Numbered from the stretch's first letter, positions 1 through 64,000 are shown. The stretch is 64,000 nt of DNA from Patescibacteria group bacterium (GCA_023382875.1 JAHDXH010000002.1:69724-133723), one strand, 5' to 3'. Numbers and translations: made by a program. The notes: a model not told the origin generated them from the letters alone.

Positions 1-629
1 TCATATGTTGGTCCGGTCACAGCCAAATAAGTTCCTTGGTGAATATTTTTCTTAAATTCCAAACTCGCCAAACTTAATTTTTGTCTGAGCTTTTCATCAT
101 AGGCGCCATTCATTGGTTGAAAGCGCTCGATTATTTGTCCGTTGTCGACTCTAGTAAATGCGAAATGTTGTCCCAAGAGAGGATTGGGCAAAAAGTTAAT
201 GTGAGATTTGATAATCATCAGATCCCCAACCTCGTAGTCGAGGTTGAGACCACCGGCTGCATTGGTAACAAAGTAGTTTTTGACACCAAGTTCTGCTAAA
301 AAATGAACGGCAAAAACGGTTTGTAATATACCTTCATTGTTAGGCAAATCGGCCACTTCGTAAAAGTGCTTGCGTCCTTTTAGACCAATTACGGGAATAC
401 CAGCTAGCTTGCCAATTATTAACTTGCCTTCATGCCCTGCCACAGTAGTAGTGGGGAAATGAGGAATTTCTGAATAATCAAATTCAGCAGTAACCTTAAT
501 TTTTTCTGCTAAATCACCTAAGCCAGAACCAAGCGTTAGGCCAAATTCAAGATTAAGGCCTTCTGTGTGTGGTCGTAAAAAATCACTTGCAGTTTTGACT
601 TTACTTAAATAATCAGATTGATAAGGCAT
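1..629 (-). CDS. purine nucleoside phosphorylase (PNP/MTAP family), N-terminal part; C-terminus lies beyond window start
   Basis: Reverse-strand translation from ATG at 627-629 gives MPYQSDYLSKVKTASDFLRPHTEGLNLEFGLTLGSGLGDL...PHFPTTTVAGHEGKLIIGKLAGIPVIGLKGRKHFYE, the hallmark PNP-I motifs. The frame stays open to position 1, which is why it is absent from the ORF track. Confidence 0.7.
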   Translation of the reverse strand, partial: MPYQSDYLSKVKTASDFLRPHTEGLNLEFGLTLGSGLGDLAEKIKVTAEFDYSEIPHFPTTTVAGHEGKLIIGKLAGIPVIGLKGRKHFYEVADLPNNEGILQTVFAVHFLAELGVKNYFVTNAAGGLNLDYEVGDLMIIKSHINFLPNPLLGQHFAFTRVDNGQIIERFQPMNGAYDEKLRQKLSLASLEFKKNIHQGTYLAVTGPTY

Positions 630-632
630 AGC

Positions 633-3458
633 TTATGCTAGCTTTAATCTTTCACCTTTTGCAAGTTTAGTTTTGGTTTTTTCTTCAATCGCTTGTTGCC
701 ATGCACTTGGCCACTCTGGACATTCAACTGTAACAATTTTGTTGACATCTAATCCAGCTTCTTTTCTTAAACTCTGAATAGAGCGCATTAGTTCTCTGGC
801 CTCACCCTCAGCTTTTAATTCTGGAGATAAATTGAAGTCGAGGTTGATAGAAATTTCTCCATCTTCGTTTTGCCAAACCACATCTTTGACATTGAGTTCA
901 CTCATTAATAACTCTTTGAGGTGAGAAAACTCTGCTGGCTGTGGGCCGGTCACCGTCAACAATGACAATGGTTGTCTTACTCTGACTCCCTGATCTCTCC
1001 TAGCACTATGGGTTAGCTCAGTAACTTTTTGGATTGTTTCCATTTGTTTGGTGAGTGATTCGTTTTTTAGTTGAGCATACGAGCTAAACTCTGGCCAATT
1101 GGTGTGATGAATAGAAGTTGTTTCATCTGTCATGCTTTGGTGTAAAGTTTCACTAAAGAATGGAGTAAATGGCGCATAAAGTTGAGCTAGAGTGTATAGG
1201 GTGTGTCCTAAAACTTGGCCAGCTTCTTTATTATCTTTTAATCTCTCGCGGGACAATCTTAAGTACCAATTAGACATATCAGCTATAAAATCGATCAACA
1301 AACGGCTAGATCTAACTAAATCATAATTGTTCATGTTGGTTGTAACTTCTTCAATCAAAGTAGCTAATCTAGCCAATAACCATTGATCCAAAATATGTTT
1401 TGGCTTAGCTGGCACGGCTTTGAAATCTAAACTTTGATCAGCAAAGCTTTGGTAGAAGCTGAAAACATTCCACCAAATTACAAAAACTTTGCGACGTAGG
1501 TCGGCCACTTCTTTTTCTGAAAAATTAAGATTTTCCGCTTTTAAAACTGGGGAGCTAGACATGTATAAGCGCAAACTATCTGCACCGTATTTATTGATCA
1601 CAACCGCAGGATCTGGATAGTTCATCAAGCGCTTGCTCATTTTTTTGCCATCTTCAGCTAAAACAATTCCGTTGACGATGACGTTTTTGAAGGCAGTGGA
1701 ATTTTTAATACCGCCAGCAATGACGTGTAAGTAATAAAACCAAGCTCTAGTTTGGTCAACACCTTCGCCGATGAACTCAGCAGGGAAGTTTTGCTCAAAA
1801 GTATCTTTGTTTTCAAAAGGATAGTGAGCTTGACCATAGGGCATAGATCCAGAGTCAAACCAAGTATCGATGACGTCAGGAACACGCTTCATTGTTTTGC
1901 CACACTTTTGGCATGGCATGGTAACTTTATCAACGATATGTTTGTGAAGATCAGTTACTTTTACACCAGAATCATTTTCAAGTTCGCTAACTGATCCATA
2001 AACTTTACTTTCACCACATTCACATTTCCAAATTGGAATGACGCTAGCCCAAAATCTTTGTCTAGAAATTGACCAATCTTTAGCACCTTTTAGCCAATTG
2101 CCCCAGCGGCCTGTTTTAATATGGTCAGGAGACCAATTAATATCTTCGGCTAATTTTAAGAGCTTATCTTTGATTTTAGTAACTGCTACAAAATAACTAC
2201 CTGTAGCATAATTAAGTAGTGGGGTGTCACATCGCCAGCAGTGTGGATAGGAGTGAGTGACTTTGAGTTTGCTCCACAATGAATCATGGTGTGCTAGATA
2301 TTTAATGATTTCAATGTCGGTTTGTTGCGGATTGTCTTTTGGCTTGACTTCTAGATCGGCAAAGTCAGTAACTTTGCTGACAAAGCGACCATTCATACCA
2401 ACATGTTGGATTAATTCAACGTTTTCAACTTTACCAACTTTGTAGTCGTCTTCACCAAAGCCAGGGGCGATGTGCACCACGCCAGTGCCATCTTCGCTGG
2501 AGACAAACTCAGCTCCAACCACACGGAAAGCATTAGCGGTGCCTTTGTAATATGGGAAAAGTGGCTCATAGTTTAGGTCAACCAAATTTTCTCCAGTAAG
2601 AGTTTTGATAACTTCAATCGCGTTTTGACCTTTGACAAATTTCATTCTTTCTTCGGCTGCTAAGTAGAAGTTTTCTTCATCGGCTTTTTTGAAGAGTACG
2701 TATTTCATTTTTGGATTAACCGCGAGCAAGAAGTTGCCTGGTAATGTCCATGGAGTAGTGGTCCAAGCCAAAACAAAAGTTGGTTTATCCAAATTAAGTT
2801 TTTCTTTGGCGTTGGTAACTTGAAATTTTGCGACGACAGAAATATCAGTGACATCTTTGTAGCCTTCGGTAACTTCAGACTGTGACAAAGTAGTTTCACA
2901 ACGAGGACAAATGTGCATGGAGCGGTGATCTTCATAAACAAGTCCATTGTCATAAAGTTCTTTAAAGACCCACCAGACTGATTCCATAAAACTTAAATCC
3001 ATGGTCTTGTAGTCATTTTCCATGTCTGCCCAGCGACCAAGTCGCTTGATCATGACTTTCCAATCACTGACGTAACTCAAAACTTTGGAGCGACAAACTT
3101 CGTTAAATTTATCCACACCCAACTCTACGATTTCTTTTTTTTGAGTGATGCCCAATTCTTTTTCAGCAATGTTTTCGATTGGTAAACCATGGCAATCCCA
3201 ACCCCATTTTCTTTCGACTCTTTTGCCGCGCATGGTCCAATAACGTGGTACTACATCTTTCATGGTACTGGCTAGTAAATGTCCATAGTGCGGCAGACCA
3301 GTAGCAAAGGGTGGTCCGTCATAAAAAACATAACCATTTTTGGGATCGCGCATTTCAATTGATTTTTCAAATGAATGATTATCTTCCCAATATTTTTGGA
3401 CTTCTTCTTCTAATTTAGAGAAGTCTGGTGTTTTGCTAAAGTCTGTTACTTTTGGCAT
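633..3458 (-). CDS. ileS: isoleucyl-tRNA synthetase, type 2 (archaeal/eukaryote-like)
   Basis: 941 aa with HYGH (PHYGHLL) and KMSKR (KMSKRLMNYPDP) class I motifs, an editing domain and an eukaryote-like C-terminal region. Stop TAA at 633-635. Confidence 0.95.
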   Translation of the reverse strand: MPKVTDFSKTPDFSKLEEEVQKYWEDNHSFEKSIEMRDPKNGYVFYDGPPFATGLPHYGHLLASTMKDVVPRYWTMRGKRVERKWGWDCHGLPIENIAEKELGITQKKEIVELGVDKFNEVCRSKVLSYVSDWKVMIKRLGRWADMENDYKTMDLSFMESVWWVFKELYDNGLVYEDHRSMHICPRCETTLSQSEVTEGYKDVTDISVVAKFQVTNAKEKLNLDKPTFVLAWTTTPWTLPGNFLLAVNPKMKYVLFKKADEENFYLAAEERMKFVKGQNAIEVIKTLTGENLVDLNYEPLFPYYKGTANAFRVVGAEFVSSEDGTGVVHIAPGFGEDDYKVGKVENVELIQHVGMNGRFVSKVTDFADLEVKPKDNPQQTDIEIIKYLAHHDSLWSKLKVTHSYPHCWRCDTPLLNYATGSYFVAVTKIKDKLLKLAEDINWSPDHIKTGRWGNWLKGAKDWSISRQRFWASVIPIWKCECGESKVYGSVSELENDSGVKVTDLHKHIVDKVTMPCQKCGKTMKRVPDVIDTWFDSGSMPYGQAHYPFENKDTFEQNFPAEFIGEGVDQTRAWFYYLHVIAGGIKNSTAFKNVIVNGIVLAEDGKKMSKRLMNYPDPAVVINKYGADSLRLYMSSSPVLKAENLNFSEKEVADLRRKVFVIWWNVFSFYQSFADQSLDFKAVPAKPKHILDQWLLARLATLIEEVTTNMNNYDLVRSSRLLIDFIADMSNWYLRLSRERLKDNKEAGQVLGHTLYTLAQLYAPFTPFFSETLHQSMTDETTSIHHTNWPEFSSYAQLKNESLTKQMETIQKVTELTHSARRDQGVRVRQPLSLLTVTGPQPAEFSHLKELLMSELNVKDVVWQNEDGEISINLDFNLSPELKAEGEARELMRSIQSLRKEAGLDVNKIVTVECPEWPSAWQQAIEEKTKTKLAKGERLKLA

Positions 3459-3480
3459 ATTTAAATTTTATGTAATTGCT

Positions 3481-3660
3481 AATAAAAAAATCCCTTGCTC
3501 AACACGAAATTCATGTTGACCAAGGGACCTTCTTTTTGAGGTGGTGCCACCCTAATTTTTTACTTATTCCTGCGATTACGGGCTTACCCGCAAAGTTCTA
3601 CTAAGCTGTTCGCCGTTCTTCTTTGACCTTACTCGTTGATAGCGAGTTCAATCGGTGTTA
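3481..3660 (-). promoter_or_regulatory. T-box riboswitch-like leader of ileS (Ile specifier candidate) with intrinsic terminator/antiterminator
   Basis: Minus-strand leader contains AAAUUAGGGUGGCACCACCUC, which matches the T-box consensus AAUUAGGGUGGNACCGCG. It is followed by the hairpin GGUCCCUUGG...CAAGGGA plus UUUUUUU, ending about 24 nt before the ileS ATG. An upstream GCUAUCAACGAGUAAGG carries AUC followed by A, a plausible Ile specifier, and AGUA. A minus-strand extended -10 TGCTATAAT sits at plus coordinates 3666-3674. Confidence 0.6.
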
Positions 3661-3693
3661 TAGGAATTATAGCACAGTGGATAGAGACAATTT

Positions 3694-4983
3694 TTATTGT
3701 CTTAAGAAGGCAGGAATTTCGAATTCTTCGCCAAAATCATCAGATTGATCGGTGGATTGACCAGAAGATTTTGGTTTTTGATCTTCTTGGTCATCTTTTT
3801 TTGATTGATTGAAGCTTTGGCTGGAAACAAAAGGACTGGTGGGTTTTGAGGTGTTAGTGGGATTGTTTTCACCGCTCATGGTCGGTTGAACAAAGCCTGT
3901 TGGAGCACGATCAATCTTTGGTGGTTCGGTTGGCTTGGAAGTGAAGGTAGCAGGGTTGTAACCCAAGCGACGATTAGCATCTTGAGTGAAAGCGCCAAAG
4001 AATGGTCGTTTGGCTGTGCCGTAGCCACTGTTTTCAAAACCGGTGGCGATAACAGAAATTTTGATGTTTGAACCCATTTCTTCGTTGATAGTAGCACCAA
4101 AAATAATGTTTGCGTCTGGATCAGCAGCGTTAGCGATGATAGCGGATGCATCAGCAACTTCTGACATCGACATATCAGAACTACCAATAATGTTGTAAAG
4201 AATGCCTTTGGCACCATCGATAGAAATTTCAAGGAGTGGAGAAGAAATTGCCATGCGAGCAGCGGTGACAGCGCGATTCTCACCTGAAGCCTCGCCAATA
4301 CCCATCAAGGCAGAACCAGAGTCAAGCATGATAGTTTTGACGTCAGCAAAGTCAACATTGATAAGACCGGGGACGGTAATGAGATCAGAAATTCCTTGCA
4401 CACCTTGTCCTAAGACATTGTCGGCAAGTTTGAAAGCTTCAAGAAGGGTCACTTTGTTGTTGACCACTTCCATGAGGCGTTGGTTAGGGATAACAATCAA
4501 GGTATCGACTTTGTCTTTGAGAGCGGCAATGCCTTCTTCGGCACTTTGCATGCGTCTAACACCTTCAAACATGAATGGCTTAGTGACGACAGCGACGGTC
4601 AGAGCGCCAGACTCTTTGGCGATTTCTGCAATGACAGAAGATGCGCCTGTGCCAGTGCCACCACCCATGCCGGCTGTGATAAAGACCATGTCAGTATCAA
4701 AAACTAAATCTTTGATTTTTTCTCGTGATTCTTCAGCGGCAGCACGGCCAACTTCAGGGTCGGCACCAGAGCCTAAGCCACGAGTAAAATTATTACCAAT
4801 TTGAACTTTGGTGTCAGCTTTTGATGTGAGTAAAGCCTGGGCATCTGTATTAACGGCGATGAACTCTACACCTTTGATAGCAGCTGACTCAATCATGGAA
4901 TTGACGGCGTTGCCACCACCACCTCCAACACCAATAACTTTGATTTTGGCGAATGTGGCGTTGTTTGGTTTAACGAGTCCCAT
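3694..4983 (-). CDS. ftsZ: cell division GTPase FtsZ
   Basis: GGGTGTG tubulin signature ([17 protein letters not shown]), N-terminal [13 protein letters not shown], and a C-terminal disordered tail. Confidence 0.95.
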
Positions 4984-5078
4984 GATAGTAATTTCCGTTT
5001 ATAAAATGAATGGTAATATCTTTTACCACAAAATTGTCTCAAAGTGTATCACTGCTTTTGATCGAGTAACGAGTAGAT

Positions 5079-6410
5079 TTAAGGAATAATTGATTTAAGA
5101 ATCTTTTTGATTTTTTCACCAAAAGAGCCCATGCCGGAAAGATTGATGCTGCTAAGTCCTTTGAAGACTGAGCCAAAATCCATTGATTTTTTAGGTTCAC
5201 TGATTGCACCCTGTGCCATAGCATATTCTACCAAGCCAAGACTGGTAGCAAAAGCTGGTCTAACTAGATCGCTGGTAACTCCTTCGACTTCTCTTGGCTT
5301 GCCGACTCTGGCTGGCAAGTTGAGGGTGCGTTTGGCTGTTTCGACCATGGCGACCGTTTCAGCGCCACCACCCGCAATGACTACTCCAGCAGGAATAAGA
5401 TTGAGCAAATTATTTTTCTCAAGATCAGTCCCAATCAAAGTAAAAATTTCTTTGATTCTGGGAATCATGATGCCTTCAATGATTTTGGATCGAGCGAGTT
5501 CTTTAGTTCCTTCTTCTTCAATGCCTAGTTTTTCTAGGTCAATTTTGTCGGCAACTTTGCGACGACGGTTGAGGTCCTCTTTTGATTCTCCGGGTTTGGG
5601 TTGAGGTAATTCAAAATCTTTGCTGGATAATTTGAGTTTTAATTTTTCTGCGGATTCAAGACTAATCGAACAACCAACCGCCATGTCTTTGGTGATGTGT
5701 TTGGCTCCAACAGGAATCGAAGTGGAGTATTCAAGGCAACCCTCGACGTAAACACAAATAGTACTGCAATCAGAACCAATATCAACCACGGCTACACCCA
5801 ACTCTTTTTCTGTTTCGGTAGCAACAGCCATGGCACTAGCTAGGCCAGAAAAAACGAAACCTTTGAGTTCGATGCCAAGGTCATTAACAGCCTTGTGAGT
5901 GTTTTTAAGAGAAGTTGTTAATCCAGAAATAATGTGAGCTTCCGATTCTAGGCGGATGCCAGTCATACCAACGGGATCTTTAATGCCTAATTGAGAATCA
6001 ACTTTGAAATCTCGAGGAACAACATGGATGATTTGACGGTCGTTGGGAAGAGTGACGGCACGAGCAGCTTCAATAACTTTGTCGACATCTTCTCTGGTAA
6101 TTTCACCAGTTGGTGAAGAAACGGCGACTACGCCTTTGGAATTTTGTGAGCGAATATGAAGTCCGGACACACTAACAAAGGCTTCAGTAATTTGAACACT
6201 TGCCATTCTTTCGGCTGCGTCTAAACTTTCGGTCAAAGTGGCAGAAACCTCTTCGAGGTTGATAATGGCACTTTTTTTAATACCTCTAGATTTGACAGCG
6301 GAAAAGCCAATAATTTGGAGTTTGTGTGTTTCTTCATTAACAGTAGCCACTAACGTGACACATTTGTCTGTTCCTAAATCAATAACGGCAACTATCGGTT
6401 TTTTCGACAT
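5079..6410 (-). CDS. ftsA: cell division protein FtsA (actin-like ATPase)
   Basis: MSKKPIVAVIDLGTDKCVTLVA N-terminus, ASKHA-fold motifs (VVDIGSDCSTICVY), and position immediately upstream of ftsZ. Confidence 0.9.
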   Translation of the reverse strand: MSKKPIVAVIDLGTDKCVTLVATVNEETHKLQIIGFSAVKSRGIKKSAIINLEEVSATLTESLDAAERMASVQITEAFVSVSGLHIRSQNSKGVVAVSSPTGEITREDVDKVIEAARAVTLPNDRQIIHVVPRDFKVDSQLGIKDPVGMTGIRLESEAHIISGLTTSLKNTHKAVNDLGIELKGFVFSGLASAMAVATETEKELGVAVVDIGSDCSTICVYVEGCLEYSTSIPVGAKHITKDMAVGCSISLESAEKLKLKLSSKDFELPQPKPGESKEDLNRRRKVADKIDLEKLGIEEEGTKELARSKIIEGIMIPRIKEIFTLIGTDLEKNNLLNLIPAGVVIAGGGAETVAMVETAKRTLNLPARVGKPREVEGVTSDLVRPAFATSLGLVEYAMAQGAISEPKKSMDFGSVFKGLSSINLSGMGSFGEKIKKILKSIIP

Positions 6411-6440
6411 CTTTACTTAAGCATAACAAATAGTTGAGGT

Positions 6441-7019
6441 TTATGCCTGTGGAATTTGTTTTTCCCAGTCTTGTCCATTCCATAAACCTAAAGCTAGTTT
6501 GACAATAATGGAATATTCTTCGGTACGATCCACAAAACCCTTGGTCACAACGCCAATGGCTCCTTGCTTTTGTTTGATTGAAGGATCGGCGAAAAGTTGG
6601 CCAACTGCTGGTCCCATTTCTTCACCTGCTAATAATTTTTCAGAAATAATTTTTGGTAGTTTGAACCTTGCGCCATTGCTTTCAAATTTTTGACCAGTTT
6701 GATCGGTGACACAGGCCCAAACAGTTGACCACAATTCTTGTGGTAGGTGTTCGTAAACACCACCTTCAAGTCCAACTCCTAAGATTTGGTTTTGGTGTTT
6801 TTCAAGCTGTGCTGGCGAGAGATTTTTTATGCCGGCCAGTAAAACATTAGCGGCTCGGTTTTGGGCACCAGTTCTAGTTTCTTCATCCGTTCGTGGTTGA
6901 GCATTAATGCCACTTTCGACTTCGATGCCAATTACTTCAGCATTTGGCCAAGAATTTTGACAAGCATTTTTGACTGCATTAATTTTAACTGGGTTAGTGG
7001 AGCCAACAAAGATGATCAT
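6441..7019 (-). CDS. non-canonical purine NTP phosphatase (inosine/xanthosine triphosphatase, YjjX family)
   Basis: MIIFVGSTNPVKINAVK...VESGINAQPRTDEETRTGAQNRAANV parallels E. coli YjjX ([25 protein letters not shown]). The start is chosen at the internal M, which gives a 4-bp ATGA overlap with the sufU stop. The ORF track extends it to 7076. Confidence 0.65.
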   Translation of the reverse strand: MIIFVGSTNPVKINAVKNACQNSWPNAEVIGIEVESGINAQPRTDEETRTGAQNRAANVLLAGIKNLSPAQLEKHQNQILGVGLEGGVYEHLPQELWSTVWACVTDQTGQKFESNGARFKLPKIISEKLLAGEEMGPAVGQLFADPSIKQKQGAIGVVTKGFVDRTEEYSIIVKLALGLWNGQDWEKQIPQA

Positions 7020-7399
7020 TTTTTCTGGTTTTCGCTTAATAAGTTTTGAACGGCTGTGAGGCCAATCATCATGCATTTTAATCTTCCAGGGGCAATAGAT
7101 TCTAGGTCCAAAAGCCCTAGCATTTCCCGATGTGTCAGTTGAAGAATTCGGGTGATTGGTTTACCGATAATTTCCTGTGATAGCAAGCTCATTGCTGCCA
7201 TGCTAATACTGCAACCTTGACCAGTCCATTTTAGATCTTCCAAGACTTGTTTTTGATCATCAATTCTTAAAGTGATTTGAATCATGTCGCCACAAGACGG
7301 ATTGTACTTGGCTGTTTTTAAATGATTGCCAGTTAAGGCTCCATAGTGAGCGGGGTTTTTGGCTTCGTCTAAAATAATTTGGGTAAAAAGATCAGACAT
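7016..7399 (-). CDS. sufU: SufU/IscU-like Fe-S cluster assembly scaffold / sulfur acceptor
   Basis: Three conserved Cys contexts (NPSCGD, GQGCSIS, RLKCMM) typical of the SufU/NifU N-terminal domain. Adjacent to sufS. Confidence 0.8.
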   Translation of the reverse strand: MSDLFTQIILDEAKNPAHYGALTGNHLKTAKYNPSCGDMIQITLRIDDQKQVLEDLKWTGQGCSISMAAMSLLSQEIIGKPITRILQLTHREMLGLLDLESIAPGRLKCMMIGLTAVQNLLSENQKK

Positions 7400-7409
7400 T
7401 TATGATTTT

Positions 7410-8633
7410 TTATTTAAAAATGGTTTTTACTTTTTTGAGGGCCAAAATTAATTTATCAATATCTTCGGTCGTGGAATAAACACTAAAACTGGCTCTAACA
7501 GTGGCCACCCAGCCACAGCTTAAATGGAGAGGCATAGTGCAGTGGTGGCCACTTCTAACTGCCACTTCATCTTGGTTTAAAACTTGAGCCACATCATGAG
7601 CGTGAACACCATCATAAACAAAGGCGACTGAGCTTAATCTTTTTTCTGGATCCAGTGGGCCAATAATTTTGATTTCTGGAATTTTGCTTAATTCTTGCAA
7701 GGCATAGTTTGTTAATTGTCGCTCATGATCTTCAATTTTATCCATGCCAATCTTTTCTAAATAATCACAGGCTGCCGCCAAACCTACTACTGAGGCAACA
7801 TCTGGTGTACCAGCCACAAATCTTTCACTTAAATCACTATTAAAAATTGTTTGATCTTGATAAACAGATTCAATCATCCCACCTCCAAAAAGCCAAGGTT
7901 TCATCTCCTCACTTTGGAGTAATTCTTCTTTGACAAGTAGGCCTCCCACTCCCATCGGACCCAACATTTTATGGCCAGAAAAGGCATAAAAGTCGACACC
8001 CATCTTGGAAAAATTGATCTTGAGATGAGGAGCAGATTGAGCACCGTCGATAGCAATGCGACAGTTAATTTTATATTTTTTGATTAAGGTCACGATTTCA
8101 CCAATTGGATTTAGTGTACCAAGTGTATTGCTGACGTGAATCAAAGAAACTAGCTTAATTTTTTCTTTGAAAGTATTGAGTTTGTTTTCAAAGTCAGCCA
8201 AGTCGATTTGTCCATCTGCTGTTAGATTGATAAAAACTAATTTAGTGTGATTTCTTTTGCTTAATTCTTGCCATGGCACAATATTGGCATGGTGTTCCAT
8301 TAGTGAAACTAAAATGACGTCTTCGGCATGTAAGTTATATGAAGCCCAGCCGTAGGCAATGCCGTTAAGAGCCTCAGTGGCATTACGAGTAATAATCAAT
8401 TCGTGATTTTTTGCGCCAAAAAAAGTGGCGATTTTTTCTTTACTTTGGTCAAAAGCGGTGGTGCTTAAATCAGAAAGCAGGTGAACTCCACGATGAACAT
8501 TAGCACAAGAAGTGGCGTAATAATTGTTCATGGCATCTAAAACCGCTTGTGGTTTTTGGGTAGTTGCTGAGTTATCCAAGTATGCTAGCTGTGGATAGGT
8601 TTTGAAGATTGGGAAATCTTGTTTGTAAGACAT
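7410..8633 (-). CDS. sufS: cysteine desulfurase SufS (class V aminotransferase, group II)
   Basis: PLP-lysine context SGHKMLGP and the group II active-site Cys loop RSGHHCTMPL. 407 aa. Confidence 0.9.
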   Translation of the reverse strand: MSYKQDFPIFKTYPQLAYLDNSATTQKPQAVLDAMNNYYATSCANVHRGVHLLSDLSTTAFDQSKEKIATFFGAKNHELIITRNATEALNGIAYGWASYNLHAEDVILVSLMEHHANIVPWQELSKRNHTKLVFINLTADGQIDLADFENKLNTFKEKIKLVSLIHVSNTLGTLNPIGEIVTLIKKYKINCRIAIDGAQSAPHLKINFSKMGVDFYAFSGHKMLGPMGVGGLLVKEELLQSEEMKPWLFGGGMIESVYQDQTIFNSDLSERFVAGTPDVASVVGLAAACDYLEKIGMDKIEDHERQLTNYALQELSKIPEIKIIGPLDPEKRLSSVAFVYDGVHAHDVAQVLNQDEVAVRSGHHCTMPLHLSCGWVATVRASFSVYSTTEDIDKLILALKKVKTIFK

Positions 8634-8640
8634 ATAGGTA

Positions 8641-9285
8641 TTATATGTTAGTAAATTGAGTTTTCAGCACCGGCAATTTGAACCGTGTGTCAATTTCTTT
8701 AATCGATGCATCGACTTGCCCCTTGATGTCAATATGATCAAGAGTAGTTTTGAGCCTGTAAATACCTGTGACAATATCTTGCTTGTCGATTAGCGCTCTA
8801 TATTCACTGCCACGGTTTTCAAAATAGACAATTAAAACTTGATTGATAAATTCAATTTTGTTGAAATTAATTTGAGCTTTTTTAAGCTCATTAGTCAAAT
8901 TATTGGCGAGTTCAGTTACTTGCGGATCGTGGTTTTCATAGTCTGATTTTTTAATTTCACTGCCAACTAAATTGAAATAATCTCGATTTTCTTCTTTTAA
9001 AGTAACAACCAAAGTGTTGGGAAGTTTTTTTTGGATTTTCACTTCTGAAAATTGCCCAGAAATTTGATCAAGATCGCTAAAAAATAATGATTGATTTTTT
9101 AGTTTGGAAATTTTTTCGAGAGTTTGGGTGGTGCACTGAGAGTTTTGACTATAGCACTCAATATTTTTAATAGAAAAAAAAGAATTAGCTAAGAAAAGTA
9201 GTGAGCCAAAAATAAATAAAAAAAGTAAGGGTCTAACTTTGCTTAATCGGTTTTTTTCTAGAGGAGAGGTTTGATGAGGTTCCAT
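8641..9285 (-). CDS. ftsQ: cell division protein FtsQ/DivIB-like (POTRA domain)
   Basis: N-terminal TM helix, then a POTRA-like beta-rich region. Position between murG and ftsA. Family assignment rests on context plus topology; sequence similarity is weak. Confidence 0.55.
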   Translation of the reverse strand: MEPHQTSPLEKNRLSKVRPLLFLFIFGSLLFLANSFFSIKNIECYSQNSQCTTQTLEKISKLKNQSLFFSDLDQISGQFSEVKIQKKLPNTLVVTLKEENRDYFNLVGSEIKKSDYENHDPQVTELANNLTNELKKAQINFNKIEFINQVLIVYFENRGSEYRALIDKQDIVTGIYRLKTTLDHIDIKGQVDASIKEIDTRFKLPVLKTQFTNI

Positions 9286-10379
9286 AATTTGGCAGCTCCA
9301 TTGGTATTGGGTTTATGGGTTTCTAATTTTCTTCTCATCGATTTTTGCATTTTTTTCAACTGATTGATTTTGTCTATCAATGTTTCAGCACTTAAGTTTT
9401 TTTGCTCTAGTAAGATAGCCGCGCCAGTATCAGTTAAAGTTCTAGCGTTGAGAAGCTGTTCGTTGCCCTTGGCAAAAGGTAAGGGAATAAAGATGGTGGG
9501 AATTTGCGCGAAGGCAATTTCTTGAACGGTATTAGCACCAGCTCTCGAAACAGCTCCGTCGGCAATGTTGTAAACCCAAGCCATCTCGCTCGTGGTGAGC
9601 CACTCTTTGACAATGTAGTTCTTGCGATGACCGGCGGGTAAGCTTTGTTTAATTTTTTCCAGTTCTATAGTGTAGTTGATAGAACTAGTGGGATTGCCGC
9701 AGGCATGGATAATATTCCAGTTATGAATAATTTTGGGCAAAATTTGTGAAACAGTAGTATTGATAATATAAGAGCCCTGGTTGCCACCTGTAATCAATAA
9801 GGTTGGTTTTTCTTGGTTAAGGTCGTTTGACCACTCGGGTCTTTGGGGTTTGGTGGAAATTAGGTCGGGGCGAATTGGGTTGCCTGTGACAACACTTTTA
9901 TTTTTGGGAAAAAACTTCAAGCTTTCTTTATGGGAAACAGCCACAATTTTGGCGAATTTGGCTAGGAATAAGTTGGCTTGGCCGGCAGAAACTGTTTGTT
10001 CGTGAGTAATAACAGGAATACCAGAAATCCATGCAGCCAACCCCAGTGGTACCGCCAAATATCCGCCAAAAGAAACAAAAACTTTTGGTCGATGTCTAAC
10101 CATGATTGAGAATGCTTTTAAAATTGAGATGGCAAGCTTTGGTCCAACTAAAACTTTTTCTAAAATATTAGTGGCAGGTCGGGGAGCGTCGAAGCTAACA
10201 AATTTTATTTGTCTTTTTTCTACTTCGGTTTTTTCTTGAGCTTTCTGTTTGTCGATGTCTTGGCTGTAAATTCTTCCGGCAAAAATTACTTCTAATTCTT
10301 CAACCTTATTGTCTTTAAGATAGTCAATTAATGCTAGAGCTGGAGTTAGATGCCCTCCAGAGATCAAGATTCTTTTCAT
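9258..10379 (-). CDS. murG: undecaprenyldiphospho-muramoylpentapeptide beta-N-acetylglucosaminyltransferase MurG
   Basis: MKRILISGGHLTPALALIDYL N-terminus, a GT28 C-terminal domain (GANTVQEIAFAQIPTIFIPLP), and a 4-bp overlap with ftsW. Confidence 0.9.
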   Translation of the reverse strand: MKRILISGGHLTPALALIDYLKDNKVEELEVIFAGRIYSQDIDKQKAQEKTEVEKRQIKFVSFDAPRPATNILEKVLVGPKLAISILKAFSIMVRHRPKVFVSFGGYLAVPLGLAAWISGIPVITHEQTVSAGQANLFLAKFAKIVAVSHKESLKFFPKNKSVVTGNPIRPDLISTKPQRPEWSNDLNQEKPTLLITGGNQGSYIINTTVSQILPKIIHNWNIIHACGNPTSSINYTIELEKIKQSLPAGHRKNYIVKEWLTTSEMAWVYNIADGAVSRAGANTVQEIAFAQIPTIFIPLPFAKGNEQLLNARTLTDTGAAILLEQKNLSAETLIDKINQLKKMQKSMRRKLETHKPNTNGAAKLWNLIKPLL

Positions 10380-11473
10380 GAAGCCTCACTACTTTTTGCC
10401 AATTTAATTAGGATACCTGTGGCTAACATTATCATAACTAGGGCCGAACCTCCAGATGAGAAGAGGGGCAAGGGGATGCCCGTTAATGGGACTAGTGCCA
10501 CTACTGCCGCAATATTCAATAAAGTTTGAGCACTGAACCAGATGGTAATTCCTAGTCCTAATAAATATTCAAAGCTACCTACTTCGTATTTTAGAGAAAT
10601 TCTAAAGCCCGTAATAATGTAGGCCAAATAAATAAAGCTAATGGTGATTACTCCCACAAAACCAATTTCTTCGGCAACAATGGCCAGAATAGAGTCTGAA
10701 CTGGCTTCGGGAATATAGTTGTGTTTTTGTTTTGATTCTCCAATACCTTGTCCAAACCATCCGCCCTGTCCTAGAGCTAAAGTAATCTGTCTGATGTGAA
10801 AGCTTGAGCCCAGAGGGTCAAGTTCTGGGTTGAAAAAAGTTGTCACTCTTTGTAGGCGATATGGTGAGGAGAAAATAGCGATGGTCACAAAAAGTAAGCC
10901 CACCGCAGCGATAGTGAAAATGTATTTCATTTCTCCACCTGCCACAAAATACATGCCAAAGGCTATGGCAAGAAAAATCAAAGTTGAGCCAAGGTCTGGT
11001 TGCAAGATAAGTAGTAGAGTTGGCATTGAAGTCAAAAAAGCAAACGGCATTAGGCGTTGATGCTTAGTCATCCAAGTCGCAAAAAAAGTTACCAAAGCCA
11101 ATTTGGCAAATTCCACCGGTTGAATAGTTACTAAACCAAATAAACTAAACCAACGATTGGCGCCATTCAACTTAAGACCAATGTGGGGGATGAAAACCAA
11201 AACAAGCGTGATAAGTGCGCCAAAGAAAAAAATGGGCGAAAACTTCTTCCACAGTTTGATTGGGGTGAAACTGGCGACGAATAAAATGACATATCCCAAA
11301 ACTAACCACATAGCTTGAGATTTTACGTAGTGATAAGCAGTGCCAAAAGTTAAGAAACTCTCTGCAACCGAACTTTCAAAAACAAACAGTAGGCCAAGCG
11401 ATGAAATTAAAACGGTTAGTAAAAATAAAACCACAGCACTGCTAACAAATCGTTTTTCTTTTTTTTCGGTCAT
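10376..11473 (-). CDS. ftsW: SEDS-family peptidoglycan glycosyltransferase FtsW/RodA
   Basis: About 10 TM helices, with SEDS motifs (GLKLNGANRWF, IPEASSDSILA). Lies in the division cluster. Confidence 0.85.
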   Translation of the reverse strand: MTEKKEKRFVSSAVVLFLLTVLISSLGLLFVFESSVAESFLTFGTAYHYVKSQAMWLVLGYVILFVASFTPIKLWKKFSPIFFFGALITLVLVFIPHIGLKLNGANRWFSLFGLVTIQPVEFAKLALVTFFATWMTKHQRLMPFAFLTSMPTLLLILQPDLGSTLIFLAIAFGMYFVAGGEMKYIFTIAAVGLLFVTIAIFSSPYRLQRVTTFFNPELDPLGSSFHIRQITLALGQGGWFGQGIGESKQKHNYIPEASSDSILAIVAEEIGFVGVITISFIYLAYIITGFRISLKYEVGSFEYLLGLGITIWFSAQTLLNIAAVVALVPLTGIPLPLFSSGGSALVMIMLATGILIKLAKSSEAS

Positions 11474-11490
11474 TTCGTTCTTGCTTGTGA

Positions 11491-14202
11491 TTAAAGTTCG
11501 ATGATCGGTGAAGGTGATGGGACTGGTGAAACTATCGGCGTTGGACTAGGACTTGGTGATGGCGTTGGGCTTGGAGCTGGTTCTCGCCAATCTTCACCAC
11601 CAGTGCCGATTTTAACTTCACCGGTACTGGCCCATTTTCCTGATCGAGATAATGCTTTGGCCTGAATTTTGTAACGACCTCTATCTAGTTTAATCTTGCC
11701 TTTGTAGCTTCTGTTATTGATGGTTTCTTTTAATGACCCATTGACCCAAAGCTCAATTTTTTCGATACCATCACCACTATCGGCATCAATATTAACCTCA
11801 ATTTCTGTTTCCTGATAGTTCTTTTCGTTCTCTGGTTTGGTGATGCGAATGGCGATGTCGCTATTTTCACCGCAATATTCAGTTGGTGGTTTATAAAGAT
11901 CACCTTGAGCGTTCACCCAAGCATTAATTCCTTCTTGCCAGCGATTTTTACCATCTTGGCTGACAGGATCTTCTTCTCTTAGGGCAATGAATTCTTTTTC
12001 TTCATAATCGCCCACGCCAATTTTGGCATCAGTGGCGAGTTTCCTTTGATCATCACGACAAACTTTGAGCTTGGAGTGAATTGGATCCGGAGTGGTTGGT
12101 TTGGTTCCTTTGATGTAGTAGTCAAAGCGAGATTCAAAGCCATCGTGAGATGGGTAGCCGGAAATTTTATCCACTTCAACTTGTTCTACGCCTTCTGGCA
12201 CTTTCCATTCTTCAGAAACATAGCCCTCATCGATGGCTTTTTTAATAATATTTCTCCAAATTGGTGAGGCACCAGTAACACCAGAAGCGACGTGTTTCAT
12301 GGGTCTATTGTCATTATTACCAACCCAAGTACCGACAATAATATTTTTGTTCCAACCAATAGTCCAGTTGTCGCGTTGATCGTTGGTGGTACCAGTTTTG
12401 ACTGAGACACCTTTGCCCATATTGAGCAGTGAGTTTGGTCCGAAAGCTAATGAACGAGCGTCATTGTCAGCCAAAACATGATTGATTAAGAAAGCTTCGG
12501 ATTCGGTAATAACGCTTGGTCCTTTGGCTGGTTTGTATTCGTAAAGGGTTTGACCATTGAGATTTTCGACTTTTAAAATTGAAACAGGCTCGACTTTGGT
12601 ACCTAGGTTGGCGAAGCTTGAATAAGCGGTAACAGTGTCAATTAAGTGAACCTCAGCACCACCTAAAGTTGCTGATAAGCCAAAGCGCTTCATGTTTTCT
12701 GCAGTTGGCTCGAGTGTAGGGAAGCCCATTTTGAAAGCCAATTCTAAGAAGTTATCAACGCCCACGATGGCTAGAGATTTAACGGCAGGAATGTTGAGTG
12801 AGCTACCTAGAGAAGTTCTCAAGCTAACTGGTCCGTGGAATTTGCCGTCGTAGTTTTTGGGTTGATAGGGCTTGTCAGCAGTTTCGTTAGGAGTAAATGT
12901 AGTTTCAACGTCAGTGATCATTGAGGCAGGCGAGTAACCTTTTTGGAACATGGCTAAATAGGTCAACGGCTTGATCGAAGAACCCGGTTGTCTCAAACCA
13001 TCAACAACTACATTATATTGACCACCAATAGATGAGTCTGAGTAATCTTTACTTCCCACCATGGCCAAAATTTCTCCAGTATTGGGGTTCATGGCTAAGG
13101 CAGCGCCATTGGAAATATCGTAGTTTTTGATTTTTTCCAATTCGTCGTAAACAATTTGTTGGCTGTCCTTTTGCAGTTCTAAGTCCAAGGTAGTGGTAAC
13201 TTTAAGACCACCTCGTTTGAGCATGTCTTCGCCAAACATTTCATCCAATTGATCTTCGATATAAAAAACAAAGTGTGGAGCATTGATGCTGGTTTGCTGT
13301 CTAGTGAAGGTCATTTGATCCATTTGGGCTAATGCTTCTTCACGGGCGAGTTCAGTAATATAGCCATCTTCTACCATTCTTCTCAAAACGCCTTCGGCTC
13401 TGAGTTTCCAAAGTAACTTGCCATCTTCATCAGTTTTGCCAAGGAATGGTGAGTAAGCAGAGGGTCTTTGGGGTAAGCCAGCTAAGATTGCTGATTCAGC
13501 CAAAGTTAATTCTGAAACTTTTTTATTAAAGTAACTCTCACTGGCTGCGCCTACACCAATAGAAACGCCACCGTAGGGCACTTCATTCAAATACATTTCC
13601 AAAATTTGATCTTTGGTGAATTTTCTCTCAATTTGCAAAGACAAAACTAACTCTTTGAATTTACGAGTAATAGTTCTTTCGTTAGTCAAAAGAACCGTTT
13701 TGACTAATTGTTGGGTAAGGGTGGAACCACCCACAACTCGACCGCCTTTGAATATATAGTTATAAGGAATACGGATGATGGTTAAAAAATCAAAGCCTTT
13801 GTGTTTGTAAAAATCTTTATCTTCAACAGCGACAGTGGCTTGTTTTAAGTAGGTTGGCATTTGGTCAACAGCAACCGGTTCTCTTTTTTCCGCCTGATAA
13901 AGATCATGAATAAGATTGCCATTTCTATCTAGAAGTTGGGTGTTGAAGCCTTCGGTACGGACAATTTGGCCGGGTTTGGGGAGATTTCTAGATACCCAGG
14001 CAAAAGTAATAAAGAAGAGAACAATGGCTGCGACAGTTCCAGCTAGAGCTAAAATAGTGAGAAATCTTGCCCAACGGATGAGCTTGAGTTTTTTCTCAGC
14101 CGGAGTCAGCCTACTGTAGTTAAGTCTCGAGAAGCGGCGGTTAGTGAATTGTCTTTTCAGTTTATTCCAGCTTCTAGTGAGATTGATCTTCATAAAAAAC
14201 AT
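11491..14202 (-). CDS. class A penicillin-binding protein (GT51 transglycosylase + transpeptidase) with C-terminal beta-sandwich extension and Pro/Thr/Ser linker
   Basis: GT51 motifs EDKDFYKHKGFD and GGSTLTQQLVK. Transpeptidase SxxK (GSSIKP), SLN and KTGT. C-terminal tail PAPSPTPSPSPSPTPIVSPVPSPSP. Confidence 0.9.
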   Translation of the reverse strand: MFFMKINLTRSWNKLKRQFTNRRFSRLNYSRLTPAEKKLKLIRWARFLTILALAGTVAAIVLFFITFAWVSRNLPKPGQIVRTEGFNTQLLDRNGNLIHDLYQAEKREPVAVDQMPTYLKQATVAVEDKDFYKHKGFDFLTIIRIPYNYIFKGGRVVGGSTLTQQLVKTVLLTNERTITRKFKELVLSLQIERKFTKDQILEMYLNEVPYGGVSIGVGAASESYFNKKVSELTLAESAILAGLPQRPSAYSPFLGKTDEDGKLLWKLRAEGVLRRMVEDGYITELAREEALAQMDQMTFTRQQTSINAPHFVFYIEDQLDEMFGEDMLKRGGLKVTTTLDLELQKDSQQIVYDELEKIKNYDISNGAALAMNPNTGEILAMVGSKDYSDSSIGGQYNVVVDGLRQPGSSIKPLTYLAMFQKGYSPASMITDVETTFTPNETADKPYQPKNYDGKFHGPVSLRTSLGSSLNIPAVKSLAIVGVDNFLELAFKMGFPTLEPTAENMKRFGLSATLGGAEVHLIDTVTAYSSFANLGTKVEPVSILKVENLNGQTLYEYKPAKGPSVITESEAFLINHVLADNDARSLAFGPNSLLNMGKGVSVKTGTTNDQRDNWTIGWNKNIIVGTWVGNNDNRPMKHVASGVTGASPIWRNIIKKAIDEGYVSEEWKVPEGVEQVEVDKISGYPSHDGFESRFDYYIKGTKPTTPDPIHSKLKVCRDDQRKLATDAKIGVGDYEEKEFIALREEDPVSQDGKNRWQEGINAWVNAQGDLYKPPTEYCGENSDIAIRITKPENEKNYQETEIEVNIDADSGDGIEKIELWVNGSLKETINNRSYKGKIKLDRGRYKIQAKALSRSGKWASTGEVKIGTGGEDWREPAPSPTPSPSPSPTPIVSPVPSPSPIIEL

Positions 14203-14255
14203 TCTACCAAGATTGTCGATACCATGCTACCAAAAAATCATGTTATGATGATTTT

Positions 14256-15038
14256 ATGCAACTAAAATCTCTTTTAATCAAGCTTTTAACAGTTGTGCTC
14301 TTGAGCGGAGCAGGCGTTCTCACAGTTGTGATCGTCATGAAATTCTTTGGTCCATTGCCACTTTCTATCAACTCTACTGTTTCTCAAAAAGCTTCACTTT
14401 TCTATAGTGAAGGTAAGAGTGAAATGGAAGTAGTTCCAGATGAAGCCAAAGTTTCCTTGGGTATTAACATTCAAAAAGATACTGTTGGAGTAGCTCAAGA
14501 TGAAGCTAATAAAGTTATCAATGCTATTACTGCAAAATTAGCTGAACTGGGAATCGATAAAGAAGATGTCAAAACTTCCAATTATTCGATTTATCCAAAC
14601 TACGATTACACCAATGGCACCAACCGTATTATTGGTTACAACATCAACTCTAACTTAGAGGTGACAATTTCTGACTTTGATAAGCTCAATTCTGTGATTG
14701 ATTTGGCTACTGCAGAAGGCGCCAACCAAGTTGGTGGTGTCCAATTTACTTTGAGCAAAGAAAAAGAAGCCGAGCTTAAACAACAAGCTAGACAAGAAGC
14801 TATTAAAGATGCACAAGAAAGTGCTCAGGAGTTAGCGAGATTGAGTGGTATTAGATTAGGTCGAGTCGTCGATGTCAGTGAAAGTAGAATGGATACTTGG
14901 CCAGTTTCTCCAATGTACAGAAGTGCTGAAGTTATGATGAATAAAGATGCTTACGGCTCTGGCGGTGAATCCACTAGTATCGAGCCAGGTAGCACTACCT
15001 ATTCTTACGTAGTTAACTTAAGCTACGAAACTTTCTAA
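14256..15038 (+). CDS. SIMPL/DUF541 family protein (YggE-like, signal-anchored)
   Basis: N-terminal TM, then the DUF541 pattern (KVSLGINIQKDTV...EANKVINAITAKL...GYNINSNLEVTISDFDK..GANQVGGVQFTLS). An extended -10 TGTTATGAT sits immediately 5' of the ATG. Confidence 0.65.
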   Translation: MQLKSLLIKLLTVVLLSGAGVLTVVIVMKFFGPLPLSINSTVSQKASLFYSEGKSEMEVVPDEAKVSLGINIQKDTVGVAQDEANKVINAITAKLAELGIDKEDVKTSNYSIYPNYDYTNGTNRIIGYNINSNLEVTISDFDKLNSVIDLATAEGANQVGGVQFTLSKEKEAELKQQARQEAIKDAQESAQELARLSGIRLGRVVDVSESRMDTWPVSPMYRSAEVMMNKDAYGSGGESTSIEPGSTTYSYVVNLSYETF

Positions 15039-15062
15039 GTTAGCAAAAAATATTGAGATTTA

Positions 15063-16709
15063 TTAAATCACCGCTTCGATTGATCGAGCGGTGATTTGCG
15101 TTGTGGTGCGTCCGCGCCATTCATTAAGGCTTAATTCTCCCGCAACCTTGATGAGTTGTCCGCTGGTGAGAGTTTCTGCTAAATAGCCTTTCTTCCAACC
15201 AATGATATTTAGATATTGGCCGTCTTCATCGCTTACAGCCAATCTGAGGTGCTGACTTTCTTGCCCCATGGTTTTAATGCTGATTATTTTCAGTTGGTCG
15301 AAGCCAAAGATCGGCGTTGGATTTTTGACACCAAATGGCTCAAAAGTTTTGAGTAAATGATGGGTTTTATCGGTGGCTAGTTTGACTGGTAATAAACATT
15401 CAACTTCGAGTTTTCTCTCAAAAAGTTCGTCGTCATATTTTTGTGCTAGGGCTTGAAGTTTTTTCTTGATGAGGTCGATTTTACTGATTTCTACGCTAAA
15501 ACCAGCAGCCATGGGGTGACCACCAGCAGCAAGTAAATCACTTTTCACTTCTCTAATGAGTTCAATAATATTGATACCAGCTATAGAACGAGCTGAGGCT
15601 TTGCCAGTTGTTTCGTTTAAAGAAATGACGATGACCGGCTTGTTGAATTGTTCAGTGAGTTTGCCCGCAATCAGACCAATTACACCTTCATGAAAGCTAT
15701 GTTCTTGAACAATCAAAAGTTTTTCTTGAGCTTGCGCCTCGACCTGCTCCATTGCTGATTCAATCTGTTGAGCTGTTAAGTCTTGTCTTTCTACATTTGT
15801 GTTTGAGAGTTCTTGGGCCAAGTTCGCGGCTTGTTCCTGATTGGTGGTGCAAAGAAGTCGTAGTGCTTGCAGGCCATTTTTCAATCTACCCATGGCGTTA
15901 ATACGAGGGGCAATGGCGTAGTTGATAATATTGGAGTCAATCAAAGATTGGTTGATGGAAGAATTTTTAATTAGTTCGGTCAAGCCAAGTCGAGTGGTGT
16001 TTTTGAGTGATTTGATGCCCCAAGCTGCAAAGCTTCTATTAAACTGCGTTAATGGCATTTGGTCAGCAATGGTGGCGATGCCAGCTAAATCTAGCTGTTT
16101 GCTGATTAGTTGATCATTGTCTGCTGAAAAATGACGAATTATTTCTCTAGCAAAAAGCCAGGAGACGCCTGCCCCACATACTTTGGTGGAGTGAAAAATA
16201 GCATCAGCCTTCGGCAATTCTTCTTCAGGTAAGTGGTGGTCGGTCAAAATTATTGGGCAATTTTTTTTGTTTAAATAATCAACGGCTTCATGAGCAACAA
16301 TACCGTTGTCGACAGTAATGAGTAGCTCGGGGGTAGCGGTAGTAAAAATTTCGTCCAATGCTTTAGTGGTCAGTCCATAGCCATGATTCAAGCGGTCTGG
16401 AATAAAAGGTTTGGCGTTAAAGCCAAGATTATGAAGCACGCGCCATAAAATGGCAGTGGCGGTAATGCCATCTGCGTCATAGTCGCCAAAAATAACGATT
16501 AGGCCTTGAGTATTTTTAACTTTGTTTAAGATTTCTAATGATTTTTTTAGAGCAGCTTGATCAATGTTAAGTTCTTCTATTTTGAAGGTGGTGGGTTTTG
16601 GGGGATTAAACCACTGCTGTTCGTCTACAACCTGGCGGTTTTCAAGGAGGATTTTTTTGAGTTCAGTTTGATTTTCGGCGAGCGCAGAGTTTTTGATAAG
16701 CCACTTCAT
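15063..16709 (-). CDS. recJ: single-stranded-DNA-specific exonuclease RecJ
   Basis: DHH motifs (IVIFGDYDADGITATAIL; DHHLP) and a DHHA1 region (GGHPMAAGFS). Start chosen at MKWLIKN, where TAATG overlaps the stop of the upstream small ORF. The ORF track extends it to 16778. Confidence 0.85.
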   Translation of the reverse strand: MKWLIKNSALAENQTELKKILLENRQVVDEQQWFNPPKPTTFKIEELNIDQAALKKSLEILNKVKNTQGLIVIFGDYDADGITATAILWRVLHNLGFNAKPFIPDRLNHGYGLTTKALDEIFTTATPELLITVDNGIVAHEAVDYLNKKNCPIILTDHHLPEEELPKADAIFHSTKVCGAGVSWLFAREIIRHFSADNDQLISKQLDLAGIATIADQMPLTQFNRSFAAWGIKSLKNTTRLGLTELIKNSSINQSLIDSNIINYAIAPRINAMGRLKNGLQALRLLCTTNQEQAANLAQELSNTNVERQDLTAQQIESAMEQVEAQAQEKLLIVQEHSFHEGVIGLIAGKLTEQFNKPVIVISLNETTGKASARSIAGINIIELIREVKSDLLAAGGHPMAAGFSVEISKIDLIKKKLQALAQKYDDELFERKLEVECLLPVKLATDKTHHLLKTFEPFGVKNPTPIFGFDQLKIISIKTMGQESQHLRLAVSDEDGQYLNIIGWKKGYLAETLTSGQLIKVAGELSLNEWRGRTTTQITARSIEAVI

Positions 16710-17074
16710 TAGGAAATGATATAAATGATTCTGAATAAAGCCAGAACCAAAACGACTTGAACTACCACCGTTGACCAAGAGAAAAGGATTACTAGTAATC
16801 TATCGCTATTTGCAATTGATTTGGTAATAGCAACATGAACTAAGGTGCTAGCCAAAGCTAAGCCAGGAAATAAAAAGAGCCATTCTTTTGCAGCCAAGTG
16901 TTGAGCTGGTTCAGGCAATGAGTAAAATAAAGGAATTTGTGGTTGCGATCTGAAGTAGAAAACTAAAGTTGCCAAAGCAGAGGTTAAAGTCAAAAGGTAA
17001 ACAATTAAAAACGGTGTTTTAACAAACTTTGGTAGAAGAAAAAAATTGTTTTGTGAGCGTGATCCAAATTGCAT
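16709..17074 (-). CDS. small hypothetical membrane protein (3 predicted TM helices)
   Basis: 121 aa and hydrophobic. Translationally coupled to recJ (TAATG) and located 10 nt downstream of the peptidase gene. Confidence 0.4.
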   Translation of the reverse strand: MQFGSRSQNNFFLLPKFVKTPFLIVYLLTLTSALATLVFYFRSQPQIPLFYSLPEPAQHLAAKEWLFLFPGLALASTLVHVAITKSIANSDRLLVILFSWSTVVVQVVLVLALFRIIYIIS

Positions 17075-17084
17075 GACATTACCA

Positions 17085-18902
17085 TTATATAACTAAGTTT
17101 ATTAAATTGATGGTTTTAAGTAAGTTGGTTGTTATTTCTTCTGACAACGGAGTTCTGGAGAAGGTTTCAATGATTTGTTGTTTGATGTTGAATTGTTGTG
17201 GTAGGTCAGAAATTTCAGCTTGTTTGGCTTTGGTAAGAAGATAATCAAAAACTGGCCAAAATTTTCCAAAAGGGTTTGAATAATAGTTTTCAAGTTTGTC
17301 AATTAATTCTTTCCATTGGCTATTGTTTTCACTTTCAGCATTCGGACTTGGGTTGACCATTGTTTCGCTGGCGGGATCAAAATTAAGTTGCCACGTTTTA
17401 GTGCTTTCATTTTCAACGACTAGCTCATCGGTCAAAACTTGACCTGATTGACTGTAACTATAAAAACTTACATTTGTTGTTTCTAGAGAATGGTTAACAA
17501 TTTCAATTTTGTAATTACCTTGTTTTGGTTTTCTAATTTGAGTGATTTTCCAGTTAGTTTCTTGACCAGAAATTGGGTCAACAATTTTTTCTTCAAATTG
17601 TTCTATTTCCAGTGTAGTAGCGGGATCAGTGTTGATTATTATTTCAACATCTGGTTTTGTGACAAAGAGTAAATAACTTAAATCTGTATAGCTTGGTGTA
17701 AAAAGTCTGGATGATAGCAATTCTTTTCCATGTTGTTTGAAGTTTCTAAAAATATAATAAGGATCGAGGATAGTAAAATCTTGATTTTCTTGGTTATAAC
17801 CATTGGCAACCAAAAAGTGACCAGTAATGTTAAAAATGAGGGGTAAATTTTGAGTAAGTGCTTCGACTTGTTTTGTGAGATCACTGCCCACCAATCGTTG
17901 GTATTCTAATTTTGGCGTTCCATATCTAAGGTGAATGGCGGTGCTGAGTCTGGAGATTGCTAGCCAATTTAGCAAGCCATCACCGATATAGCCGTCGATT
18001 TGGTTTTTTAGCCATTCATTTAAACTGGCCGGTGTTATTTCTTGACCATCAGGTAAAAAATTTAATTGATAATAACGCATGACCATAGCCGCGGCAGTTA
18101 AAGCACAACCCCATCTGTCGATGGTTGGATTTGGTGACCAGAGTTTGGCAGAATCATATTCAAGTTGCGACCATTTGACATCGGTTTGTTTGAGTAGGGG
18201 AACTTCTAATTCATCTGTCAGTGTTTGAGGTAGAGAAAAAACTTGCAAGTTATCAAACGAAGACACAGATCTCTTGCTACCCAAGCTAGTTTTTAAGGCA
18301 ATGGTTTTGCTTCCTGCTGCCAGTGGCTGTTGATCGTAAACATTGAGAACTTTTTGGCCATTAATAAAAACAATTAAGCGCTGATTTTGATACTTAATGG
18401 TAAAGTGATAAATTTCATTGGCCAAAAATGGGAAGGTAGTGTGATTATTTTCCAGTGGTTGAGAAAGCCCCGCGACCACTTTTTGAGCTGTAATGCCTGT
18501 GCCATAGAGTTTGAGGTCATACCAATTGTCCTTATCTTGCCACCACCAAACAAAATTCCGATCCATGTTGATTGACTCATCAAGTCTCCAATCGAAATCG
18601 ACTTGCCAATTCGGCGAAGAGATTATTTGATTTGAGCTTGGTGTTATTGCAAGAGTACAGCCAACGCCATCAACAACAAGTTTTGCCCAGCCGTTTTCAA
18701 TTTGCCATTTGGCAGGCGATAAAACATCCAAACAATGATTCCAGCCACCCGAACCTTCATTTTGAGCAACGACCCAAGGGCTAATGCTAGCTCTGTCAAA
18801 CTGGTCAACTACTAGAGTAGTGTTTGCCCTTATAATAGGTGCGTAAAGATGACTAAAAAATTCTACGACCAGCAAGGTAAATAAAACGGCGATTGGTCTC
18901 AT
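17085..18902 (-). CDS. secreted multidomain protein: concanavalin/LamG-like N-terminal domain + C39-like papain-fold cysteine peptidase domain
   Basis: Signal peptide MRPIAVLFTLLVVEFFS. Cys motif RWGCALTAAAMVMRYYQ and His motif NITGHFLVANGY, matching peptidase_C39-like catalytic contexts. N-terminal W-rich jelly-roll-like segment. Confidence 0.55.
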   Translation of the reverse strand: MRPIAVLFTLLVVEFFSHLYAPIIRANTTLVVDQFDRASISPWVVAQNEGSGGWNHCLDVLSPAKWQIENGWAKLVVDGVGCTLAITPSSNQIISSPNWQVDFDWRLDESINMDRNFVWWWQDKDNWYDLKLYGTGITAQKVVAGLSQPLENNHTTFPFLANEIYHFTIKYQNQRLIVFINGQKVLNVYDQQPLAAGSKTIALKTSLGSKRSVSSFDNLQVFSLPQTLTDELEVPLLKQTDVKWSQLEYDSAKLWSPNPTIDRWGCALTAAAMVMRYYQLNFLPDGQEITPASLNEWLKNQIDGYIGDGLLNWLAISRLSTAIHLRYGTPKLEYQRLVGSDLTKQVEALTQNLPLIFNITGHFLVANGYNQENQDFTILDPYYIFRNFKQHGKELLSSRLFTPSYTDLSYLLFVTKPDVEIIINTDPATTLEIEQFEEKIVDPISGQETNWKITQIRKPKQGNYKIEIVNHSLETTNVSFYSYSQSGQVLTDELVVENESTKTWQLNFDPASETMVNPSPNAESENNSQWKELIDKLENYYSNPFGKFWPVFDYLLTKAKQAEISDLPQQFNIKQQIIETFSRTPLSEEITTNLLKTINLINLVI

Positions 18903-18951
18903 GTGAAGATTTTGACAAACAAATCTTTCATTAACCTAAAATCAAATCAAC

Positions 18952-20043
18952 ATGGCAAAAATTATTCATTTAGCTAGATATTACGAACCACATGTTGGCG
19001 GTGTGGAAACACACCTGAGTGAATTAAATAAACGTTTACTGGCGAATGGTGATGAGGTCACGGTTTTTTGTGAAGAGCACGATAAATCCTTGCCTGCTGA
19101 AGAAATCATTGATGACGTTAAAGTCATGAGAATGCCTGCACTTTCTTTTAAGTCTAGACTTTTGTTTTTTGGCTTTTTAAATAAAATTTATTTCAAAATA
19201 AAAGTTTGGACCTGGATTGCGAGTAAAAGTAAGCTGCTGATTGAGGCCGATGTTATTCAAGTTCATGATGTTTTTTGGTGGATTTGGCCTGTTTATTCTT
19301 TTGTTTATTACAAAACATATTTAACTTTTCACGGATGGGATGGAAAATATCCGATTTCAATTTTGGCTAAAGCACACCGTTATTACAATGCGATGGCAGC
19401 TAAAAAAACACTCCATGTTGGTAAATTTATTCAAAAATTTTATTGGGACAAGCCAACCGATGTTATTTTTGGAGGAGCCAAAAGTTCGCTATTAAACGAG
19501 TCTTTGCCTAAGCAAAAAAATACCAATGATTTATTTATCGGTAATGATTCGCATTTGGTTTTTATCGGTAGATTGGAAGATGTGAATGAAATTGAAAGGG
19601 TTCTTGAATTTTTAAAGTTAATGAAAGAAAAACATCCTAAAATTAAGATTGCTTTTGTGGGAGATGGGGCTTGGAGGAAAGAGTGTGAGGAATTGGGTCG
19701 GGTTACAGGTTTTGTCAAAAATACAGAGCGTTATTTACATGAAGCAGATGTCGTTGTGGCTAACTCATATCTATCAATTTTGGATAGCCAAGCTTTGGGT
19801 AAACTTGTTTGTGCTTTTTATTCAAATCCGGTTAAAGAAAGTTATCTAAAAACTTTTGTGGGAGCCCGATATATGTTTATAGAAACTAAACCAGAGAAAA
19901 TGGTTTTGCATCTGGAAAAATTAAGTTGGAAACAAGCATCTTTTATTGCTAAAAAAGTTAAAGCTTTTGCTCAGGAACAAACTTGGGAAAACGTGACAAA
20001 AATATATCAAAAACTATGGCAAACACCTCAGGAAAAAAATTAA
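18952..20043 (+). CDS. glycosyltransferase (GT-B fold, GT4-like)
   Basis: N-terminus ARYYEPHVGGVETHLSEL is typical of the GT4 N-domain. The C-terminal domain is divergent. Confidence 0.5.
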   Translation: MAKIIHLARYYEPHVGGVETHLSELNKRLLANGDEVTVFCEEHDKSLPAEEIIDDVKVMRMPALSFKSRLLFFGFLNKIYFKIKVWTWIASKSKLLIEADVIQVHDVFWWIWPVYSFVYYKTYLTFHGWDGKYPISILAKAHRYYNAMAAKKTLHVGKFIQKFYWDKPTDVIFGGAKSSLLNESLPKQKNTNDLFIGNDSHLVFIGRLEDVNEIERVLEFLKLMKEKHPKIKIAFVGDGAWRKECEELGRVTGFVKNTERYLHEADVVVANSYLSILDSQALGKLVCAFYSNPVKESYLKTFVGARYMFIETKPEKMVLHLEKLSWKQASFIAKKVKAFAQEQTWENVTKIYQKLWQTPQEKN

Positions 20044-21656
20044 ATCTTGGTTGCGGTAAGGATTATAGACAAGGTTGGGTCAATTTAGACGCTGTAGCCT
20101 CTGTGAAACCTGATGTAGTTCACGACATTAGTAAACCATTACCATTCAAAGATCAAAGTTTTGATTTTATTTTAGCTCAAGATATTTTGGAACACTTTAC
20201 CAAAGAAGATGTTGTTTTGGTGATTGGTGAAATCGCTCGGACTTTGAGAGTTGGAGGACAAGTAGAGATTAGAGTACCCAATGTCACCGACATTGTTAAT
20301 AGATTTGCCGACGATGAAGAAACTAGAAACGAATTTTTATATGGCACTACCTTTGAAACTGGAGTTTTTGGGGCACATAAAGTTGGCTTTACTGCTGTGT
20401 GTTTGGTTTCCATGATGAGTTTAGCTAACTTGGAATTGGTCAGTCTGAAAGAAGAAGAAACAAATTTTGTTGGTATTTTCAAAAAGGTTTTGCCTTCAAA
20501 AAAGACTAAACAGCTTGTTTATGTAAATCAAACTCTGGGTATGGGTGGTGCAGAAGTATTTATGGCTGATTTGCTAGGTGCGTTGCAAAAAAATAATTGG
20601 AGTGTGGTTGTTTATACAAACAACCAATCTTTCGCTCACTTACTTGAACAAAAGCAGATTGTGGTTAAAAAAATAACTACGATTGTTGATGTCATTGGCG
20701 ATTGGAAAGGCTTGATTAAAGGTGTCTTCTTGTGGCCAAAGCTCTTAGCAGAGTATTGGAAGGTTGTTAGAAAACATCATAACGCCGATTTATTTTTAAT
20801 GTCAGGTTTTATTGAAAAAATCTTAGTTTCGCCCTTGCTAGTGTTAGTCAAAAAACCAGCTTGTTGGATTGAGTTTGGTCCTATGGAGACAATTTTTGCC
20901 AAGTTTTTCCGCTTGCCTAAGGTTTTGTATTTTTTGGTCAAATCATTGCCAGAAAAAGTTGTTACTTCGAGTTACCACTCGCGTCGCAGTCTGACAAGTT
21001 CGGCTCGGATTTCTTTGGCTAAGTTGAGGATTGTTCCGTGTGGTAGAAATGTTGAAAGTCAAAATGTAGGAGCGACCAAAAGTTCAACTATTGTTTGTGT
21101 GTCACGTTTGGAACCAGGCAAAGGTCAGGATTTATTAATCGACGCTTTTTCTCTGATTGCCAAAAAAAATCCCCAATTAAAATTGAAAATTGTAGGTGAG
21201 GGTGACTTCTTGCCAATTTTGCAAGAAAAAGTGAACCAAAATAATTTACAAGAAAGAGTTGTCTTTGCTGGTAGAGTCAAAAATGCTTTACAGGAAATGG
21301 TCAGTGCAGAGGTCGTTGTTTTTCCCTCAGTTTGGCCTTTAGAAGGTTTTGGTTTGGTGATGATTGAAGCAATGAGTCTTGGCAAACCAATTGTGGCTTT
21401 TGATAGAGGTCCTGGTAATGAAATTATTGAGGATGAGAAAACCGGCCTTTTGGCTAAAGATGGTGATATTGTAGATTTGGCGAAAAAAATAGAAAAACTT
21501 TTGCATGATAAAAAGTTGGCTGAGTCGTTAGGAAAAACTGCCCAACAAAGTTATCTATCCAAATACCAAATTGAGTCAGTCGCTGATCACTATGAACAAA
21601 TTTTCCATGAAGCAATAGCCGATCACAAAGCCAAATCTGTCCTAACCCAAAATTAG
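20016..21656 (+). CDS. fusion protein: class I SAM-dependent methyltransferase (N) + GT4 glycosyltransferase (C)
   Basis: KLNLGCGKDYRQGWVNLD...DQSFDFILAQDILEHF...LRVGGQVEI are MTase motifs I to III. C-terminal EGFGLVMIEAMSLGKPIVAFDRGPGNEII is the GT4 EX7E motif. The start may instead be 19983, and either choice overlaps the upstream GT. Confidence 0.65.
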   Translation: MANTSGKKLNLGCGKDYRQGWVNLDAVASVKPDVVHDISKPLPFKDQSFDFILAQDILEHFTKEDVVLVIGEIARTLRVGGQVEIRVPNVTDIVNRFADDEETRNEFLYGTTFETGVFGAHKVGFTAVCLVSMMSLANLELVSLKEEETNFVGIFKKVLPSKKTKQLVYVNQTLGMGGAEVFMADLLGALQKNNWSVVVYTNNQSFAHLLEQKQIVVKKITTIVDVIGDWKGLIKGVFLWPKLLAEYWKVVRKHHNADLFLMSGFIEKILVSPLLVLVKKPACWIEFGPMETIFAKFFRLPKVLYFLVKSLPEKVVTSSYHSRRSLTSSARISLAKLRIVPCGRNVESQNVGATKSSTIVCVSRLEPGKGQDLLIDAFSLIAKKNPQLKLKIVGEGDFLPILQEKVNQNNLQERVVFAGRVKNALQEMVSAEVVVFPSVWPLEGFGLVMIEAMSLGKPIVAFDRGPGNEIIEDEKTGLLAKDGDIVDLAKKIEKLLHDKKLAESLGKTAQQSYLSKYQIESVADHYEQIFHEAIADHKAKSVLTQN

Positions 21657-21673
21657 GTTATACTATCTCCAGA

Positions 21674-23461
21674 ATGAGTCAGATTAAAAAAGTTAAAGAA
21701 GCTTCAGATATTGTTGAGATTATTGGTGAGAGGTTGACTTTGCAACGCGCAGGAACAAATCTCAAAACCAATTGTCCTTTTCATGGCGAAAAAACTCCGT
21801 CATTTTTTGTTAATGAAGTAATGCAGCGCTATCGCTGTTTTGGCTGTGGTGAAACTGGCGATGTGATTAATTTTTTAGAGAAGTATGAAGGGATGACTTT
21901 TGGTGAAGCTCTTGAATATTTGGCTGAAAGAGCTGGCATCAAACTGGAAAAATACGTCAAAAGTCAGCAAGATGATCTCCATGATCAATTGTTGGATGTT
22001 TTAGATTTGGCTCGCCAATACTATGGCTATCTTCTCAAAGAACATCAGCTGGGACAAATTGCTCGAGATTATTTGAGCAAAAGAAAAATTAACCAAGAAT
22101 CAATCAATTTATTTCAGCTGGGTTATTCCTTAGATGAATGGGATGGCTTGATTAAGTTTCTCCACCATAAAAAAAAGTATTCATTACAAATACTGGAAGA
22201 AGCGGGATTAGTTATCAATAAAGGCGATCGTTATTATGACCGCTTTCGTGGTCGCTTAATGTTTCCTTTAAAAAATCATCGTGGCCAAGTCGTGGGTTTT
22301 TCTGGTCGAACTTTGGTACCTGGAGAAAAAGATGCCAAATATATTAATTCCCCAGAAACAGCTTTGTACCACAAATCAGAGATGTTGTTTGGTTTTTCCG
22401 AACTTTATCAAGAAATTCGCAAGAAAAAAGAAATCATAGTTTGTGAGGGTGAAATTGACGTTATTTCTAGCGCCCAAGCTCATGTTAACAATGTGGTAGC
22501 GGTTAAAGGTTCGGTGTTAACCAAAGAGCACGTTAAGCTAATTTTGAGAGTGGCCAATAAAGCAATTTTATCTTTGGATAGAGATAGTGCGGGAATTGAA
22601 GCGACCAAAAGAGCTATTTTGATTGCCAAAGATAGTGGTTTAGAGCTAAGAGTCGCCAACTTATCTTTGGTTAAAGAACAAGGTTTTGATTTAAAAGATC
22701 CTGATGATATTGCTCGCGAACAACCAAAGCTATGGCGCGAAGCAGTTAAAGGCTCAATTTCTGTTTATGAATTTTTGATTCAAGTAGCACAAGCTAAATA
22801 TCATTTAGATACACCAGAAGGTCGAAGGGATTTTATTGAAGAAGTAGGTCCAATTCTCAATTACATCAGTCATGCGGTGGAAAAAGATTTTTACATCAAA
22901 AAAGTGGCCACGCTTTTGTCAGTGAAGAAAGAATTGGTTGAGGAAGATTTGAAAAAACTTCAATCACCCGTGGCTAAATTAGCGCCACCAGAAACCACAG
23001 TAAAAGCTCCAAAAGTTAGATTAACTTCACAGCAAAAACTGGAAAGATATTTAATTTTTCTGTTAATGAATTTTGAGCCTCACGAAATTCAGGACAAAGC
23101 GATTTCTTTGGCACAATTTGAGTTTTCACACTCAGAACTCAAGGTATTTATCCAGGCAATTTTACAAGCAAAAACAGTGGTCTTGAAAAATATAGTGGCC
23201 AGTTTGCCTGATGATGTTAGAGAGGTGGTGGCAGAAATTTCTCTTAATCCCAACTATGAGTCATACATCAAAGACCTCAATATTCAAACCGAGTGGGAAT
23301 CAGTTTTTGTGAGATTGCAAAAAGCATATGTGACCACTATGGTTGATAAAATTTCCACGGAGCTTAATGAACTTGACCAAAAAGTTATGTTGAGTCCAGA
23401 GGAAGAGCAGCGACGTGACGAATTGCTGCGAATGATTGTAGAATTAAGAAGAAAATCATAA
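21674..23461 (+). CDS. dnaG: DNA primase DnaG
   Basis: CHC2 zinc finger (CPFHGEKTPSFFVN...CFGCGETGD) and a Toprim domain (EGEIDVIS...DRDSAG). Confidence 0.9.
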   Translation: MSQIKKVKEASDIVEIIGERLTLQRAGTNLKTNCPFHGEKTPSFFVNEVMQRYRCFGCGETGDVINFLEKYEGMTFGEALEYLAERAGIKLEKYVKSQQDDLHDQLLDVLDLARQYYGYLLKEHQLGQIARDYLSKRKINQESINLFQLGYSLDEWDGLIKFLHHKKKYSLQILEEAGLVINKGDRYYDRFRGRLMFPLKNHRGQVVGFSGRTLVPGEKDAKYINSPETALYHKSEMLFGFSELYQEIRKKKEIIVCEGEIDVISSAQAHVNNVVAVKGSVLTKEHVKLILRVANKAILSLDRDSAGIEATKRAILIAKDSGLELRVANLSLVKEQGFDLKDPDDIAREQPKLWREAVKGSISVYEFLIQVAQAKYHLDTPEGRRDFIEEVGPILNYISHAVEKDFYIKKVATLLSVKKELVEEDLKKLQSPVAKLAPPETTVKAPKVRLTSQQKLERYLIFLLMNFEPHEIQDKAISLAQFEFSHSELKVFIQAILQAKTVVLKNIVASLPDDVREVVAEISLNPNYESYIKDLNIQTEWESVFVRLQKAYVTTMVDKISTELNELDQKVMLSPEEEQRRDELLRMIVELRRKS

Positions 23462-24114
23462 TGCAAATTTTTATTGATGAGTCAGGTGACCCTGGTTTTT
23501 TAATTGAAGGTGGTTCGAGTCGCTTTTTTGTGGTGGCAGTGATTATCTTTGAGGACGATACTCAAGCTAGTCAAGCAAGATTAGCTCTAGAAGACCTGGG
23601 TCGAAGATGGTCAAAACCTAAAAAGTTCGAACTTAAATTTTCCAAATTGTCAGAATCTGAGCGCGTAGAGGCTTTGCATTTAGCCACCAAGTTTTCTTTT
23701 AAAATTCGTGCTGTGATTTTTGATAAGGTGCGGATGAATGAGTTGCAACTTCAGCACTTCAAGAAAAATTATTATCAGTATGCGATTAGATCTCTTTTGG
23801 ATCGACCAGATAGTCACCTTACACATTCAACAATGAAAATCGATACTTTCGGTGAAGATGCTTACCGTCAAAGACTTGTCGATTACTTTGCTGAGCACGT
23901 TTGTAACCCTGACGACCACACCAAGTGTCAATTGGTTTTTCAGGATTCAAAATATGATGCTTTGATTCAATTGGCAGACTTGGTAGCAGGTGCACTTCGC
24001 AAAAGTTTTGAAATCACACAAGATGATTCACAAATTTACCGTGAAGTTATTGCTGACCACGAAGAGGACATTAAAGTTTTTCATTCAGTGCTTCATACTA
24101 GAAAGCTTGGTTAA
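23461..24114 (+). CDS. DUF3800 family protein (putative RNase H-like fold hydrolase)
   Basis: N-terminus MQIFIDESGDPG and C-terminal IQLADLVAGAL match the DUF3800 signatures. Start ATG overlaps the dnaG TAA (TAATG). Confidence 0.65.
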   Translation: MQIFIDESGDPGFLIEGGSSRFFVVAVIIFEDDTQASQARLALEDLGRRWSKPKKFELKFSKLSESERVEALHLATKFSFKIRAVIFDKVRMNELQLQHFKKNYYQYAIRSLLDRPDSHLTHSTMKIDTFGEDAYRQRLVDYFAEHVCNPDDHTKCQLVFQDSKYDALIQLADLVAGALRKSFEITQDDSQIYREVIADHEEDIKVFHSVLHTRKLG

Positions 24115-24144
24115 TAGCTGAGTTTTTCAGGTATAATACGCTTT

Positions 24145-24939
24145 ATGGCAGAAGCAAAAACCCAACCAGCAAATTCTAATCAAGCAAAATCAAAACCAGC
24201 TGGTGGCCCAGTTGATAGAAGTCGTTATCCCAAAATTCAAGCTTATATTGCAAAGTTGGGAGTAATGTCTCGTCGCCATGTTGAAGATTTGATTAGAGAG
24301 AAAAAAGTTCAGGTAAATGGTGTTTTGGCTAAAATTGGTCAAAGAATTAAAGCGGGCGAAGATATCATTGTAGTGGACGGTAAGAAAATAGAAACCAAAA
24401 GACCACCACAACCGATTTATATTTTGATTTATAAGCCCGTTGGCTATGTTTCTACTGCTAACGATGACCAAAGTCGACCAACAGTTTTGAGTTTGGTTCC
24501 AGAAATTAAAGACAGACTTTATCCCGTTGGTAGATTAGATATGGATTCAGAGGGCTTGATGATTTTGACCAACGATGGTGATTTAACTTTTGCTTTGACT
24601 CACCCATCACATGAAATTTCTAAAGTTTATAAAGTCTTGTTAAGAGGTGTGCCTTCAACTCCCGCCCTCAATTTGTTACAAAAGGGCGTAAAACTCAAAG
24701 AGGGTTTTTTCACTCCTGATGAAATGAGAATTCTCGGCCATGAAAATGGCAATACTTGGTTGGAATTAGTTATTCATGAAGGTAAAAACCGTTTGATTCG
24801 TCGTATGATGAGAAGAATCGGTTACGACGTCATGAGATTAATTCGCGTAGAAATCGGACCGTTTGATGTAAGTATGCTTGGCGGAAAAAGATACATTCAG
24901 CTCTCCAAAGAGCAGGTACAAAAGCTCATCTCCAAATAA
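24145..24939 (+). CDS. rluB: pseudouridine synthase, RsuA/RluB family (S4 domain + catalytic domain)
   Basis: S4 region with catalytic motif PVGRLDMDSEGLMILTNDGDL. Lys/Ala-rich N-terminal extension. Confidence 0.75.
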   Translation: MAEAKTQPANSNQAKSKPAGGPVDRSRYPKIQAYIAKLGVMSRRHVEDLIREKKVQVNGVLAKIGQRIKAGEDIIVVDGKKIETKRPPQPIYILIYKPVGYVSTANDDQSRPTVLSLVPEIKDRLYPVGRLDMDSEGLMILTNDGDLTFALTHPSHEISKVYKVLLRGVPSTPALNLLQKGVKLKEGFFTPDEMRILGHENGNTWLELVIHEGKNRLIRRMMRRIGYDVMRLIRVEIGPFDVSMLGGKRYIQLSKEQVQKLISK

Positions 24940-25004
24940 ATTCTGAGGATTTCACTTGCTCGCCGTTCTGGCATTTGACCGCCTAAAAATGATAAACTGT
25001 TTTT

Positions 25005-27017
25005 ATGCCCAGAGCGCTTGTCCTTGGAAATGGTGAAACATTAGTTTGTCTTGATAAATTCGGTTTTGTCCGAGATTTTTATTTTCCTTATGTTGGTTTA
25101 GAAAATCACGTGTCAGGTAATAAACATCGGATTGGTGTTTGGGTTGACGATCAATTTTCTTGGCTTGATGATGGTAACTGGTCCGTCAAAATTGCTTACA
25201 AACCAGAAACAATGGTTGGTTATTTGGTGTGTAAAAACGAAAACCTCCAGTTATCAGTGGTGATGGAGGATTGTGTTTATAACGAAGCTAATGTTTTTTT
25301 ACGCCAAGTAGATGTTTATAACCATCAAGAGCAAACGAGAAATATTAGAATCTTTTTCCATCAAGTGTTTATGATTGCCGAGAATAAAAAGCGAAATACG
25401 GCATTTTTTGACCCAACTCATAATGCCATCGTTCACTATCGCGGTCGTCGTTTGTTTATCGTTAATGGTCGAACTAGTGATGGTAAAACCATGGATGATT
25501 TTGCGGTGGGTGCATATAACTTTGAAGGGAAAATGGGCACATACAAAGATGCTGAAGATGGTGAGCTGGGTAAGAATGGTGTTGAGCACGGGAGTGTTGA
25601 TAGCACAATTCGCTTTTGCGTTAGCGCCGAGGGTAAGAAAAAAACATCACTTCATTATTGGATTTGTGCAGCCAAAACTTTAGACGATGTTTATGCTTTA
25701 AACAGCATGGTGATGAACAAAACACCTGAGGGCATGCTTCATTCAACGGAGGATTTTTGGCATGCGTGGCTTGATCGACAAAATTATTCTTTTGACTTTT
25801 TGACTCCAGAGCAAAAAAAATTGTTTAACACCTCACTTTTTATTCTTCGCGCCCATGCCGACAATCGGGGAAGTATTATTGCTTCTGCAGATTCGGCTAT
25901 GATCGAGTACGGCAAAGACGACTATGCTTATATGTGGCCCAGAGATGCTGCTTTTATTGTCAGTGCTTTGGACTCAGCTGGTTTTCATGAGGTGACTAAA
26001 AATTTCTTTTTATTTTGCCAAAGTGTTTTGCATCCCGATGGTTATCTTCATCACCGTTTTAATTCCGACCAAAGCTTGGGTTCCACTTGGCATTCACCGT
26101 CCGCACAATTTGAGTGGCTCAAGGACAAAAAATTGCAGTTGCCAATTCAAGAAGACGAGACAGCTTCTGTGATTTTTGCATTATGGCATCACTATCAAGT
26201 GACTAAAGATATTGAATTCATTGAGGATTTATTCAAGCCTTTTATTGAAAAAGCGGCTGATTTCTTGGTTGATTTTCGTAACAAAACTACCATGTTGCCA
26301 CTGCCATCTTATGATTTGTGGGAAGAAGTCATTGGAGTATCAACTTATACCTGTGCGAGTGTTTATGGAGGGTTGATGGCAGCAGCCAATTTTGCAGAGC
26401 TACTTGGAAAACGCAATCATATGCGCAAATACAAGCAGGCGGCCAAAGAAATTAAAAAAGCCACTATCGATTATCTTTTTAGCGAACAACAATCGAGTTT
26501 TGTTCGTTTTGCCAAATATAGTGGTGACAAAGTAGAAAGGGTTGAGATTATCGATGCCAGCTCATTATTTGGCCTGTGGTACTTTGGCATGTTTGAACAA
26601 AGTGATCCTTATTTCAAGAGAACTCATGAGCAAGTCATGAAGCGTTTGTCTAATCCAGGTGCAACCGCTGGTTTTATTCGTTATGAAAATGATGCTTATT
26701 TTAGAAGTGGTGATTTATCCAATCCCTGGTTTATTACCACGCTGTGGGAAGTTGAGAGGCGTTTGACATCTGACACGGTTAATCATGAAGATTTAGATTT
26801 TGCCAAAGATGTATTTTCATGGATCCAAAACCACCAATACTTATCTGGAGTTTTGTCCGAGCAATTAGATCCACAAACAGGCACTTCAGAATCAGCTACG
26901 CCACTAGTTTGGTCACATGCAGAATTTGTTCGTTCGGTCTTGCTCTATCAGCAGGCGCTTGTTAAGCTGAAGCTGGTAGAGGTTAAAACGCCAGAAAGCG
27001 TAATTCACGAACTATGA
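25005..27017 (+). CDS. glycoside hydrolase family 15 (glucoamylase/glucodextranase/trehalase-like)
   Basis: (alpha/alpha)6 barrel motifs SIIASADSAMIEYGKDDYAYMWPRDAAFIVSAL and LWEEVIG. 670 aa with an N-terminal beta-sandwich domain. Confidence 0.8.
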   Translation: MPRALVLGNGETLVCLDKFGFVRDFYFPYVGLENHVSGNKHRIGVWVDDQFSWLDDGNWSVKIAYKPETMVGYLVCKNENLQLSVVMEDCVYNEANVFLRQVDVYNHQEQTRNIRIFFHQVFMIAENKKRNTAFFDPTHNAIVHYRGRRLFIVNGRTSDGKTMDDFAVGAYNFEGKMGTYKDAEDGELGKNGVEHGSVDSTIRFCVSAEGKKKTSLHYWICAAKTLDDVYALNSMVMNKTPEGMLHSTEDFWHAWLDRQNYSFDFLTPEQKKLFNTSLFILRAHADNRGSIIASADSAMIEYGKDDYAYMWPRDAAFIVSALDSAGFHEVTKNFFLFCQSVLHPDGYLHHRFNSDQSLGSTWHSPSAQFEWLKDKKLQLPIQEDETASVIFALWHHYQVTKDIEFIEDLFKPFIEKAADFLVDFRNKTTMLPLPSYDLWEEVIGVSTYTCASVYGGLMAAANFAELLGKRNHMRKYKQAAKEIKKATIDYLFSEQQSSFVRFAKYSGDKVERVEIIDASSLFGLWYFGMFEQSDPYFKRTHEQVMKRLSNPGATAGFIRYENDAYFRSGDLSNPWFITTLWEVERRLTSDTVNHEDLDFAKDVFSWIQNHQYLSGVLSEQLDPQTGTSESATPLVWSHAEFVRSVLLYQQALVKLKLVEVKTPESVIHEL

Positions 27018-27931
27018 ACTATTATTTAGCAGTTGATGGTGGTGGCACCAAGACTCAGGTTTTGTGTGCTGATGAAAATGGAGAAATTGTTGGCGAAGGT
27101 TTGTCTGGTCCGACGAGTTTGACCGTAGTTAACTCTGGAGCAGCCGGATTTGCTCTAAGAGAGGCAATCCGTCAAGCAACTGAGAATTTACCACCGGGGT
27201 TTGTGGTTACTAGATTGGTGATGGGCTTGGCTGGGCTAGATACTCCAGAAGAAATTTCAAGAGCAGAGTCCTCATTTAAACAAGTTATCGCTGATATTCA
27301 GGTTAAAGATTTTGTTTTAATTAACGATATTATGATTGCTCTTCGTGCTGCCAGTGACAAACAAGACGCTATGGCACTTATTGCTGGAACGGGTTCAAAT
27401 TGTTTTGGTATTAATGCCGAAGGAGAATCAGCTAAAGCTGGGGGATTAGATTTTTTGTTATCGGATGAAGGCTCTGGTTATTCTATTGGCGCTAAAGTTT
27501 TAAAGGCAGCGGCGATGAGTTTTGATGGTCGCGGTGCAAAGACAAGATTGGAGCAATTGACAAATGATTATTTTGAAACCAGTAGTATTCCTGAAGTAAA
27601 GCACCATATTTATAATCCAGTTTTGACTAAAATGCAGGTTGCGGGCTTGGCTAAGTTGGCTTTTGATGCCTTGGAAGAAGGTGATGAAGTAGCCCATCAA
27701 ATTGTCGATCGCGCTGCAGATGATTTGTTTGTAATGGCTAAGGTAGTAATTGAAAAACTAAGGTTGAACGAAAGACCGAGTGACTGTGTTTTCTCGGGCA
27801 AAGTTTTATTGTCTGATTATCTCAAGAATAAGCTCAAGGAAAAAATCAATCAAGAATATCCTAATATTCAAGTTTTGATTCCCGAAGATGAGCCAGTCTA
27901 TGGGGCGCTAAAGATCGCCTTGAGTAGTTGA
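27014..27931 (+). CDS. BadF/BadG/BcrA/BcrD-type ATPase (N-acetylglucosamine/glucose kinase-like ASKHA sugar kinase)
   Basis: N-terminus YYLAVDGGGTKTQVL plus LIAGTGSNCFG, which are ASKHA phosphate-binding motifs. 4-bp overlap with the GH15 gene. Confidence 0.7.
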   Translation: MNYYLAVDGGGTKTQVLCADENGEIVGEGLSGPTSLTVVNSGAAGFALREAIRQATENLPPGFVVTRLVMGLAGLDTPEEISRAESSFKQVIADIQVKDFVLINDIMIALRAASDKQDAMALIAGTGSNCFGINAEGESAKAGGLDFLLSDEGSGYSIGAKVLKAAAMSFDGRGAKTRLEQLTNDYFETSSIPEVKHHIYNPVLTKMQVAGLAKLAFDALEEGDEVAHQIVDRAADDLFVMAKVVIEKLRLNERPSDCVFSGKVLLSDYLKNKLKEKINQEYPNIQVLIPEDEPVYGALKIALSS

Positions 27932-27946
27932 TTTTTTTCAGATGAG

Positions 27947-29128
27947 TTGTTGACGAAGGCGAGTTTTCTCGCCATACTTATTCCCATGAAGCTTTCATCT
28001 TTTTCCTTGAAACGAACACTAATTCCTTTTTTTGTTTTGTCATTATTTTTTATGGTTGTGGGGGTGGGAGTTGCAGGTACTTTAGTCTTGGAGTCCGACT
28101 ATAGCTGTGACAACATTACTGATCTGGATGACTACACGGTTTTGGTGCGCGATAAGCGCTTGAGTACTCGAAAGTTATCAATCCTTTTTAAAGAATGGGG
28201 TAGTCGGGGTTTATCTAATTCAGCAGATTGCTCAGGAAAAGCAGTAACGGCTAATAACGGTGGGTACGGTGGGCCAGGAGGCACTACTCCAACACCAAGT
28301 CCCACTCCGGTAGTTTCGCCAACAACGACACCAACCCCAGCAACCACAACAAGTCCAAGTCCATCGCCTTCCAGTAAACCAAGTCCCTTCAACTTGAGTG
28401 ATGCAAATTTGGTGGCATATATGCCGATGGAAGAGACAGCGGGATCTTTGACCAATAAAAAAACTAGCAACGCGGTTGCCAACCTTATTCCCAACGGCAG
28501 TGTTCAATATCGCCAAACTGGCAAAGTGGGTTATGGGGTAAAGGTTAATGGTATTGGCAATGCTTTTTGTAGTGGCTCTGGCACAGCCTGTAAAGATGTA
28601 AAGGCTTATGACTTTACTGGTGATTACACTTTGGGCATGTGGGTTAAATTAGATCAAGGTAGCGCCTATTTATTCAGAAAATGGGATCAAGAAAAAGGTA
28701 ATTACTCCTACTTTGCTTTGGATAGCAATATTTTCTTGGCAGCTTTGTCACATCCACACCCAGATTATCTCTTTGGTTATGATCATGGTTTGAGAGCAGG
28801 TCAGCCAACTGGACGAAGTTATGTAGAAGGCTACATGGATTTAAATGTTGATAACAAATTGCATGATTGGCACCACATAACTGTAGTTCGCGATACTAAA
28901 GCAAAAACTGTTCACCTTTATGTTGATGGTAAAAAACAAGATACGCACCCAGGTCAAATCAAACAAGCGAATGGTAGCGTAGTAACCTCGGTAATGAGAG
29001 CTGACAACCAAGTGAGCGCTGATCCATTCCGACTAGGTGAATTAGTTGGAACAATCGATGAGTTTTTTGCTTACAAAAAAGCTTTGACTGAGGCCGAAGT
29101 AAAAGCAATTTATGAGGCGGGCAAATAA
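27947..29128 (+). CDS. membrane-anchored surface protein: Pro/Thr/Ser linker + LamG-like (Laminin_G_3, concanavalin A-like) domain
   Basis: N-terminal TM region. Linker GGTTPTPSPTPVVSPTTTPTPATTTSPSPSPSSKPSP. C-terminal IDEFFAYKKALTEAEVKAIYEAG matches the Laminin_G_3 C-terminal signature. Confidence 0.65.
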   Translation: MLTKASFLAILIPMKLSSFSLKRTLIPFFVLSLFFMVVGVGVAGTLVLESDYSCDNITDLDDYTVLVRDKRLSTRKLSILFKEWGSRGLSNSADCSGKAVTANNGGYGGPGGTTPTPSPTPVVSPTTTPTPATTTSPSPSPSSKPSPFNLSDANLVAYMPMEETAGSLTNKKTSNAVANLIPNGSVQYRQTGKVGYGVKVNGIGNAFCSGSGTACKDVKAYDFTGDYTLGMWVKLDQGSAYLFRKWDQEKGNYSYFALDSNIFLAALSHPHPDYLFGYDHGLRAGQPTGRSYVEGYMDLNVDNKLHDWHHITVVRDTKAKTVHLYVDGKKQDTHPGQIKQANGSVVTSVMRADNQVSADPFRLGELVGTIDEFFAYKKALTEAEVKAIYEAGK

Positions 29129-29129
29129 T

Positions 29130-30458
29130 ATGAAGAAAAATTTTAAATTTTCCAACCTTAAAATGAAGTCACTTTTTAGAGCGGCTGGCGTTTTCTTTTT
29201 ATTGTTTGCGGTTTTTTCTGGAATTTTTGCTGGTTTATTGAATCAACAAGATATTAGACAAAGAGCTAGTGAAGGCTATGGTAATGTGGAAATTGTTTTG
29301 GTTCCTTCAACAACACCTCTTCAAACCAATAATTTATCAACAGTTTTTGTTCGCCTAAACACTAAGGGTGAAGAAATCGATGGTGTTCAAGTCGTTTTTG
29401 ACCTTTTGACTCAAGTGACCAATGATGTCACTGTGCGGGTCAACGAAAGTACGGGTCTTAAGTGGGCATGGGATAGAGTTGAGGGTATTCAGGGTGGTAG
29501 AAAAGTTAGTTTTGCTGCTATTACTAGCGATCCTTATAAGCCATTTAAAAGTAATTCTCCGGTTGATGTAGCAGAAATCACGTTTGTGGCTAAAAATCCT
29601 GGCCCATTAACCATGGTTTTCGATGGTTTTATGACCAAGGCTAACAAACATCAACAATTGAGAAATGTCTTGAAACCAATCATCGTTCAAGAATACGATG
29701 TGAAAGTTGCGCCTTCGCCAACCCCCTCACCGACTCCAAAGCCGGTGGTTTCTTCTGGTGGTAGTTCAAGTTCTGGCGGAACAAAGGGTGGTCAGACAAA
29801 CCCAGCTCCTTCACCGACTCCATCGAGTGTTACTGCCAACGTAGTAGTTAATAGTGTAGGTGGTACTCAGACAATAGATCGTGGTCAGTGTAACGTTGCT
29901 TGTTCGTACTCTAGTCAATGTGACTCTGGTTTTCTTTGTTACGAAGGAAAATGTCGTTTATCAACCAACCTGACCAGCTCGACATGTCAAGATATTAGTA
30001 CCAGAAGCAAGATTTGTAACGATACTTGTACTCAGTCTAGCGAATGTCAGCTTGGTTTGACCTGTTATTCTGGGCAATGTCGATCTACAACTAATCCACA
30101 AAGTCAAACCTGCCAGAATGATGGCACAGTTACCGCTGGTGTGGAAAAGATGTGTGGTCAAACTTGTACTAGTAATAGTGACTGTGGTGATTCTTTGAGT
30201 TGCTATGTTGGTCAATGCCGTTTGGCTACCAATCCCACCAATCCAGAATGTAATGATAAACAGGTTGTAGTCACTAATTTAGGTGGATCAACTGGTTCTC
30301 CCGAGCCATCGCCAGCTCCTGCAAGTTCTGGTCGCTCTTTGGGATTACTGACACAAATTGTTATTGCTTTGGGTGCGACTGTGATTGTTGGCTTTATTGG
30401 TGTAGTTATCTATACCTTGCTAAATAGTCGTAACAGACAGAGAGATCAACAGTTGTAG
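29130..30458 (+). CDS. membrane/surface protein with N-terminal beta-domain, Pro/Thr/Ser linkers, three to four tandem Cys-rich modules and C-terminal TM anchor
   Basis: Repeated module C-x3-C-x5/6-C-x5-C-Y-x2-G-x-C-R-x-[ST]-T-N-x6-C, with three clear copies. Linker PSPTPSPTPKP. C-terminal helix LLTQIVIALGATVIVGFIGVVIY. Start may instead be 29112. Confidence 0.5.
   Translation: MKKNFKFSNLKMKSLFRAAGVFFLLFAVFSGIFAGLLNQQDIRQRASEGYGNVEIVLVPSTTPLQTNNLSTVFVRLNTKGEEIDGVQVVFDLLTQVTNDVTVRVNESTGLKWAWDRVEGIQGGRKVSFAAITSDPYKPFKSNSPVDVAEITFVAKNPGPLTMVFDGFMTKANKHQQLRNVLKPIIVQEYDVKVAPSPTPSPTPKPVVSSGGSSSSGGTKGGQTNPAPSPTPSSVTANVVVNSVGGTQTIDRGQCNVACSYSSQCDSGFLCYEGKCRLSTNLTSSTCQDISTRSKICNDTCTQSSECQLGLTCYSGQCRSTTNPQSQTCQNDGTVTAGVEKMCGQTCTSNSDCGDSLSCYVGQCRLATNPTNPECNDKQVVVTNLGGSTGSPEPSPAPASSGRSLGLLTQIVIALGATVIVGFIGVVIYTLLNSRNRQRDQQL
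29880..30250 (+). repeat. diverged tandem coding repeats (about 120 nt unit, 3 copies) encoding Cys-rich modules
   Basis: The periodic protein motifs CNVACSYSSQCDSGFLCYEGKCRLSTN, CNDTCTQSSECQLGLTCYSGQCRSTTN and CGQTCTSNSDCGDSLSCYVGQCRLATN. Confidence 0.5.
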
Positions 30459-30482
30459 GGAAGAGTGTTATAATTTCTGCCC

Positions 30483-30986
30483 ATGCCAGTTCTAACTCAC
30501 TTTGCCATCAAAAAAGCTCTGGAAACAGGCGAGATTAAAATTACCCCCAATATCAGCGATGATCAGATTAGCGTTGCCTCTGTTGACTTGACTTTGGGTA
30601 ATGATTTCTGGGTGTATGAAAAACAATTAGGTCCAATTCCAATTAAAGAATCAACCAATTATCTAGATCTAACTAGACACATTCAGTCAGAAGAAATGGT
30701 CATTAAACCTCAGGAGACACTCATTGGTATTACTAAAGAAAAAATTACTTTGCCTGGAAACATCTGTGGTTGGTTGGAAGGTCGAAGTCGTTTTGCCCGT
30801 TTGGGTTTATTGATTCATATTTCTGCTGGTTTAATTCAACCAGGTGTGGATAATCATCAGGTCTTGGAAATTACCAATTTAAGCCCGAATATTTTAACTC
30901 TTCATGCTGGTGAGAGGATTTGCCAGCTGGCATTTCAACGCTGTGAGGGCGAAGCTAAATACAGTGGCAAATTTAAGTCACAATAG
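30483..30986 (+). CDS. dcd: dCTP deaminase (dUTPase superfamily)
   Basis: MPVLTHFAIKKALETGEI N-terminus and RSRFARLGLLIH. An extended -10 TGTTATAAT at 30466-30474 suggests a leaderless mRNA. Confidence 0.75.
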   Translation: MPVLTHFAIKKALETGEIKITPNISDDQISVASVDLTLGNDFWVYEKQLGPIPIKESTNYLDLTRHIQSEEMVIKPQETLIGITKEKITLPGNICGWLEGRSRFARLGLLIHISAGLIQPGVDNHQVLEITNLSPNILTLHAGERICQLAFQRCEGEAKYSGKFKSQ

Positions 30987-31032
30987 CTTATTTGTTCCGA
31001 TAAAAGTTACTTTTGCCAAGATTTTAGGATGA

Positions 31033-31041
31033 TGATATAAT
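31033..31041 (+). promoter_or_regulatory. extended -10 promoter element (TGATATAAT) upstream of rplU; RBS AAGGAG at 31053-31058
   Basis: Sequence match to TGnTATAAT, 30 nt upstream of the rplU start. Confidence 0.4.
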
Positions 31042-31070
31042 TAGACCTCGTTTTATTAAGGAGAAATTAC

Positions 31071-31397
31071 ATGTCAGAAACTCAACACTACGCCATTATC
31101 CAATTGCTCGGCAAACAGCTTCGAGTTACCGCTGGTGAAAAATTAGTGGTAGATCGCTTAGTTGATCATGCTGAAGGCGAAACCTTTGAGGTTAAGGAAG
31201 TCCTCATGGTAGCCAATGGCGACGATGTGAAGATTGGTCAACCTCTGGTCGAAAAAGCCAGTGTGACCTTGAAGGTTTTGGAACATGGCAGAGGCGATAA
31301 AATTAGAGTGGCTGTTTACAAGTCCAAATCTAAATATCGCAAAGCCAATGGCCACCGCCAACATCAAAGCACCGTCGAAGTGGTTAAGATTGCCTAA
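31071..31397 (+). CDS. rplU: 50S ribosomal protein L21
   Basis: MSETQHYAIIQLLGKQLRVTAGEKLVVDRL...VKVLEHGRGDKIRVAVYKSKSKYRK. Confidence 0.95.
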   Translation: MSETQHYAIIQLLGKQLRVTAGEKLVVDRLVDHAEGETFEVKEVLMVANGDDVKIGQPLVEKASVTLKVLEHGRGDKIRVAVYKSKSKYRKANGHRQHQSTVEVVKIA

Positions 31398-31424
31398 TCT
31401 TAATCTTGAGCTGGTATACTTTAT

Positions 31425-32558
31425 TTGATGTCTAAATATTTATTCCTATTTGGGAATACCCCTAAATTATCATGGTTAGAACTTAGTTCTTTAGTGCCAT
31501 CAAGTGAGTTGGTACGTGAGAACGTGGCCCAAACCGACTTGGACAGTGAAGAAGCACAGCAAATTTTTGCTAAACTTGGTGGTTCAGTTAAATTAATTGA
31601 GATAACTACTAATCTTAATCCTGACGCCAAAGGTGCTTTATCGCAAATTGCCGAATTTTTGGCCAGCAAAAAATCGTCTGGAAAAATTACTTTTAGTCTT
31701 GGCATTTTAGGCCAAGATTTACTGGATATTTCTGAAACTGATATCAAAAAATATCTTCGAGATAAAATGTCCTTATCCTCTCGTTTTATTGAGCACAAGC
31801 AAAGTGGTTTATCCGCCAGTGTATTGTTACATCAAGAAAAAGTCATTGAAGTAATTTTACTTGAGGTTGATGGTCAAGTTTGGCTTGGCCAAACAGTTGC
31901 GGTTCAAGATATTGATGACTGGACCAAGCGCGACCGTAGAAAACCTTACGCTGACCGCAAAAAAGGTATGTTGCCTCCAAAAGTTGCCAGAATGATGGTT
32001 AATATTGCCGGCACAGAGGCAAAAACTATTTATGATCCATTCTGTGGTACCGGTACAGTTTTGGCAGAGGCATTGATGACTGGTCACGACCTAGTGGTCG
32101 GTTCTGACTTGGATGGTGACGCTACTGCTGGTGCAGAAAAAAACTTAGCTTGGCTCAAAAAAGAGTACGGTTTGTCTGGTGAGGTGAAAATTTTCCTTTC
32201 CGATGTTACTCAAATCAATAAATACTCTGACCTTAAAAATAACCAAGTTGATGCAATCGTGACTGAGCCTTTCTTAGGCAAACCCAGACCACAAATTGAA
32301 CAACTGGATAATATTTATAAGGGCTTAGAAAAGCTTTATTTGGGCGCCTTTAAGGTCTTCAAAGAGGTTTTAAAAAATGGTGGTAAGGTTGTTATTGTTT
32401 TTCCAATGGTTCAAACCTATAAAACAACTTATAGTTTGGAAAATTTGATTGACAAGCTCGAGCAATTGGGTTACACTACTACCTCTGAACCAGTACTATA
32501 TGCAAGAGAAAATGCAGTGGTTCAAAGACAAGTCTTTGTTTTTAAATTAACTAAATAA
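31425..32558 (+). CDS. putative tRNA/rRNA guanine-N2 methyltransferase (Trm11/RlmL-type class I SAM MTase with N-terminal THUMP-like region)
   Basis: DPFCGTGTVLAEAL is motif I and VDAIVTEPFLGKP is the motif IV (D/N/T)PP(Y/F) variant. Confidence 0.6.
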   Translation: MMSKYLFLFGNTPKLSWLELSSLVPSSELVRENVAQTDLDSEEAQQIFAKLGGSVKLIEITTNLNPDAKGALSQIAEFLASKKSSGKITFSLGILGQDLLDISETDIKKYLRDKMSLSSRFIEHKQSGLSASVLLHQEKVIEVILLEVDGQVWLGQTVAVQDIDDWTKRDRRKPYADRKKGMLPPKVARMMVNIAGTEAKTIYDPFCGTGTVLAEALMTGHDLVVGSDLDGDATAGAEKNLAWLKKEYGLSGEVKIFLSDVTQINKYSDLKNNQVDAIVTEPFLGKPRPQIEQLDNIYKGLEKLYLGAFKVFKEVLKNGGKVVIVFPMVQTYKTTYSLENLIDKLEQLGYTTTSEPVLYARENAVVQRQVFVFKLTK

Positions 32559-32573
32559 AATAATTAACCCGAT

Positions 32574-32834
32574 ATGTCACACGTCAAAGCTTCAGGTAAA
32601 GTTGCACAACATGCTCAAGGCAAGCGCCACGGCAAACGTTTAGGTCTCAAAAAATCTGGTGGTGAAAAGATCCAAGTTGGTCAAATCATCGTCAAACAAC
32701 GAGGTGCTAAATACAAAGTCGGCAAGGGCGTTGGTATGGGTAAAGACCACACTATCTTCGCTATGATTGATGGTTTGGTTAAATTTGGCAAACGCTTTGG
32801 TAAAACTACCATTAGTGTTGTCGCTAAAAACTAA
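32574..32834 (+). CDS. rpmA: 50S ribosomal protein L27
   Basis: [51 protein letters not shown]. Confidence 0.95.
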
Positions 32835-32915
32835 TTTTCCCCCGATTCATTTTTCAGATCAATTGCGTGAAATTCCGCTTGTGAAATAGTGATTTGTTTG
32901 TGTTATATATGGTGT

Positions 32916-33734
32916 ATGTCTAACCTAAGAACACTTCCCATTGATCAATTACAAGCCAATCCTTTTCAGCCTCGCGACAAAGTCAAAACTGAAGATATTC
33001 AAGATTTAGCCAAATCAATTAAAACTTATGGTGTTTTAGAGCCATTGGTGGTTGCCGAAACTCCAGCTGGTTTTCAAATTATTGCTGGGGAAAGACGTTG
33101 GCGCGCTTCTAAGTTGGCTGGTTTAACTGAGGTCCCTGTTCACATCAAGAAAACCACCCCTAAGGGTATGTTGGAAATGGCAATTGTGGAAAATGTTCAA
33201 AGAAGCAATTTGTCGGCTTTGGAGCGAGCTCAAGCTTTCCAACGATTGGCACAAGAGTTTACACTTACCAACGAACAAATTGGTGAAAGGGTAGGTAAAT
33301 CTCCATCTTACGTTTCCAACACGATGAGACTGCTAAGACTTCCTGATGCGATTAAAGATGCCCTAACCGATGGTGAAATCTCTGAGGGTCACGCTAGAGT
33401 TTTAGTTTCTTTTGATGATGAAAAGTTGGCGATGAAGGTTTTTAGGCAAATTGTCAAAGAAAAAGCTTCCGTTCGCCGAGCTGAGGAATTAGTTCGTCAC
33501 TATAAAAGCCAAGAAAAAGTTGCTGAGGAGAAAAAAGTTGAAGAGCCAGCAAATATTGATTACGAAAAAGTCGAAAAAGTCAGAGAAAGCTTGCAAAGAA
33601 GAATTCACTCGCCAGGACAAATTAAATTATCTAGATCAAATAGACAAACCAGAATCATTATTACTTTGAGAGGTGACCAAGCTAAGACTCAAGCAGATAT
33701 GGATCGAATAATGGAAATAATTGGCGAGAATTAG
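32916..33734 (+). CDS. parB: chromosome partitioning protein ParB/Spo0J
   Basis: ParB box GERRWRASKLAGL and an HTH region. Start chosen at MSNLRTLPIDQL; the ORF track starts at 32889. Confidence 0.85.
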   Translation: MSNLRTLPIDQLQANPFQPRDKVKTEDIQDLAKSIKTYGVLEPLVVAETPAGFQIIAGERRWRASKLAGLTEVPVHIKKTTPKGMLEMAIVENVQRSNLSALERAQAFQRLAQEFTLTNEQIGERVGKSPSYVSNTMRLLRLPDAIKDALTDGEISEGHARVLVSFDDEKLAMKVFRQIVKEKASVRRAEELVRHYKSQEKVAEEKKVEEPANIDYEKVEKVRESLQRRIHSPGQIKLSRSNRQTRIIITLRGDQAKTQADMDRIMEIIGEN

Positions 33735-34479
33735 CAAACAATTGTTCGCGAGAAATTTCAAAATTTTCTTCAATGTAGTCAGCGGTGAGAGTTAACATCC
33801 ACGGTTCGCAGGTTTTGCCGCGATGGGGCATGGGTGGTAAAAATGGAGCGTCTGTTTCAATAACCACTCTGTTTGAAGGAACTTTTTTCAAGATTTGTCT
33901 GATTAAGTCTGCATTTTTATAAGTCGCATTGCCATCGAAACCAAACCAAGCATTATTTTTTATCATGGCATCAATATAAAAATCTGGGCCAGAAACACAG
34001 TGCAAAACAAAGTTATTTTTGGGTGGTGTTGCGGCTAAAATGTTAATTAAGTCTTGATAGGCCTCATTTTGATCGTCTCTAACATGAAGTGAAAGCGGCA
34101 AATTGAGCTCATTTGCTAATTCTAATTGCGCTTTGAAGCCAGCAATTTGCTGTTCTTTTATGATGGTAGTTTGGGGGTCATTTCTATCTAAACGGAAATA
34201 GTCTAAGCCAATCTCGCCAATAGCGACAACTTTTGGTTTCATGGCCAACATTTTTAGTCTTTTCAGATCCAAATCAGCAATGTCATGCGGATGAACTCCA
34301 ACTGTGGCAAAAAACCCTTTCTCTTCTTGCGCCAGTTGAACGACTTCTTCTGACGATTCCATGTTGGTGCCAATTTGAATAGCATGAGTAACACCTCGAC
34401 TTTGAGCAATTTGCCAATGACTACGCCAATTTTCTTTCAAGCCTTCAAAGTTATAGTGGGTATGAGTATCAATCAACAT
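33682..34479 (-). CDS. tatD: TatD-family metal-dependent DNase/hydrolase
   Basis: MLIDTHTHYNF N-terminus and conserved His/Asp/Glu positions (LHVRDD, IETDAPFL). Confidence 0.85.
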   Translation of the reverse strand: MLIDTHTHYNFEGLKENWRSHWQIAQSRGVTHAIQIGTNMESSEEVVQLAQEEKGFFATVGVHPHDIADLDLKRLKMLAMKPKVVAIGEIGLDYFRLDRNDPQTTIIKEQQIAGFKAQLELANELNLPLSLHVRDDQNEAYQDLINILAATPPKNNFVLHCVSGPDFYIDAMIKNNAWFGFDGNATYKNADLIRQILKKVPSNRVVIETDAPFLPPMPHRGKTCEPWMLTLTADYIEENFEISREQLFANSRQLFPLFDPYLLES

Positions 34480-35894
34480 TAGATGCGGGGGAAAAGTGGA
34501 GTCATAGCTCCAATTTTTTCCTGACTAAAATGTTTGAGGATGGTCTCACTTGTTTGAGGCATGAATGGCTTTAAAAGTGTGGCAATCAAGACAATCTGAG
34601 TAATTGCTTGCTTAAGGATTTGTTGCTGCTCTTCACCAGATTTTGTCCAAGGTTTTTGTTCACTTAAGTATTGGTCAGCTTGACTAATCAAATCAATGAT
34701 TAAGCTTAAAGCGGTTTTAAGTTCAAAACTATTCATGGCTGCTTGGTAAGCTTCGGGTTTAACTGGTGGGGTGAATTGATTGGTTAATTCTGATTTTTCA
34801 GCTAACTTGGCTACCCGTGAGCACAAATTTCCCAGACCATTGGCTAAATTAGCAGTATAGGCGATATCGAGTTTTTCCCAAGAAGTATCCATGTCAGTGC
34901 CAATTGGACCTAAGAACATCAGTAAAAATCTAGTGCCATCAGTGCCATATTTGCTAACCATTTCCGATGGTGAAATAACATTACCCAAAGACTTGCTCAT
35001 TTTTTGCCCATCAATACTGATAAAGCCATTGATTAAAATCTGCTTGGATGGTGGTAAGTTGGCAGCCATTAACATGGCTTGCCACATGGCAGATTGTTGA
35101 CGAAGATTGTCTTTGCCAGCAATCTGTACTCCTGGCCAGAATTCATCGTATTCAGAGCCTGGCTTGGGCCAACCCAAAGTGGAAATATAATTGACTAATG
35201 CGTCGAACCAAACGTACATAACGTGGTCTGGGTCGTTGGGCACAGAAACACCCCAAGGCATTTTTTCTTTGAGACGGGAGATTGAGAAGTCTTGCAAGCC
35301 GCCTTTGACAAATGCGGTAATTTCTTTGAATTTACTAGCTGGTTTGACAAATTCAGGGTTATTTTCGTAATGCTCCAGTAATTGTTTTTCAAAGGCAGAG
35401 AATTTGAAAAAATAGTTTTCTTCTTCTCTTAGTTCTAATTCTTTATTGGGGTGAAGTGGGCATAGCCCATCAACTAGTTCTGAATCTTGTTTTTCCAATT
35501 CACAACCAACACAGTATTTAACTTTATACATTTTTTTGTAAATGTAGCCATTTTGATCACAAATACGCCAAAATTCCTGAGCCGCTTGTTTGTGTTCTGG
35601 ATTGGTAGTACGAATGAAGTGGGTGTAATTTAGATTGAAAATCTTTTTGAGATCTTCAAATTTGGCAGCATAAAAATCAGTATAGGCTTGAGGGTCTTGT
35701 TTGTTTTCTAAGGCTTTTTCGTAGATTTTTTGACCATGCTCATCAGTACCAGTGTTGAAAATAACTGAGTAACCCATCTCACGCATGTGACGGGTAATTA
35801 CGTCAGCAGCAACAATTTCTAAACCAAAGCCGATGTGAGGTTCTGCATTCACATACGGCAGTGTTGTAGTGAGGTAGAAATTATTATTTTTCAC
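34479..35894 (-). CDS. metG: methionyl-tRNA synthetase (short form)
   Basis: HIGH-like PYVNAEPHIGF, KMSKSLGN, and a Cys knuckle (CVGCELEKQD...CPLH). Confidence 0.9.
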   Translation of the reverse strand: MKNNNFYLTTTLPYVNAEPHIGFGLEIVAADVITRHMREMGYSVIFNTGTDEHGQKIYEKALENKQDPQAYTDFYAAKFEDLKKIFNLNYTHFIRTTNPEHKQAAQEFWRICDQNGYIYKKMYKVKYCVGCELEKQDSELVDGLCPLHPNKELELREEENYFFKFSAFEKQLLEHYENNPEFVKPASKFKEITAFVKGGLQDFSISRLKEKMPWGVSVPNDPDHVMYVWFDALVNYISTLGWPKPGSEYDEFWPGVQIAGKDNLRQQSAMWQAMLMAANLPPSKQILINGFISIDGQKMSKSLGNVISPSEMVSKYGTDGTRFLLMFLGPIGTDMDTSWEKLDIAYTANLANGLGNLCSRVAKLAEKSELTNQFTPPVKPEAYQAAMNSFELKTALSLIIDLISQADQYLSEQKPWTKSGEEQQQILKQAITQIVLIATLLKPFMPQTSETILKHFSQEKIGAMTPLFPRI

Positions 35895-35957
35895 CTGGTT
35901 ATTGTAACACGCAAAGCCCCACTAGACCTTGGTATCAATTTTTTGTAGGCTAAGGTT

Positions 35958-36320
35958 ATGAATCTTCTTAAGCCTTTTATTGCTACAGCTTTGACATTGG
36001 TAGTTTTGAGCTATTTTTTGCCGAATGTCAGTTTTATGCATTGGACCACTTTGATTATTGCCGCCATTGTCATTACCTTGCTCAATAAAATAGTTAGACC
36101 AATTCTTAAGATCTTGTTCTTGCCGATTAACATTGTAACCTTAGGTTTATTTTCGGTGGTTATTCATGTGGGTTTGTTGTGGTTGGCGACTTATTTGGTG
36201 CCAGGTTTTCAGATCAACAATTTAAATTTGTTTGGTACAGAATTAAATCAGTTTTCTAGTTTGCTTGTAGTGTCGATTATCCTTGGATTTATTCAAGGAT
36301 TGTTTGGCTTAATCCTTTAA
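35958..36320 (+). CDS. DUF360/YvlD-like small membrane protein (phage-holin-4_2 superfamily)
   Basis: Four TM helices and an LWLATYLVPGFQI motif. Confidence 0.5.
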   Translation: MNLLKPFIATALTLVVLSYFLPNVSFMHWTTLIIAAIVITLLNKIVRPILKILFLPINIVTLGLFSVVIHVGLLWLATYLVPGFQINNLNLFGTELNQFSSLLVVSIILGFIQGLFGLIL

Positions 36321-36359
36321 TTTTTTGTTCTGAACAGTTAATTAAGATATAATATCGGT

Positions 36360-37310
36360 ATGTTGAAAAAAAATGGCTGGTTACTAATTTTTTCCTTTGT
36401 CTTTCTTCTGGCGGGAGCAATTTTGGCGCGCCCAGCTTTGGCTCAAAAATCACTCCTTCAAGCTGAGTTGGAAATTATTAATGATGAAGCAACTGATGCG
36501 GCTCAGGCCACTAGTGAAGGTACTTTGGCCACCCCTTCGGCTGAGGTGGTAGAAAAAATTCAGAAAAAAACTGAAGAAGATATTACTCAGCCTACCGTTA
36601 AGCAAAAAAGCAAACTTGCACAATATCTCGATGACACTCCAGTTGGTCCATTAAGTTGGAATAACTTTCTTCAACATGCTATCCGCAACGCTATTGCTGA
36701 TGGTGTAGCACCAAATATTATTGTGTTGGTTTTGCTTTTCCCACTGGTTGCTTCTTTAATTGCTGCTTCAAGACACATTATTGGTTTGAGAGGCTTTGGT
36801 ATTTATATTCCTGCTGTTTTAGCTGTGGCTTTGGTATCAACGGGCATTATGGAGGGTTTGGCCATTTTTGGTGCGATTGTGGTGGTGGCTATTTTTTCTA
36901 AAAAATTCCTTAGAAAAACCAAGCTATCTTACTTGCCTAGAACGGCCATGTTGCTTTGGTTGATTTCGATGGGTATTTTCGCAGTTATATTGCTTTCGCC
37001 AACCTTTGGTTTGGTTTCATTGATGAGTATTAACATCTTCCCGATTTTGATTTTAGTGCTCTTGTCGGAAAACTTCTTAGATGCACAATCTCGTTCTAAG
37101 CAGTCAGAAGCGATTGCTTTGACTGTTGAAACTTTAGCTTTGGCCTTTGCCTCAAGTTTGCTTTTGCGCTGGGATATTATGCAAAAATTTGCCTTAACTG
37201 AGCCAGAGCTTTTAATTTTTACTATTGCTTTGATGAACGTGATCATTGGCAAATTTACCGGTTTAAGACTTAAAGAGTGGTTTAGATTCCGATCATTGAT
37301 CGAAGAATAA
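36360..37310 (+). CDS. polytopic membrane protein (signal peptide + acidic periplasmic segment + ~6-7 TM helices); candidate partner of the ATP-grasp/QEGLA module
   Basis: MLKKNGWLLIFSFVFLLAGAILARPALA, then a hydrophobic core GLRGFGIYIPAVLAVALV... It lies 3 nt upstream of the ATP-grasp gene. Resemblance to the 7TM domain usually fused to an inactive transglutaminase is inferred from context and was not verified. Confidence 0.45.
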   Translation: MLKKNGWLLIFSFVFLLAGAILARPALAQKSLLQAELEIINDEATDAAQATSEGTLATPSAEVVEKIQKKTEEDITQPTVKQKSKLAQYLDDTPVGPLSWNNFLQHAIRNAIADGVAPNIIVLVLLFPLVASLIAASRHIIGLRGFGIYIPAVLAVALVSTGIMEGLAIFGAIVVVAIFSKKFLRKTKLSYLPRTAMLLWLISMGIFAVILLSPTFGLVSLMSINIFPILILVLLSENFLDAQSRSKQSEAIALTVETLALAFASSLLLRWDIMQKFALTEPELLIFTIALMNVIIGKFTGLRLKEWFRFRSLIEE

Positions 37311-37312
37311 AC

Positions 37313-38599
37313 ATGTCAGTCAAACCATCCCATATTTTGGGACACAATGCCAGAAATACCTATACAAAGCTCAATACTTTTGCAGCTAAAAAATACGGTT
37401 TTTCTAAATTAAGAACCAAAGAATTACTTCGCGAGCACAACATTCCCACTGCTAGTGTCTATCATATTTTTGAATCAATTAACGATGTCCAAGAAGTTAA
37501 CTGGAACAACTTTCCATTACCTTTCGTCGTTAAACCAGCTTCGGGTAGTGCGGGCAAAGGCATTGTTTTGTTAATCAAAAAAACTGCAGATGGTAAAAGT
37601 TGGATTGATAATGAAGGTCATGAGTGGAGTAGAGAAGATTTAAACCTTCATGTATCTAACATTCTTGATGGGGAGTTCAGTACTTGGGGTGAGAATCACA
37701 AAGCAATTGTGGAGGAAATGATTACACCTCATCCTGCCTTAGCTAAGTATGCTTATAGAGGTACTCCAGATATTAGAGTGGTGGTTTTCAATAGTGTGCC
37801 TGTGATGGCAATGACCAGAATCCCTACTAAAATGTCTCAAGGCAAGGCTAATTTGGATTTGGGTGCGATTGGATTGGGTATCGATATGGCCACAGGTGTA
37901 ACGACTTATGGGGTTAGTGGGAAAGCAGAAAAAATTACTCACTTTCCCAATTCCAAGAAAAAAGTTAACGGTATTCTAATTCCAATGTGGAGCAGAGTTT
38001 TGGAAGTAGCAGTTCAAGCTGCTAACGCTGCTGGCTATACCTTCATGGGAGCTGATCTTTTTATCCATCAAGAAAAGGGTCCAATGATTGTGGAGCTTAA
38101 CGGTTTTCCTGGTCTATCAATTCAGTTGGCCAATCGAGCTGGACTTAAAAAAAGATTGGATAGAGTAGAAGGTATTGAAGTTCGAGACGCCAAGCATGGT
38201 GTGAAAATTGCCCAAGCTTTATTTGCAGAAAATTTTGCTGACAAAATTAAAATTGAAGAGGGGCTCAAAATTATTTCTACCAATCCCACTGTTTCAGTTC
38301 ATGGTGATGACAAGAAATGGTATTCGGCCGAAGGCAGAGTCAACACTGGTCGTTATCGTTCGGCTATTTCAGAGGATTTGGCTGACCAGTTGGGCCTAGT
38401 CGATATCGAGGACTTACTATGGAGACAGCAAGAAGGTTTGGAGGGTAAGTTGCCAGTTGTTGAAGTACAATTCAGTCTCAAGGGTGTTAAACATAACACG
38501 GCTATGGTGGTGACTAAATCGCTTAATAAAACCAAGTATCAGGTGGAGCTGGGACGAAGAGATCTCCAGGGTTATTTGATTGGTGAAATTGAAAGTTAG
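37313..38599 (+). CDS. ATP-grasp enzyme, alpha-L-glutamate ligase-related (RimK-like) with ~130 aa C-terminal extension
   Basis: PFVVKPASGSAGKGIVLLIKK and an ATP-grasp core (MIVELNGFPGLS). 428 aa. Confidence 0.7.
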   Translation: MSVKPSHILGHNARNTYTKLNTFAAKKYGFSKLRTKELLREHNIPTASVYHIFESINDVQEVNWNNFPLPFVVKPASGSAGKGIVLLIKKTADGKSWIDNEGHEWSREDLNLHVSNILDGEFSTWGENHKAIVEEMITPHPALAKYAYRGTPDIRVVVFNSVPVMAMTRIPTKMSQGKANLDLGAIGLGIDMATGVTTYGVSGKAEKITHFPNSKKKVNGILIPMWSRVLEVAVQAANAAGYTFMGADLFIHQEKGPMIVELNGFPGLSIQLANRAGLKKRLDRVEGIEVRDAKHGVKIAQALFAENFADKIKIEEGLKIISTNPTVSVHGDDKKWYSAEGRVNTGRYRSAISEDLADQLGLVDIEDLLWRQQEGLEGKLPVVEVQFSLKGVKHNTAMVVTKSLNKTKYQVELGRRDLQGYLIGEIES

Positions 38600-38610
38600 A
38601 ACTATTTTCT

Positions 38611-39576
38611 ATGTTAACTTTGGCCAAATTAGTTCCAATCAACTTGGAATCGGAAAAACAAAGATTTTTTGCCGAAAATGGTAACTATAATCCTCAGTTT
38701 GAGTATGAAGAGAATTTTCATTCTGACGAGCTCTTGGTTCATGGTTTGCCCGAAAAGGACTTGTCAGCTTTAGCCGACAAGATTGTTCATGAAGATGTGG
38801 CTGTACAATTAGCAGCAGATGCTAAAGAAAAAGTTGACGGACTTTTATCTCAGGAAGCGGTGACTAAAAAGGTGGAAGCCTTTTTGCAATTACACGACTT
38901 AGCAGAGCGGTATTCCATTACGTGGTCGAGCAGTTTTGTTGCGAGAACTTCAATTACGGCTACAAATATTAAGCTAAGAATTCCGGCTGCCTTTAGAAGC
39001 CAAGAAGATTTGTTAGGTATGCTTTATCATGAGGTAGGCACTCATGCTTTGCGCCGAGTTAATTATGAAAAACAACCTTGGTTCAAAAAGAAAAAACAAT
39101 TTGGTTTTGGCAGTTATTTGAGAACTGAAGAAGGTTTGGCCAGCTTGCATTCACTTTTGCCCTTAAAAAATAAATCAGCTTATGGTTCAGCGCTGAGGTA
39201 TTTGGCGGTCGCTCATGCTCAAAAAGAAGGGTTTGCTGACACTTATAAATTTGTTAGTCAGTACGTTGATGATCCAGAGCGACGTTGGGCTATTACCTTC
39301 AAGCAAAAAAGAGGGTTGACCGATACTAGTTTGCCCGGTGGTTATACCAAAGATTTGGTCTATTTTGCAGGCTTAGTGGAAGTGTGGCGTTATTTAAACG
39401 AGCGCAACTTTGAAGTCGATGGTCTCTATTTTGGTAAGTTGGCCAAAGAAGACGTGGAAAAAGCTAAGGAAATAAATCCCGCTTTTGAACCATTGTTGCC
39501 AAGTTTTTATGTTGCTGATAAAGATAATTATCGCCTAAAAATGCAAGAAATTGGTCAAATTAACCATTTGTTTTAG
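38611..39576 (+). CDS. DUF1704 / QEGLA-motif protein (zincin-like putative metallopeptidase; flavohemoglobin expression-modulating family)
   Basis: MLYHEVGTHALRRVN is an HExxH-type motif, and TEEGLASLHS is the QEGLA-motif equivalent. Confidence 0.6.
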   Translation: MLTLAKLVPINLESEKQRFFAENGNYNPQFEYEENFHSDELLVHGLPEKDLSALADKIVHEDVAVQLAADAKEKVDGLLSQEAVTKKVEAFLQLHDLAERYSITWSSSFVARTSITATNIKLRIPAAFRSQEDLLGMLYHEVGTHALRRVNYEKQPWFKKKKQFGFGSYLRTEEGLASLHSLLPLKNKSAYGSALRYLAVAHAQKEGFADTYKFVSQYVDDPERRWAITFKQKRGLTDTSLPGGYTKDLVYFAGLVEVWRYLNERNFEVDGLYFGKLAKEDVEKAKEINPAFEPLLPSFYVADKDNYRLKMQEIGQINHLF

Positions 39577-40420
39577 TTAAAAACTTCATGATTTCTTGAA
39601 CCACATCGATATTGGTGCAGGCTTCAAAGCCTTTATATTGCGGGCTGCGATTAACTTCCATCACTGACCACTGTTGACTCTTTTGGTCAAAAATTAAATC
39701 GACACCAGCAATATCGTAACCAACAGCTTTGGCAGCTAAAACAGCTAATTTTGATAGTTCATCATTGAGTGGATATTCCTCAGCACTACCACCCAAGGAA
39801 ACATTATTGCGGAATTCTTCTGGATCGTTGCTGCTTCTTTTTATGGCTGCCAATGGTTTTGAGCCAATGACAATCACTCTTAGATCGCCATCATTGGGTA
39901 GGAAGGGTTCAAAAACTAAAACTTCATCGTTGTATTCTTCGACGACTTTTTGCGCTTCTTCTTTAGTTTTACACAAGAAAACACCTTTGCCTTGGTTGAG
40001 TGCGCCTCTTTTGATAATAAGGGGATATGAAGTGTTGGTACTTCGCCCAGTCTCACCAACTGCCACCACTGATGGGACGATGGGTAAGCCATGTCGACTC
40101 AGTTCAAAAAGCTCATAGCTTTTGCTGTCAATCCAACTTAAACCGTTTTCTAGAACTTGGTCGAAAACAGCAATTTGGTGGAGTTTGGCATACTTGGCAA
40201 TTAAAGTAGCTATCTCTTCTCGACCACTTAAGGTTCTCAAATAAATGGCGTCAAAATTGGTCAAATCCTGACCCTTAACTTGAATTGTTATTTCTTTATT
40301 CAAGTTAACAACTACTTCTTTGTAGTTGGCCAAAGTAACGTGATGACCCATTTTTTCGCCTTCAGTTTGGTAGCGAGTGGTAGTAGGTCGATTAAATTTT
40401 TCCAGAATCAATATTTGCAT
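39560..40420 (-). CDS. rimK: RimK-family ATP-grasp ligase (ribosomal protein S6 glutamate ligase-like)
   Basis: LIIKRGALNQGKGVFL, DLRVIVIG, GVDLIFDQKSQQWSVMEVNRSP. Start chosen at MQILILEKF; the ORF track extends to 40459. Convergent with the DUF1704 gene and overlaps it by 17 nt. Confidence 0.8.
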   Translation of the reverse strand: MQILILEKFNRPTTTRYQTEGEKMGHHVTLANYKEVVVNLNKEITIQVKGQDLTNFDAIYLRTLSGREEIATLIAKYAKLHQIAVFDQVLENGLSWIDSKSYELFELSRHGLPIVPSVVAVGETGRSTNTSYPLIIKRGALNQGKGVFLCKTKEEAQKVVEEYNDEVLVFEPFLPNDGDLRVIVIGSKPLAAIKRSSNDPEEFRNNVSLGGSAEEYPLNDELSKLAVLAAKAVGYDIAGVDLIFDQKSQQWSVMEVNRSPQYKGFEACTNIDVVQEIMKFLTKTNG

Positions 40421-40462
40421 GCGCGTATTATATCGAAAATTTCGTTTATATAGTGACAATCT

Positions 40463-40471
40463 TGGTATAAT
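40463..40471 (+). promoter_or_regulatory. extended -10 promoter TGGTATAAT upstream of mnmA (likely leaderless, ATG 7 nt downstream)
   Basis: Same nonamer as upstream of tRNA-Leu and tRNA-Gly. Confidence 0.45.
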
Positions 40472-40477
40472 ACCCCT

Positions 40478-41575
40478 ATGGAAAGAAAAAAAGTCGCCTT
40501 GGGAATGTCAGGCGGAGTTGATTCATCACTTTGTGCCCACCTGCTTAGAGAGCAGGGTTTTGAGGTGACTGGCGTTTATTTAGAGTGTTGGCGAGCTCCG
40601 GGTTGTCGAAGTGAGGAGGATCGCAAAGATGCGCTCCAAGTGGCTTTGTCATTAAATTTGCCGTTCAAAGTTTTAGATTTCAAACAAGCCTATCGGGACC
40701 GTGTGGTTGAATATTTTTTTAATGAATATGAAGCTGGCCGTACTCCAAATCCAGATGTCATGTGCAACAAAGAAATTAAGTTTGGCTTGTTTTATGACTG
40801 GGCAATGGAAAATGGTTTTGACTATGTGGCAACTGGTCACTATGCAAAGTCAGAAGCAGGACTTTTAAAAATTCCTAAGGATCAGCACAAAGATCAAACA
40901 TATTTTTTGTGCCAATTAACCAAAGATCAAGTCGAACATACGCTTTTCCCGTTGGCTAATATCTTGAAAGATGACGTGAGAAAAGAAGCTAAACTAAGGA
41001 ACCTTCATGTTAGTGATAAAAAAGATTCTGTAGGAATTTGTTTTATTGGCGACATTAATGTTCACGAGTTTTTGCATGAAAGATTGGGTGAAAATCCAGG
41101 AGAGGTTATTAATACCAAGGGTGAAGTGATTGGCCGACACGAGGGTTTGTGGTTTTACACCATTGGTCAACGTCATGGTTTTGAAATTGATAAGAAAACT
41201 GTGGTTAAACTTGATAACGGTGAGACCATTATTAAACAAAATATTCCACCTTTTTATGTGATCAAAAAGTTGCCAGCTACCAATCAGTTGGTTGTGGGTT
41301 TTGGCGCTGAAACTTATGCCGATGAGTTGAGAGTGACTCAGTTACATTGGATTGATGATAATATGGCAGAATCAATTTTAGAAAAAAATTTAATGGTCAG
41401 AATTAGACATACGGGCAAGCTGATTGATTGTAGTTTGGTTAGAAACGAAGATGATACTTGGTTGGCCAAACTATCAGAGCCAACCAAGGGAATTGCTGAA
41501 GGTCAGGCTGCAGTTTTTTATCATCAAGGTGATGATGGAGTTGTTTGCTTGGGTGGTGGAATTATCTCCTCATAG
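40478..41575 (+). CDS. mnmA: tRNA-specific 2-thiouridylase MnmA
   Basis: PP-loop LGMSGGVDSS, catalytic Cys contexts (VMCNKEIKFG; GICFIGD). Confidence 0.9.
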   Translation: MERKKVALGMSGGVDSSLCAHLLREQGFEVTGVYLECWRAPGCRSEEDRKDALQVALSLNLPFKVLDFKQAYRDRVVEYFFNEYEAGRTPNPDVMCNKEIKFGLFYDWAMENGFDYVATGHYAKSEAGLLKIPKDQHKDQTYFLCQLTKDQVEHTLFPLANILKDDVRKEAKLRNLHVSDKKDSVGICFIGDINVHEFLHERLGENPGEVINTKGEVIGRHEGLWFYTIGQRHGFEIDKKTVVKLDNGETIIKQNIPPFYVIKKLPATNQLVVGFGAETYADELRVTQLHWIDDNMAESILEKNLMVRIRHTGKLIDCSLVRNEDDTWLAKLSEPTKGIAEGQAAVFYHQGDDGVVCLGGGIISS

Positions 41576-42648
41576 TTTATAATGACTTTGTGTCATTAAA
41601 ACTTTTTTTAAAAGCACAATTATTCGTTCTATTTTTTCTAAGCATTTTCTTTGGTTTGACTGCTCTTGGTTTGGGTGCGATTGCTTATGGTAAATTCCGC
41701 CAGTTTTCTGCTGCTTCTGGACTCTCTTTGACTCAAGTTAAAGACATTGTAAAGCAGGGTTGGAATCAAACTCCTACATCCACCAATGGTCGCGTTAGCT
41801 TTTTGATTTTGGGCTTGGATAGTTTGAAAACTAGGGGAGATGTGCCACCCCTTACAGACACCATGATGATGGTTAGTCTTAATCTTGCTAATGGCCAAAT
41901 TAACACTTTATCTTTCCCCAGAGATCTTTGGCATGAAGGTTATCAAACCAGAATTAATGCCTTATATTTCTATGGTCAAGAGCGATATCCCGATCATCCA
42001 GAGCAATTCTCTAAAGAAGTTTTGTCAGAAATGACTGGTGTGCCTATTCATTACACGGTCGTGCTTTCGTTTGAGCAAGTTAGTCAACTCATTGACTTAC
42101 TGGGTGGGGTAGAGATTGATGTGCCGACAGCCTTTATGGATGAGAGCTTTCCTCGCACAGATGTGGATGTGACCGTTGTGAAAGATCCTAAACTTCTTTA
42201 TAAAACTGTATCCTTTGCTCAAGGAAAGCAAGTTATGTCAGGTGAAAAAGCTTTAGAGTATATGCGCTCTCGTAAAAGCGGTGACGATGAAGGAACTGAC
42301 GTGGCCAGAGGAGCAAGGCAGCAGTTAGTTTTGGATTCAGTGTTGGCCAAATTAAAACAAAAGAACACTTTGACTAATCCACAGTTATTAGGCAATATTT
42401 ATAAATATTACGAACAAAATTTCTCAAGTGTTGTAGGTCCAAGTGAGGTAGTATCTTTGGTTAAGGCACTTTATCCGGTAAGAAATCAAATAGTGACCAC
42501 CAATCATAATGTTAGTATTTACCCTGATGACGAAGCGGGGGTGATTTTTCACCCTGAGCCTAGAAAATATAAAGGTGAGTGGATTTATGTGATTAAGGAA
42601 GCTCAGTTGTTTATGTCGTTTGTTCAAGATAAATTGGGTATTAAATAA
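41545..42648 (+). CDS. LytR-CpsA-Psr (LCP) family cell-wall glycopolymer transferase
   Basis: N-terminal TM, then VSFLILGLDSLKTRGDVPPLTDTMMMVSLN...NTLSFPRDLW. The ATG start overlaps mnmA by 31 nt, and a GTG at about 41590 is an alternative. Confidence 0.75.
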   Translation: MLGWWNYLLIVYNDFVSLKLFLKAQLFVLFFLSIFFGLTALGLGAIAYGKFRQFSAASGLSLTQVKDIVKQGWNQTPTSTNGRVSFLILGLDSLKTRGDVPPLTDTMMMVSLNLANGQINTLSFPRDLWHEGYQTRINALYFYGQERYPDHPEQFSKEVLSEMTGVPIHYTVVLSFEQVSQLIDLLGGVEIDVPTAFMDESFPRTDVDVTVVKDPKLLYKTVSFAQGKQVMSGEKALEYMRSRKSGDDEGTDVARGARQQLVLDSVLAKLKQKNTLTNPQLLGNIYKYYEQNFSSVVGPSEVVSLVKALYPVRNQIVTTNHNVSIYPDDEAGVIFHPEPRKYKGEWIYVIKEAQLFMSFVQDKLGIK

Positions 42649-42848
42649 TGAAAAAGTATTTAAGTGAAAAGAATTTAATTCGAAGTTTGTTAGTCTTGAT
42701 CGTGTTGTTGGCATTGGGGGCTGGTTATTATCACGCCAAGTATGAAGCAGAAAAACTCAAATACTTGAGATTAGAAGATAAATTCGTTAGAGTAAGGGGA
42801 CAGTTGGGTCGTGAGGAGACACAAAGACTTATCGACGACTCTTATTAG
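42648..42848 (+). CDS. small hypothetical protein with N-terminal TM helix and coiled-coil tail
   Basis: 66 aa. Coupled to the LCP stop and followed by rfbB. Confidence 0.35.
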   Translation: MKKYLSEKNLIRSLLVLIVLLALGAGYYHAKYEAEKLKYLRLEDKFVRVRGQLGREETQRLIDDSY

Positions 42849-42856
42849 AAATAAAT

Positions 42857-43879
42857 ATGACAAAACAAACACTTTTAGTTACAGGCGGAGCAGGTTTTAT
42901 TGGTTCAAACTTCGTTCACTATTGGATGAAGAAAAATCCTCAAGATACCATTATCAACTTAGATGCTTTGACTTACGCTGGTAATAGGGAGTCACTTGCT
43001 GACCTCGAAGGTCAACAAAATCATGTGTTTGTGGAGGGTAATATTATTGACCGCGAGTTGGTTAATAAAATTATGGCTGATGTTGATACGGTGGTCCATT
43101 TTGCCGCTGAATCACATGTCGATCGTTCGATTCTAAATCCAGACATTTTCTTGGAAACCAATGTGATGGGTACTCAAGTTTTACTTGATGCAGCCTTGAA
43201 AAACAAGGTCAAACGCTTCCATCATATCTCTACTGATGAGGTTTTTGGTTCTTTAGAACTTGGTAGTAGTGAAAAATTCAATGAGCACACTCCCTATGAT
43301 CCAAGAAGTCCATATTCAGCCGCCAAGGCTGGATCTGACCATTTGGTCAGGGCTTATGGTGAAACTTATGGATTGCCTTTTACTTTGACTAACTGTTCTA
43401 ATAACTATGGTGAATACCACTTCCCAGAAAAGCTTTTCCCTTTGGCTATTACTAATTTGATCGATGGTTTGAAAGTGCCAGTGTATGGTGATGGTTTGAA
43501 TGTTCGCGATTGGTTGTATGTTCAAGATCACTGTTCGGCAATTGATAGAGTTTTGACTGATGGCAAGGACGGTGAGACATACTTGATTGGTGGTTTGACC
43601 AAAGATATTTCCAATTTGGAAGTTGTTAAAATGATTTTGAGCTTGATGAATAAATCCGAAGCAGAAATTGAATTCATCGCTGATCGAAAGGGTCATGACC
43701 GTCGTTATTCAGTTGATTGGACTAAGATTAATCGTGAGCTGGGTTGGGAGCCAAGCGTAGATTTGGAAGAAGGTTTGCGAAGAACTATCGCTTGGTATGA
43801 AAATAATCAAGCTTGGTGGAGACCACTTAAAGAACAAGCAAAAGACTTTTTCAAAGCTAACTATAAAAAAGAAAACTAA
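42857..43879 (+). CDS. rfbB: dTDP-glucose 4,6-dehydratase
   Basis: LVTGGAGFIGSNFVHY Rossmann motif, YSAAKAGSD catalytic YxxxK, HISTDEVFG. Confidence 0.9.
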   Translation: MTKQTLLVTGGAGFIGSNFVHYWMKKNPQDTIINLDALTYAGNRESLADLEGQQNHVFVEGNIIDRELVNKIMADVDTVVHFAAESHVDRSILNPDIFLETNVMGTQVLLDAALKNKVKRFHHISTDEVFGSLELGSSEKFNEHTPYDPRSPYSAAKAGSDHLVRAYGETYGLPFTLTNCSNNYGEYHFPEKLFPLAITNLIDGLKVPVYGDGLNVRDWLYVQDHCSAIDRVLTDGKDGETYLIGGLTKDISNLEVVKMILSLMNKSEAEIEFIADRKGHDRRYSVDWTKINRELGWEPSVDLEEGLRRTIAWYENNQAWWRPLKEQAKDFFKANYKKEN

Positions 43880-43882
43880 GAT

Positions 43883-44767
43883 ATGAACGAAGGTGTCGTT
43901 GGTTCAGTAATTACGACTGGTCTGAGCGGACTAGTTGGTTCGAAGTTTGAACAGTTATTTTCTGACAAATATAGTTTTGATCGCATGGATGCATCTTCCA
44001 AAGAGAATCCGATCGATATTACTAACTTTTCCCAAGTCATGGAAGTTTTCCAAAAGTCTTCTGCCAAGAGTGTCGTTCACTTGGCCGCCTATACTAATGT
44101 AACGGGCGCTTGGGAACAGACTGATGATAAAACTGGTCCTGCTTATTTAGTTAATGTTGAAGGCACTAAAAATATTGTTAGGGCTTGTGAAGAAACGGGC
44201 AAGCATCTAATTCACGTTTCGACTGCCTATGTTTTTAATGGTGAAAATGATGGTTTATATCTAGAAACTGATTCAATGTCACCAATTGAGTGGTATGGTC
44301 AAACTAAGGCATGGGCTGAAGAAGTTGTTTCTAGTTCCAAAACTCCTTGGACTATTTTTAGAATAGATCAGCCTTTTCGCTCCGATTCATTTCCCAAAGT
44401 TGATGTGGTGCACAAGATTATTAATGGCTTGAATGAGGGTACTCTTTATCCGCAATTTACTGACCATTTCTTTGGCCCGACTTTTATTGATGACTTCGCT
44501 AAAGTCATTGATTGGTCTATCAGAACTCAAACTACTGGCTTGTTTCATGCTAGCTCTGGTGAAAAATGGTCTGACTTTGACTTTTCAACATTGATTAAAG
44601 AAACTCATGGCTTGAATGGTGAAGTTAAGGCGGGCATGCTTAGCGATTATCTCAAAACCTTAGTAAGACCTTATCAGCGCAATACGGCTTTGAACAGTGA
44701 AAAACTCCGTAGCGCATTAGATTTTTCTTTGCTGCCAATCAGTGAGGCAATAAAATTGGTTAAATAG
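43883..44767 (+). CDS. rfbD: dTDP-4-dehydrorhamnose reductase-like NAD(P)-dependent sugar epimerase/reductase
   Basis: N-terminal Rossmann fold (ITTGLSGLVGSKF), YGQTKAWAE YxxxK, SDS-reductase architecture, and adjacency to rfbB. Confidence 0.65.
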   Translation: MNEGVVGSVITTGLSGLVGSKFEQLFSDKYSFDRMDASSKENPIDITNFSQVMEVFQKSSAKSVVHLAAYTNVTGAWEQTDDKTGPAYLVNVEGTKNIVRACEETGKHLIHVSTAYVFNGENDGLYLETDSMSPIEWYGQTKAWAEEVVSSSKTPWTIFRIDQPFRSDSFPKVDVVHKIINGLNEGTLYPQFTDHFFGPTFIDDFAKVIDWSIRTQTTGLFHASSGEKWSDFDFSTLIKETHGLNGEVKAGMLSDYLKTLVRPYQRNTALNSEKLRSALDFSLLPISEAIKLVK

Positions 44768-44770
44768 CAA

Positions 44771-44798
44771 TTCGCCGCCCTTTGGGAGCGGCGGCGAA
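44771..44798. terminator. GC-rich hairpin (9-bp stem TTCGCCGCC/GGCGGCGAA) between convergent genes; probable bidirectional terminator
   Basis: Perfect inverted repeat at 44771-44779 and 44790-44798 with a 10-nt loop. The minus-strand side is followed by a T-rich tract. Confidence 0.5.
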
Positions 44799-44817
44799 AA
44801 GTGTAATGATGTTGCTA

Positions 44818-45207
44818 TCAGTGAATTGGTTCTTCGTAGAACAAATGAAAGATAGTGTGTGGTTTACCGCGATACCAGAACGTGATTTTTTGTGGTTTCC
44901 CCTCAATATCAAGGATTCCTAAATCAGGTTCCAGCGTCATTGGTAAATCGCTGTTTTGTGACCACTGCCATTTATAGTGTTCGCTGATGTTTCGTACATC
45001 AAAAGCAAGCTTGCCTTTGACTGAAACCTCGACATGCCCCAGCAGTGGCATTGTGGGTGGCATATCGTACTCTCCGACAAAGTAGCACTCAGGAAAATGC
45101 CGAAGCATGTCGCTGGGGTCTACGCATAGGAGTTGGTCTCTCATATCGCCTCTGCAGGCAATAACGGGAGCCAAAGCTATCCAATCCGTACCAAAGAGAG
45201 GGATCAA
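44818..45207 (-). CDS. hypothetical protein (no recognisable motifs), locally higher GC (~47%)
   Basis: 129-aa ORF with His/Cys/Trp-rich composition. It precedes the hairpin terminator and is divergent from elp3. Confidence 0.4.
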   Translation of the reverse strand: MIPLFGTDWIALAPVIACRGDMRDQLLCVDPSDMLRHFPECYFVGEYDMPPTMPLLGHVEVSVKGKLAFDVRNISEHYKWQWSQNSDLPMTLEPDLGILDIEGKPQKITFWYRGKPHTIFHLFYEEPIH

Positions 45208-45299
45208 GCTCTAACCTTTCTTGTGTGGCTTACGCCCGAATTGAGAAAATGCTCGTATATTATAACATTTTTGTCCCATAATTTGGTAGAATAGCGCCC

Positions 45300-47108
45300 A
45301 TGCGACTGGATAATTTTAAAATTGAAGAGCATCAAGACCGACTGGTAAAGCTGATCGGCTTGCTTTTGGTGGAAAAAAAGCTGACGCAGGAAAAATATTT
45401 GCAAGTCATTAAAAGAGTAACAAAAGAAGATGGACAGCAGTTTTCCAAAGATGAGTTGATTTTGGCTTATCCAAAACTGGCGGGAAAACATGGTTTGCCA
45501 GAGTTTGATCAAGCATTCATTAATAAGATTAAAATGAAGCCTGTCCGTACCCAATCGGGCGTGACGCCGGTCACAGTTTTAACCAAACCTTTCCCTTGTC
45601 CAGGTCAGTGTATTTTTTGTCCTTCTGATATCAGAATGCCTAAGAGTTATTTGAGTGATGAACCTGGAGCGCAGCGCGCAGAGAGAAACTGGTTTGATCC
45701 ATATCTGCAGGTCTACAATCGCTTGCAAGCTTTAACTAATATTGGCCATCACACTGATAAAGTTGAAATCATTATTTTGGGTGGGACTTGGTCTTATTAT
45801 CCAGAGGTTTACCAGATTTGGTTTATTAAGGAATGTTTTAGAGCACTCAATGAATTTGGTTTTTCCGATGGCCGATCGGAAGTTTTGGCAAAATATGATG
45901 ACTTGAAGCAAAGCGGCAAGTGGTCAAACGATCCTAAGGAAAATGCTCAGATTTCAGAAGATTTACTGATTGTGGGCGGGGAAAAAGAAAAATATAACCA
46001 AGTTATTTCTAACGCCTATTTGGAGCCAGAAAAGAAAGTTGGTTTGGATCAAGTGCAAACAGCAGAATGGTCAGATTTGGAGCGAGAGCAAGTGATTAAT
46101 GAAAATGCTAATTGTCGGTGTGTGGGGTTGGTGGTGGAAACGAGGCCTGACCATATTAGCGAAAAAGAAGTGACCAAAATTAGGAAACTTGGCTGTACTA
46201 AAACCCAAATCGGTGTGCAAAGTTTGAGTGATGATGTTTTGCAAAAAAACCATCGCGGCCACGCAGTAGCTGCTACAAGAAGAGCTTTTAAATTATTGAG
46301 ATTGGCTGGATTCAAGATTCACGCACACATGATGGCCAACTTGTATGGCTCAACTCCAGAGAGAGATATTGAAGATTTTAAATCACTATTTAGCGATCCA
46401 GATTTTAAACCAGATGAATTAAAGCTTTATCCTTGTAGTTTGATTGGCTCAGCGGAGCTGATGGCTTATTACAAGGATGGCCGTTGGAAACCATATAATC
46501 ACGAAGAACTGTTAAGTGTGGTTTCGGCTTCGATGGCAAATACTCCAGAGTACTGTCGTTTGACCAGAGTGATTCGCGATATTCCTTCACCAGATATTGT
46601 GGTGGGCAATAAGTTGACTAACTTTAGACAAATCGCTGAAAATAAAATGCAAGAGACTGGTGATATTAGTCACGATATTCGGGCTAGAGAAATTAAGAAT
46701 GCTGAATTTGATCCAGATAAAATCGAGCTTAAAATCGTCGATTACACTACTAGTGTTAGCAAGGAAAAGTTCTTGCAATATGTAGTCGATGTCGATGGAG
46801 TAGAAAAGATTTTGGGCTTTTTGCGTTTGAGTTTGCCAACAATTGAGCCTTATATTGAAGAATTAAAGGGTGGAGCCATGATTCGTGAAATTCACGTTTA
46901 TGGAGGGTTGGTGCAAATCGGCAAACAAGGCCATGCTAAAGCACAGCATTTGGGTTTGGGAACTAAGTTGATTAATCACGCTAGAAAAATTGCTAGCGAA
47001 GCTGGTTACAAAAAACTAAGTGTAATTAGTGCCATTGGTACCAAAGAATATTACAGGAAAAAAGGTTTTTCTGACGGCCAGCTATATCAGTATATGGATT
47101 TAGATTAA
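45300..47108 (+). CDS. elp3: Elp3-like radical SAM + GNAT acetyltransferase (tRNA uridine-34 modification enzyme homologue)
   Basis: Radical SAM CPGQCIFCP, with colinear Elp3 blocks: DPYLQVYNRLQALTNIGHHTDKVEIIILGGTW, VVETRPD, GCTKTQIGVQS, HRGHAVAATRRAF. C-terminal GNAT (HLGLGTKLINHARKIASEAGYKKLSVISAIGTKEYYRKKGF). An extended -10 TGGTAGAAT sits upstream. Confidence 0.85.
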   Translation: MRLDNFKIEEHQDRLVKLIGLLLVEKKLTQEKYLQVIKRVTKEDGQQFSKDELILAYPKLAGKHGLPEFDQAFINKIKMKPVRTQSGVTPVTVLTKPFPCPGQCIFCPSDIRMPKSYLSDEPGAQRAERNWFDPYLQVYNRLQALTNIGHHTDKVEIIILGGTWSYYPEVYQIWFIKECFRALNEFGFSDGRSEVLAKYDDLKQSGKWSNDPKENAQISEDLLIVGGEKEKYNQVISNAYLEPEKKVGLDQVQTAEWSDLEREQVINENANCRCVGLVVETRPDHISEKEVTKIRKLGCTKTQIGVQSLSDDVLQKNHRGHAVAATRRAFKLLRLAGFKIHAHMMANLYGSTPERDIEDFKSLFSDPDFKPDELKLYPCSLIGSAELMAYYKDGRWKPYNHEELLSVVSASMANTPEYCRLTRVIRDIPSPDIVVGNKLTNFRQIAENKMQETGDISHDIRAREIKNAEFDPDKIELKIVDYTTSVSKEKFLQYVVDVDGVEKILGFLRLSLPTIEPYIEELKGGAMIREIHVYGGLVQIGKQGHAKAQHLGLGTKLINHARKIASEAGYKKLSVISAIGTKEYYRKKGFSDGQLYQYMDLD

Positions 47109-47455
47109 ACTTCCTCAGCTTTTTCTGGACCATCCATTTCGAAGCGAGAGCGAGTGTATTCAATTTTTCTCTTCATTACTTCTTCAATGTCGATGTTAAG
47201 TTCAAGTCCAAGGAGGATGAGTGATCCCATCACGTCTGCAAATTCATCTTCAACATTTTGACGACTAAACTTGGCGATTTTGCTGTCGCGTTGGAGGTTC
47301 ATGCTGGTCAAGATTTCGTCTGATAGTTCACCCAACTCTTCCACAATTTTCATGGTCCGAGCAAAAACTTTATGGTCTTGGTCTTTGAGCGGCCATCGTG
47401 TGTTGAGGAAGTTGCTAATTTGTTGGTATTGATCAACTAAATTTTGAATAGTCAT
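47105..47455 (-). CDS. MazG-like nucleoside triphosphate pyrophosphohydrolase (all-alpha NTP-PPase)
   Basis: EELGELSDEI and EFADVMGSLILLG, the MazG EExxE/D motifs. 4-bp overlap with recQ. Confidence 0.7.
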   Translation of the reverse strand: MTIQNLVDQYQQISNFLNTRWPLKDQDHKVFARTMKIVEELGELSDEILTSMNLQRDSKIAKFSRQNVEDEFADVMGSLILLGLELNIDIEEVMKRKIEYTRSRFEMDGPEKAEEV

Positions 47456-48900
47456 ATGGTGTGTATTATATCATTGGCCAAGAGATTGGCTAAATTTTGG
47501 CCAACGCCAGCAATTTTTCTTAGTTGATTGGTGGATTTTGGTGACACAATAGCAGTCAAAACTATGACTTGGTCGGTAATTGGTGGAATGTTTTGCGAGT
47601 GAATCTGCTGGCGGCGCCAGTTTTTGAGTTTCTCAATTTTTGTTTTAAGCTCTGGTGAAAGCGTAATGGTTTTGGGTTGGCAAAGCTGGCATTTTTGACA
47701 GTGGATTTGTTCGTATGAGTCATAGGCTGAAAAGTAGCGGTTTAAGCTATCGTGAAGACAGTTTCTGGTAGTGAAAAGTTTTAGTAATTGCTTGGCTTTG
47801 AGTTGGCGAACTTTAGTTTGTGGGGTGTTGTTTTGACTGATCAATGACCACATGGTGAGCCAATCTTCGCGACGGTAAAGTAAGTAACAATTGGCAGGTT
47901 GTTGATCGCGTCCAGCTCGACCAATTTCTTGATAATAATTTTCGATAGAAGTAGATGGCCCATAGTGAATGACAAATCTAATATTGGGCTTATCAACTCC
48001 CATGCCAAAAGCAGTGGTGGCCACAATCAATGAGATTTTTCCACTTATAAAATCTACTTGAATCTGCGATCGTTGGTTTTTGTCTAATCCAGCGTGGTAG
48101 GCAGCGACTTTTATTTTTGGTAAATAATGAGCAATGAGCTGGGCAATATATTCGGTTTTTTCTCTTGTTGTGGCATAAATAATGCCATCTTCATGTTGGT
48201 GCTTGTTAAGCAGTAAAAATAAATTTATTTCTTGGGAAATTTGATTATGGTAGGAATAGAAAAATAAAGATAAATTTGGCCGGTAGGGTGAGTTGGTGAA
48301 AATTTTTGGCCCGTTGAGTTTCAGCTTGCGGCAAATTTCGATGCGTGTTTGGGGTGTGGCAGTGGCAGTTAGGGCAATTTTGACGGGCTGCTTTTTTAAG
48401 TTTTGCAAATTGGTAGCAATGTCTAAATATGGTGGCCTAAAATCATGTCCCCATTCACTAATGCAGTGAGCTTCGTCGATAGCGACTAAATCAATATTTA
48501 AACTTGCTGATATTTTTTGCCAGTCTCGGCTTATCAATCTTTCCGGCGTCAAATAAATAAATTTATAGCTGCTGATATTTTGCAAACGACTTTGTAGTTC
48601 TTTTTGGTTTAATGATGAACTTAAATAAGTAGCGCTAATATTTTTTCTTTCTAAAGCTTGAACTTGGTCTTCCATTAGTGACAAAAGCGGGGTGATGACC
48701 AAAGTTTGTCCGGTAAAAATTAAACCAGGAATTTGATAACAAAGTGATTTGCCGCCACCAGTGGGCAAGACTACTAAAGTATCGTGTCCTTCTAAAACTG
48801 ACTGAATTATTTCGGCTTGCGGTGATCTAAAACTGTTATAACCAAAATACTTTTTGAGGGTTTGGAGGGCAGTTTTTATAGGTGTGGAGTTGTCTGACAC
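47452..48900 (-). CDS. recQ: ATP-dependent DNA helicase RecQ (core, no HRDC)
   Basis: LVVLPTGGGKSLCYQIP Walker A, DEAH (AIDEAHCISEWGHDFRP), and a zinc-binding RQC region (CQKCQLC). Confidence 0.85.
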   Translation of the reverse strand: MSDNSTPIKTALQTLKKYFGYNSFRSPQAEIIQSVLEGHDTLVVLPTGGGKSLCYQIPGLIFTGQTLVITPLLSLMEDQVQALERKNISATYLSSSLNQKELQSRLQNISSYKFIYLTPERLISRDWQKISASLNIDLVAIDEAHCISEWGHDFRPPYLDIATNLQNLKKQPVKIALTATATPQTRIEICRKLKLNGPKIFTNSPYRPNLSLFFYSYHNQISQEINLFLLLNKHQHEDGIIYATTREKTEYIAQLIAHYLPKIKVAAYHAGLDKNQRSQIQVDFISGKISLIVATTAFGMGVDKPNIRFVIHYGPSTSIENYYQEIGRAGRDQQPANCYLLYRREDWLTMWSLISQNNTPQTKVRQLKAKQLLKLFTTRNCLHDSLNRYFSAYDSYEQIHCQKCQLCQPKTITLSPELKTKIEKLKNWRRQQIHSQNIPPITDQVIVLTAIVSPKSTNQLRKIAGVGQNLANLLANDIIHTI

Positions 48901-48925
48901 TCCGCTATTGTGTCGAAGAAATCTG

Positions 48926-50095
48926 TCAGGAAGCTGACTTTTTGAGGTATTTTTTGTCCTTTAATTTTTCTGGCAGCAAACTTTTGTTTGAATACATTTC
49001 GTAGCCTTTGCTGTAGCCAAGGCCTTTCATTAAATCGGTAGGAGCGTTTCTTAACTCCATGGGGATGGGTAAATTGCCTAATTTTTCTACATCGCGGAGA
49101 GCAGAGAAGTAAGCATCATAGGCAGAGCGGTCTTTATTACATTTGGCCAAATAGGCAGCGCCATGAGCGAGGTTGATTTGGGCTTCAGGATAACCAACTT
49201 TATGGACAGCATCAAAAACTGCATTGGCAACGACCAAGGCCGTGGGTTGTGCTAAGCCAATATCTTCACTGGCAAAAATGACCATTCTTCTAGCGATAAA
49301 CTTGGGGTCTTCGCCACCTGCCACCATTCTCGCTAAGTAATAAAGCGCACCATCAACATTACTAGCACGCATTGATTTGATGAAGGCAGAAATAGTGTCG
49401 TAGTGCTCTTCGCCTTTTTTGTCGTAGTTTAAGTGCGATGACTGGAGGGTGTCTTTGAGATGGGTAAGCTCTAAGTCGCCATACAAAATCAAAGTATTGT
49501 CGATGATGGTTAGAAGTTTTCTGGCATCACCATTGGAAAAGGTGACTAGCCAATCTTCTGCTTCTTTGGTGATTTTTTGTTTGGTGTTTTTGATGATTTG
49601 ACGAAGGTTATCCTCGCTCAATTTTTTGAGCACAAAGATTCTGGTTCGTGAGAGCAATGCTGAGATGACTTCAAAGCTGGGGTTTTCTGTTGTTGCACCG
49701 ATCAAAATCAAAGTACCATCTTCAACAAAAGGGAGTAAATAATCCTGCTGAGCTTTATTAAAGCGGTGAATTTCATCTAAAAATAAAATGGGAGGTAAGT
49801 AGGTCGCGGTCAATGATTGCTGACTAGCTTCGGCTTTTTGAACAATTTCTCGAATATCAGCCTTACCAGCAGAAACGGCTGAAAGTTCATAAAAATCCCT
49901 GTTATTTTCTCTCGCGATAATTTTGGCCAAGGTGGTTTTCCCAACCCCCGGTGGTCCCCAAAAAATCATCGAAAAAGCCTGCTTGTTTTCAATAACTCTT
50001 CGTAGTGGTTTGTCTGGTCCAACCAAGTGTTCTTGACCAATAAAGTCATCAAGGGTTTGGGGGCGAAGCTGGGCGGCAAGTGGTTGCATAAGCAA
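48926..50095 (-). CDS. rarA: replication-associated recombination protein A (RarA/MgsA AAA+ ATPase)
   Basis: FWGPPGVGKTTLAKIIA Walker A, LFLDEIHRFNKAQQD, and a MgsA C-terminal domain. Confidence 0.9.
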   Translation of the reverse strand: MLMQPLAAQLRPQTLDDFIGQEHLVGPDKPLRRVIENKQAFSMIFWGPPGVGKTTLAKIIARENNRDFYELSAVSAGKADIREIVQKAEASQQSLTATYLPPILFLDEIHRFNKAQQDYLLPFVEDGTLILIGATTENPSFEVISALLSRTRIFVLKKLSEDNLRQIIKNTKQKITKEAEDWLVTFSNGDARKLLTIIDNTLILYGDLELTHLKDTLQSSHLNYDKKGEEHYDTISAFIKSMRASNVDGALYYLARMVAGGEDPKFIARRMVIFASEDIGLAQPTALVVANAVFDAVHKVGYPEAQINLAHGAAYLAKCNKDRSAYDAYFSALRDVEKLGNLPIPMELRNAPTDLMKGLGYSKGYEMYSNKSLLPEKLKDKKYLKKSAS

Positions 50096-50154
50096 TCCTA
50101 ACTTAGCAAAGTTTTGGGTTTAGTTCTAGTGGTTGATTTGATACACTTGCCCTT

Positions 50155-50718
50155 ATGACAGAAGTAAAAGCTTGGAAATTAATAAGTAAAAAAGATGCTT
50201 CAGTAGGCAAGTGGTTTCCGCTTGAAGAACGAACCTACGAACTGCCTGATGGTCGAATTATTGATGATTTTACTGTCACCACTTTGTCCGACGTGTCGAT
50301 GGTAATTCCTTTCACTCCTGAGGGTAAAGTGATTATGTGTCATCAGTTCAAACCTGGCGCTGATGAATTAACTTATGAATTTCCAGGCGGCAGAATTGAA
50401 GATCGTCACGCTGATTTTGAAGCAGTGGCCAAGGCAGAGTTGGTTGAAGAAACTGGAATTGTTGCCGACCAAGTTTACTTTTTTGGTGAGACAGTGACTT
50501 TCCCAACCAAGGCTAGTGAAAGAGTTAAAAATTATTATGTTTTAAATGCGGTAGTGAGTCGTGAGCCAGAGTTTGATGAGACAGAAAATATCGAGTTGGT
50601 GTATTTCACACCTAGCGAAATTGATGAAAAGATTAAAGCGGGGGAAATTAATACAGCGCCATCATTGTCGGCTTGGTTGCAATTGAAATTAAAACACCCA
50701 GAGTTGCTACGCCAATAA
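50155..50718 (+). CDS. Nudix hydrolase (ADP-ribose pyrophosphatase-like)
   Basis: Nudix box GGRIEDRHADFEAVAKAELVEETGI. Confidence 0.8.
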   Translation: MTEVKAWKLISKKDASVGKWFPLEERTYELPDGRIIDDFTVTTLSDVSMVIPFTPEGKVIMCHQFKPGADELTYEFPGGRIEDRHADFEAVAKAELVEETGIVADQVYFFGETVTFPTKASERVKNYYVLNAVVSREPEFDETENIELVYFTPSEIDEKIKAGEINTAPSLSAWLQLKLKHPELLRQ

Positions 50719-50744
50719 AAGCGGTTGGACACGAATAGTGCTCT

Positions 50745-51707
50745 TTATTTTTTGAGAATTTGCCAAACCTTGTCTTTGAGTTCTTCAGTGATAGACAATT
50801 TGACCATGCCTTTATTGGGTTGGCCGTAATAAAGAATGGCAGAAAGTGGCAGGGTGAGAATTAAAGCGGCGGTAATCAAATCTTCTTCGCCTTCAACTAA
50901 AATGTGATTTTTTTCTGTCAAATCTAAACTAGAAAGCTTGGTGAAAACTTCACCTGAAATTGCACCAGCGGGGTTGGAGATTTCCAAAGTGGGCGTGATT
51001 TTGGCTAACAATTCGTGGACAAATGGTTCGCGCTGAGTTTTGCCATCATAAACACCAACCTGGTAAGTCCAGTCTTTAAGTAGGAATTGTGATAAAGCAT
51101 AATCACCAACGACAGCGACCAAATCCTTGGGTGAGTGGTTGGCCACGCTGACAATTGGTCCAAGTGGTTTGGAGAAAAATTGGCGCTGTTTGGGGTCGAT
51201 GGTTACACCTTCGGGAAAACCACCTGCAAAAAATTCACCATTTCTATTGACTTGTCCGGATCTAATTTTAGTTGAGTGAAGTGGAGTATTGGTTTCGTCA
51301 TTAAGCAGCGGCGCTAAATAAATCGGTAACGGTCTTAAGCCCATAGCCTCACGAATTTCATTGATTTTGTCAGCGCCTTTTTCTGTTTCTGTGGTGGCAC
51401 ACAAACTATCAATACCTTTGAAGTCTTTATCAATTGTGGGTCCGTAGGGATCAGTCAGTTCGACAATTTCGCAGTTAATGTTGTTTTGTCGGCAAAAGTT
51501 GAGAACGTGTTTTACTCTGATTTTGTAAGGTTGGATTGATTTAGCCGCTGCTTTGCCATTCACAAACTTATCTGCCATAACACCGATGAGAAGTTTTTCG
51601 CTAAAAGAATCAGCGTACTTCAAAAAACTTTCATGACCAATATGAAAATGGTCGAAAGTCCCGCCCATGGCCATTAAGTGAAAACGTTTTTTTAGTTTTG
51701 GCAACAT
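50745..51707 (-). CDS. fusion: archaeal-type phosphopantetheine adenylyltransferase (COG1019-like) + DUF359 domain (putative GTP-dependent dephospho-CoA kinase, archaeal type)
   Basis: N-terminus MAMGGTFDHFHIGH...TDPYGPT...PLHSTKIRSG has the cytidylyltransferase HxGH and archaeal PPAT pattern. C-terminal VVGDYALS...DGKTQREP...LVEGEEDLITAAL resembles the DUF359 consensus, from memory. Start moved to the internal M at 51707 so the gene does not overlap tRNA-Leu. The ORF track extends to 51821. Confidence 0.55.
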   Translation of the reverse strand: MLPKLKKRFHLMAMGGTFDHFHIGHESFLKYADSFSEKLLIGVMADKFVNGKAAAKSIQPYKIRVKHVLNFCRQNNINCEIVELTDPYGPTIDKDFKGIDSLCATTETEKGADKINEIREAMGLRPLPIYLAPLLNDETNTPLHSTKIRSGQVNRNGEFFAGGFPEGVTIDPKQRQFFSKPLGPIVSVANHSPKDLVAVVGDYALSQFLLKDWTYQVGVYDGKTQREPFVHELLAKITPTLEISNPAGAISGEVFTKLSSLDLTEKNHILVEGEEDLITAALILTLPLSAILYYGQPNKGMVKLSITEELKDKVWQILKK

Positions 51708-51740
51708 TACGATATTATACTTCCTTCTAGGCGAAATGAG

Positions 51741-51749
51741 GTGGTATAA
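51741..51749 (+). promoter_or_regulatory. extended -10 promoter TGGTATAAT, 13 nt upstream of tRNA-Leu
   Basis: Exact TGnTATAAT. The identical nonamer precedes tRNA-Gly at the same spacing. Confidence 0.5.
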
Positions 51750-51762
51750 TTGGAGTCTTATT

Positions 51763-51848
51763 CGCCGCGGTGGTGAAATGGTAGACACGCGAGACTTAAA
51801 ATCTCGTGATAGCAATATCATGCGGGTTCGAGTCCCGCCTGCGGCACC
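51763..51848 (+). tRNA. tRNA-Leu (anticodon TAA), CCA encoded
   Basis: Cloverleaf folds. 7-bp acceptor GCCGCGG/CTGCGGC with one G-T wobble. Anticodon loop CTTAAAA. Long variable arm. T-arm GCGGGTTCGAGTCCCGC. Confidence 0.9.
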
Positions 51849-51905
51849 AGTGAGAAGTTAGAGATTAAAAATTGAATTATAGCCAGCCAAATTTTTGGCA
51901 AAGAT

Positions 51906-51979
51906 CGGGGAATAGCTCAGATGGCTAGAGCGCGCGGTTTGGGACCGCGAGGCCGCAGGTTCGAGCCCTGTTTCCCCGA
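51906..51979 (+). tRNA. tRNA-Pro (anticodon TGG)
   Basis: Acceptor CGGGGAA/TTCCCCG, anticodon stem CGCGG/CCGCG with loop TTTGGGA, T-arm GCAGGTTCGAGCCCTGT. No encoded CCA. Confidence 0.9.
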
Positions 51980-51987
51980 CATAATAA

Positions 51988-52013
51988 AGAATCCAGCATT
52001 GCTGGATTTTTTA
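51988..52013 (+). terminator. intrinsic terminator after tRNA-Pro (stem ATCCAGC/GCTGGAT + T6)
   Basis: Hairpin at 51991-52007 followed by TTTTTT. Confidence 0.7.
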
Positions 52014-52117
52014 TTATCTTGGAGATAATTGTGAAAACCTTTGGTTCTGCCGGCGAGCGAGACTGGTGGCTTTGTTGCTTTGGAATCACGAAGCGCCCGC
52101 CTAATCCTTGGAAAGGG

Positions 52118-52139
52118 GAGCCCTGTTTCCCCGACATAA
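52118..52139 (+). repeat. direct repeat of tRNA-Pro(TGG) 3' end (GAGCCCTGTTTCCCCGACATAA), 155 bp downstream of the intact copy; att-like scar
   Basis: 22/22 nt identical to 51963-51984. Like the original, the copy is followed by its own hairpin and T-run. Confidence 0.8.
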
Positions 52140-52145
52140 AAAAAG

Positions 52146-52168
52146 ACAGCCTTAGGGCTGTTTTTTTA
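52146..52168 (+). terminator. second hairpin + T7 terminator following the tRNA 3' repeat
   Basis: ACAGCC-TTAG-GGCTGT followed by TTTTTTT. Confidence 0.6.
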
Positions 52169-52247
52169 TTTCTCTAGCAAAAACCTCCGCATTTGAGGGC
52201 GGAGGTTTGCTTGTGCATCAGAGCAGAGCGTGTTTGGAAATTTTTGA

Positions 52248-53030
52248 TTAAAGGTCAGGTTGTTCGGCACGGCAGTTGCGCCAGACCGGTCCCAGCGCCG
52301 CCAGACCTTCAAATTCCGTGTAGCTGGTTGAGTTGCCTACCCGAATTTGGACGGTGTAATGACCATCCATGCTGGCTTCCTGAGAAAGGGACTCACTGTT
52401 ACAGCCCAGATAGGTTGCCTGTAACATGAGGGTCGAGTGTGAGGTTTCGTATCCCGGGCCGGGAACCTCAAAAATTCTGGCAATTTTAGTGTTGCCATCA
52501 TAATTGCCCACAGCCACGTATCTATCACCCTCCCAGCGATTGCTGACGTACATGGTCGAAAATCCACCCGACTGCAACAATTCCAATTCGTCATTGGTAA
52601 TGTTGTAGGCATACAGCAGTGGATAATCGTCGGCAGTGCGAATGGCGGTAAAAACCATCCAGTCGCCCGAAATTGCGGCATTGGTGCAGACCACATCGCC
52701 TTGCTCACAGCGAGAGACGGTGTTGATTTCAAAGTCCGCATCGTCAAACTCCACCCAAGCGGCAATGCCGAGGGGGATGTTATTGCGAATGGGAACTTCG
52801 TCAACGATGATGAATGAAATATACATCCCATCAGCAGACCATGAGGGTGAAGTCGCGTTCTCTTCAAGGTCGCTGGTGACATTGAGGGTAGTTTGGCTTT
52901 GCGCTTCAACTGCCAAAATTTCACCGCTATCTTCTACGAGAAACCACGAGGGTCGAGTGTCACCGGCTTGCGCCAGTGACCCTCCAGCCAGCAGGCTGAA
53001 GAACAGGGTCAAAAAGAACAGGCGTTTCAT
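52248..53030 (-). CDS. secreted protein with PD40/TolB-like beta-propeller repeats; high-GC (~52%) island gene
   Basis: Signal peptide MKRLFFLTLFFSLLAGGSLAQA. Repeated SPSWSADGMYISF, ISGDWMVFTA and VAVGNYDGNTKIA motifs resemble PD40 blades. GC is clearly above the roughly 40% flanks. Confidence 0.45.
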   Translation of the reverse strand: MKRLFFLTLFFSLLAGGSLAQAGDTRPSWFLVEDSGEILAVEAQSQTTLNVTSDLEENATSPSWSADGMYISFIIVDEVPIRNNIPLGIAAWVEFDDADFEINTVSRCEQGDVVCTNAAISGDWMVFTAIRTADDYPLLYAYNITNDELELLQSGGFSTMYVSNRWEGDRYVAVGNYDGNTKIARIFEVPGPGYETSHSTLMLQATYLGCNSESLSQEASMDGHYTVQIRVGNSTSYTEFEGLAALGPVWRNCRAEQPDL

Positions 53031-53262
53031 AGCTTTAGGTCTCCTTGCTTAACCAATTAGCTCTACCGAATCTTTAAGTTCGGACTAATAAAAACACCAA
53101 AAAATGTTCTTATTAGTCCAAACTAAGTTATCGGCTCTGATGTTAATGTGCCTGCGAACATAAAGTTTCGCAGACCCTAACTATAACAGAAAAAAGACTA
53201 AATGTAAAGTTATAGGACGTATAATATCTGAACTTTTAAATAAATTGACTGGTAGATTTTCC

Positions 53263-53290
53263 TTGACTCATGGCAGTTTTATCCTATAAT
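53263..53290 (+). promoter_or_regulatory. near-consensus sigma70-type promoter TTGACT-16 nt-TATAAT driving the 53324 gene
   Basis: TTGACT at 53263-53268 and TATAAT at 53285-53290, with a second TTGACT at 53245-53250. Confidence 0.5.
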
Positions 53291-53323
53291 TACCTGTCCG
53301 CAAAATAGCAGAGGAGTAAGCTC

Positions 53324-53683
53324 TTGGAAATAAAAGGTACGATTGCGTTAATCGTTGACCCTCAGGATTCTTTGTTCTGGGGTGGCTGGATGGAGCATTT
53401 GCGCGAAGATGGTTGGGAAATCGCCATGTTCAAGCACCCGTCATGGATTCAGCCTGATTCAACCTCGCCGTTGCCCGAAGGGGTGATGGAAGCTAACGTG
53501 CTGATGGTGTATGGTCTGGGTGTGCAAGATTGGTGGGTTGAGGCGCTAACTGCTGCCAATAAGCCAACCGTCTATATCACTTCCATTGGTACGCCGAACC
53601 TGAAGCTCGATAAGCTGGCAGTGGTCGATGGCTTCTTCCGCTATGAGGAACTGTTGGCGGCAGTGGAGAAAGTTGCCGCCTAA
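53324..53683 (+). CDS. hypothetical protein (119 aa), high GC (~52%), no recognisable motifs
   Basis: ORF preceded by a strong promoter and followed by a bidirectional terminator. The IALIVDP N-terminus hints at a flavodoxin/receiver-like fold, but the diagnostic residues are not evident. Confidence 0.4.
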   Translation: MEIKGTIALIVDPQDSLFWGGWMEHLREDGWEIAMFKHPSWIQPDSTSPLPEGVMEANVLMVYGLGVQDWWVEALTAANKPTVYITSIGTPNLKLDKLAVVDGFFRYEELLAAVEKVAA

Positions 53684-53696
53684 CAATCACAGAAAA

Positions 53697-53725
53697 ACGA
53701 CAGGGTTCAAAGCCTGTCGTTTTTG
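53697..53725. terminator. bidirectional intrinsic terminator (stem ACGACAGG/CCTGTCGT) between convergent 53324 gene and eamA
   Basis: 8-bp stem with an 8-nt loop. T-run on the plus strand and an A-run on the 5' side that gives a U-run for the minus strand. Confidence 0.7.
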
Positions 53726-54598
53726 CTAGAGCGCGGTTGTGATAATTCCACAGACAGTGAGAATAATGCCTAAACCTTGAACTTTGTTAATTTTTTCGCT
53801 GGAAAAAACCATCGCTAAGCCGACAGTAACAATTGTGAGTGCTGAGGCAATTGGAGTGACGATAATGCCATCGCCATAAGCTTGGCCAAAGCTAGCACTT
53901 AGTACACCAATCGCTTCAAAAATACCAACTGCAGCGATCAAAGCCACAAGTTTTTTATTTGGTTTGCTGATGCTTAAAGATTGTTTTCTAAATTTGGCAA
54001 TTAAAAAAACAACGCCAATAGCGACGAGCTTAACCAAAAAACTGACCAAAATCCAATCGGTTTGTTCAACAATGAATTCATTAACTGGCCAGTAAAAAAT
54101 GCCAAAAATTACTGCAGCGATGAGAGTTTCTTTGACTCCAGTTAAAAGAGCTAGACTGCCTTTTTTCAAATCAATAAAGTTGACGCTGACTAGCAAAATG
54201 CCGAACAAAAGCAGAGCAATGGCGGGAACTTGCAATCTTGATAATTCTTGACCTCTAATGAAAAAAGAAATGGCGATCACAAATAAAACTTGAATATTGA
54301 TTGTCGCGGAGATAACAGAAACATTACCGATTTCAAAGCCTTTATAAAAAAATAAGTAGCCAACTGCATACATAATTCCACAAAAGACAGTCAGGGCCAA
54401 AAGTGGAGCGGAGATAGCGAAGCTACCAGAAACAAAAAACAAGAAAAAGCCCATTAAAAATAAGCCCGCTATTTGGGACCAAAAAAGGGTTTTGTTGTGA
54501 CCAACTTTTTCTGAAGCAGCATTGGCAAAGAAATCAGAAGTTCCCCAACCAACCATGCCGCCCAAGCCACTTAAAATGCTGAGTAAGGTTTTATCCAT
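53726..54598 (-). CDS. EamA/DMT-superfamily transporter (10 TM)
   Basis: Two EamA-like halves (GMVGWGTSDFFANAASEK...; ...GVLSASFGQAYGDG). Confidence 0.7.
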   Translation of the reverse strand: MDKTLLSILSGLGGMVGWGTSDFFANAASEKVGHNKTLFWSQIAGLFLMGFFLFFVSGSFAISAPLLALTVFCGIMYAVGYLFFYKGFEIGNVSVISATINIQVLFVIAISFFIRGQELSRLQVPAIALLLFGILLVSVNFIDLKKGSLALLTGVKETLIAAVIFGIFYWPVNEFIVEQTDWILVSFLVKLVAIGVVFLIAKFRKQSLSISKPNKKLVALIAAVGIFEAIGVLSASFGQAYGDGIIVTPIASALTIVTVGLAMVFSSEKINKVQGLGIILTVCGIITTAL

Positions 54599-54659
54599 AT
54601 TTAAATCTAACTAAGTTAGTTTAACAGATGTTTAATCATGTTAAACTAGATTTATCATT

Positions 54660-55781
54660 ATGTTCAACGAAGCACTTCCACTACCACATCATGAGTCACC
54701 AAAATTACCAAAAGTGCCAGAGGGTCACGTGGAGCTAGAACAACTCAAAGAATTACTGGAAGAACATCGAGAGGAATTGGCGCAATTAGTGGAAAGATCT
54801 AATACTTCGCCATATTTACCACAAGGAGAAAGCGGTCTGGTTGGGGAAGTAAAATTTGTGGTGGATAAAAGATTGGGCAAACAGCAGCCAGTAAGAATTA
54901 TTTCGCTAACTTTTCCTAATGGCAGTACTGCTGAGGTAGTGATGAGACCAACTCAAAGACATTTTTCTGAGTATCAAGAAAAATATGAGGCAGTTAAAAA
55001 ATATTTTCCACAACTGCTTTTGAGTTTGCCTGCACCTGATGGCGATGAGGTTTTATTTTTAGAAAAAATTACAGGTTTGGAACAAAAAACTGATGAAGCT
55101 GGTTGGTATGAATATGTTGGCCATGGTGAAAATTTCAGAAAAACTAATAGTGACTTCTTTAGAATCATGGATGAGGTTTTGGAAGCTCCACTTATTTTGA
55201 ATGATATCCAACCGCAGGAAGGTCATAATGTTTTTTTGAATTCAAAAACTGGAGAAATACAACTTTTTGATGTAGATACTTTGCTTCCATCTGATGAAAG
55301 CCATGAGTGGAAATTTATTGTTTGTGTAGGAGGCATGATTAGCTCAAGTCCTTTTGAAGGTCAATCAAATTTTAAATTGGCTTTTCAATTTGAATTGCTA
55401 AGACAATATTTGGAGAAATACTCTGAAGCTGTTTTTGAAAAAGTAGAAGAACCTCGAACTTTGCGAAGATTGGTTTATCTTAATCCAGATGATGAAATTG
55501 AAAACCCCGATCAATACTTGCGAATTTTAAAGCCAACTGACGGTGACTATGGAAATGTTTTTCGTCAATATTCTGCTGGGGGCACCAGAATGTGGAAGGT
55601 AATGAATTTCGGCAAACCATTGCCAGTAATTGCTGAGCTGCAAATGTTTTCTCGTAAAAAAATGAGATTGCGATCAGACATTAGACAAGCTGTGGAAAAT
55701 GGAGACTTTGTTGGTTTTAGAAATTGCTTGCAAAAAAATATTCAAATCATTGAAGAAGTAGAAGAGAAGGTTGAGCGCTAA
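54660..55781 (+). CDS. hypothetical protein; possible atypical protein-kinase-like fold
   Basis: LILNDIQPQEGHNVFLNSKTGEIQLFDVDT resembles an HxD..N catalytic loop followed by a DFG-like DVD. No Gly-rich loop is identifiable. Confidence 0.3.
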   Translation: MFNEALPLPHHESPKLPKVPEGHVELEQLKELLEEHREELAQLVERSNTSPYLPQGESGLVGEVKFVVDKRLGKQQPVRIISLTFPNGSTAEVVMRPTQRHFSEYQEKYEAVKKYFPQLLLSLPAPDGDEVLFLEKITGLEQKTDEAGWYEYVGHGENFRKTNSDFFRIMDEVLEAPLILNDIQPQEGHNVFLNSKTGEIQLFDVDTLLPSDESHEWKFIVCVGGMISSSPFEGQSNFKLAFQFELLRQYLEKYSEAVFEKVEEPRTLRRLVYLNPDDEIENPDQYLRILKPTDGDYGNVFRQYSAGGTRMWKVMNFGKPLPVIAELQMFSRKKMRLRSDIRQAVENGDFVGFRNCLQKNIQIIEEVEEKVER

Positions 55782-57431
55782 TTAAATTTTCTCTGCGTCT
55801 TTGGTATCGATCAGTTGTTGTGGTGTCATGAAGTAGAGATCGATCATTTTTTGCTTTTGTTCTTCGGTAAGATTTTGTAGTTTTTCTGTTCTGACCATGA
55901 TTTTGGTTTCGCGACCATCAAGTCTCTTGAGTCTTGTATATTCGCGGTCAAGTTTGGGTTTAATAGCTTCATGGAAGCCATTTTCAGAATCGGGATCGAA
56001 CAACACATAAGTTGGCGGATTATTCATGAGCATGGTTTGATAATTAGCTCTAATTTCTGGAGAACGCCACGCCCAAGGAAGATGGAAAAGTTCTTTTCCA
56101 GCAATCGGAACGTCGGCAATGATGTTGATATAGCCAGCGCCATCAGGTCCGGTTAGTAAGGTGTCAGTTGGTTCTTTGAGAACTTTAATAATGTCGGCGG
56201 TAGATTGGAAATCTCCGTAACCGATGAAGTGTTCTTCTAATTTATTTTTCTTTTCCAAAATCCACGGCGAAATTTGACCAATCAAAATTACAGGAATGAT
56301 GAAATAAATTAACATCAGCCAAGTTTTTTTGGATTTCGACCATGACCAAAGTAAGAATTGAGCAATCAACATTCCCCACGCAGCAATGAATGGGTAAAGG
56401 TGAAAGCCGGTATAGAACATGGTGGGAAAGACGAAGACACGATTGTTGAGACTTAAAACTAAGATAAAAAGTAAAAGCCATTTTGACCAGTCACTCAATT
56501 TGCTTTTGTTTGATTTGAGAGCAAAAATTACGCCCAAAACAATTAAAACATTTTGCCAAATAAAGAATTTACCCAAGCTGGTTTCAGCATGAAGGAAGGC
56601 TTGGAAAGGGTAAGTATAAGCAGTGAAGCTGTCTTGCCAAGTTTTGGCACCATGAATATCGACCACATATTTCATGACATTGCGGATACTTTCTTTGTAC
56701 CAGCCAATGGGAGAAACAATAATAAAGACGAATGATAATAAAATAATGTAAGTAGAAGCTAGAGAAATCTTTTGTTCTTTGTCTGAATACCAGGCATAAG
56801 CTAATCCAGAAATAAAAACATATGGCCAAAGCGGTGAGAGTGACATAGTGATCCAAGCTGAAGCTAGGGCAAAAAGTGCTGGATCGACCCAGGATAATTT
56901 CTTTTTTAACCCCAAGTGGTCATCGCTTTTTTGTTTAAAGATTTTTTCAATCAAAAGCCCAAGACTAAGGGCTAGGGCGGGAGCGGCTAAAGTTTCGCCT
57001 AATAAATACCAACCAAAGAATAGGTAAGAGGTACTTGCCAAAATCGCTGAGACAAATAGTCCTCGCCATCTAAATCTCCACGTCAAAACAAAAAGCCAGC
57101 TGGCCATCAAAATAAATAAAGCGACTCTAATTCTCTCTACCAATAAAAATAGAGTGTTGTAAGGAATGAGTTTGGTAATGAGGGCGCCAAGTAAAAATGG
57201 CAAGGGCTGATGATTGACTGACAGATCAGTATAGAGACCTTTATTGTATTTCCACATCATCCAGCCATTGGTGAGATGGTCGGTTTCGTCTTGGAAGTAC
57301 CACGACTGACTATGTTTCTTGAGTCCATAAAAAGTCACCGCCAAAATAACTGCCAAAACAGCGAGGGGTAAAAAATAGCTAATGATTTGGCGTAGTGAAA
57401 ACTTGCCAAATAAAATTGGACGGTCAAACAT
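55782..57431 (-). CDS. GT-C fold membrane glycosyltransferase (ArnT/PMT-like, GT39/GT83-like)
   Basis: About 12 TM helices. First-loop motif FQDETDHLTNGWMMW resembles the DE..H/Y acidic motif of GT-C enzymes. Large C-terminal periplasmic domain. Confidence 0.55.
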   Translation of the reverse strand: MFDRPILFGKFSLRQIISYFLPLAVLAVILAVTFYGLKKHSQSWYFQDETDHLTNGWMMWKYNKGLYTDLSVNHQPLPFLLGALITKLIPYNTLFLLVERIRVALFILMASWLFVLTWRFRWRGLFVSAILASTSYLFFGWYLLGETLAAPALALSLGLLIEKIFKQKSDDHLGLKKKLSWVDPALFALASAWITMSLSPLWPYVFISGLAYAWYSDKEQKISLASTYIILLSFVFIIVSPIGWYKESIRNVMKYVVDIHGAKTWQDSFTAYTYPFQAFLHAETSLGKFFIWQNVLIVLGVIFALKSNKSKLSDWSKWLLLFILVLSLNNRVFVFPTMFYTGFHLYPFIAAWGMLIAQFLLWSWSKSKKTWLMLIYFIIPVILIGQISPWILEKKNKLEEHFIGYGDFQSTADIIKVLKEPTDTLLTGPDGAGYINIIADVPIAGKELFHLPWAWRSPEIRANYQTMLMNNPPTYVLFDPDSENGFHEAIKPKLDREYTRLKRLDGRETKIMVRTEKLQNLTEEQKQKMIDLYFMTPQQLIDTKDAEKI

Positions 57432-57839
57432 TTATCGAGTTGTCTGTAGTTTGTAATGTTCTTTTTTCATGCACTCATCCATGATTACAATCATGCCTGC
57501 TTGCTCGGCTTTGGCTTTTGCTTCTGGTGCAATCACGCCTTCCTGAAGCCAGAGGATGGGTTTGATGTTGAGACTTAAAATTTCATCAACAATTTCCATG
57601 ACGGCTTCTGGTTGACGAAAAACATCAATAATGTCAATTTCTTCTGGGTTGGGAATTTGGGAAAGGCTGGCAAAAGCGGTAAGACCAAAAACTTCTTTGA
57701 TCATGGGATTAACGGGGATAATTTCAAAACCATTTTCCATTAAGTATTTGGATACACCGTGACTGGGTCGAATCGGATTATCAGAAAGACCAATGACGGC
57801 AATTCTTTTGGGAGGGTTCAAAATTTCGGCTTTCGTCAT
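57432..57839 (-). CDS. CoA-binding domain protein (YccU/COG1832 family)
   Basis: IAVIGLSDNPIRPSHGVSKYLMENGFEIIPVNP is the Rossmann CoA-binding motif. Start chosen at MTKAEIL; the ORF track extends to 57893. Confidence 0.7.
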   Translation of the reverse strand: MTKAEILNPPKRIAVIGLSDNPIRPSHGVSKYLMENGFEIIPVNPMIKEVFGLTAFASLSQIPNPEEIDIIDVFRQPEAVMEIVDEILSLNIKPILWLQEGVIAPEAKAKAEQAGMIVIMDECMKKEHYKLQTTR

Positions 57840-57950
57840 GCTGACATTTAAGCAAAAAAGCGAGGTAAGGGCAACCAGACAATAGAAGTTCAATTTTTCG
57901 AGGAGTAAAATAGCAATTTGTTGATGGATATTCTTTGAAGAATGATTAAA

Positions 57951-58023
57951 CGGAGTATAGCGCAGATGGTAGCGCGCAGCGTTCGGGACGCTGAGGCCAT
58001 CGGTTCGAGTCCGATTACTCCGA
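57951..58023 (+). tRNA. tRNA-Pro (anticodon CGG)
   Basis: Acceptor CGGAGTA/TACTCCG, anticodon stem CAGCG/CGCTG with loop TTCGGGA, T-arm ATCGGTTCGAGTCCGAT. Confidence 0.9.
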
Positions 58024-58057
58024 CAAAATTTGCCAAACTTTTTTTTATTTTAAAGCT

Positions 58058-58066
58058 TGGTATAAT
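58058..58066 (+). promoter_or_regulatory. extended -10 promoter TGGTATAAT, 13 nt upstream of tRNA-Gly
   Basis: Identical element and spacing as upstream of tRNA-Leu. Confidence 0.5.
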
Positions 58067-58078
58067 CTAATTCATCTT

Positions 58079-58150
58079 GCGGGTGTAGCTCAACGGTCAG
58101 AGCTCCAGTTTTCCAAACTGGTGACGAGGGTTCGACTCCCTTCACCCGCT
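58079..58150 (+). tRNA. tRNA-Gly (anticodon TCC)
   Basis: Acceptor GCGGGTG/CACCCGC, anticodon stem CCAGT/ACTGG with loop TTTCCAA, T-arm GAGGGTTCGACTCCCTT. Confidence 0.9.
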
Positions 58151-58201
58151 CCCAAACTGATCGATTTGCGCAATATTTCCAACAATTTAAAATGAAATTA
58201 T

Positions 58202-58855
58202 ATGTTGGCCAATCAGCTTCAATTAAATAAAGAGTTTGATCGACAAGTTGAAAATCTCCTTCAAAAGGGTTATCCAGGTTTGGCAAGTCTTAATAATGAT
58301 GATTTTTTGAACATAGTTAAGCCTTTAAAAAAAAGTTTGGAAAATTTAACGTTCGTGCTTCCTCAAATCGATTTAGATAAAGGTACTTTACCTTTTGTTA
58401 TCGTTATTAAAAGTGATTTAATTCCTTCGGAAAATATGATGGAATTAGTCGAAAAAAATGGAAGAAATGGTGTAACTATTTTGCGACCTCATTCCTCCAT
58501 AAATTTCAAAACAATTGATGAGGTAGGTTTGCCTAACAGCAATGCTTACTTACTTATAGATATTGATCGAGGTCAGGAAAATATTAATTTGCCACCCAGC
58601 GAAGCAATGAAGCTGATAAAAAATGCCTCTAGATCGCCACTGACTGTCGATGAGGGAATTGCAATTGTGACGCAATTTCCTGATTTTTTGATTAAGAACA
58701 ACTGTTTTTCTTTATTGGCTTCTAGAACTGGCAGCGACCAGCGAGTTCCGGCTATTTGGATTAATGCGAAAAAAGAACCTAACCTCGGTTGGTGTTGGGA
58801 TGGCAATCCTCATACTTGGTTGGGTTCTGCGTCTTGTAAACAAAGACTGGGTTAA
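58202..58855 (+). CDS. hypothetical protein (217 aa), no recognisable family
   Basis: ORF only. Overlaps the convergent small membrane ORF by 4 nt. Confidence 0.4.
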   Translation: MLANQLQLNKEFDRQVENLLQKGYPGLASLNNDDFLNIVKPLKKSLENLTFVLPQIDLDKGTLPFVIVIKSDLIPSENMMELVEKNGRNGVTILRPHSSINFKTIDEVGLPNSNAYLLIDIDRGQENINLPPSEAMKLIKNASRSPLTVDEGIAIVTQFPDFLIKNNCFSLLASRTGSDQRVPAIWINAKKEPNLGWCWDGNPHTWLGSASCKQRLG

Positions 58856-59166
58856 AAAACAAATTCAACTAATTTCGACACCACATCCACAGCTAGCTCG
58901 GTCCAAACTAATAAAAACAAAGCCACAATTCCTAAAATAAGCATTAGTCTATGAAAAGGATTGGCAAATTTTCTAATTGTTAGATCAATTCCTATGCCAG
59001 CGACAAATAATAATGTTCCCATGATGACAAAATCCATCACACCCCAGTTCCAACTATCGACGGTAAAGTTGCCAAGAAATGCAGCTAATAAAAGAATACT
59101 GACGACTTTACCAACTTTGAACACACTATTTTTTAGTTGATTTGATCCAGCTTTTTTTGTTTTCAT
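58852..59166 (-). CDS. small hypothetical membrane protein (3 TM)
   Basis: 104 aa and hydrophobic. Confidence 0.4.
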   Translation of the reverse strand: MKTKKAGSNQLKNSVFKVGKVVSILLLAAFLGNFTVDSWNWGVMDFVIMGTLLFVAGIGIDLTIRKFANPFHRLMLILGIVALFLLVWTELAVDVVSKLVEFVF

Positions 59167-59220
59167 ATTTAGATTTTAGTATAGCAAATCTTTGTGTAAA
59201 ATAGCCTTATACAAAAAAAT

Positions 59221-59583
59221 ATGAAAACCGAAATTCAATCTGTCGATCAATATATTGGCTCTTTTCCAGAAGAAATCCAAAAAAGGCTGGAGCAAGTGAG
59301 GGCTATCATTAAGTCTGTCGCCCCATTGGCCAAAGAAGCGATTAGTTATGGAATACCTGGTTACAAGTTTCATGGACAACTAATTTACTTTTCTGGTTTC
59401 AAAAGTCATATTGGCCTTTATCCTATGTCTGATCAAATGGTAGAAGCTATTCCTGAGGTGGCTCAGTTTAGAACTTCCAAGGGGACAGCACAGTTCAAGC
59501 ACGATCAGCCACTCCCACTCGAGCTAGTCAAAAAGATTGTCAAATTCCGTTTGGAGGAAAATTTAGCCAAGGCTAAGAGCTAG
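59221..59583 (+). CDS. DUF1801 (YdhG/YdeI-like) domain protein
   Basis: SVDQYIGSFPEEIQKRLEQVRAIIKSVAPLAKEAISYGIPGYKFHGQLIYFSGFKSHIGLYP matches the DUF1801 pattern. Confidence 0.55.
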   Translation: MKTEIQSVDQYIGSFPEEIQKRLEQVRAIIKSVAPLAKEAISYGIPGYKFHGQLIYFSGFKSHIGLYPMSDQMVEAIPEVAQFRTSKGTAQFKHDQPLPLELVKKIVKFRLEENLAKAKS

Positions 59584-59659
59584 TCTTATTTAGCTCGAGG
59601 TTGTAAAATTGCCCCTGCTAGATAGCAACCGACTTTGACGAAGACGTCAGAGACAATTG

Positions 59660-59735
59660 GCCAGAGTAACTCAGTTGGTAGAGTAGCGGTATCGTAAACC
59701 GCAAGTCGCGGGTTCGATCCCCGCCTCTGGCTCCA
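59660..59735 (+). tRNA. tRNA-Thr (anticodon CGT), CCA encoded
   Basis: Acceptor GCCAGAG/CTCTGGC, D-arm ACTCAGTTGGTAGAGT, anticodon stem GCGGT/ACCGC with loop ATCGTAA, T-arm GCGGGTTCGATCCCCGC. Confidence 0.85.
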
Positions 59736-59796
59736 GATTAAAATAAGCCTTTTTCTTCCGCCAACTTTGGCATTCATCTGTTAGAATCAAGCTACT

Positions 59797-60348
59797 ATGT
59801 ACAACTTCTCAGACGTTACTCAAAAATTCGAAAAAACTATTGCCCATCTCCAACAAGAGCTTGGTAGCTTGAGGACAGGCAAGGCTACACCCTCACTCTT
59901 GGACTCAGTTTTGGTCGATGCTTATGGCACTAAAATGCGGGTCAATGAATTGGCTAATGTTTCGGCACCAGATCCAAATATGTTGATTGTTTCTCCATGG
60001 GACAAGTCTCTTTTGGAAACACTGGAAAAATCTATTGCTTCAGCTTCTTTAAACCTTAATCCAATTGTTGATGGCGATATGATTAGAATTGTCGTCCCAG
60101 CTTTGACCGAAGAGAGACGCAAAGAAATGGTTAAAGTTTTACATCAAAAAATCGAAGGTGGAAAAGTCATGCTTCGCAATATTCGCACTGATGCTAAAAA
60201 AGAAATTGAAGATCAAGATGGATCAGAGGGTGTGAGTGAAGACGATATTAAAGCTGAAATCGAAGAGCTCGATAAAATGGTTAAAGAATACATGGTGAAA
60301 CTTGATGAGCTCGCTAAGAAAAAAGAAACAGACCTCATGACGGTCTAA
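59797..60348 (+). CDS. frr: ribosome recycling factor
   Basis: Full-length RRF pattern (SLRTGKATPSLLDSVLVDAYG...LNLNPIVDGDMIRIVVPALTEERRKEMVK). An extended -10 TGTTAGAAT lies upstream. Confidence 0.95.
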   Translation: MYNFSDVTQKFEKTIAHLQQELGSLRTGKATPSLLDSVLVDAYGTKMRVNELANVSAPDPNMLIVSPWDKSLLETLEKSIASASLNLNPIVDGDMIRIVVPALTEERRKEMVKVLHQKIEGGKVMLRNIRTDAKKEIEDQDGSEGVSEDDIKAEIEELDKMVKEYMVKLDELAKKKETDLMTV

Positions 60349-60358
60349 AATCTAAAGT

Positions 60359-61498
60359 ATGCCGCTAATTTTGCAAATTATTATCTTTGTTTTGGTGTTG
60401 TCCTTTTTGGTGATTATTCACGAATTGGGTCATCTTTTTGCGGCCAAATGGGCCAAGATTAAAGTTGAAGAATTTGGCGTTGGTTATCCACCACGAGCAT
60501 TTAAGCTTTTTTCTTGGGGCAAAATTATCTTTTCCCTCAACTGGATTCCAGTTGGCGGTTTTGTCAAAATGCTAGGTGAAGAAGGACCAGAGGATGAAGC
60601 TAATCAAAAAGGTGAAGATGAAGATGGTTTGGCACCATTTTATAAAAGATCTAGGAAAAAAAGATTGGTAGTGATTTTAGCCGGTGTGGCTGTTAATTTA
60701 CTCTTTGGACTTCTCGCTTTTGCTTTAATTTTCTTTATTAAAGGTATTCCGACTCCGATTGAAGGCGCTCGCATTGGCTTGATTGCTCCCAATTCACCTG
60801 CGGCAAATGCTGGCATGATTGTGGAGAGTCAAATTACACAGTTGGCTTTCAAAGAAGAAACCAAAGAGGTAAAAACAGCTCGAGATGCAAGTGAGTTCAT
60901 TAATGCCCACAAAGGTAATGAAGTGGTTGTTACCACCACTTTGGCTTGTGAGAGCACTAAATGTCCAAGTGAAACAAAGCAATTTGTAGTTAAGTTAAGA
61001 ACCGATGAAGAAATTCCTCAAGGTGAAGGTTCGTTGGGCATTGGTTTCACTGACTTTGTTTATGTTCATTACCCATGGTATGAAATGCCATTTAGAAGTA
61101 TGTGGTTTGGTGTCAATCAAGCTTTGTTTATGGTGTTGATGATCGTGATGGCCTTGGTGACCATGGTGGGTCAACTCTTTAGTGGAGTAGTTCCCCAGGA
61201 TGTGGCTGGGCCAATTGGTATCATTGATCAGGCGGCTAGCAGCGGTTTGTTTTCTGAAGGATTTTTGGCAATTTTAAATTTTGCTGCCATGATTTCTATT
61301 AATTTAGCAGTTATGAATCTCTTACCAATTCCTGCGCTTGATGGGGGCAGAGCCTTGTTCATTTTCCTGGAAAAATTTTTGGGCAAAAAGAAAGTCAATA
61401 AAATTGAGGGTTATGCAAATTATGGTGGAATGATTCTCTTGCTTCTCTTAATTGTCCTTATTACAATTGCCGATGTCACGAAAATTATTCGCCGCTAA
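60359..61498 (+). CDS. rseP: RseP-like site-2 protease (M50 zinc metalloprotease with PDZ domain)
   Basis: HELGH in TM1 (IIHELGHLFAAKW), a PDZ-like middle region, and a C-terminal LDGG motif (NLLPIPALDGGR). Confidence 0.85.
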   Translation: MPLILQIIIFVLVLSFLVIIHELGHLFAAKWAKIKVEEFGVGYPPRAFKLFSWGKIIFSLNWIPVGGFVKMLGEEGPEDEANQKGEDEDGLAPFYKRSRKKRLVVILAGVAVNLLFGLLAFALIFFIKGIPTPIEGARIGLIAPNSPAANAGMIVESQITQLAFKEETKEVKTARDASEFINAHKGNEVVVTTTLACESTKCPSETKQFVVKLRTDEEIPQGEGSLGIGFTDFVYVHYPWYEMPFRSMWFGVNQALFMVLMIVMALVTMVGQLFSGVVPQDVAGPIGIIDQAASSGLFSEGFLAILNFAAMISINLAVMNLLPIPALDGGRALFIFLEKFLGKKKVNKIEGYANYGGMILLLLLIVLITIADVTKIIRR

Positions 61499-61752
61499 TG
61501 TCTATTAAAAGAACGCGCAAGCAAAAACAACAAGCTGAAATGCGTCATGAGTCAGTTTTAACTTACTCTTTGAAAGACATCGGAGATGGTCAAAAAACGA
61601 AGGAAGTTGTTTTACAAAAGCAAAAAGCAGAAGCTCAGCAACTCAAAGAAATCTTTGATCCATCATTTATTAAAAAGGATTTACTCAAAACTTTCTTAGT
61701 GACGGCGCTGGTGTCAGGAGTTTTGATCGCGTATACTTTCTATCAGCGTTAA
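61498..61752 (+). CDS. small hypothetical tail-anchored membrane protein
   Basis: 84 aa with Lys/Gln-rich N-terminus and a C-terminal TM helix. Coupled to the rseP stop. Confidence 0.35.
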   Translation: MSIKRTRKQKQQAEMRHESVLTYSLKDIGDGQKTKEVVLQKQKAEAQQLKEIFDPSFIKKDLLKTFLVTALVSGVLIAYTFYQR

Positions 61753-61763
61753 ATTTTTAAATT

Positions 61764-62960
61764 ATGCAAAAGAAAAGTCTCATCTTATTCGCAATTTTAT
61801 ATTTGGTTTCAGCTGTTGGTTCTTACGCTGGTTTCAAAGCTGTTTTTAAAGATGGGACTACTGGCCCTGTTGGCGGACAACAAGAGCAAACCGGTGACGG
61901 CGAAACACTTTTGTCACAACTTTTAACAATCGATCCTTCCGAACCAAAAGATCAAGTCTGTCCATTGAACGGTAAGTTTTACACCAATACAGAAAAAATG
62001 GCTTGGGAAAAGAAACGTCCTTTGGCTGTCATGATCGAAAATACCCCAGACTCCAGACCACAATCTGGTATGTCACAAGCTGATGTAGTTTTTGAAGCTA
62101 TCGCTGAGGGTGGTGTAACTCGTTTTATGGGCTTGTTCTATTGTGACGTTCAAAGAAACGACACTACTTTAGCTCCAATTCGTTCCGCTAGAACTTACTT
62201 CATTGATTATGCATCTGGCTTCAACTTGCCACTTTATGTTCACGTTGGTGGTGCTAACGTCCCTGGACCAACCGATGCCCTTGGCCAGCTTGGTGATTAT
62301 GGTTGGAATGGTCAAAATGACCTCAACCAGTTCTCAATTGGTTATCCAACTTTCGTTCGTGACTACAATCGTATTCCTGGTAAAGAAATTGCCACTGAGC
62401 ACACCATGGTGACTTCCACTGAAAAATTATGGGAAGTTGGTACTGAAAGAGGTTGGACAAATATGTCTCCAGACCGCAAAGTTGGTAAAAACGTTGTCGC
62501 TGGTACTGATTGGAAAGCTGGATTCACTGGTTGGAAATTTGAAGATAAGCCAGGTGAAACAGGCACAGTTAACAAAATTTCATTTGAATTCTGGACAGGT
62601 TATTCTGACTATGGTGTCAGTTGGGACTTTGACCCAGCTACCAAAACCTACTTAAGAACTCACGGTGGCGAAAAGCATCTTGATATGAACAATGATAAGC
62701 AAGTTGCTGCCTCTAATGTGATTGTGCTTTTGACTACTGAAAAAGGACCAATCAACGAAAAGAAACACATGCTTTATACCACCACTGGTACAGGCGATGC
62801 TTTGCTCTTCAAAAATGGTCAAGCTATGGAAGTTACTTGGTCAAAAAAGACTAGAACTGATGAGCTTCAATTCAAAGACAGTAAAGGTAAAGACATTGAA
62901 TTAGCTCGTGGTTTAACCTGGATCAGCATTGTCAGTGACGACACCAAAGTTAACTATTGA
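61764..62960 (+). CDS. DUF3048 family protein (YerB-like, signal-anchored/lipoprotein-like)
   Basis: PLAVMIENTPDSRPQSGMSQADVVFEAIAEGGVTRFMGLF resembles the DUF3048 N-terminal core. N-terminal signal/TM. Confidence 0.6.
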   Translation: MQKKSLILFAILYLVSAVGSYAGFKAVFKDGTTGPVGGQQEQTGDGETLLSQLLTIDPSEPKDQVCPLNGKFYTNTEKMAWEKKRPLAVMIENTPDSRPQSGMSQADVVFEAIAEGGVTRFMGLFYCDVQRNDTTLAPIRSARTYFIDYASGFNLPLYVHVGGANVPGPTDALGQLGDYGWNGQNDLNQFSIGYPTFVRDYNRIPGKEIATEHTMVTSTEKLWEVGTERGWTNMSPDRKVGKNVVAGTDWKAGFTGWKFEDKPGETGTVNKISFEFWTGYSDYGVSWDFDPATKTYLRTHGGEKHLDMNNDKQVAASNVIVLLTTEKGPINEKKHMLYTTTGTGDALLFKNGQAMEVTWSKKTRTDELQFKDSKGKDIELARGLTWISIVSDDTKVNY

Positions 62961-62992
62961 GCAAATTTGGTATTCAAATTAGAATCAGGTCA

Positions 62993-63598
62993 ATGGCAAA
63001 CTCACTTAAAGATTTCATGATCTCGAAAACGAGAGTCAAGATGTTCGAACTGTTCTTCACTAAACCTGAAGAGATGTATTATGTTCGCGAAATCACCCGT
63101 GAGACCAATGAAGAAATCAACGCAGTTCGAAGAGAATTAGACCGCATGCTTGATTATGGTTTACTCAAAAGTGAACAACGTGGCAACCGAGTTTATTACT
63201 CATTGAATAATCGCTACGTTTTCTTTGATGAGTTGCAAAAAATGGTGGCTAAGACTGTTGGTCTTGGTAAAAAAATCCGCCAACTTCGTCGTAAATTGGG
63301 CGAGCTTGAATTTGTCATGTTTTCAGGAAAGTTTGTTCGTGGCATTAAGCCTCATCGCGATGAGGTGGACTTGTTGGTGATTGGTGACGTAGTTTTGCCA
63401 GAGTTAGAAGCGTTGGTTAAAGAAGAGCAAGTTAAATTGGGCAGAGAAATTAACTATGCCGTTTTTGATGCTCAAGAATTTGATTTTAGAAAAACCAGAC
63501 GTGATCCATTTATTATGGATATTCTAATGAATTCTCGTGTCATGATTATTGGCAGCAGTGAGGATTTTGCAGAGAGAAAGATGCCTGGAGTAAGTTAA
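62993..63598 (+). CDS. winged-helix DNA-binding domain fused to minimal nucleotidyltransferase-like domain
   Basis: N-terminal wHTH (MYYVREITRETNEEINAVRRELDRMLDYGLLKSEQRGNRVYYSL). Then FSGKFVRGIKPHRDEVDLLVIG fits the MNT GS...DxD pattern. Start may instead be 62957, which overlaps the DUF3048 stop by 4 nt. Confidence 0.45.
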   Translation: MANSLKDFMISKTRVKMFELFFTKPEEMYYVREITRETNEEINAVRRELDRMLDYGLLKSEQRGNRVYYSLNNRYVFFDELQKMVAKTVGLGKKIRQLRRKLGELEFVMFSGKFVRGIKPHRDEVDLLVIGDVVLPELEALVKEEQVKLGREINYAVFDAQEFDFRKTRRDPFIMDILMNSRVMIIGSSEDFAERKMPGVS

Positions 63599-63618
63599 TA
63601 CTTTCTGGTGGGGAAATT

Positions 63619-64000
63619 ATGTTTAAACAGCTTAGAATTTTTTTATTGATTATAGTATTAACTTTGGTGGCAGCTTTTATTGCTTTGCCCGATAGTTTCC
63701 CTTTGCGTTTTAAAGTTGGTAATTTTGCTGTTGACCGTGAATTTGCCAAACCTCCGATTGATATTAATATTTTGGGCAAAAATTTTGCGCCAAATTGGCA
63801 ACTTAAACAAGGTCTAGATATTCAGGGTGGTGTTCAAGTGGTCTTGAAGGCAGATATGTCGGAAATTGCTGAAGTAGATCGACCAACAGCTTTGGAATCT
63901 GCCCGCGAAATTATTTTGCGCCGGGTTGACCTTTTTGGTATCAACGAGCCGGTAGTGCAAACATCTGTTAATGGTAACGACTATCGTATTTTGGTGGAAT
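63619..64000 (+). CDS. secD: protein translocase subunit SecD, N-terminal part (continues beyond window)
   Basis: MFKQLRIFLLIIVLTLVAAFIALP TM, then LKQGLDIQGGVQVVLKADM...ALESAREIILRRVDLFGINEPVVQT, the SecD N-terminal signature. No stop in window. Confidence 0.75.
   Translation, partial: MFKQLRIFLLIIVLTLVAAFIALPDSFPLRFKVGNFAVDREFAKPPIDINILGKNFAPNWQLKQGLDIQGGVQVVLKADMSEIAEVDRPTALESAREIILRRVDLFGINEPVVQTSVNGNDYRILVE

Follow-up and report, generated by a model that had tools for sequence, protein, structure and literature searches.

A duplicated tRNA-Pro 3' end as the probable tail of a small structured element, beside an older gene islet in a Patescibacteria group bacterium

In a Patescibacteria group bacterium (GCA_023382875.1), the 64,000 nucleotides of DNA analysed here, referred to throughout as the window (JAHDXH010000002.1:69724-133723), include a variable slot on the 3' side of a tRNA-Pro(TGG) gene. 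The left-hand part of this slot, in coordinates of the window, is organized as follows.

51764 to 51849, plus strand: tRNA-Leu(TAA), found by ARAGORN and by the Rfam tRNA model (60.4 bits), the first of a tRNA pair
51906 to 51979, plus strand: tRNA-Pro(TGG), found by ARAGORN and by the Rfam tRNA model (63.7 bits), CCA not encoded
51963 to 51984, plus strand: repeat copy 1, inside and just past tRNA-Pro(TGG)
51985 to 52015, no strand assigned: terminator hairpin 1 (AATCCAGCATTGCTGGATT), with its stem at 51990-52008, a T-run to 52015 and an A-run upstream
52014 to 52138, plus strand: conserved structured element of about 125 nt, matching model R1 at 123.8 bits
52118 to 52139, plus strand: repeat copy 2, forming the element's 3' tail, the same as the tRNA-Pro 3' end and starting 1 nt after helix P3
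52140 to 52167, no strand assigned: terminator hairpin 2 (GACAGCCTTAGGGCTGTC), bidirectional

As a preliminary description of this DNA had reported, the 22-nt sequence GAGCCCTGTTTCCCCGACATAA occurs exactly twice in the 64 kb, at 51963-51984 and 52118-52139, with a copy-to-copy spacing of 155, and each copy is followed by a hairpin and a T-run. The identity between the copies reaches 25 of 26 nt, no third site is found anywhere in the 64 kb with up to three mismatches allowed, and none of 100 shuffles of the window gives two matches. Copy 1 runs from G57 of the T-loop through the 3' strand of the T-stem, the 3' strand of the acceptor stem and the discriminator into 5 nt of trailer, and the T-loop TTC lies directly 5' of it. 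The DNA bracketed by the two copies amounts to only 133 bp. The 74-nt tRNA-Pro(TGG) sequence itself is identical in the assemblies L003, L008, L011, L014, L040 and L045.

Beyond the second copy lie two genes, p260 and p119, which together make up the islet discussed below.

52180 to 52210, minus strand: p260 terminator (CCTCCGC...GCGGAGG), intrinsic, kept in all relatives including L040, which lacks the islet
52248 to 53030, minus strand: p260, with a signal peptide and a probable PD40-like, propeller-type fold (GC 0.517, GC3 0.577)
53180 to 53290, no strand assigned: divergent promoter-like region, in which p260 has TTTACA-17-TATAGT (minus strand) and p119 has TTGACT-16-TATAAT (plus strand)
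53324 to 53683, plus strand: p119, a predicted stand-alone CheY-like (receiver-fold) protein (GC 0.519, GC3 0.605)
53693 to 53724, no strand assigned: bidirectional terminator shared by p119 and eamA, with 15-nt arms that are 93% complementary
53726 to 54598, minus strand: eamA-family transporter of native composition (GC3 0.36), the right-hand anchor of the variable slot

The GC content of the window averages 0.398 (standard deviation 0.026 in 800-nt windows) and reaches its maximum in the islet stretch. The GC3 values of p260 and p119 lie about 5 standard deviations above the 0.348 +/- 0.047 of 48 window ORFs, and the shift sits at synonymous sites. The jump to about 52% GC reported earlier is therefore real for both genes and does not extend to a uniform block: because the 293-nt spacer between p260 and p119 is AT-rich (0.348), the "island" consists of two GC-rich ORFs. 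The near-consensus promoter described for the 119-aa protein is recovered at 53263-53290, as is the bidirectional terminator shared with eamA.

The N-terminus of p260 reads as a Sec-type signal peptide (MKRLFFLTLFFSLLAGGSLAQA), and the rest of the protein is all-beta. No Pfam family matches p260 at E <= 0.1, and none matches its full-length relatives P0014-P0020. Positions 33-75 of the family profile match the repeated PD40 blades in genuine PD40 proteins, and a low-confidence structural model (pLDDT 52) finds its best fold matches among TolB and prolyl-oligopeptidase propellers. These transitive matches lend only indirect support to the PD40-like assignment of the preliminary description, and a length of 260 aa is short for a complete propeller. 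For p119, a model with a pLDDT of 89.7 gives a TM score of about 0.6 to receiver domains, with no Pfam match, PF00072 included. The fold is like that of CheY-like receivers, but p119 differs from them in having no evident phospho-acceptor Asp at the end of strand 3 (..VLMVYGLG..) and no output domain or kinase partner nearby.

Comparison with related assemblies indicates a long residence of the islet at this site. It occurs at the same site and with the same GC in eight assemblies (L003, L008, L010, L011, L012, L014 and L015 among them), for which the dS of flanking genes relative to the window ranges from 0.06 to 1.7. Both genes are missing from the nearest outgroups, L045, L048, L049, L017 and L018, which share the synteny of tRNA-Leu, tRNA-Pro and the CTP-transferase gene. 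Because nearly all close relatives share the site and the outgroups are without the genes, the islet is probably an old acquisition that was partly lost later; an ancestral pair lost in every outgroup would be a less parsimonious alternative. The earlier proposal of a horizontally acquired islet draws support from the deviant GC3 and the absence from outgroups. The shared site and GC show that the islet is not recent, and for close relatives they are the finding that the preliminary description had itself named as refuting its proposal. In L040, about 30 bp of the shared promoter region (roughly 53198-53225) survive although the two genes are gone, and this fragment points to a secondary deletion of the islet genes. 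The dS of p260 is discordant with that of the flanks in both directions (1.11 vs 0.27-0.32 for L014, 0.57 vs 1.1-1.7 for L010). A homologue in L004, a genome of 45% GC, has a GC3 of 0.50, like that of its own neighbours. Neither repeats at the islet boundaries nor a donor could be identified. Taken from sequence composition and distribution, the evidence supports the view of p260 and p119 as a compositionally foreign pair of restricted occurrence.

The left-hand part of the slot is also variable among close relatives, which differ in whether they carry the element at all. In L014 and L015, the tRNA and terminator 1 are followed by the p260 terminator, so that element and duplication are missing with p260 present, and in L040 the duplication is present with both islet genes missing. 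In L011, terminator 2 lies directly 3' of tRNA-Pro, an allele that would be the expected product of recombination between the two repeat copies. The element is also missing behind identical or near-identical tRNA-Pro genes in L045, L048, L049, L017 and L018. L008 carries a 3-kb insertion placed precisely at the junction of the tail and terminator hairpin 2, flanked by CCGACATAA and CCTACATAA; the tRNA-Pro 3'-end sequence therefore serves as an insertion site in the population. The cargo beyond the tail varies, from the 3-kb Mrr/STAND gene in L008 to a 110-aa gene in L003, L012 and L040.

These alleles bear directly on the model advanced in the preliminary description, in which the two copies are attL and attR of a GC-rich islet that integrated at tRNA-Pro and whose integrase was lost. 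A tRNA 3' end duplicated from the T-loop onward is a classic mark of integrases, as is reported from work on where att sites lie within tRNA genes (Williams 2002, NAR). The direct repeat from the T-loop to a few nt past the tRNA end resembles the att duplications of tyrosine integrases in this respect, as does the L011 allele, which looks like a precise excision, and the insertion in L008 shows that the same sequence can receive insertions. The atypical GC3 of p260 and p119 is likewise what tRNA-integrated genomic islands would lead one to expect; as to absence from related genomes, the pair is missing in outgroups and in L040 and is present in eight close relatives. In such islands, however, direct repeats flank the island, whereas here they flank a gene-less 133 bp, a short form common to all loci, with the islet genes beyond copy 2 and no third copy on their far side. 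The hairpin on the eamA side offers no substitute: because it is also present in L040, which has no islet, it belongs to eamA and is no att remnant. Element and islet assort independently in L014, L015 and L040, and the duplication with its scaffold recurs at other tRNA species that have no island. Unlike tyrosine integrase systems, no locus has an integrase; as had been stated before, neither an integrase nor a transposase is found by Pfam scans, which covered 43 of the 48 window ORFs with 150 aa or more, nor among eight neighbouring ORFs (three of the five remaining ORFs are known from precomputed Pfam hits as CoA-binding, RRF and peptidase M50). The repeat as an integration scar of the islet is accordingly very improbable. 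Because the same spacer and duplication occur elsewhere without an island, the duplication belongs to a separate conserved element.

That element is not confined to tRNA-Pro(TGG). A pattern scan finds the motif behind tRNA-Val(CAC), tRNA-Val(GAC), tRNA-Pro(GGG), tRNA-Gly(CCC) and, three times, tRNA-Pro(TGG), on other metagenome contigs that are probably from Patescibacteria. Sequence comparison thus shows it behind at least five tRNA species, with each tail matching its own tRNA. The tail repeats the 3' end of the tRNA lying upstream over 9-22 nt (22 of 22 in the window, 9-20 nt at the other loci), extending from just after the T-loop TTC to 2-5 nt beyond the mature tRNA end, and its best match is the neighbouring tRNA in 7 of 7 loci. 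TTC, the universal T-loop sequence, lies 5' of every matched site, including that of L041, where the match begins 5 nt further along the tRNA and still has TTC in front of it. In the window clade and in L039 the element occupies an orthologous position, following tRNA-Leu(TAA) and tRNA-Pro(TGG). No recombinase or island is found at the other element loci, whose downstream genes are unrelated housekeeping genes. In L012, L013, L043, L044, L003 and L040 the tail has drifted from the tRNA with the scaffold intact, so that tail-tRNA identity is not strictly maintained.

The layout of each locus comprises the tRNA, a terminator hairpin, a short variable leader, a helix P1 around a variable hairpin, a helix P3 and the tail. 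In the window, the element begins about 35 nt 3' of tRNA-Pro on the plus strand, and it is likewise on the trailer side and on the tRNA strand at eight other loci. The outer part of P1 pairs 52052-52055 with 52098-52101 and the inner part pairs 52057-52059 with 52094-52096, enclosing the variable P2 hairpin; P3 pairs 52105-52109 with 52113-52117 around a GGA loop, and the tail begins at 52118. Two blocks are invariant, UUCUGCCG.C.AGCGAG and CGAAGCGC..G.C.AAU. In an alignment of only 11 distinct sequences, five of them from one clade, 99.2% of the P1 and P3 cells are in standard pairs and 5 of 12 element pairs show compensatory changes, the two in P1 coming from a single lineage (the window and L008). 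None of 500 shuffles reaches the observed covariation score or percentage paired, slid controls score far lower, and RNAalifold independently recovers the outer part of P1 and P3. The variants of P3 include CCCC/GGGG, ACCC/GGGU, ACUC/GAGU, CCUU/AAGG and CCUC/GAGG. Its closing pair is U-G in six sequences and U-A in five; read from the other strand, U-G would be an A-C mismatch, which speaks for the tRNA strand. The covariation shows a structure under selection on the tRNA strand, and it fits an RNA (or single-stranded) structure, unlike double-stranded protein-binding sites. The element does not code for protein: no reading frame is open in all copies, and the spacing of the blocks varies from 42 to 45 nt. 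No conserved promoter is visible, and the terminator hairpin separates the tRNA from the element. Searches of Rfam families, guide-RNA families included, against the element give no match in the window or at six loci.

The same evidence weighs on the possibility, named in the preliminary description as one that would refute its reading, that the repeat is a second, degraded tRNA gene, and on the further one that it consists of tRNA fragments stacked by old integrations and now functionless. The scaffold does hold T-arm-like fragments (GGUUCUG and UAAUCC), and the loop and 3' strand of P3 together with the tail resemble a whole T-arm (GGAGGGGAGAGUCCUGU vs GCAGGUUCGAGUCCUGU). Against this, neither ARAGORN nor the Rfam tRNA model finds a tRNA in 51985-52145, and the compensatory changes, together with blocks that stay invariant among distant contigs, show purifying selection on a fold other than that of a tRNA; such decay is hardly a credible origin.

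The closest known architecture is that of RtT (rttR, RF00391), the trailer of E. coli tyrT-tyrV, for which homology is not demonstrated. RtT and the element alike follow directly on a tRNA gene and share its strand, both are structured and mainly non-coding, and both end in a same-sense copy of the upstream tRNA; in E. coli, each RtT unit (~130-180 nt) ends in AATCCTTCCCCCACCACCA, the 3' end of tRNA-Tyr, a copy of the last ~19 nt from the T-loop/T-stem. The function of RtT is not well understood (Egan and Landy 1978; Rossi et al. 1981; Bosl and Kersten 1991). This design, with units of ~178 nt in the tyrT/tyrV trailer, would fit a purely local origin: slippage or unequal crossing-over within the tRNA operon would have copied the tRNA 3' end, inheritance would be vertical and without mobility, and the trailer RNA would be a processing by-product or a regulatory RNA. 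The orthologous position of the element in the window clade and L039 would agree with such a history. Its distribution among relatives sharing synteny is nevertheless patchy, and near-identical scaffold blocks stand behind the long-diverged Val, Gly and Pro tRNAs, so that the scaffold must have moved between loci far later than the tRNAs diverged. Nor do the sequences speak for kinship: RF00391, which recognises the E. coli units at 133-137 bits, has no match to the element at E <= 5-10 (window, six loci, 166-nt and 191-nt searches), model R1 gives only 5.7 bits on RtT, and local alignment of the element with RtT has z <= 2.2 against shuffles. Unlike the 3.14-fold tandem array of RtT, the element is a single unit at every locus, never an array, with a terminator hairpin between it and the tRNA, and it is found behind several tRNA species on probably patescibacterial contigs rather than in Enterobacteriaceae. 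RtT is closed by a helix that joins the 5' portion of the unit to its tRNA-like tail. In the element, the ends close in 5 of 11 minimum-energy folds, and duplex energies do not favour the tail of a locus over foreign tails, with L037 alone ranking its own first. A strictly local, vertical origin is therefore regarded as unlikely.

A quite different paradigm is that of a stand-alone guide RNA, in which the scaffold and a 3' guide matching the TTC-flanked tRNA 3' end would work in the manner of a type V crRNA or TnpB omega-RNA, with an RNA-guided protein encoded elsewhere homing to or acting on tRNA genes. In type V-K CRISPR transposons, truncated repeat-spacer guides are retained whose match is a tRNA gene used as attachment site (Hsieh and Peters 2021, bioRxiv 10.1101/2021.02.06.429022). 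The element is like such guides and like TnpB omega-RNAs in carrying, 3' of a structured scaffold, a short stretch that repeats the 3' end of a tRNA gene, in being encoded beside that tRNA, in the length of the match, and in the T-rich motif 5' of the matched site. In every locus the scaffold is followed by a match of 14-22 nt that starts 1 nt past the last hairpin, and variable cargo lies just beyond the tail (L008; L003, L012 and L040). Because the match extends past the mature tRNA end into the trailer DNA, the identity is at the level of DNA. The shifted match of L041 is the one locus informative on a possible TAM, since TTC otherwise belongs to the universal T-loop. In contrast to type V-K and TnpB systems, there are no Cas12k, TnpB or Tn7 genes, CRISPR repeats or transposon ends, and no TnpB, Cas12, IscB or transposase gene adjoins the nine loci or occurs among the scanned window ORFs. 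No relative of the scaffold is found in Rfam, the tails behind the intact scaffolds of L012, L013 and L044 have mismatches or deletions that would be incompatible with a guide, and the terminator stands between the element and the only obvious source of transcription. On balance, a guide function of this kind seems rather improbable.

The probable explanation is that two separate things lie side by side in the variable slot 3' of tRNA-Pro(TGG), the element and an older islet. The duplicated tRNA end would be the 3' tail of the structured element at 52014-52138, a small, non-autonomous unit that may have been placed or copied by DNA-level recombination at the T-loop/3' end of tRNA genes, and whose product, by an analogy of architecture only with the E. 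coli tyrT RtT repeat, may be an RNA from the trailer of the tRNA operon. p260 and p119 would be an older pair, acquired horizontally by the ancestor of the clade at the tRNA-Pro/eamA slot from a donor richer in GC, possibly of another Patescibacteria lineage, presumably reshaped since by allele exchange and deletions and not delimited by the repeat.

How one scaffold could take on the 3' end of a different tRNA species without disrupting the tRNA itself is a process that no known mechanism explains cleanly; an attP of the integrase type would need re-specification for each tRNA. From the comparisons assembled here, the element appears to be an uncatalogued, small conserved structured motif of tiny-genome bacteria, which may represent a tRNA-trailer RNA that is mobile or duplicative, or else an RNA resembling a guide.

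Within the window, the 22-mer GAGCCCTGTTTCCCCGACATAA at the 3' end of the tRNA-Pro(TGG) gene is found at 51963-51984 (copy 1) and 52118-52139 (copy 2) only, with up to three mismatches permitted, and two matches to it occurred in none of 100 shuffles. Each copy has its own hairpin and T-run behind it, AATCCAGCATTGCTGGATT in the case of copy 1 (terminator 1) and GACAGCCTTAGGGCTGTC in that of copy 2 (terminator 2). The neighboring features, including the two GC-rich islet genes p260 and p119, are listed here.

Features of the locus
51764-51849: tRNA-Leu(TAA) (ARAGORN, Rfam)
51906-51979: tRNA-Pro(TGG) (ARAGORN, Rfam)
between hairpin 2 and p260, minus strand: p260 terminator
52248-53030, minus strand: p260
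between p260 and p119: AT-rich divergent promoter region, TTTACA-17-TATAGT and TTGACT-16-TATAAT
53324-53683, plus strand: p119
53693-53724: bidirectional terminator between p119 and eamA
right of that bidirectional terminator: eamA

The preliminary description of this locus was right in each checkable detail, including the exact repeat of the tRNA 3' end, the separate hairpin and T-run behind each copy, the TTGACT-16-TATAAT promoter, the bidirectional terminator, and the rise in GC past copy 2 (p260 0.517 and p119 0.519, against a window mean of 0.398). Its interpretation stands only in part. The islet, which it had taken for a decayed or minimal horizontally acquired unit, is foreign as judged from GC3 (p260 0.577 and p119 0.605, against 0.348 +/- 0.047 for 48 window ORFs), but it is old, and the repeat marks a separate element.

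The age of the islet emerges from comparison of the tRNA-Pro locus in relatives, as the preliminary description had proposed, with the islet present at the same site in close relatives and missing from outgroups. Close homologue clusters are few among 5.8 billion proteins (only 8 for p260 and 5 for p119); the p260 protein is also encoded on GCA_048499515.1 (contig JASNZT010000009.1) and in one Logan assembly, and homologues of the CTP-transferase/DUF359 neighbor are labelled Patescibacteria, Microgenomates, Pacebacteria or Levybacteria. The contigs of p260/p119 homologues provided a graded set of relatives (L003, L008/L009, L010, L011, L012/L013 and L014/L015), in all of which p260 lies between tRNA-Pro(TGG) and eamA, with a GC content of 0.49-0.52 between flanks of 0.37-0.40. 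The outgroup contigs L045, L048, L049, L017 and L018 retain the tRNA-Leu/tRNA-Pro pair and the synteny of CTP-transferase, MgsA, helicase, MazG-like and radical SAM genes, and p260 and p119 are absent from them. In L045, where the tRNA-Pro is identical to that of the window and the CTP-transferase 71% identical, the slot from tRNA-Pro to eamA holds two small ORFs unrelated to the islet. Both genes are also missing from L040, a relative with about 15% nucleotide difference from the window, in which about 30 bp of their common promoter region survive between the p260 and eamA terminators; the islet genes were therefore apparently lost there via two deletions. The first 94 codons of p119 are gone in L008, L014 and L015. 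The p260 homologue in L004, a 45% GC genome, is 55% identical and has a GC3 of 0.50, equal to that of its neighbors, making a GC-richer lineage, possibly another member of the Patescibacteria, a plausible kind of donor. This most distant homologue is located between a tRNA-Leu/Val pair and tRNA-Phe, also a tRNA-rich region, and about 5 kb away a 529-aa large serine recombinase (L004:13343-14932) adjoins tRNA-Arg(TCG). The conclusion is that the islet is probably an old horizontally acquired two-gene unit in a variable slot, ordinary in kind.

p260, whose sequence begins with a Sec-type signal peptide, belongs to a small family with members of 250-285 aa; positions 33-75 of the family profile match the repeated blades of PD40 proteins, and a low-confidence model has its best matches among TolB and prolyl-oligopeptidase propellers. 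p119 has a confident predicted CheY-like fold (pLDDT 89.7) with no obvious phospho-acceptor Asp. PADLOC gave no matches for p260, p119 or the nearby genes p373 and p549, and assignment to a defence system was dropped. The dN/dS of p260 (0.11-0.22) shows purifying selection, so that its excess divergence is mostly synonymous. Between the window and L014, dS is 1.11 in p260 and 0.27-0.32 in the flanks; between the window and L010, the values are 0.57 and 1.1-1.7. Moreover, p260 (52248-53030 and its homologues in L003-L015) exists in two allele classes about 65% identical to each other, and the window and L014, whose flanking genes are 96-98% identical, nevertheless carry different classes. This discordance in both directions, together with the two classes, indicates allele exchange, in which p260 alleles would have been replaced by recombination between lineages. 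Positive selection on p260 was rejected because the dN/dS values point to such exchange and not to adaptive substitution, and a diversity-generating retroelement because no template repeat lies nearby and the divergence is spread over the entire protein. The islet is an example of a small hot spot at which alleles of a secreted protein are swapped between strains while keeping their high GC inside an AT-rich genome.

Duplication of a tRNA 3' end is routinely taken as an integration scar and used for delimiting genomic islands, and the preliminary description had read the present repeat as the integration footprint of the islet. That reading fails here: the islet lies outside the repeat pair, no third copy exists within three mismatches, including on the eamA side, and duplication and islet assort independently among L014, L015, L040 and L011. 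In L014 and L015, p260 is present without the duplication, and tRNA-Pro is directly succeeded by terminator 1 and this by the p260 terminator; L040 has the duplication without the islet; and L011 has p260 with terminator 2 directly behind tRNA-Pro, so that in one allele the tRNA has terminator 2 as its own. Recombination between the two repeat copies would be expected to yield the L011 allele, and deletion between the two TTTTTTATT runs the L014 allele. The T-arm-like loop of the eamA terminator, GGTTCAAAGCC, was rejected as an att remnant, being present also in the islet-less L040. A search for attP returned nothing from the phage collection and only noise among plasmids; two viral-contig matches to a 17-mer fall within coding regions that hold no tRNA and are due to chance, and the scaffold block of the element had no match in viral sequences. 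The integration-scar reading would here outline the wrong island.

The noteworthy finding is a tRNA-tailed structured element. The duplication is part of a conserved RNA-like unit that has no match in Rfam and is found again behind a variety of tRNA genes, with a scaffold followed by a 3' tail that in the window is copy 2. Alignment of the spacers of the window, L008, L003, L012 and L013 gave invariant blocks and two compensatory pairs. One pattern scan of JGI metagenomes, TTCTGCCGNCNAGCGAG N(20-45) CGAAGCGC, returned 8 contigs. Seven of them carry the match on the strand of an annotated tRNA gene and 60-80 nt downstream of it (Val(CAC), Pro(GGG), Pro(TGG) three times, Gly(CCC) and Val(GAC)); in the eighth, L042, the sequence is that of L044 and the tRNA is lost at the contig end. 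The order in all cases is tRNA, terminator-like hairpin, 10-45 variable nt, GGUUCUGCCGCCAAGCGAG, variable hairpin, CGAAGCGCGUGGCUAAU, 5-bp hairpin with a GNA loop, 1 nt, and a copy of the 3' end of the tRNA at that locus. The neighboring tRNA is the best-scoring match for the tail at all seven loci, and identity begins directly after TTC, extending in intact cases 2-5 nt past the mature tRNA end. These comparisons show a locus-specific tail, with identity at the DNA level.

Structure was assessed on an alignment of 11 sequences (A5) by a covariation test with 500 shuffles and slid controls. In helices P1 and P3, 99.2% of cells are paired and 5 of 12 pairs have compensatory changes. Neither the covariation score nor the percentage paired of the real alignment was attained in any of the 500 shuffles; its number of pairs changed on both sides was attained in 34 of them. 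The slid controls collapse, and RNAalifold independently recovers the same helices. P3 is closed by U-G in some sequences and by U-A in others, an alternation that favors the tRNA strand. These results show a selected structure on that strand. Other identities were rejected. A short ORF of 52 aa within the spacer (52019-52177) has no conserved frame, the blocks being 42-45 nt apart and no frame open in all copies, so that the element is not coding; neither ARAGORN nor the Rfam tRNA model recognizes it as a tRNA. An acceptor-like closing helix of the UUGGNGA leader with the tail is not specific to the locus's own tail, and a GGGGA/UCCCC mini-hairpin in copy 2 was superseded by P3, which has covariation support. 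Group I introns of Patescibacteria tRNAs are inserted at anticodon-loop position 35/36 (mSystems 2026, PMC13011429), a position that rules out a link to the element.

The covariance model of the element, R1, has a single match in the window (52014-52138, 123.8 bits) and none downstream of the outgroup tRNA-Pro genes, which makes the distribution patchy. The comparisons show the element behind several tRNA species, gained and lost among relatives. Genes downstream of its copies are unrelated (MFS transporter, peptidase U32, ComF-like PRTase, DUF5660), and no recombinase, TnpB or Cas gene was found near any copy or among the scanned window ORFs. The copy behind tRNA-Val(CAC) in L037 (1225-1395) is enlarged by an additional structured segment of about 46 nt within the P1 3'-strand region and adjoins a tmRNA gene (L037:54-485). 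In the nearly identical assemblies L012 (7180-7200) and L013 (1262-1280), scaffolds are identical and the tails, both diverged from the tRNA, differ at two positions (GAGTCCTTTTTACCC and GAGTTCTGTTTACCC); the tail in this lineage evolves faster than the scaffold.

In L008, a relative 95% identical to the window, a 3-kb AT-rich insertion (L008:8905-11985, corresponding to window 52139/52140) lies exactly between tail and terminator 2. Its flanks, ..CCGACATAA on the tail side and ..CCTACATAA at the end, contain a 9-bp direct repeat with one mismatch, showing the tail sequence itself in use as an insertion point. The insertion has no recombinase; its one gene encodes a 906-aa protein that combines an Mrr_cat nuclease domain with an nSTAND1/AAA NTPase region, and resembles a defence gene, for which PADLOC gave only weak CARF-type matches.

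Other parts of the locus vary as well. In several relatives the tail is followed, on the tRNA strand, by an AT-rich, conserved ORF (110-113 aa) with CCAATAAATTAAGTTATAAT in front of it; the window, L008 and L014 lack this ORF, which has no Pfam or PADLOC match.

Copies of the 110-113-aa ORF
L003:8865-9197
L012:6839-7171
L013:908-1240
L011:3303-3644
L040:4200-4350 (truncated, internal deletion)

The gene p373 (54660-55781; 373 aa), with the lowest GC3 of the window (0.26) and no Pfam or PADLOC match, occurs in the window and in L003, L010 and L011 but not in L008, L012, L014 and L040, where p549 abuts eamA; it constitutes a second presence/absence polymorphism within the same 6-kb stretch. Between tRNA-Pro(TGG) and tRNA-Gly(TCC), the outgroups have only a CoA-binding gene (L048:4717-5835, L049:5083-5834), and the window clade (51980-58152) has about 6 kb comprising the element, p260, p119, eamA, p373, p549, the CoA-binding gene and tRNA-Pro(CGG). 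All of the sequence between these two tRNAs is a growth zone.

The closest known architecture is that of RtT, the tyrT trailer repeat of Escherichia coli. The tyrT operon continues into 178-bp repeats, each with the last 19 bp of tRNA-Tyr, and four Rfam RtT matches (133-137 bits) lie behind tyrT and tyrV in NC_000913.3, each ending in AATCCTTCCCCCACCACCA, the tRNA-Tyr 3' end. To our knowledge RtT is the only comparable case, and after decades it is still unexplained. The resemblance does not extend to sequence, however, as the RF00391 model finds no match on the element, R1 gives only 5.7 bits on RtT, local alignments fall inside the shuffle range, and a closing helix of 5' part and tail has no specific support in the element. 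AGCGAG, CGAAGCGCG and UAAUCC had looked common to both, but the 9-mer is missing from the tyrT-tyrV unit; for this reason, and given the shuffle-range alignments, homology was dropped and RtT kept as an analogy only. The tyrT-tyrV spacer unit (L052:1567-1737; E. coli K-12, rttR/tpr) differs from the three distal units precisely in the GC-rich block that is superficially like the Patescibacteria motif (GGTGAGGAGCGAAGCGACGAA vs GGCGAAGCGCGCAGCGCTGAG), a caution that short common words are not homology. Integrase att duplications share with the element the start at the T-loop and an excision-like allele, whereas the element has a constant 133-bp size, no genes and RNA-type covariation. By analogy, it may be regarded as an uncatalogued, RtT-like kind of tRNA-trailer unit.

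How such a unit spreads can be proposed in outline. The element would be a small non-autonomous unit, installed or copied via recombination at the tRNA T-loop and 3' end, and the tRNA trailer would give rise to its RNA. The difficulty with this mechanism is the step by which one scaffold acquires the tail of another tRNA species and leaves that tRNA undamaged; neither a fixed attP nor simple duplication accounts for this step, but a guide-acquisition-like or gene-conversion process would. Because a guide-acquisition-like process would explain new tails, one further reading, although we consider it quite improbable, has been kept: that the element is a naturally programmed guide RNA that is free-standing and whose tail directs a scaffold-bound protein, encoded elsewhere in the reduced genome, to the TTC-flanked 3' end of the neighboring tRNA gene, either marking tRNA genes as safe cargo insertion sites, as the L008 insertion hints, or controlling the tRNA operon. 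The truncated tRNA-matching guides of type V-K CRISPR transposons are similar in their scaffold-then-match design and position beside a tRNA, but here no effector was found and several tails have decayed. If true, the guide-RNA reading would mean an RNA-guided system in Patescibacteria with the guide separate from the effector.

More generally, an RtT-like design without demonstrable homology in reduced Patescibacteria genomes suggests one of two alternatives. One is a functional solution that recurs, in which the trailer ends in its tRNA's own 3' end, for example for processing, decoying or targeting; the other is a tiny tRNA-seeking mobile element of a widespread kind. Under either alternative, R1 provides a concrete model that makes the question testable across genomes.
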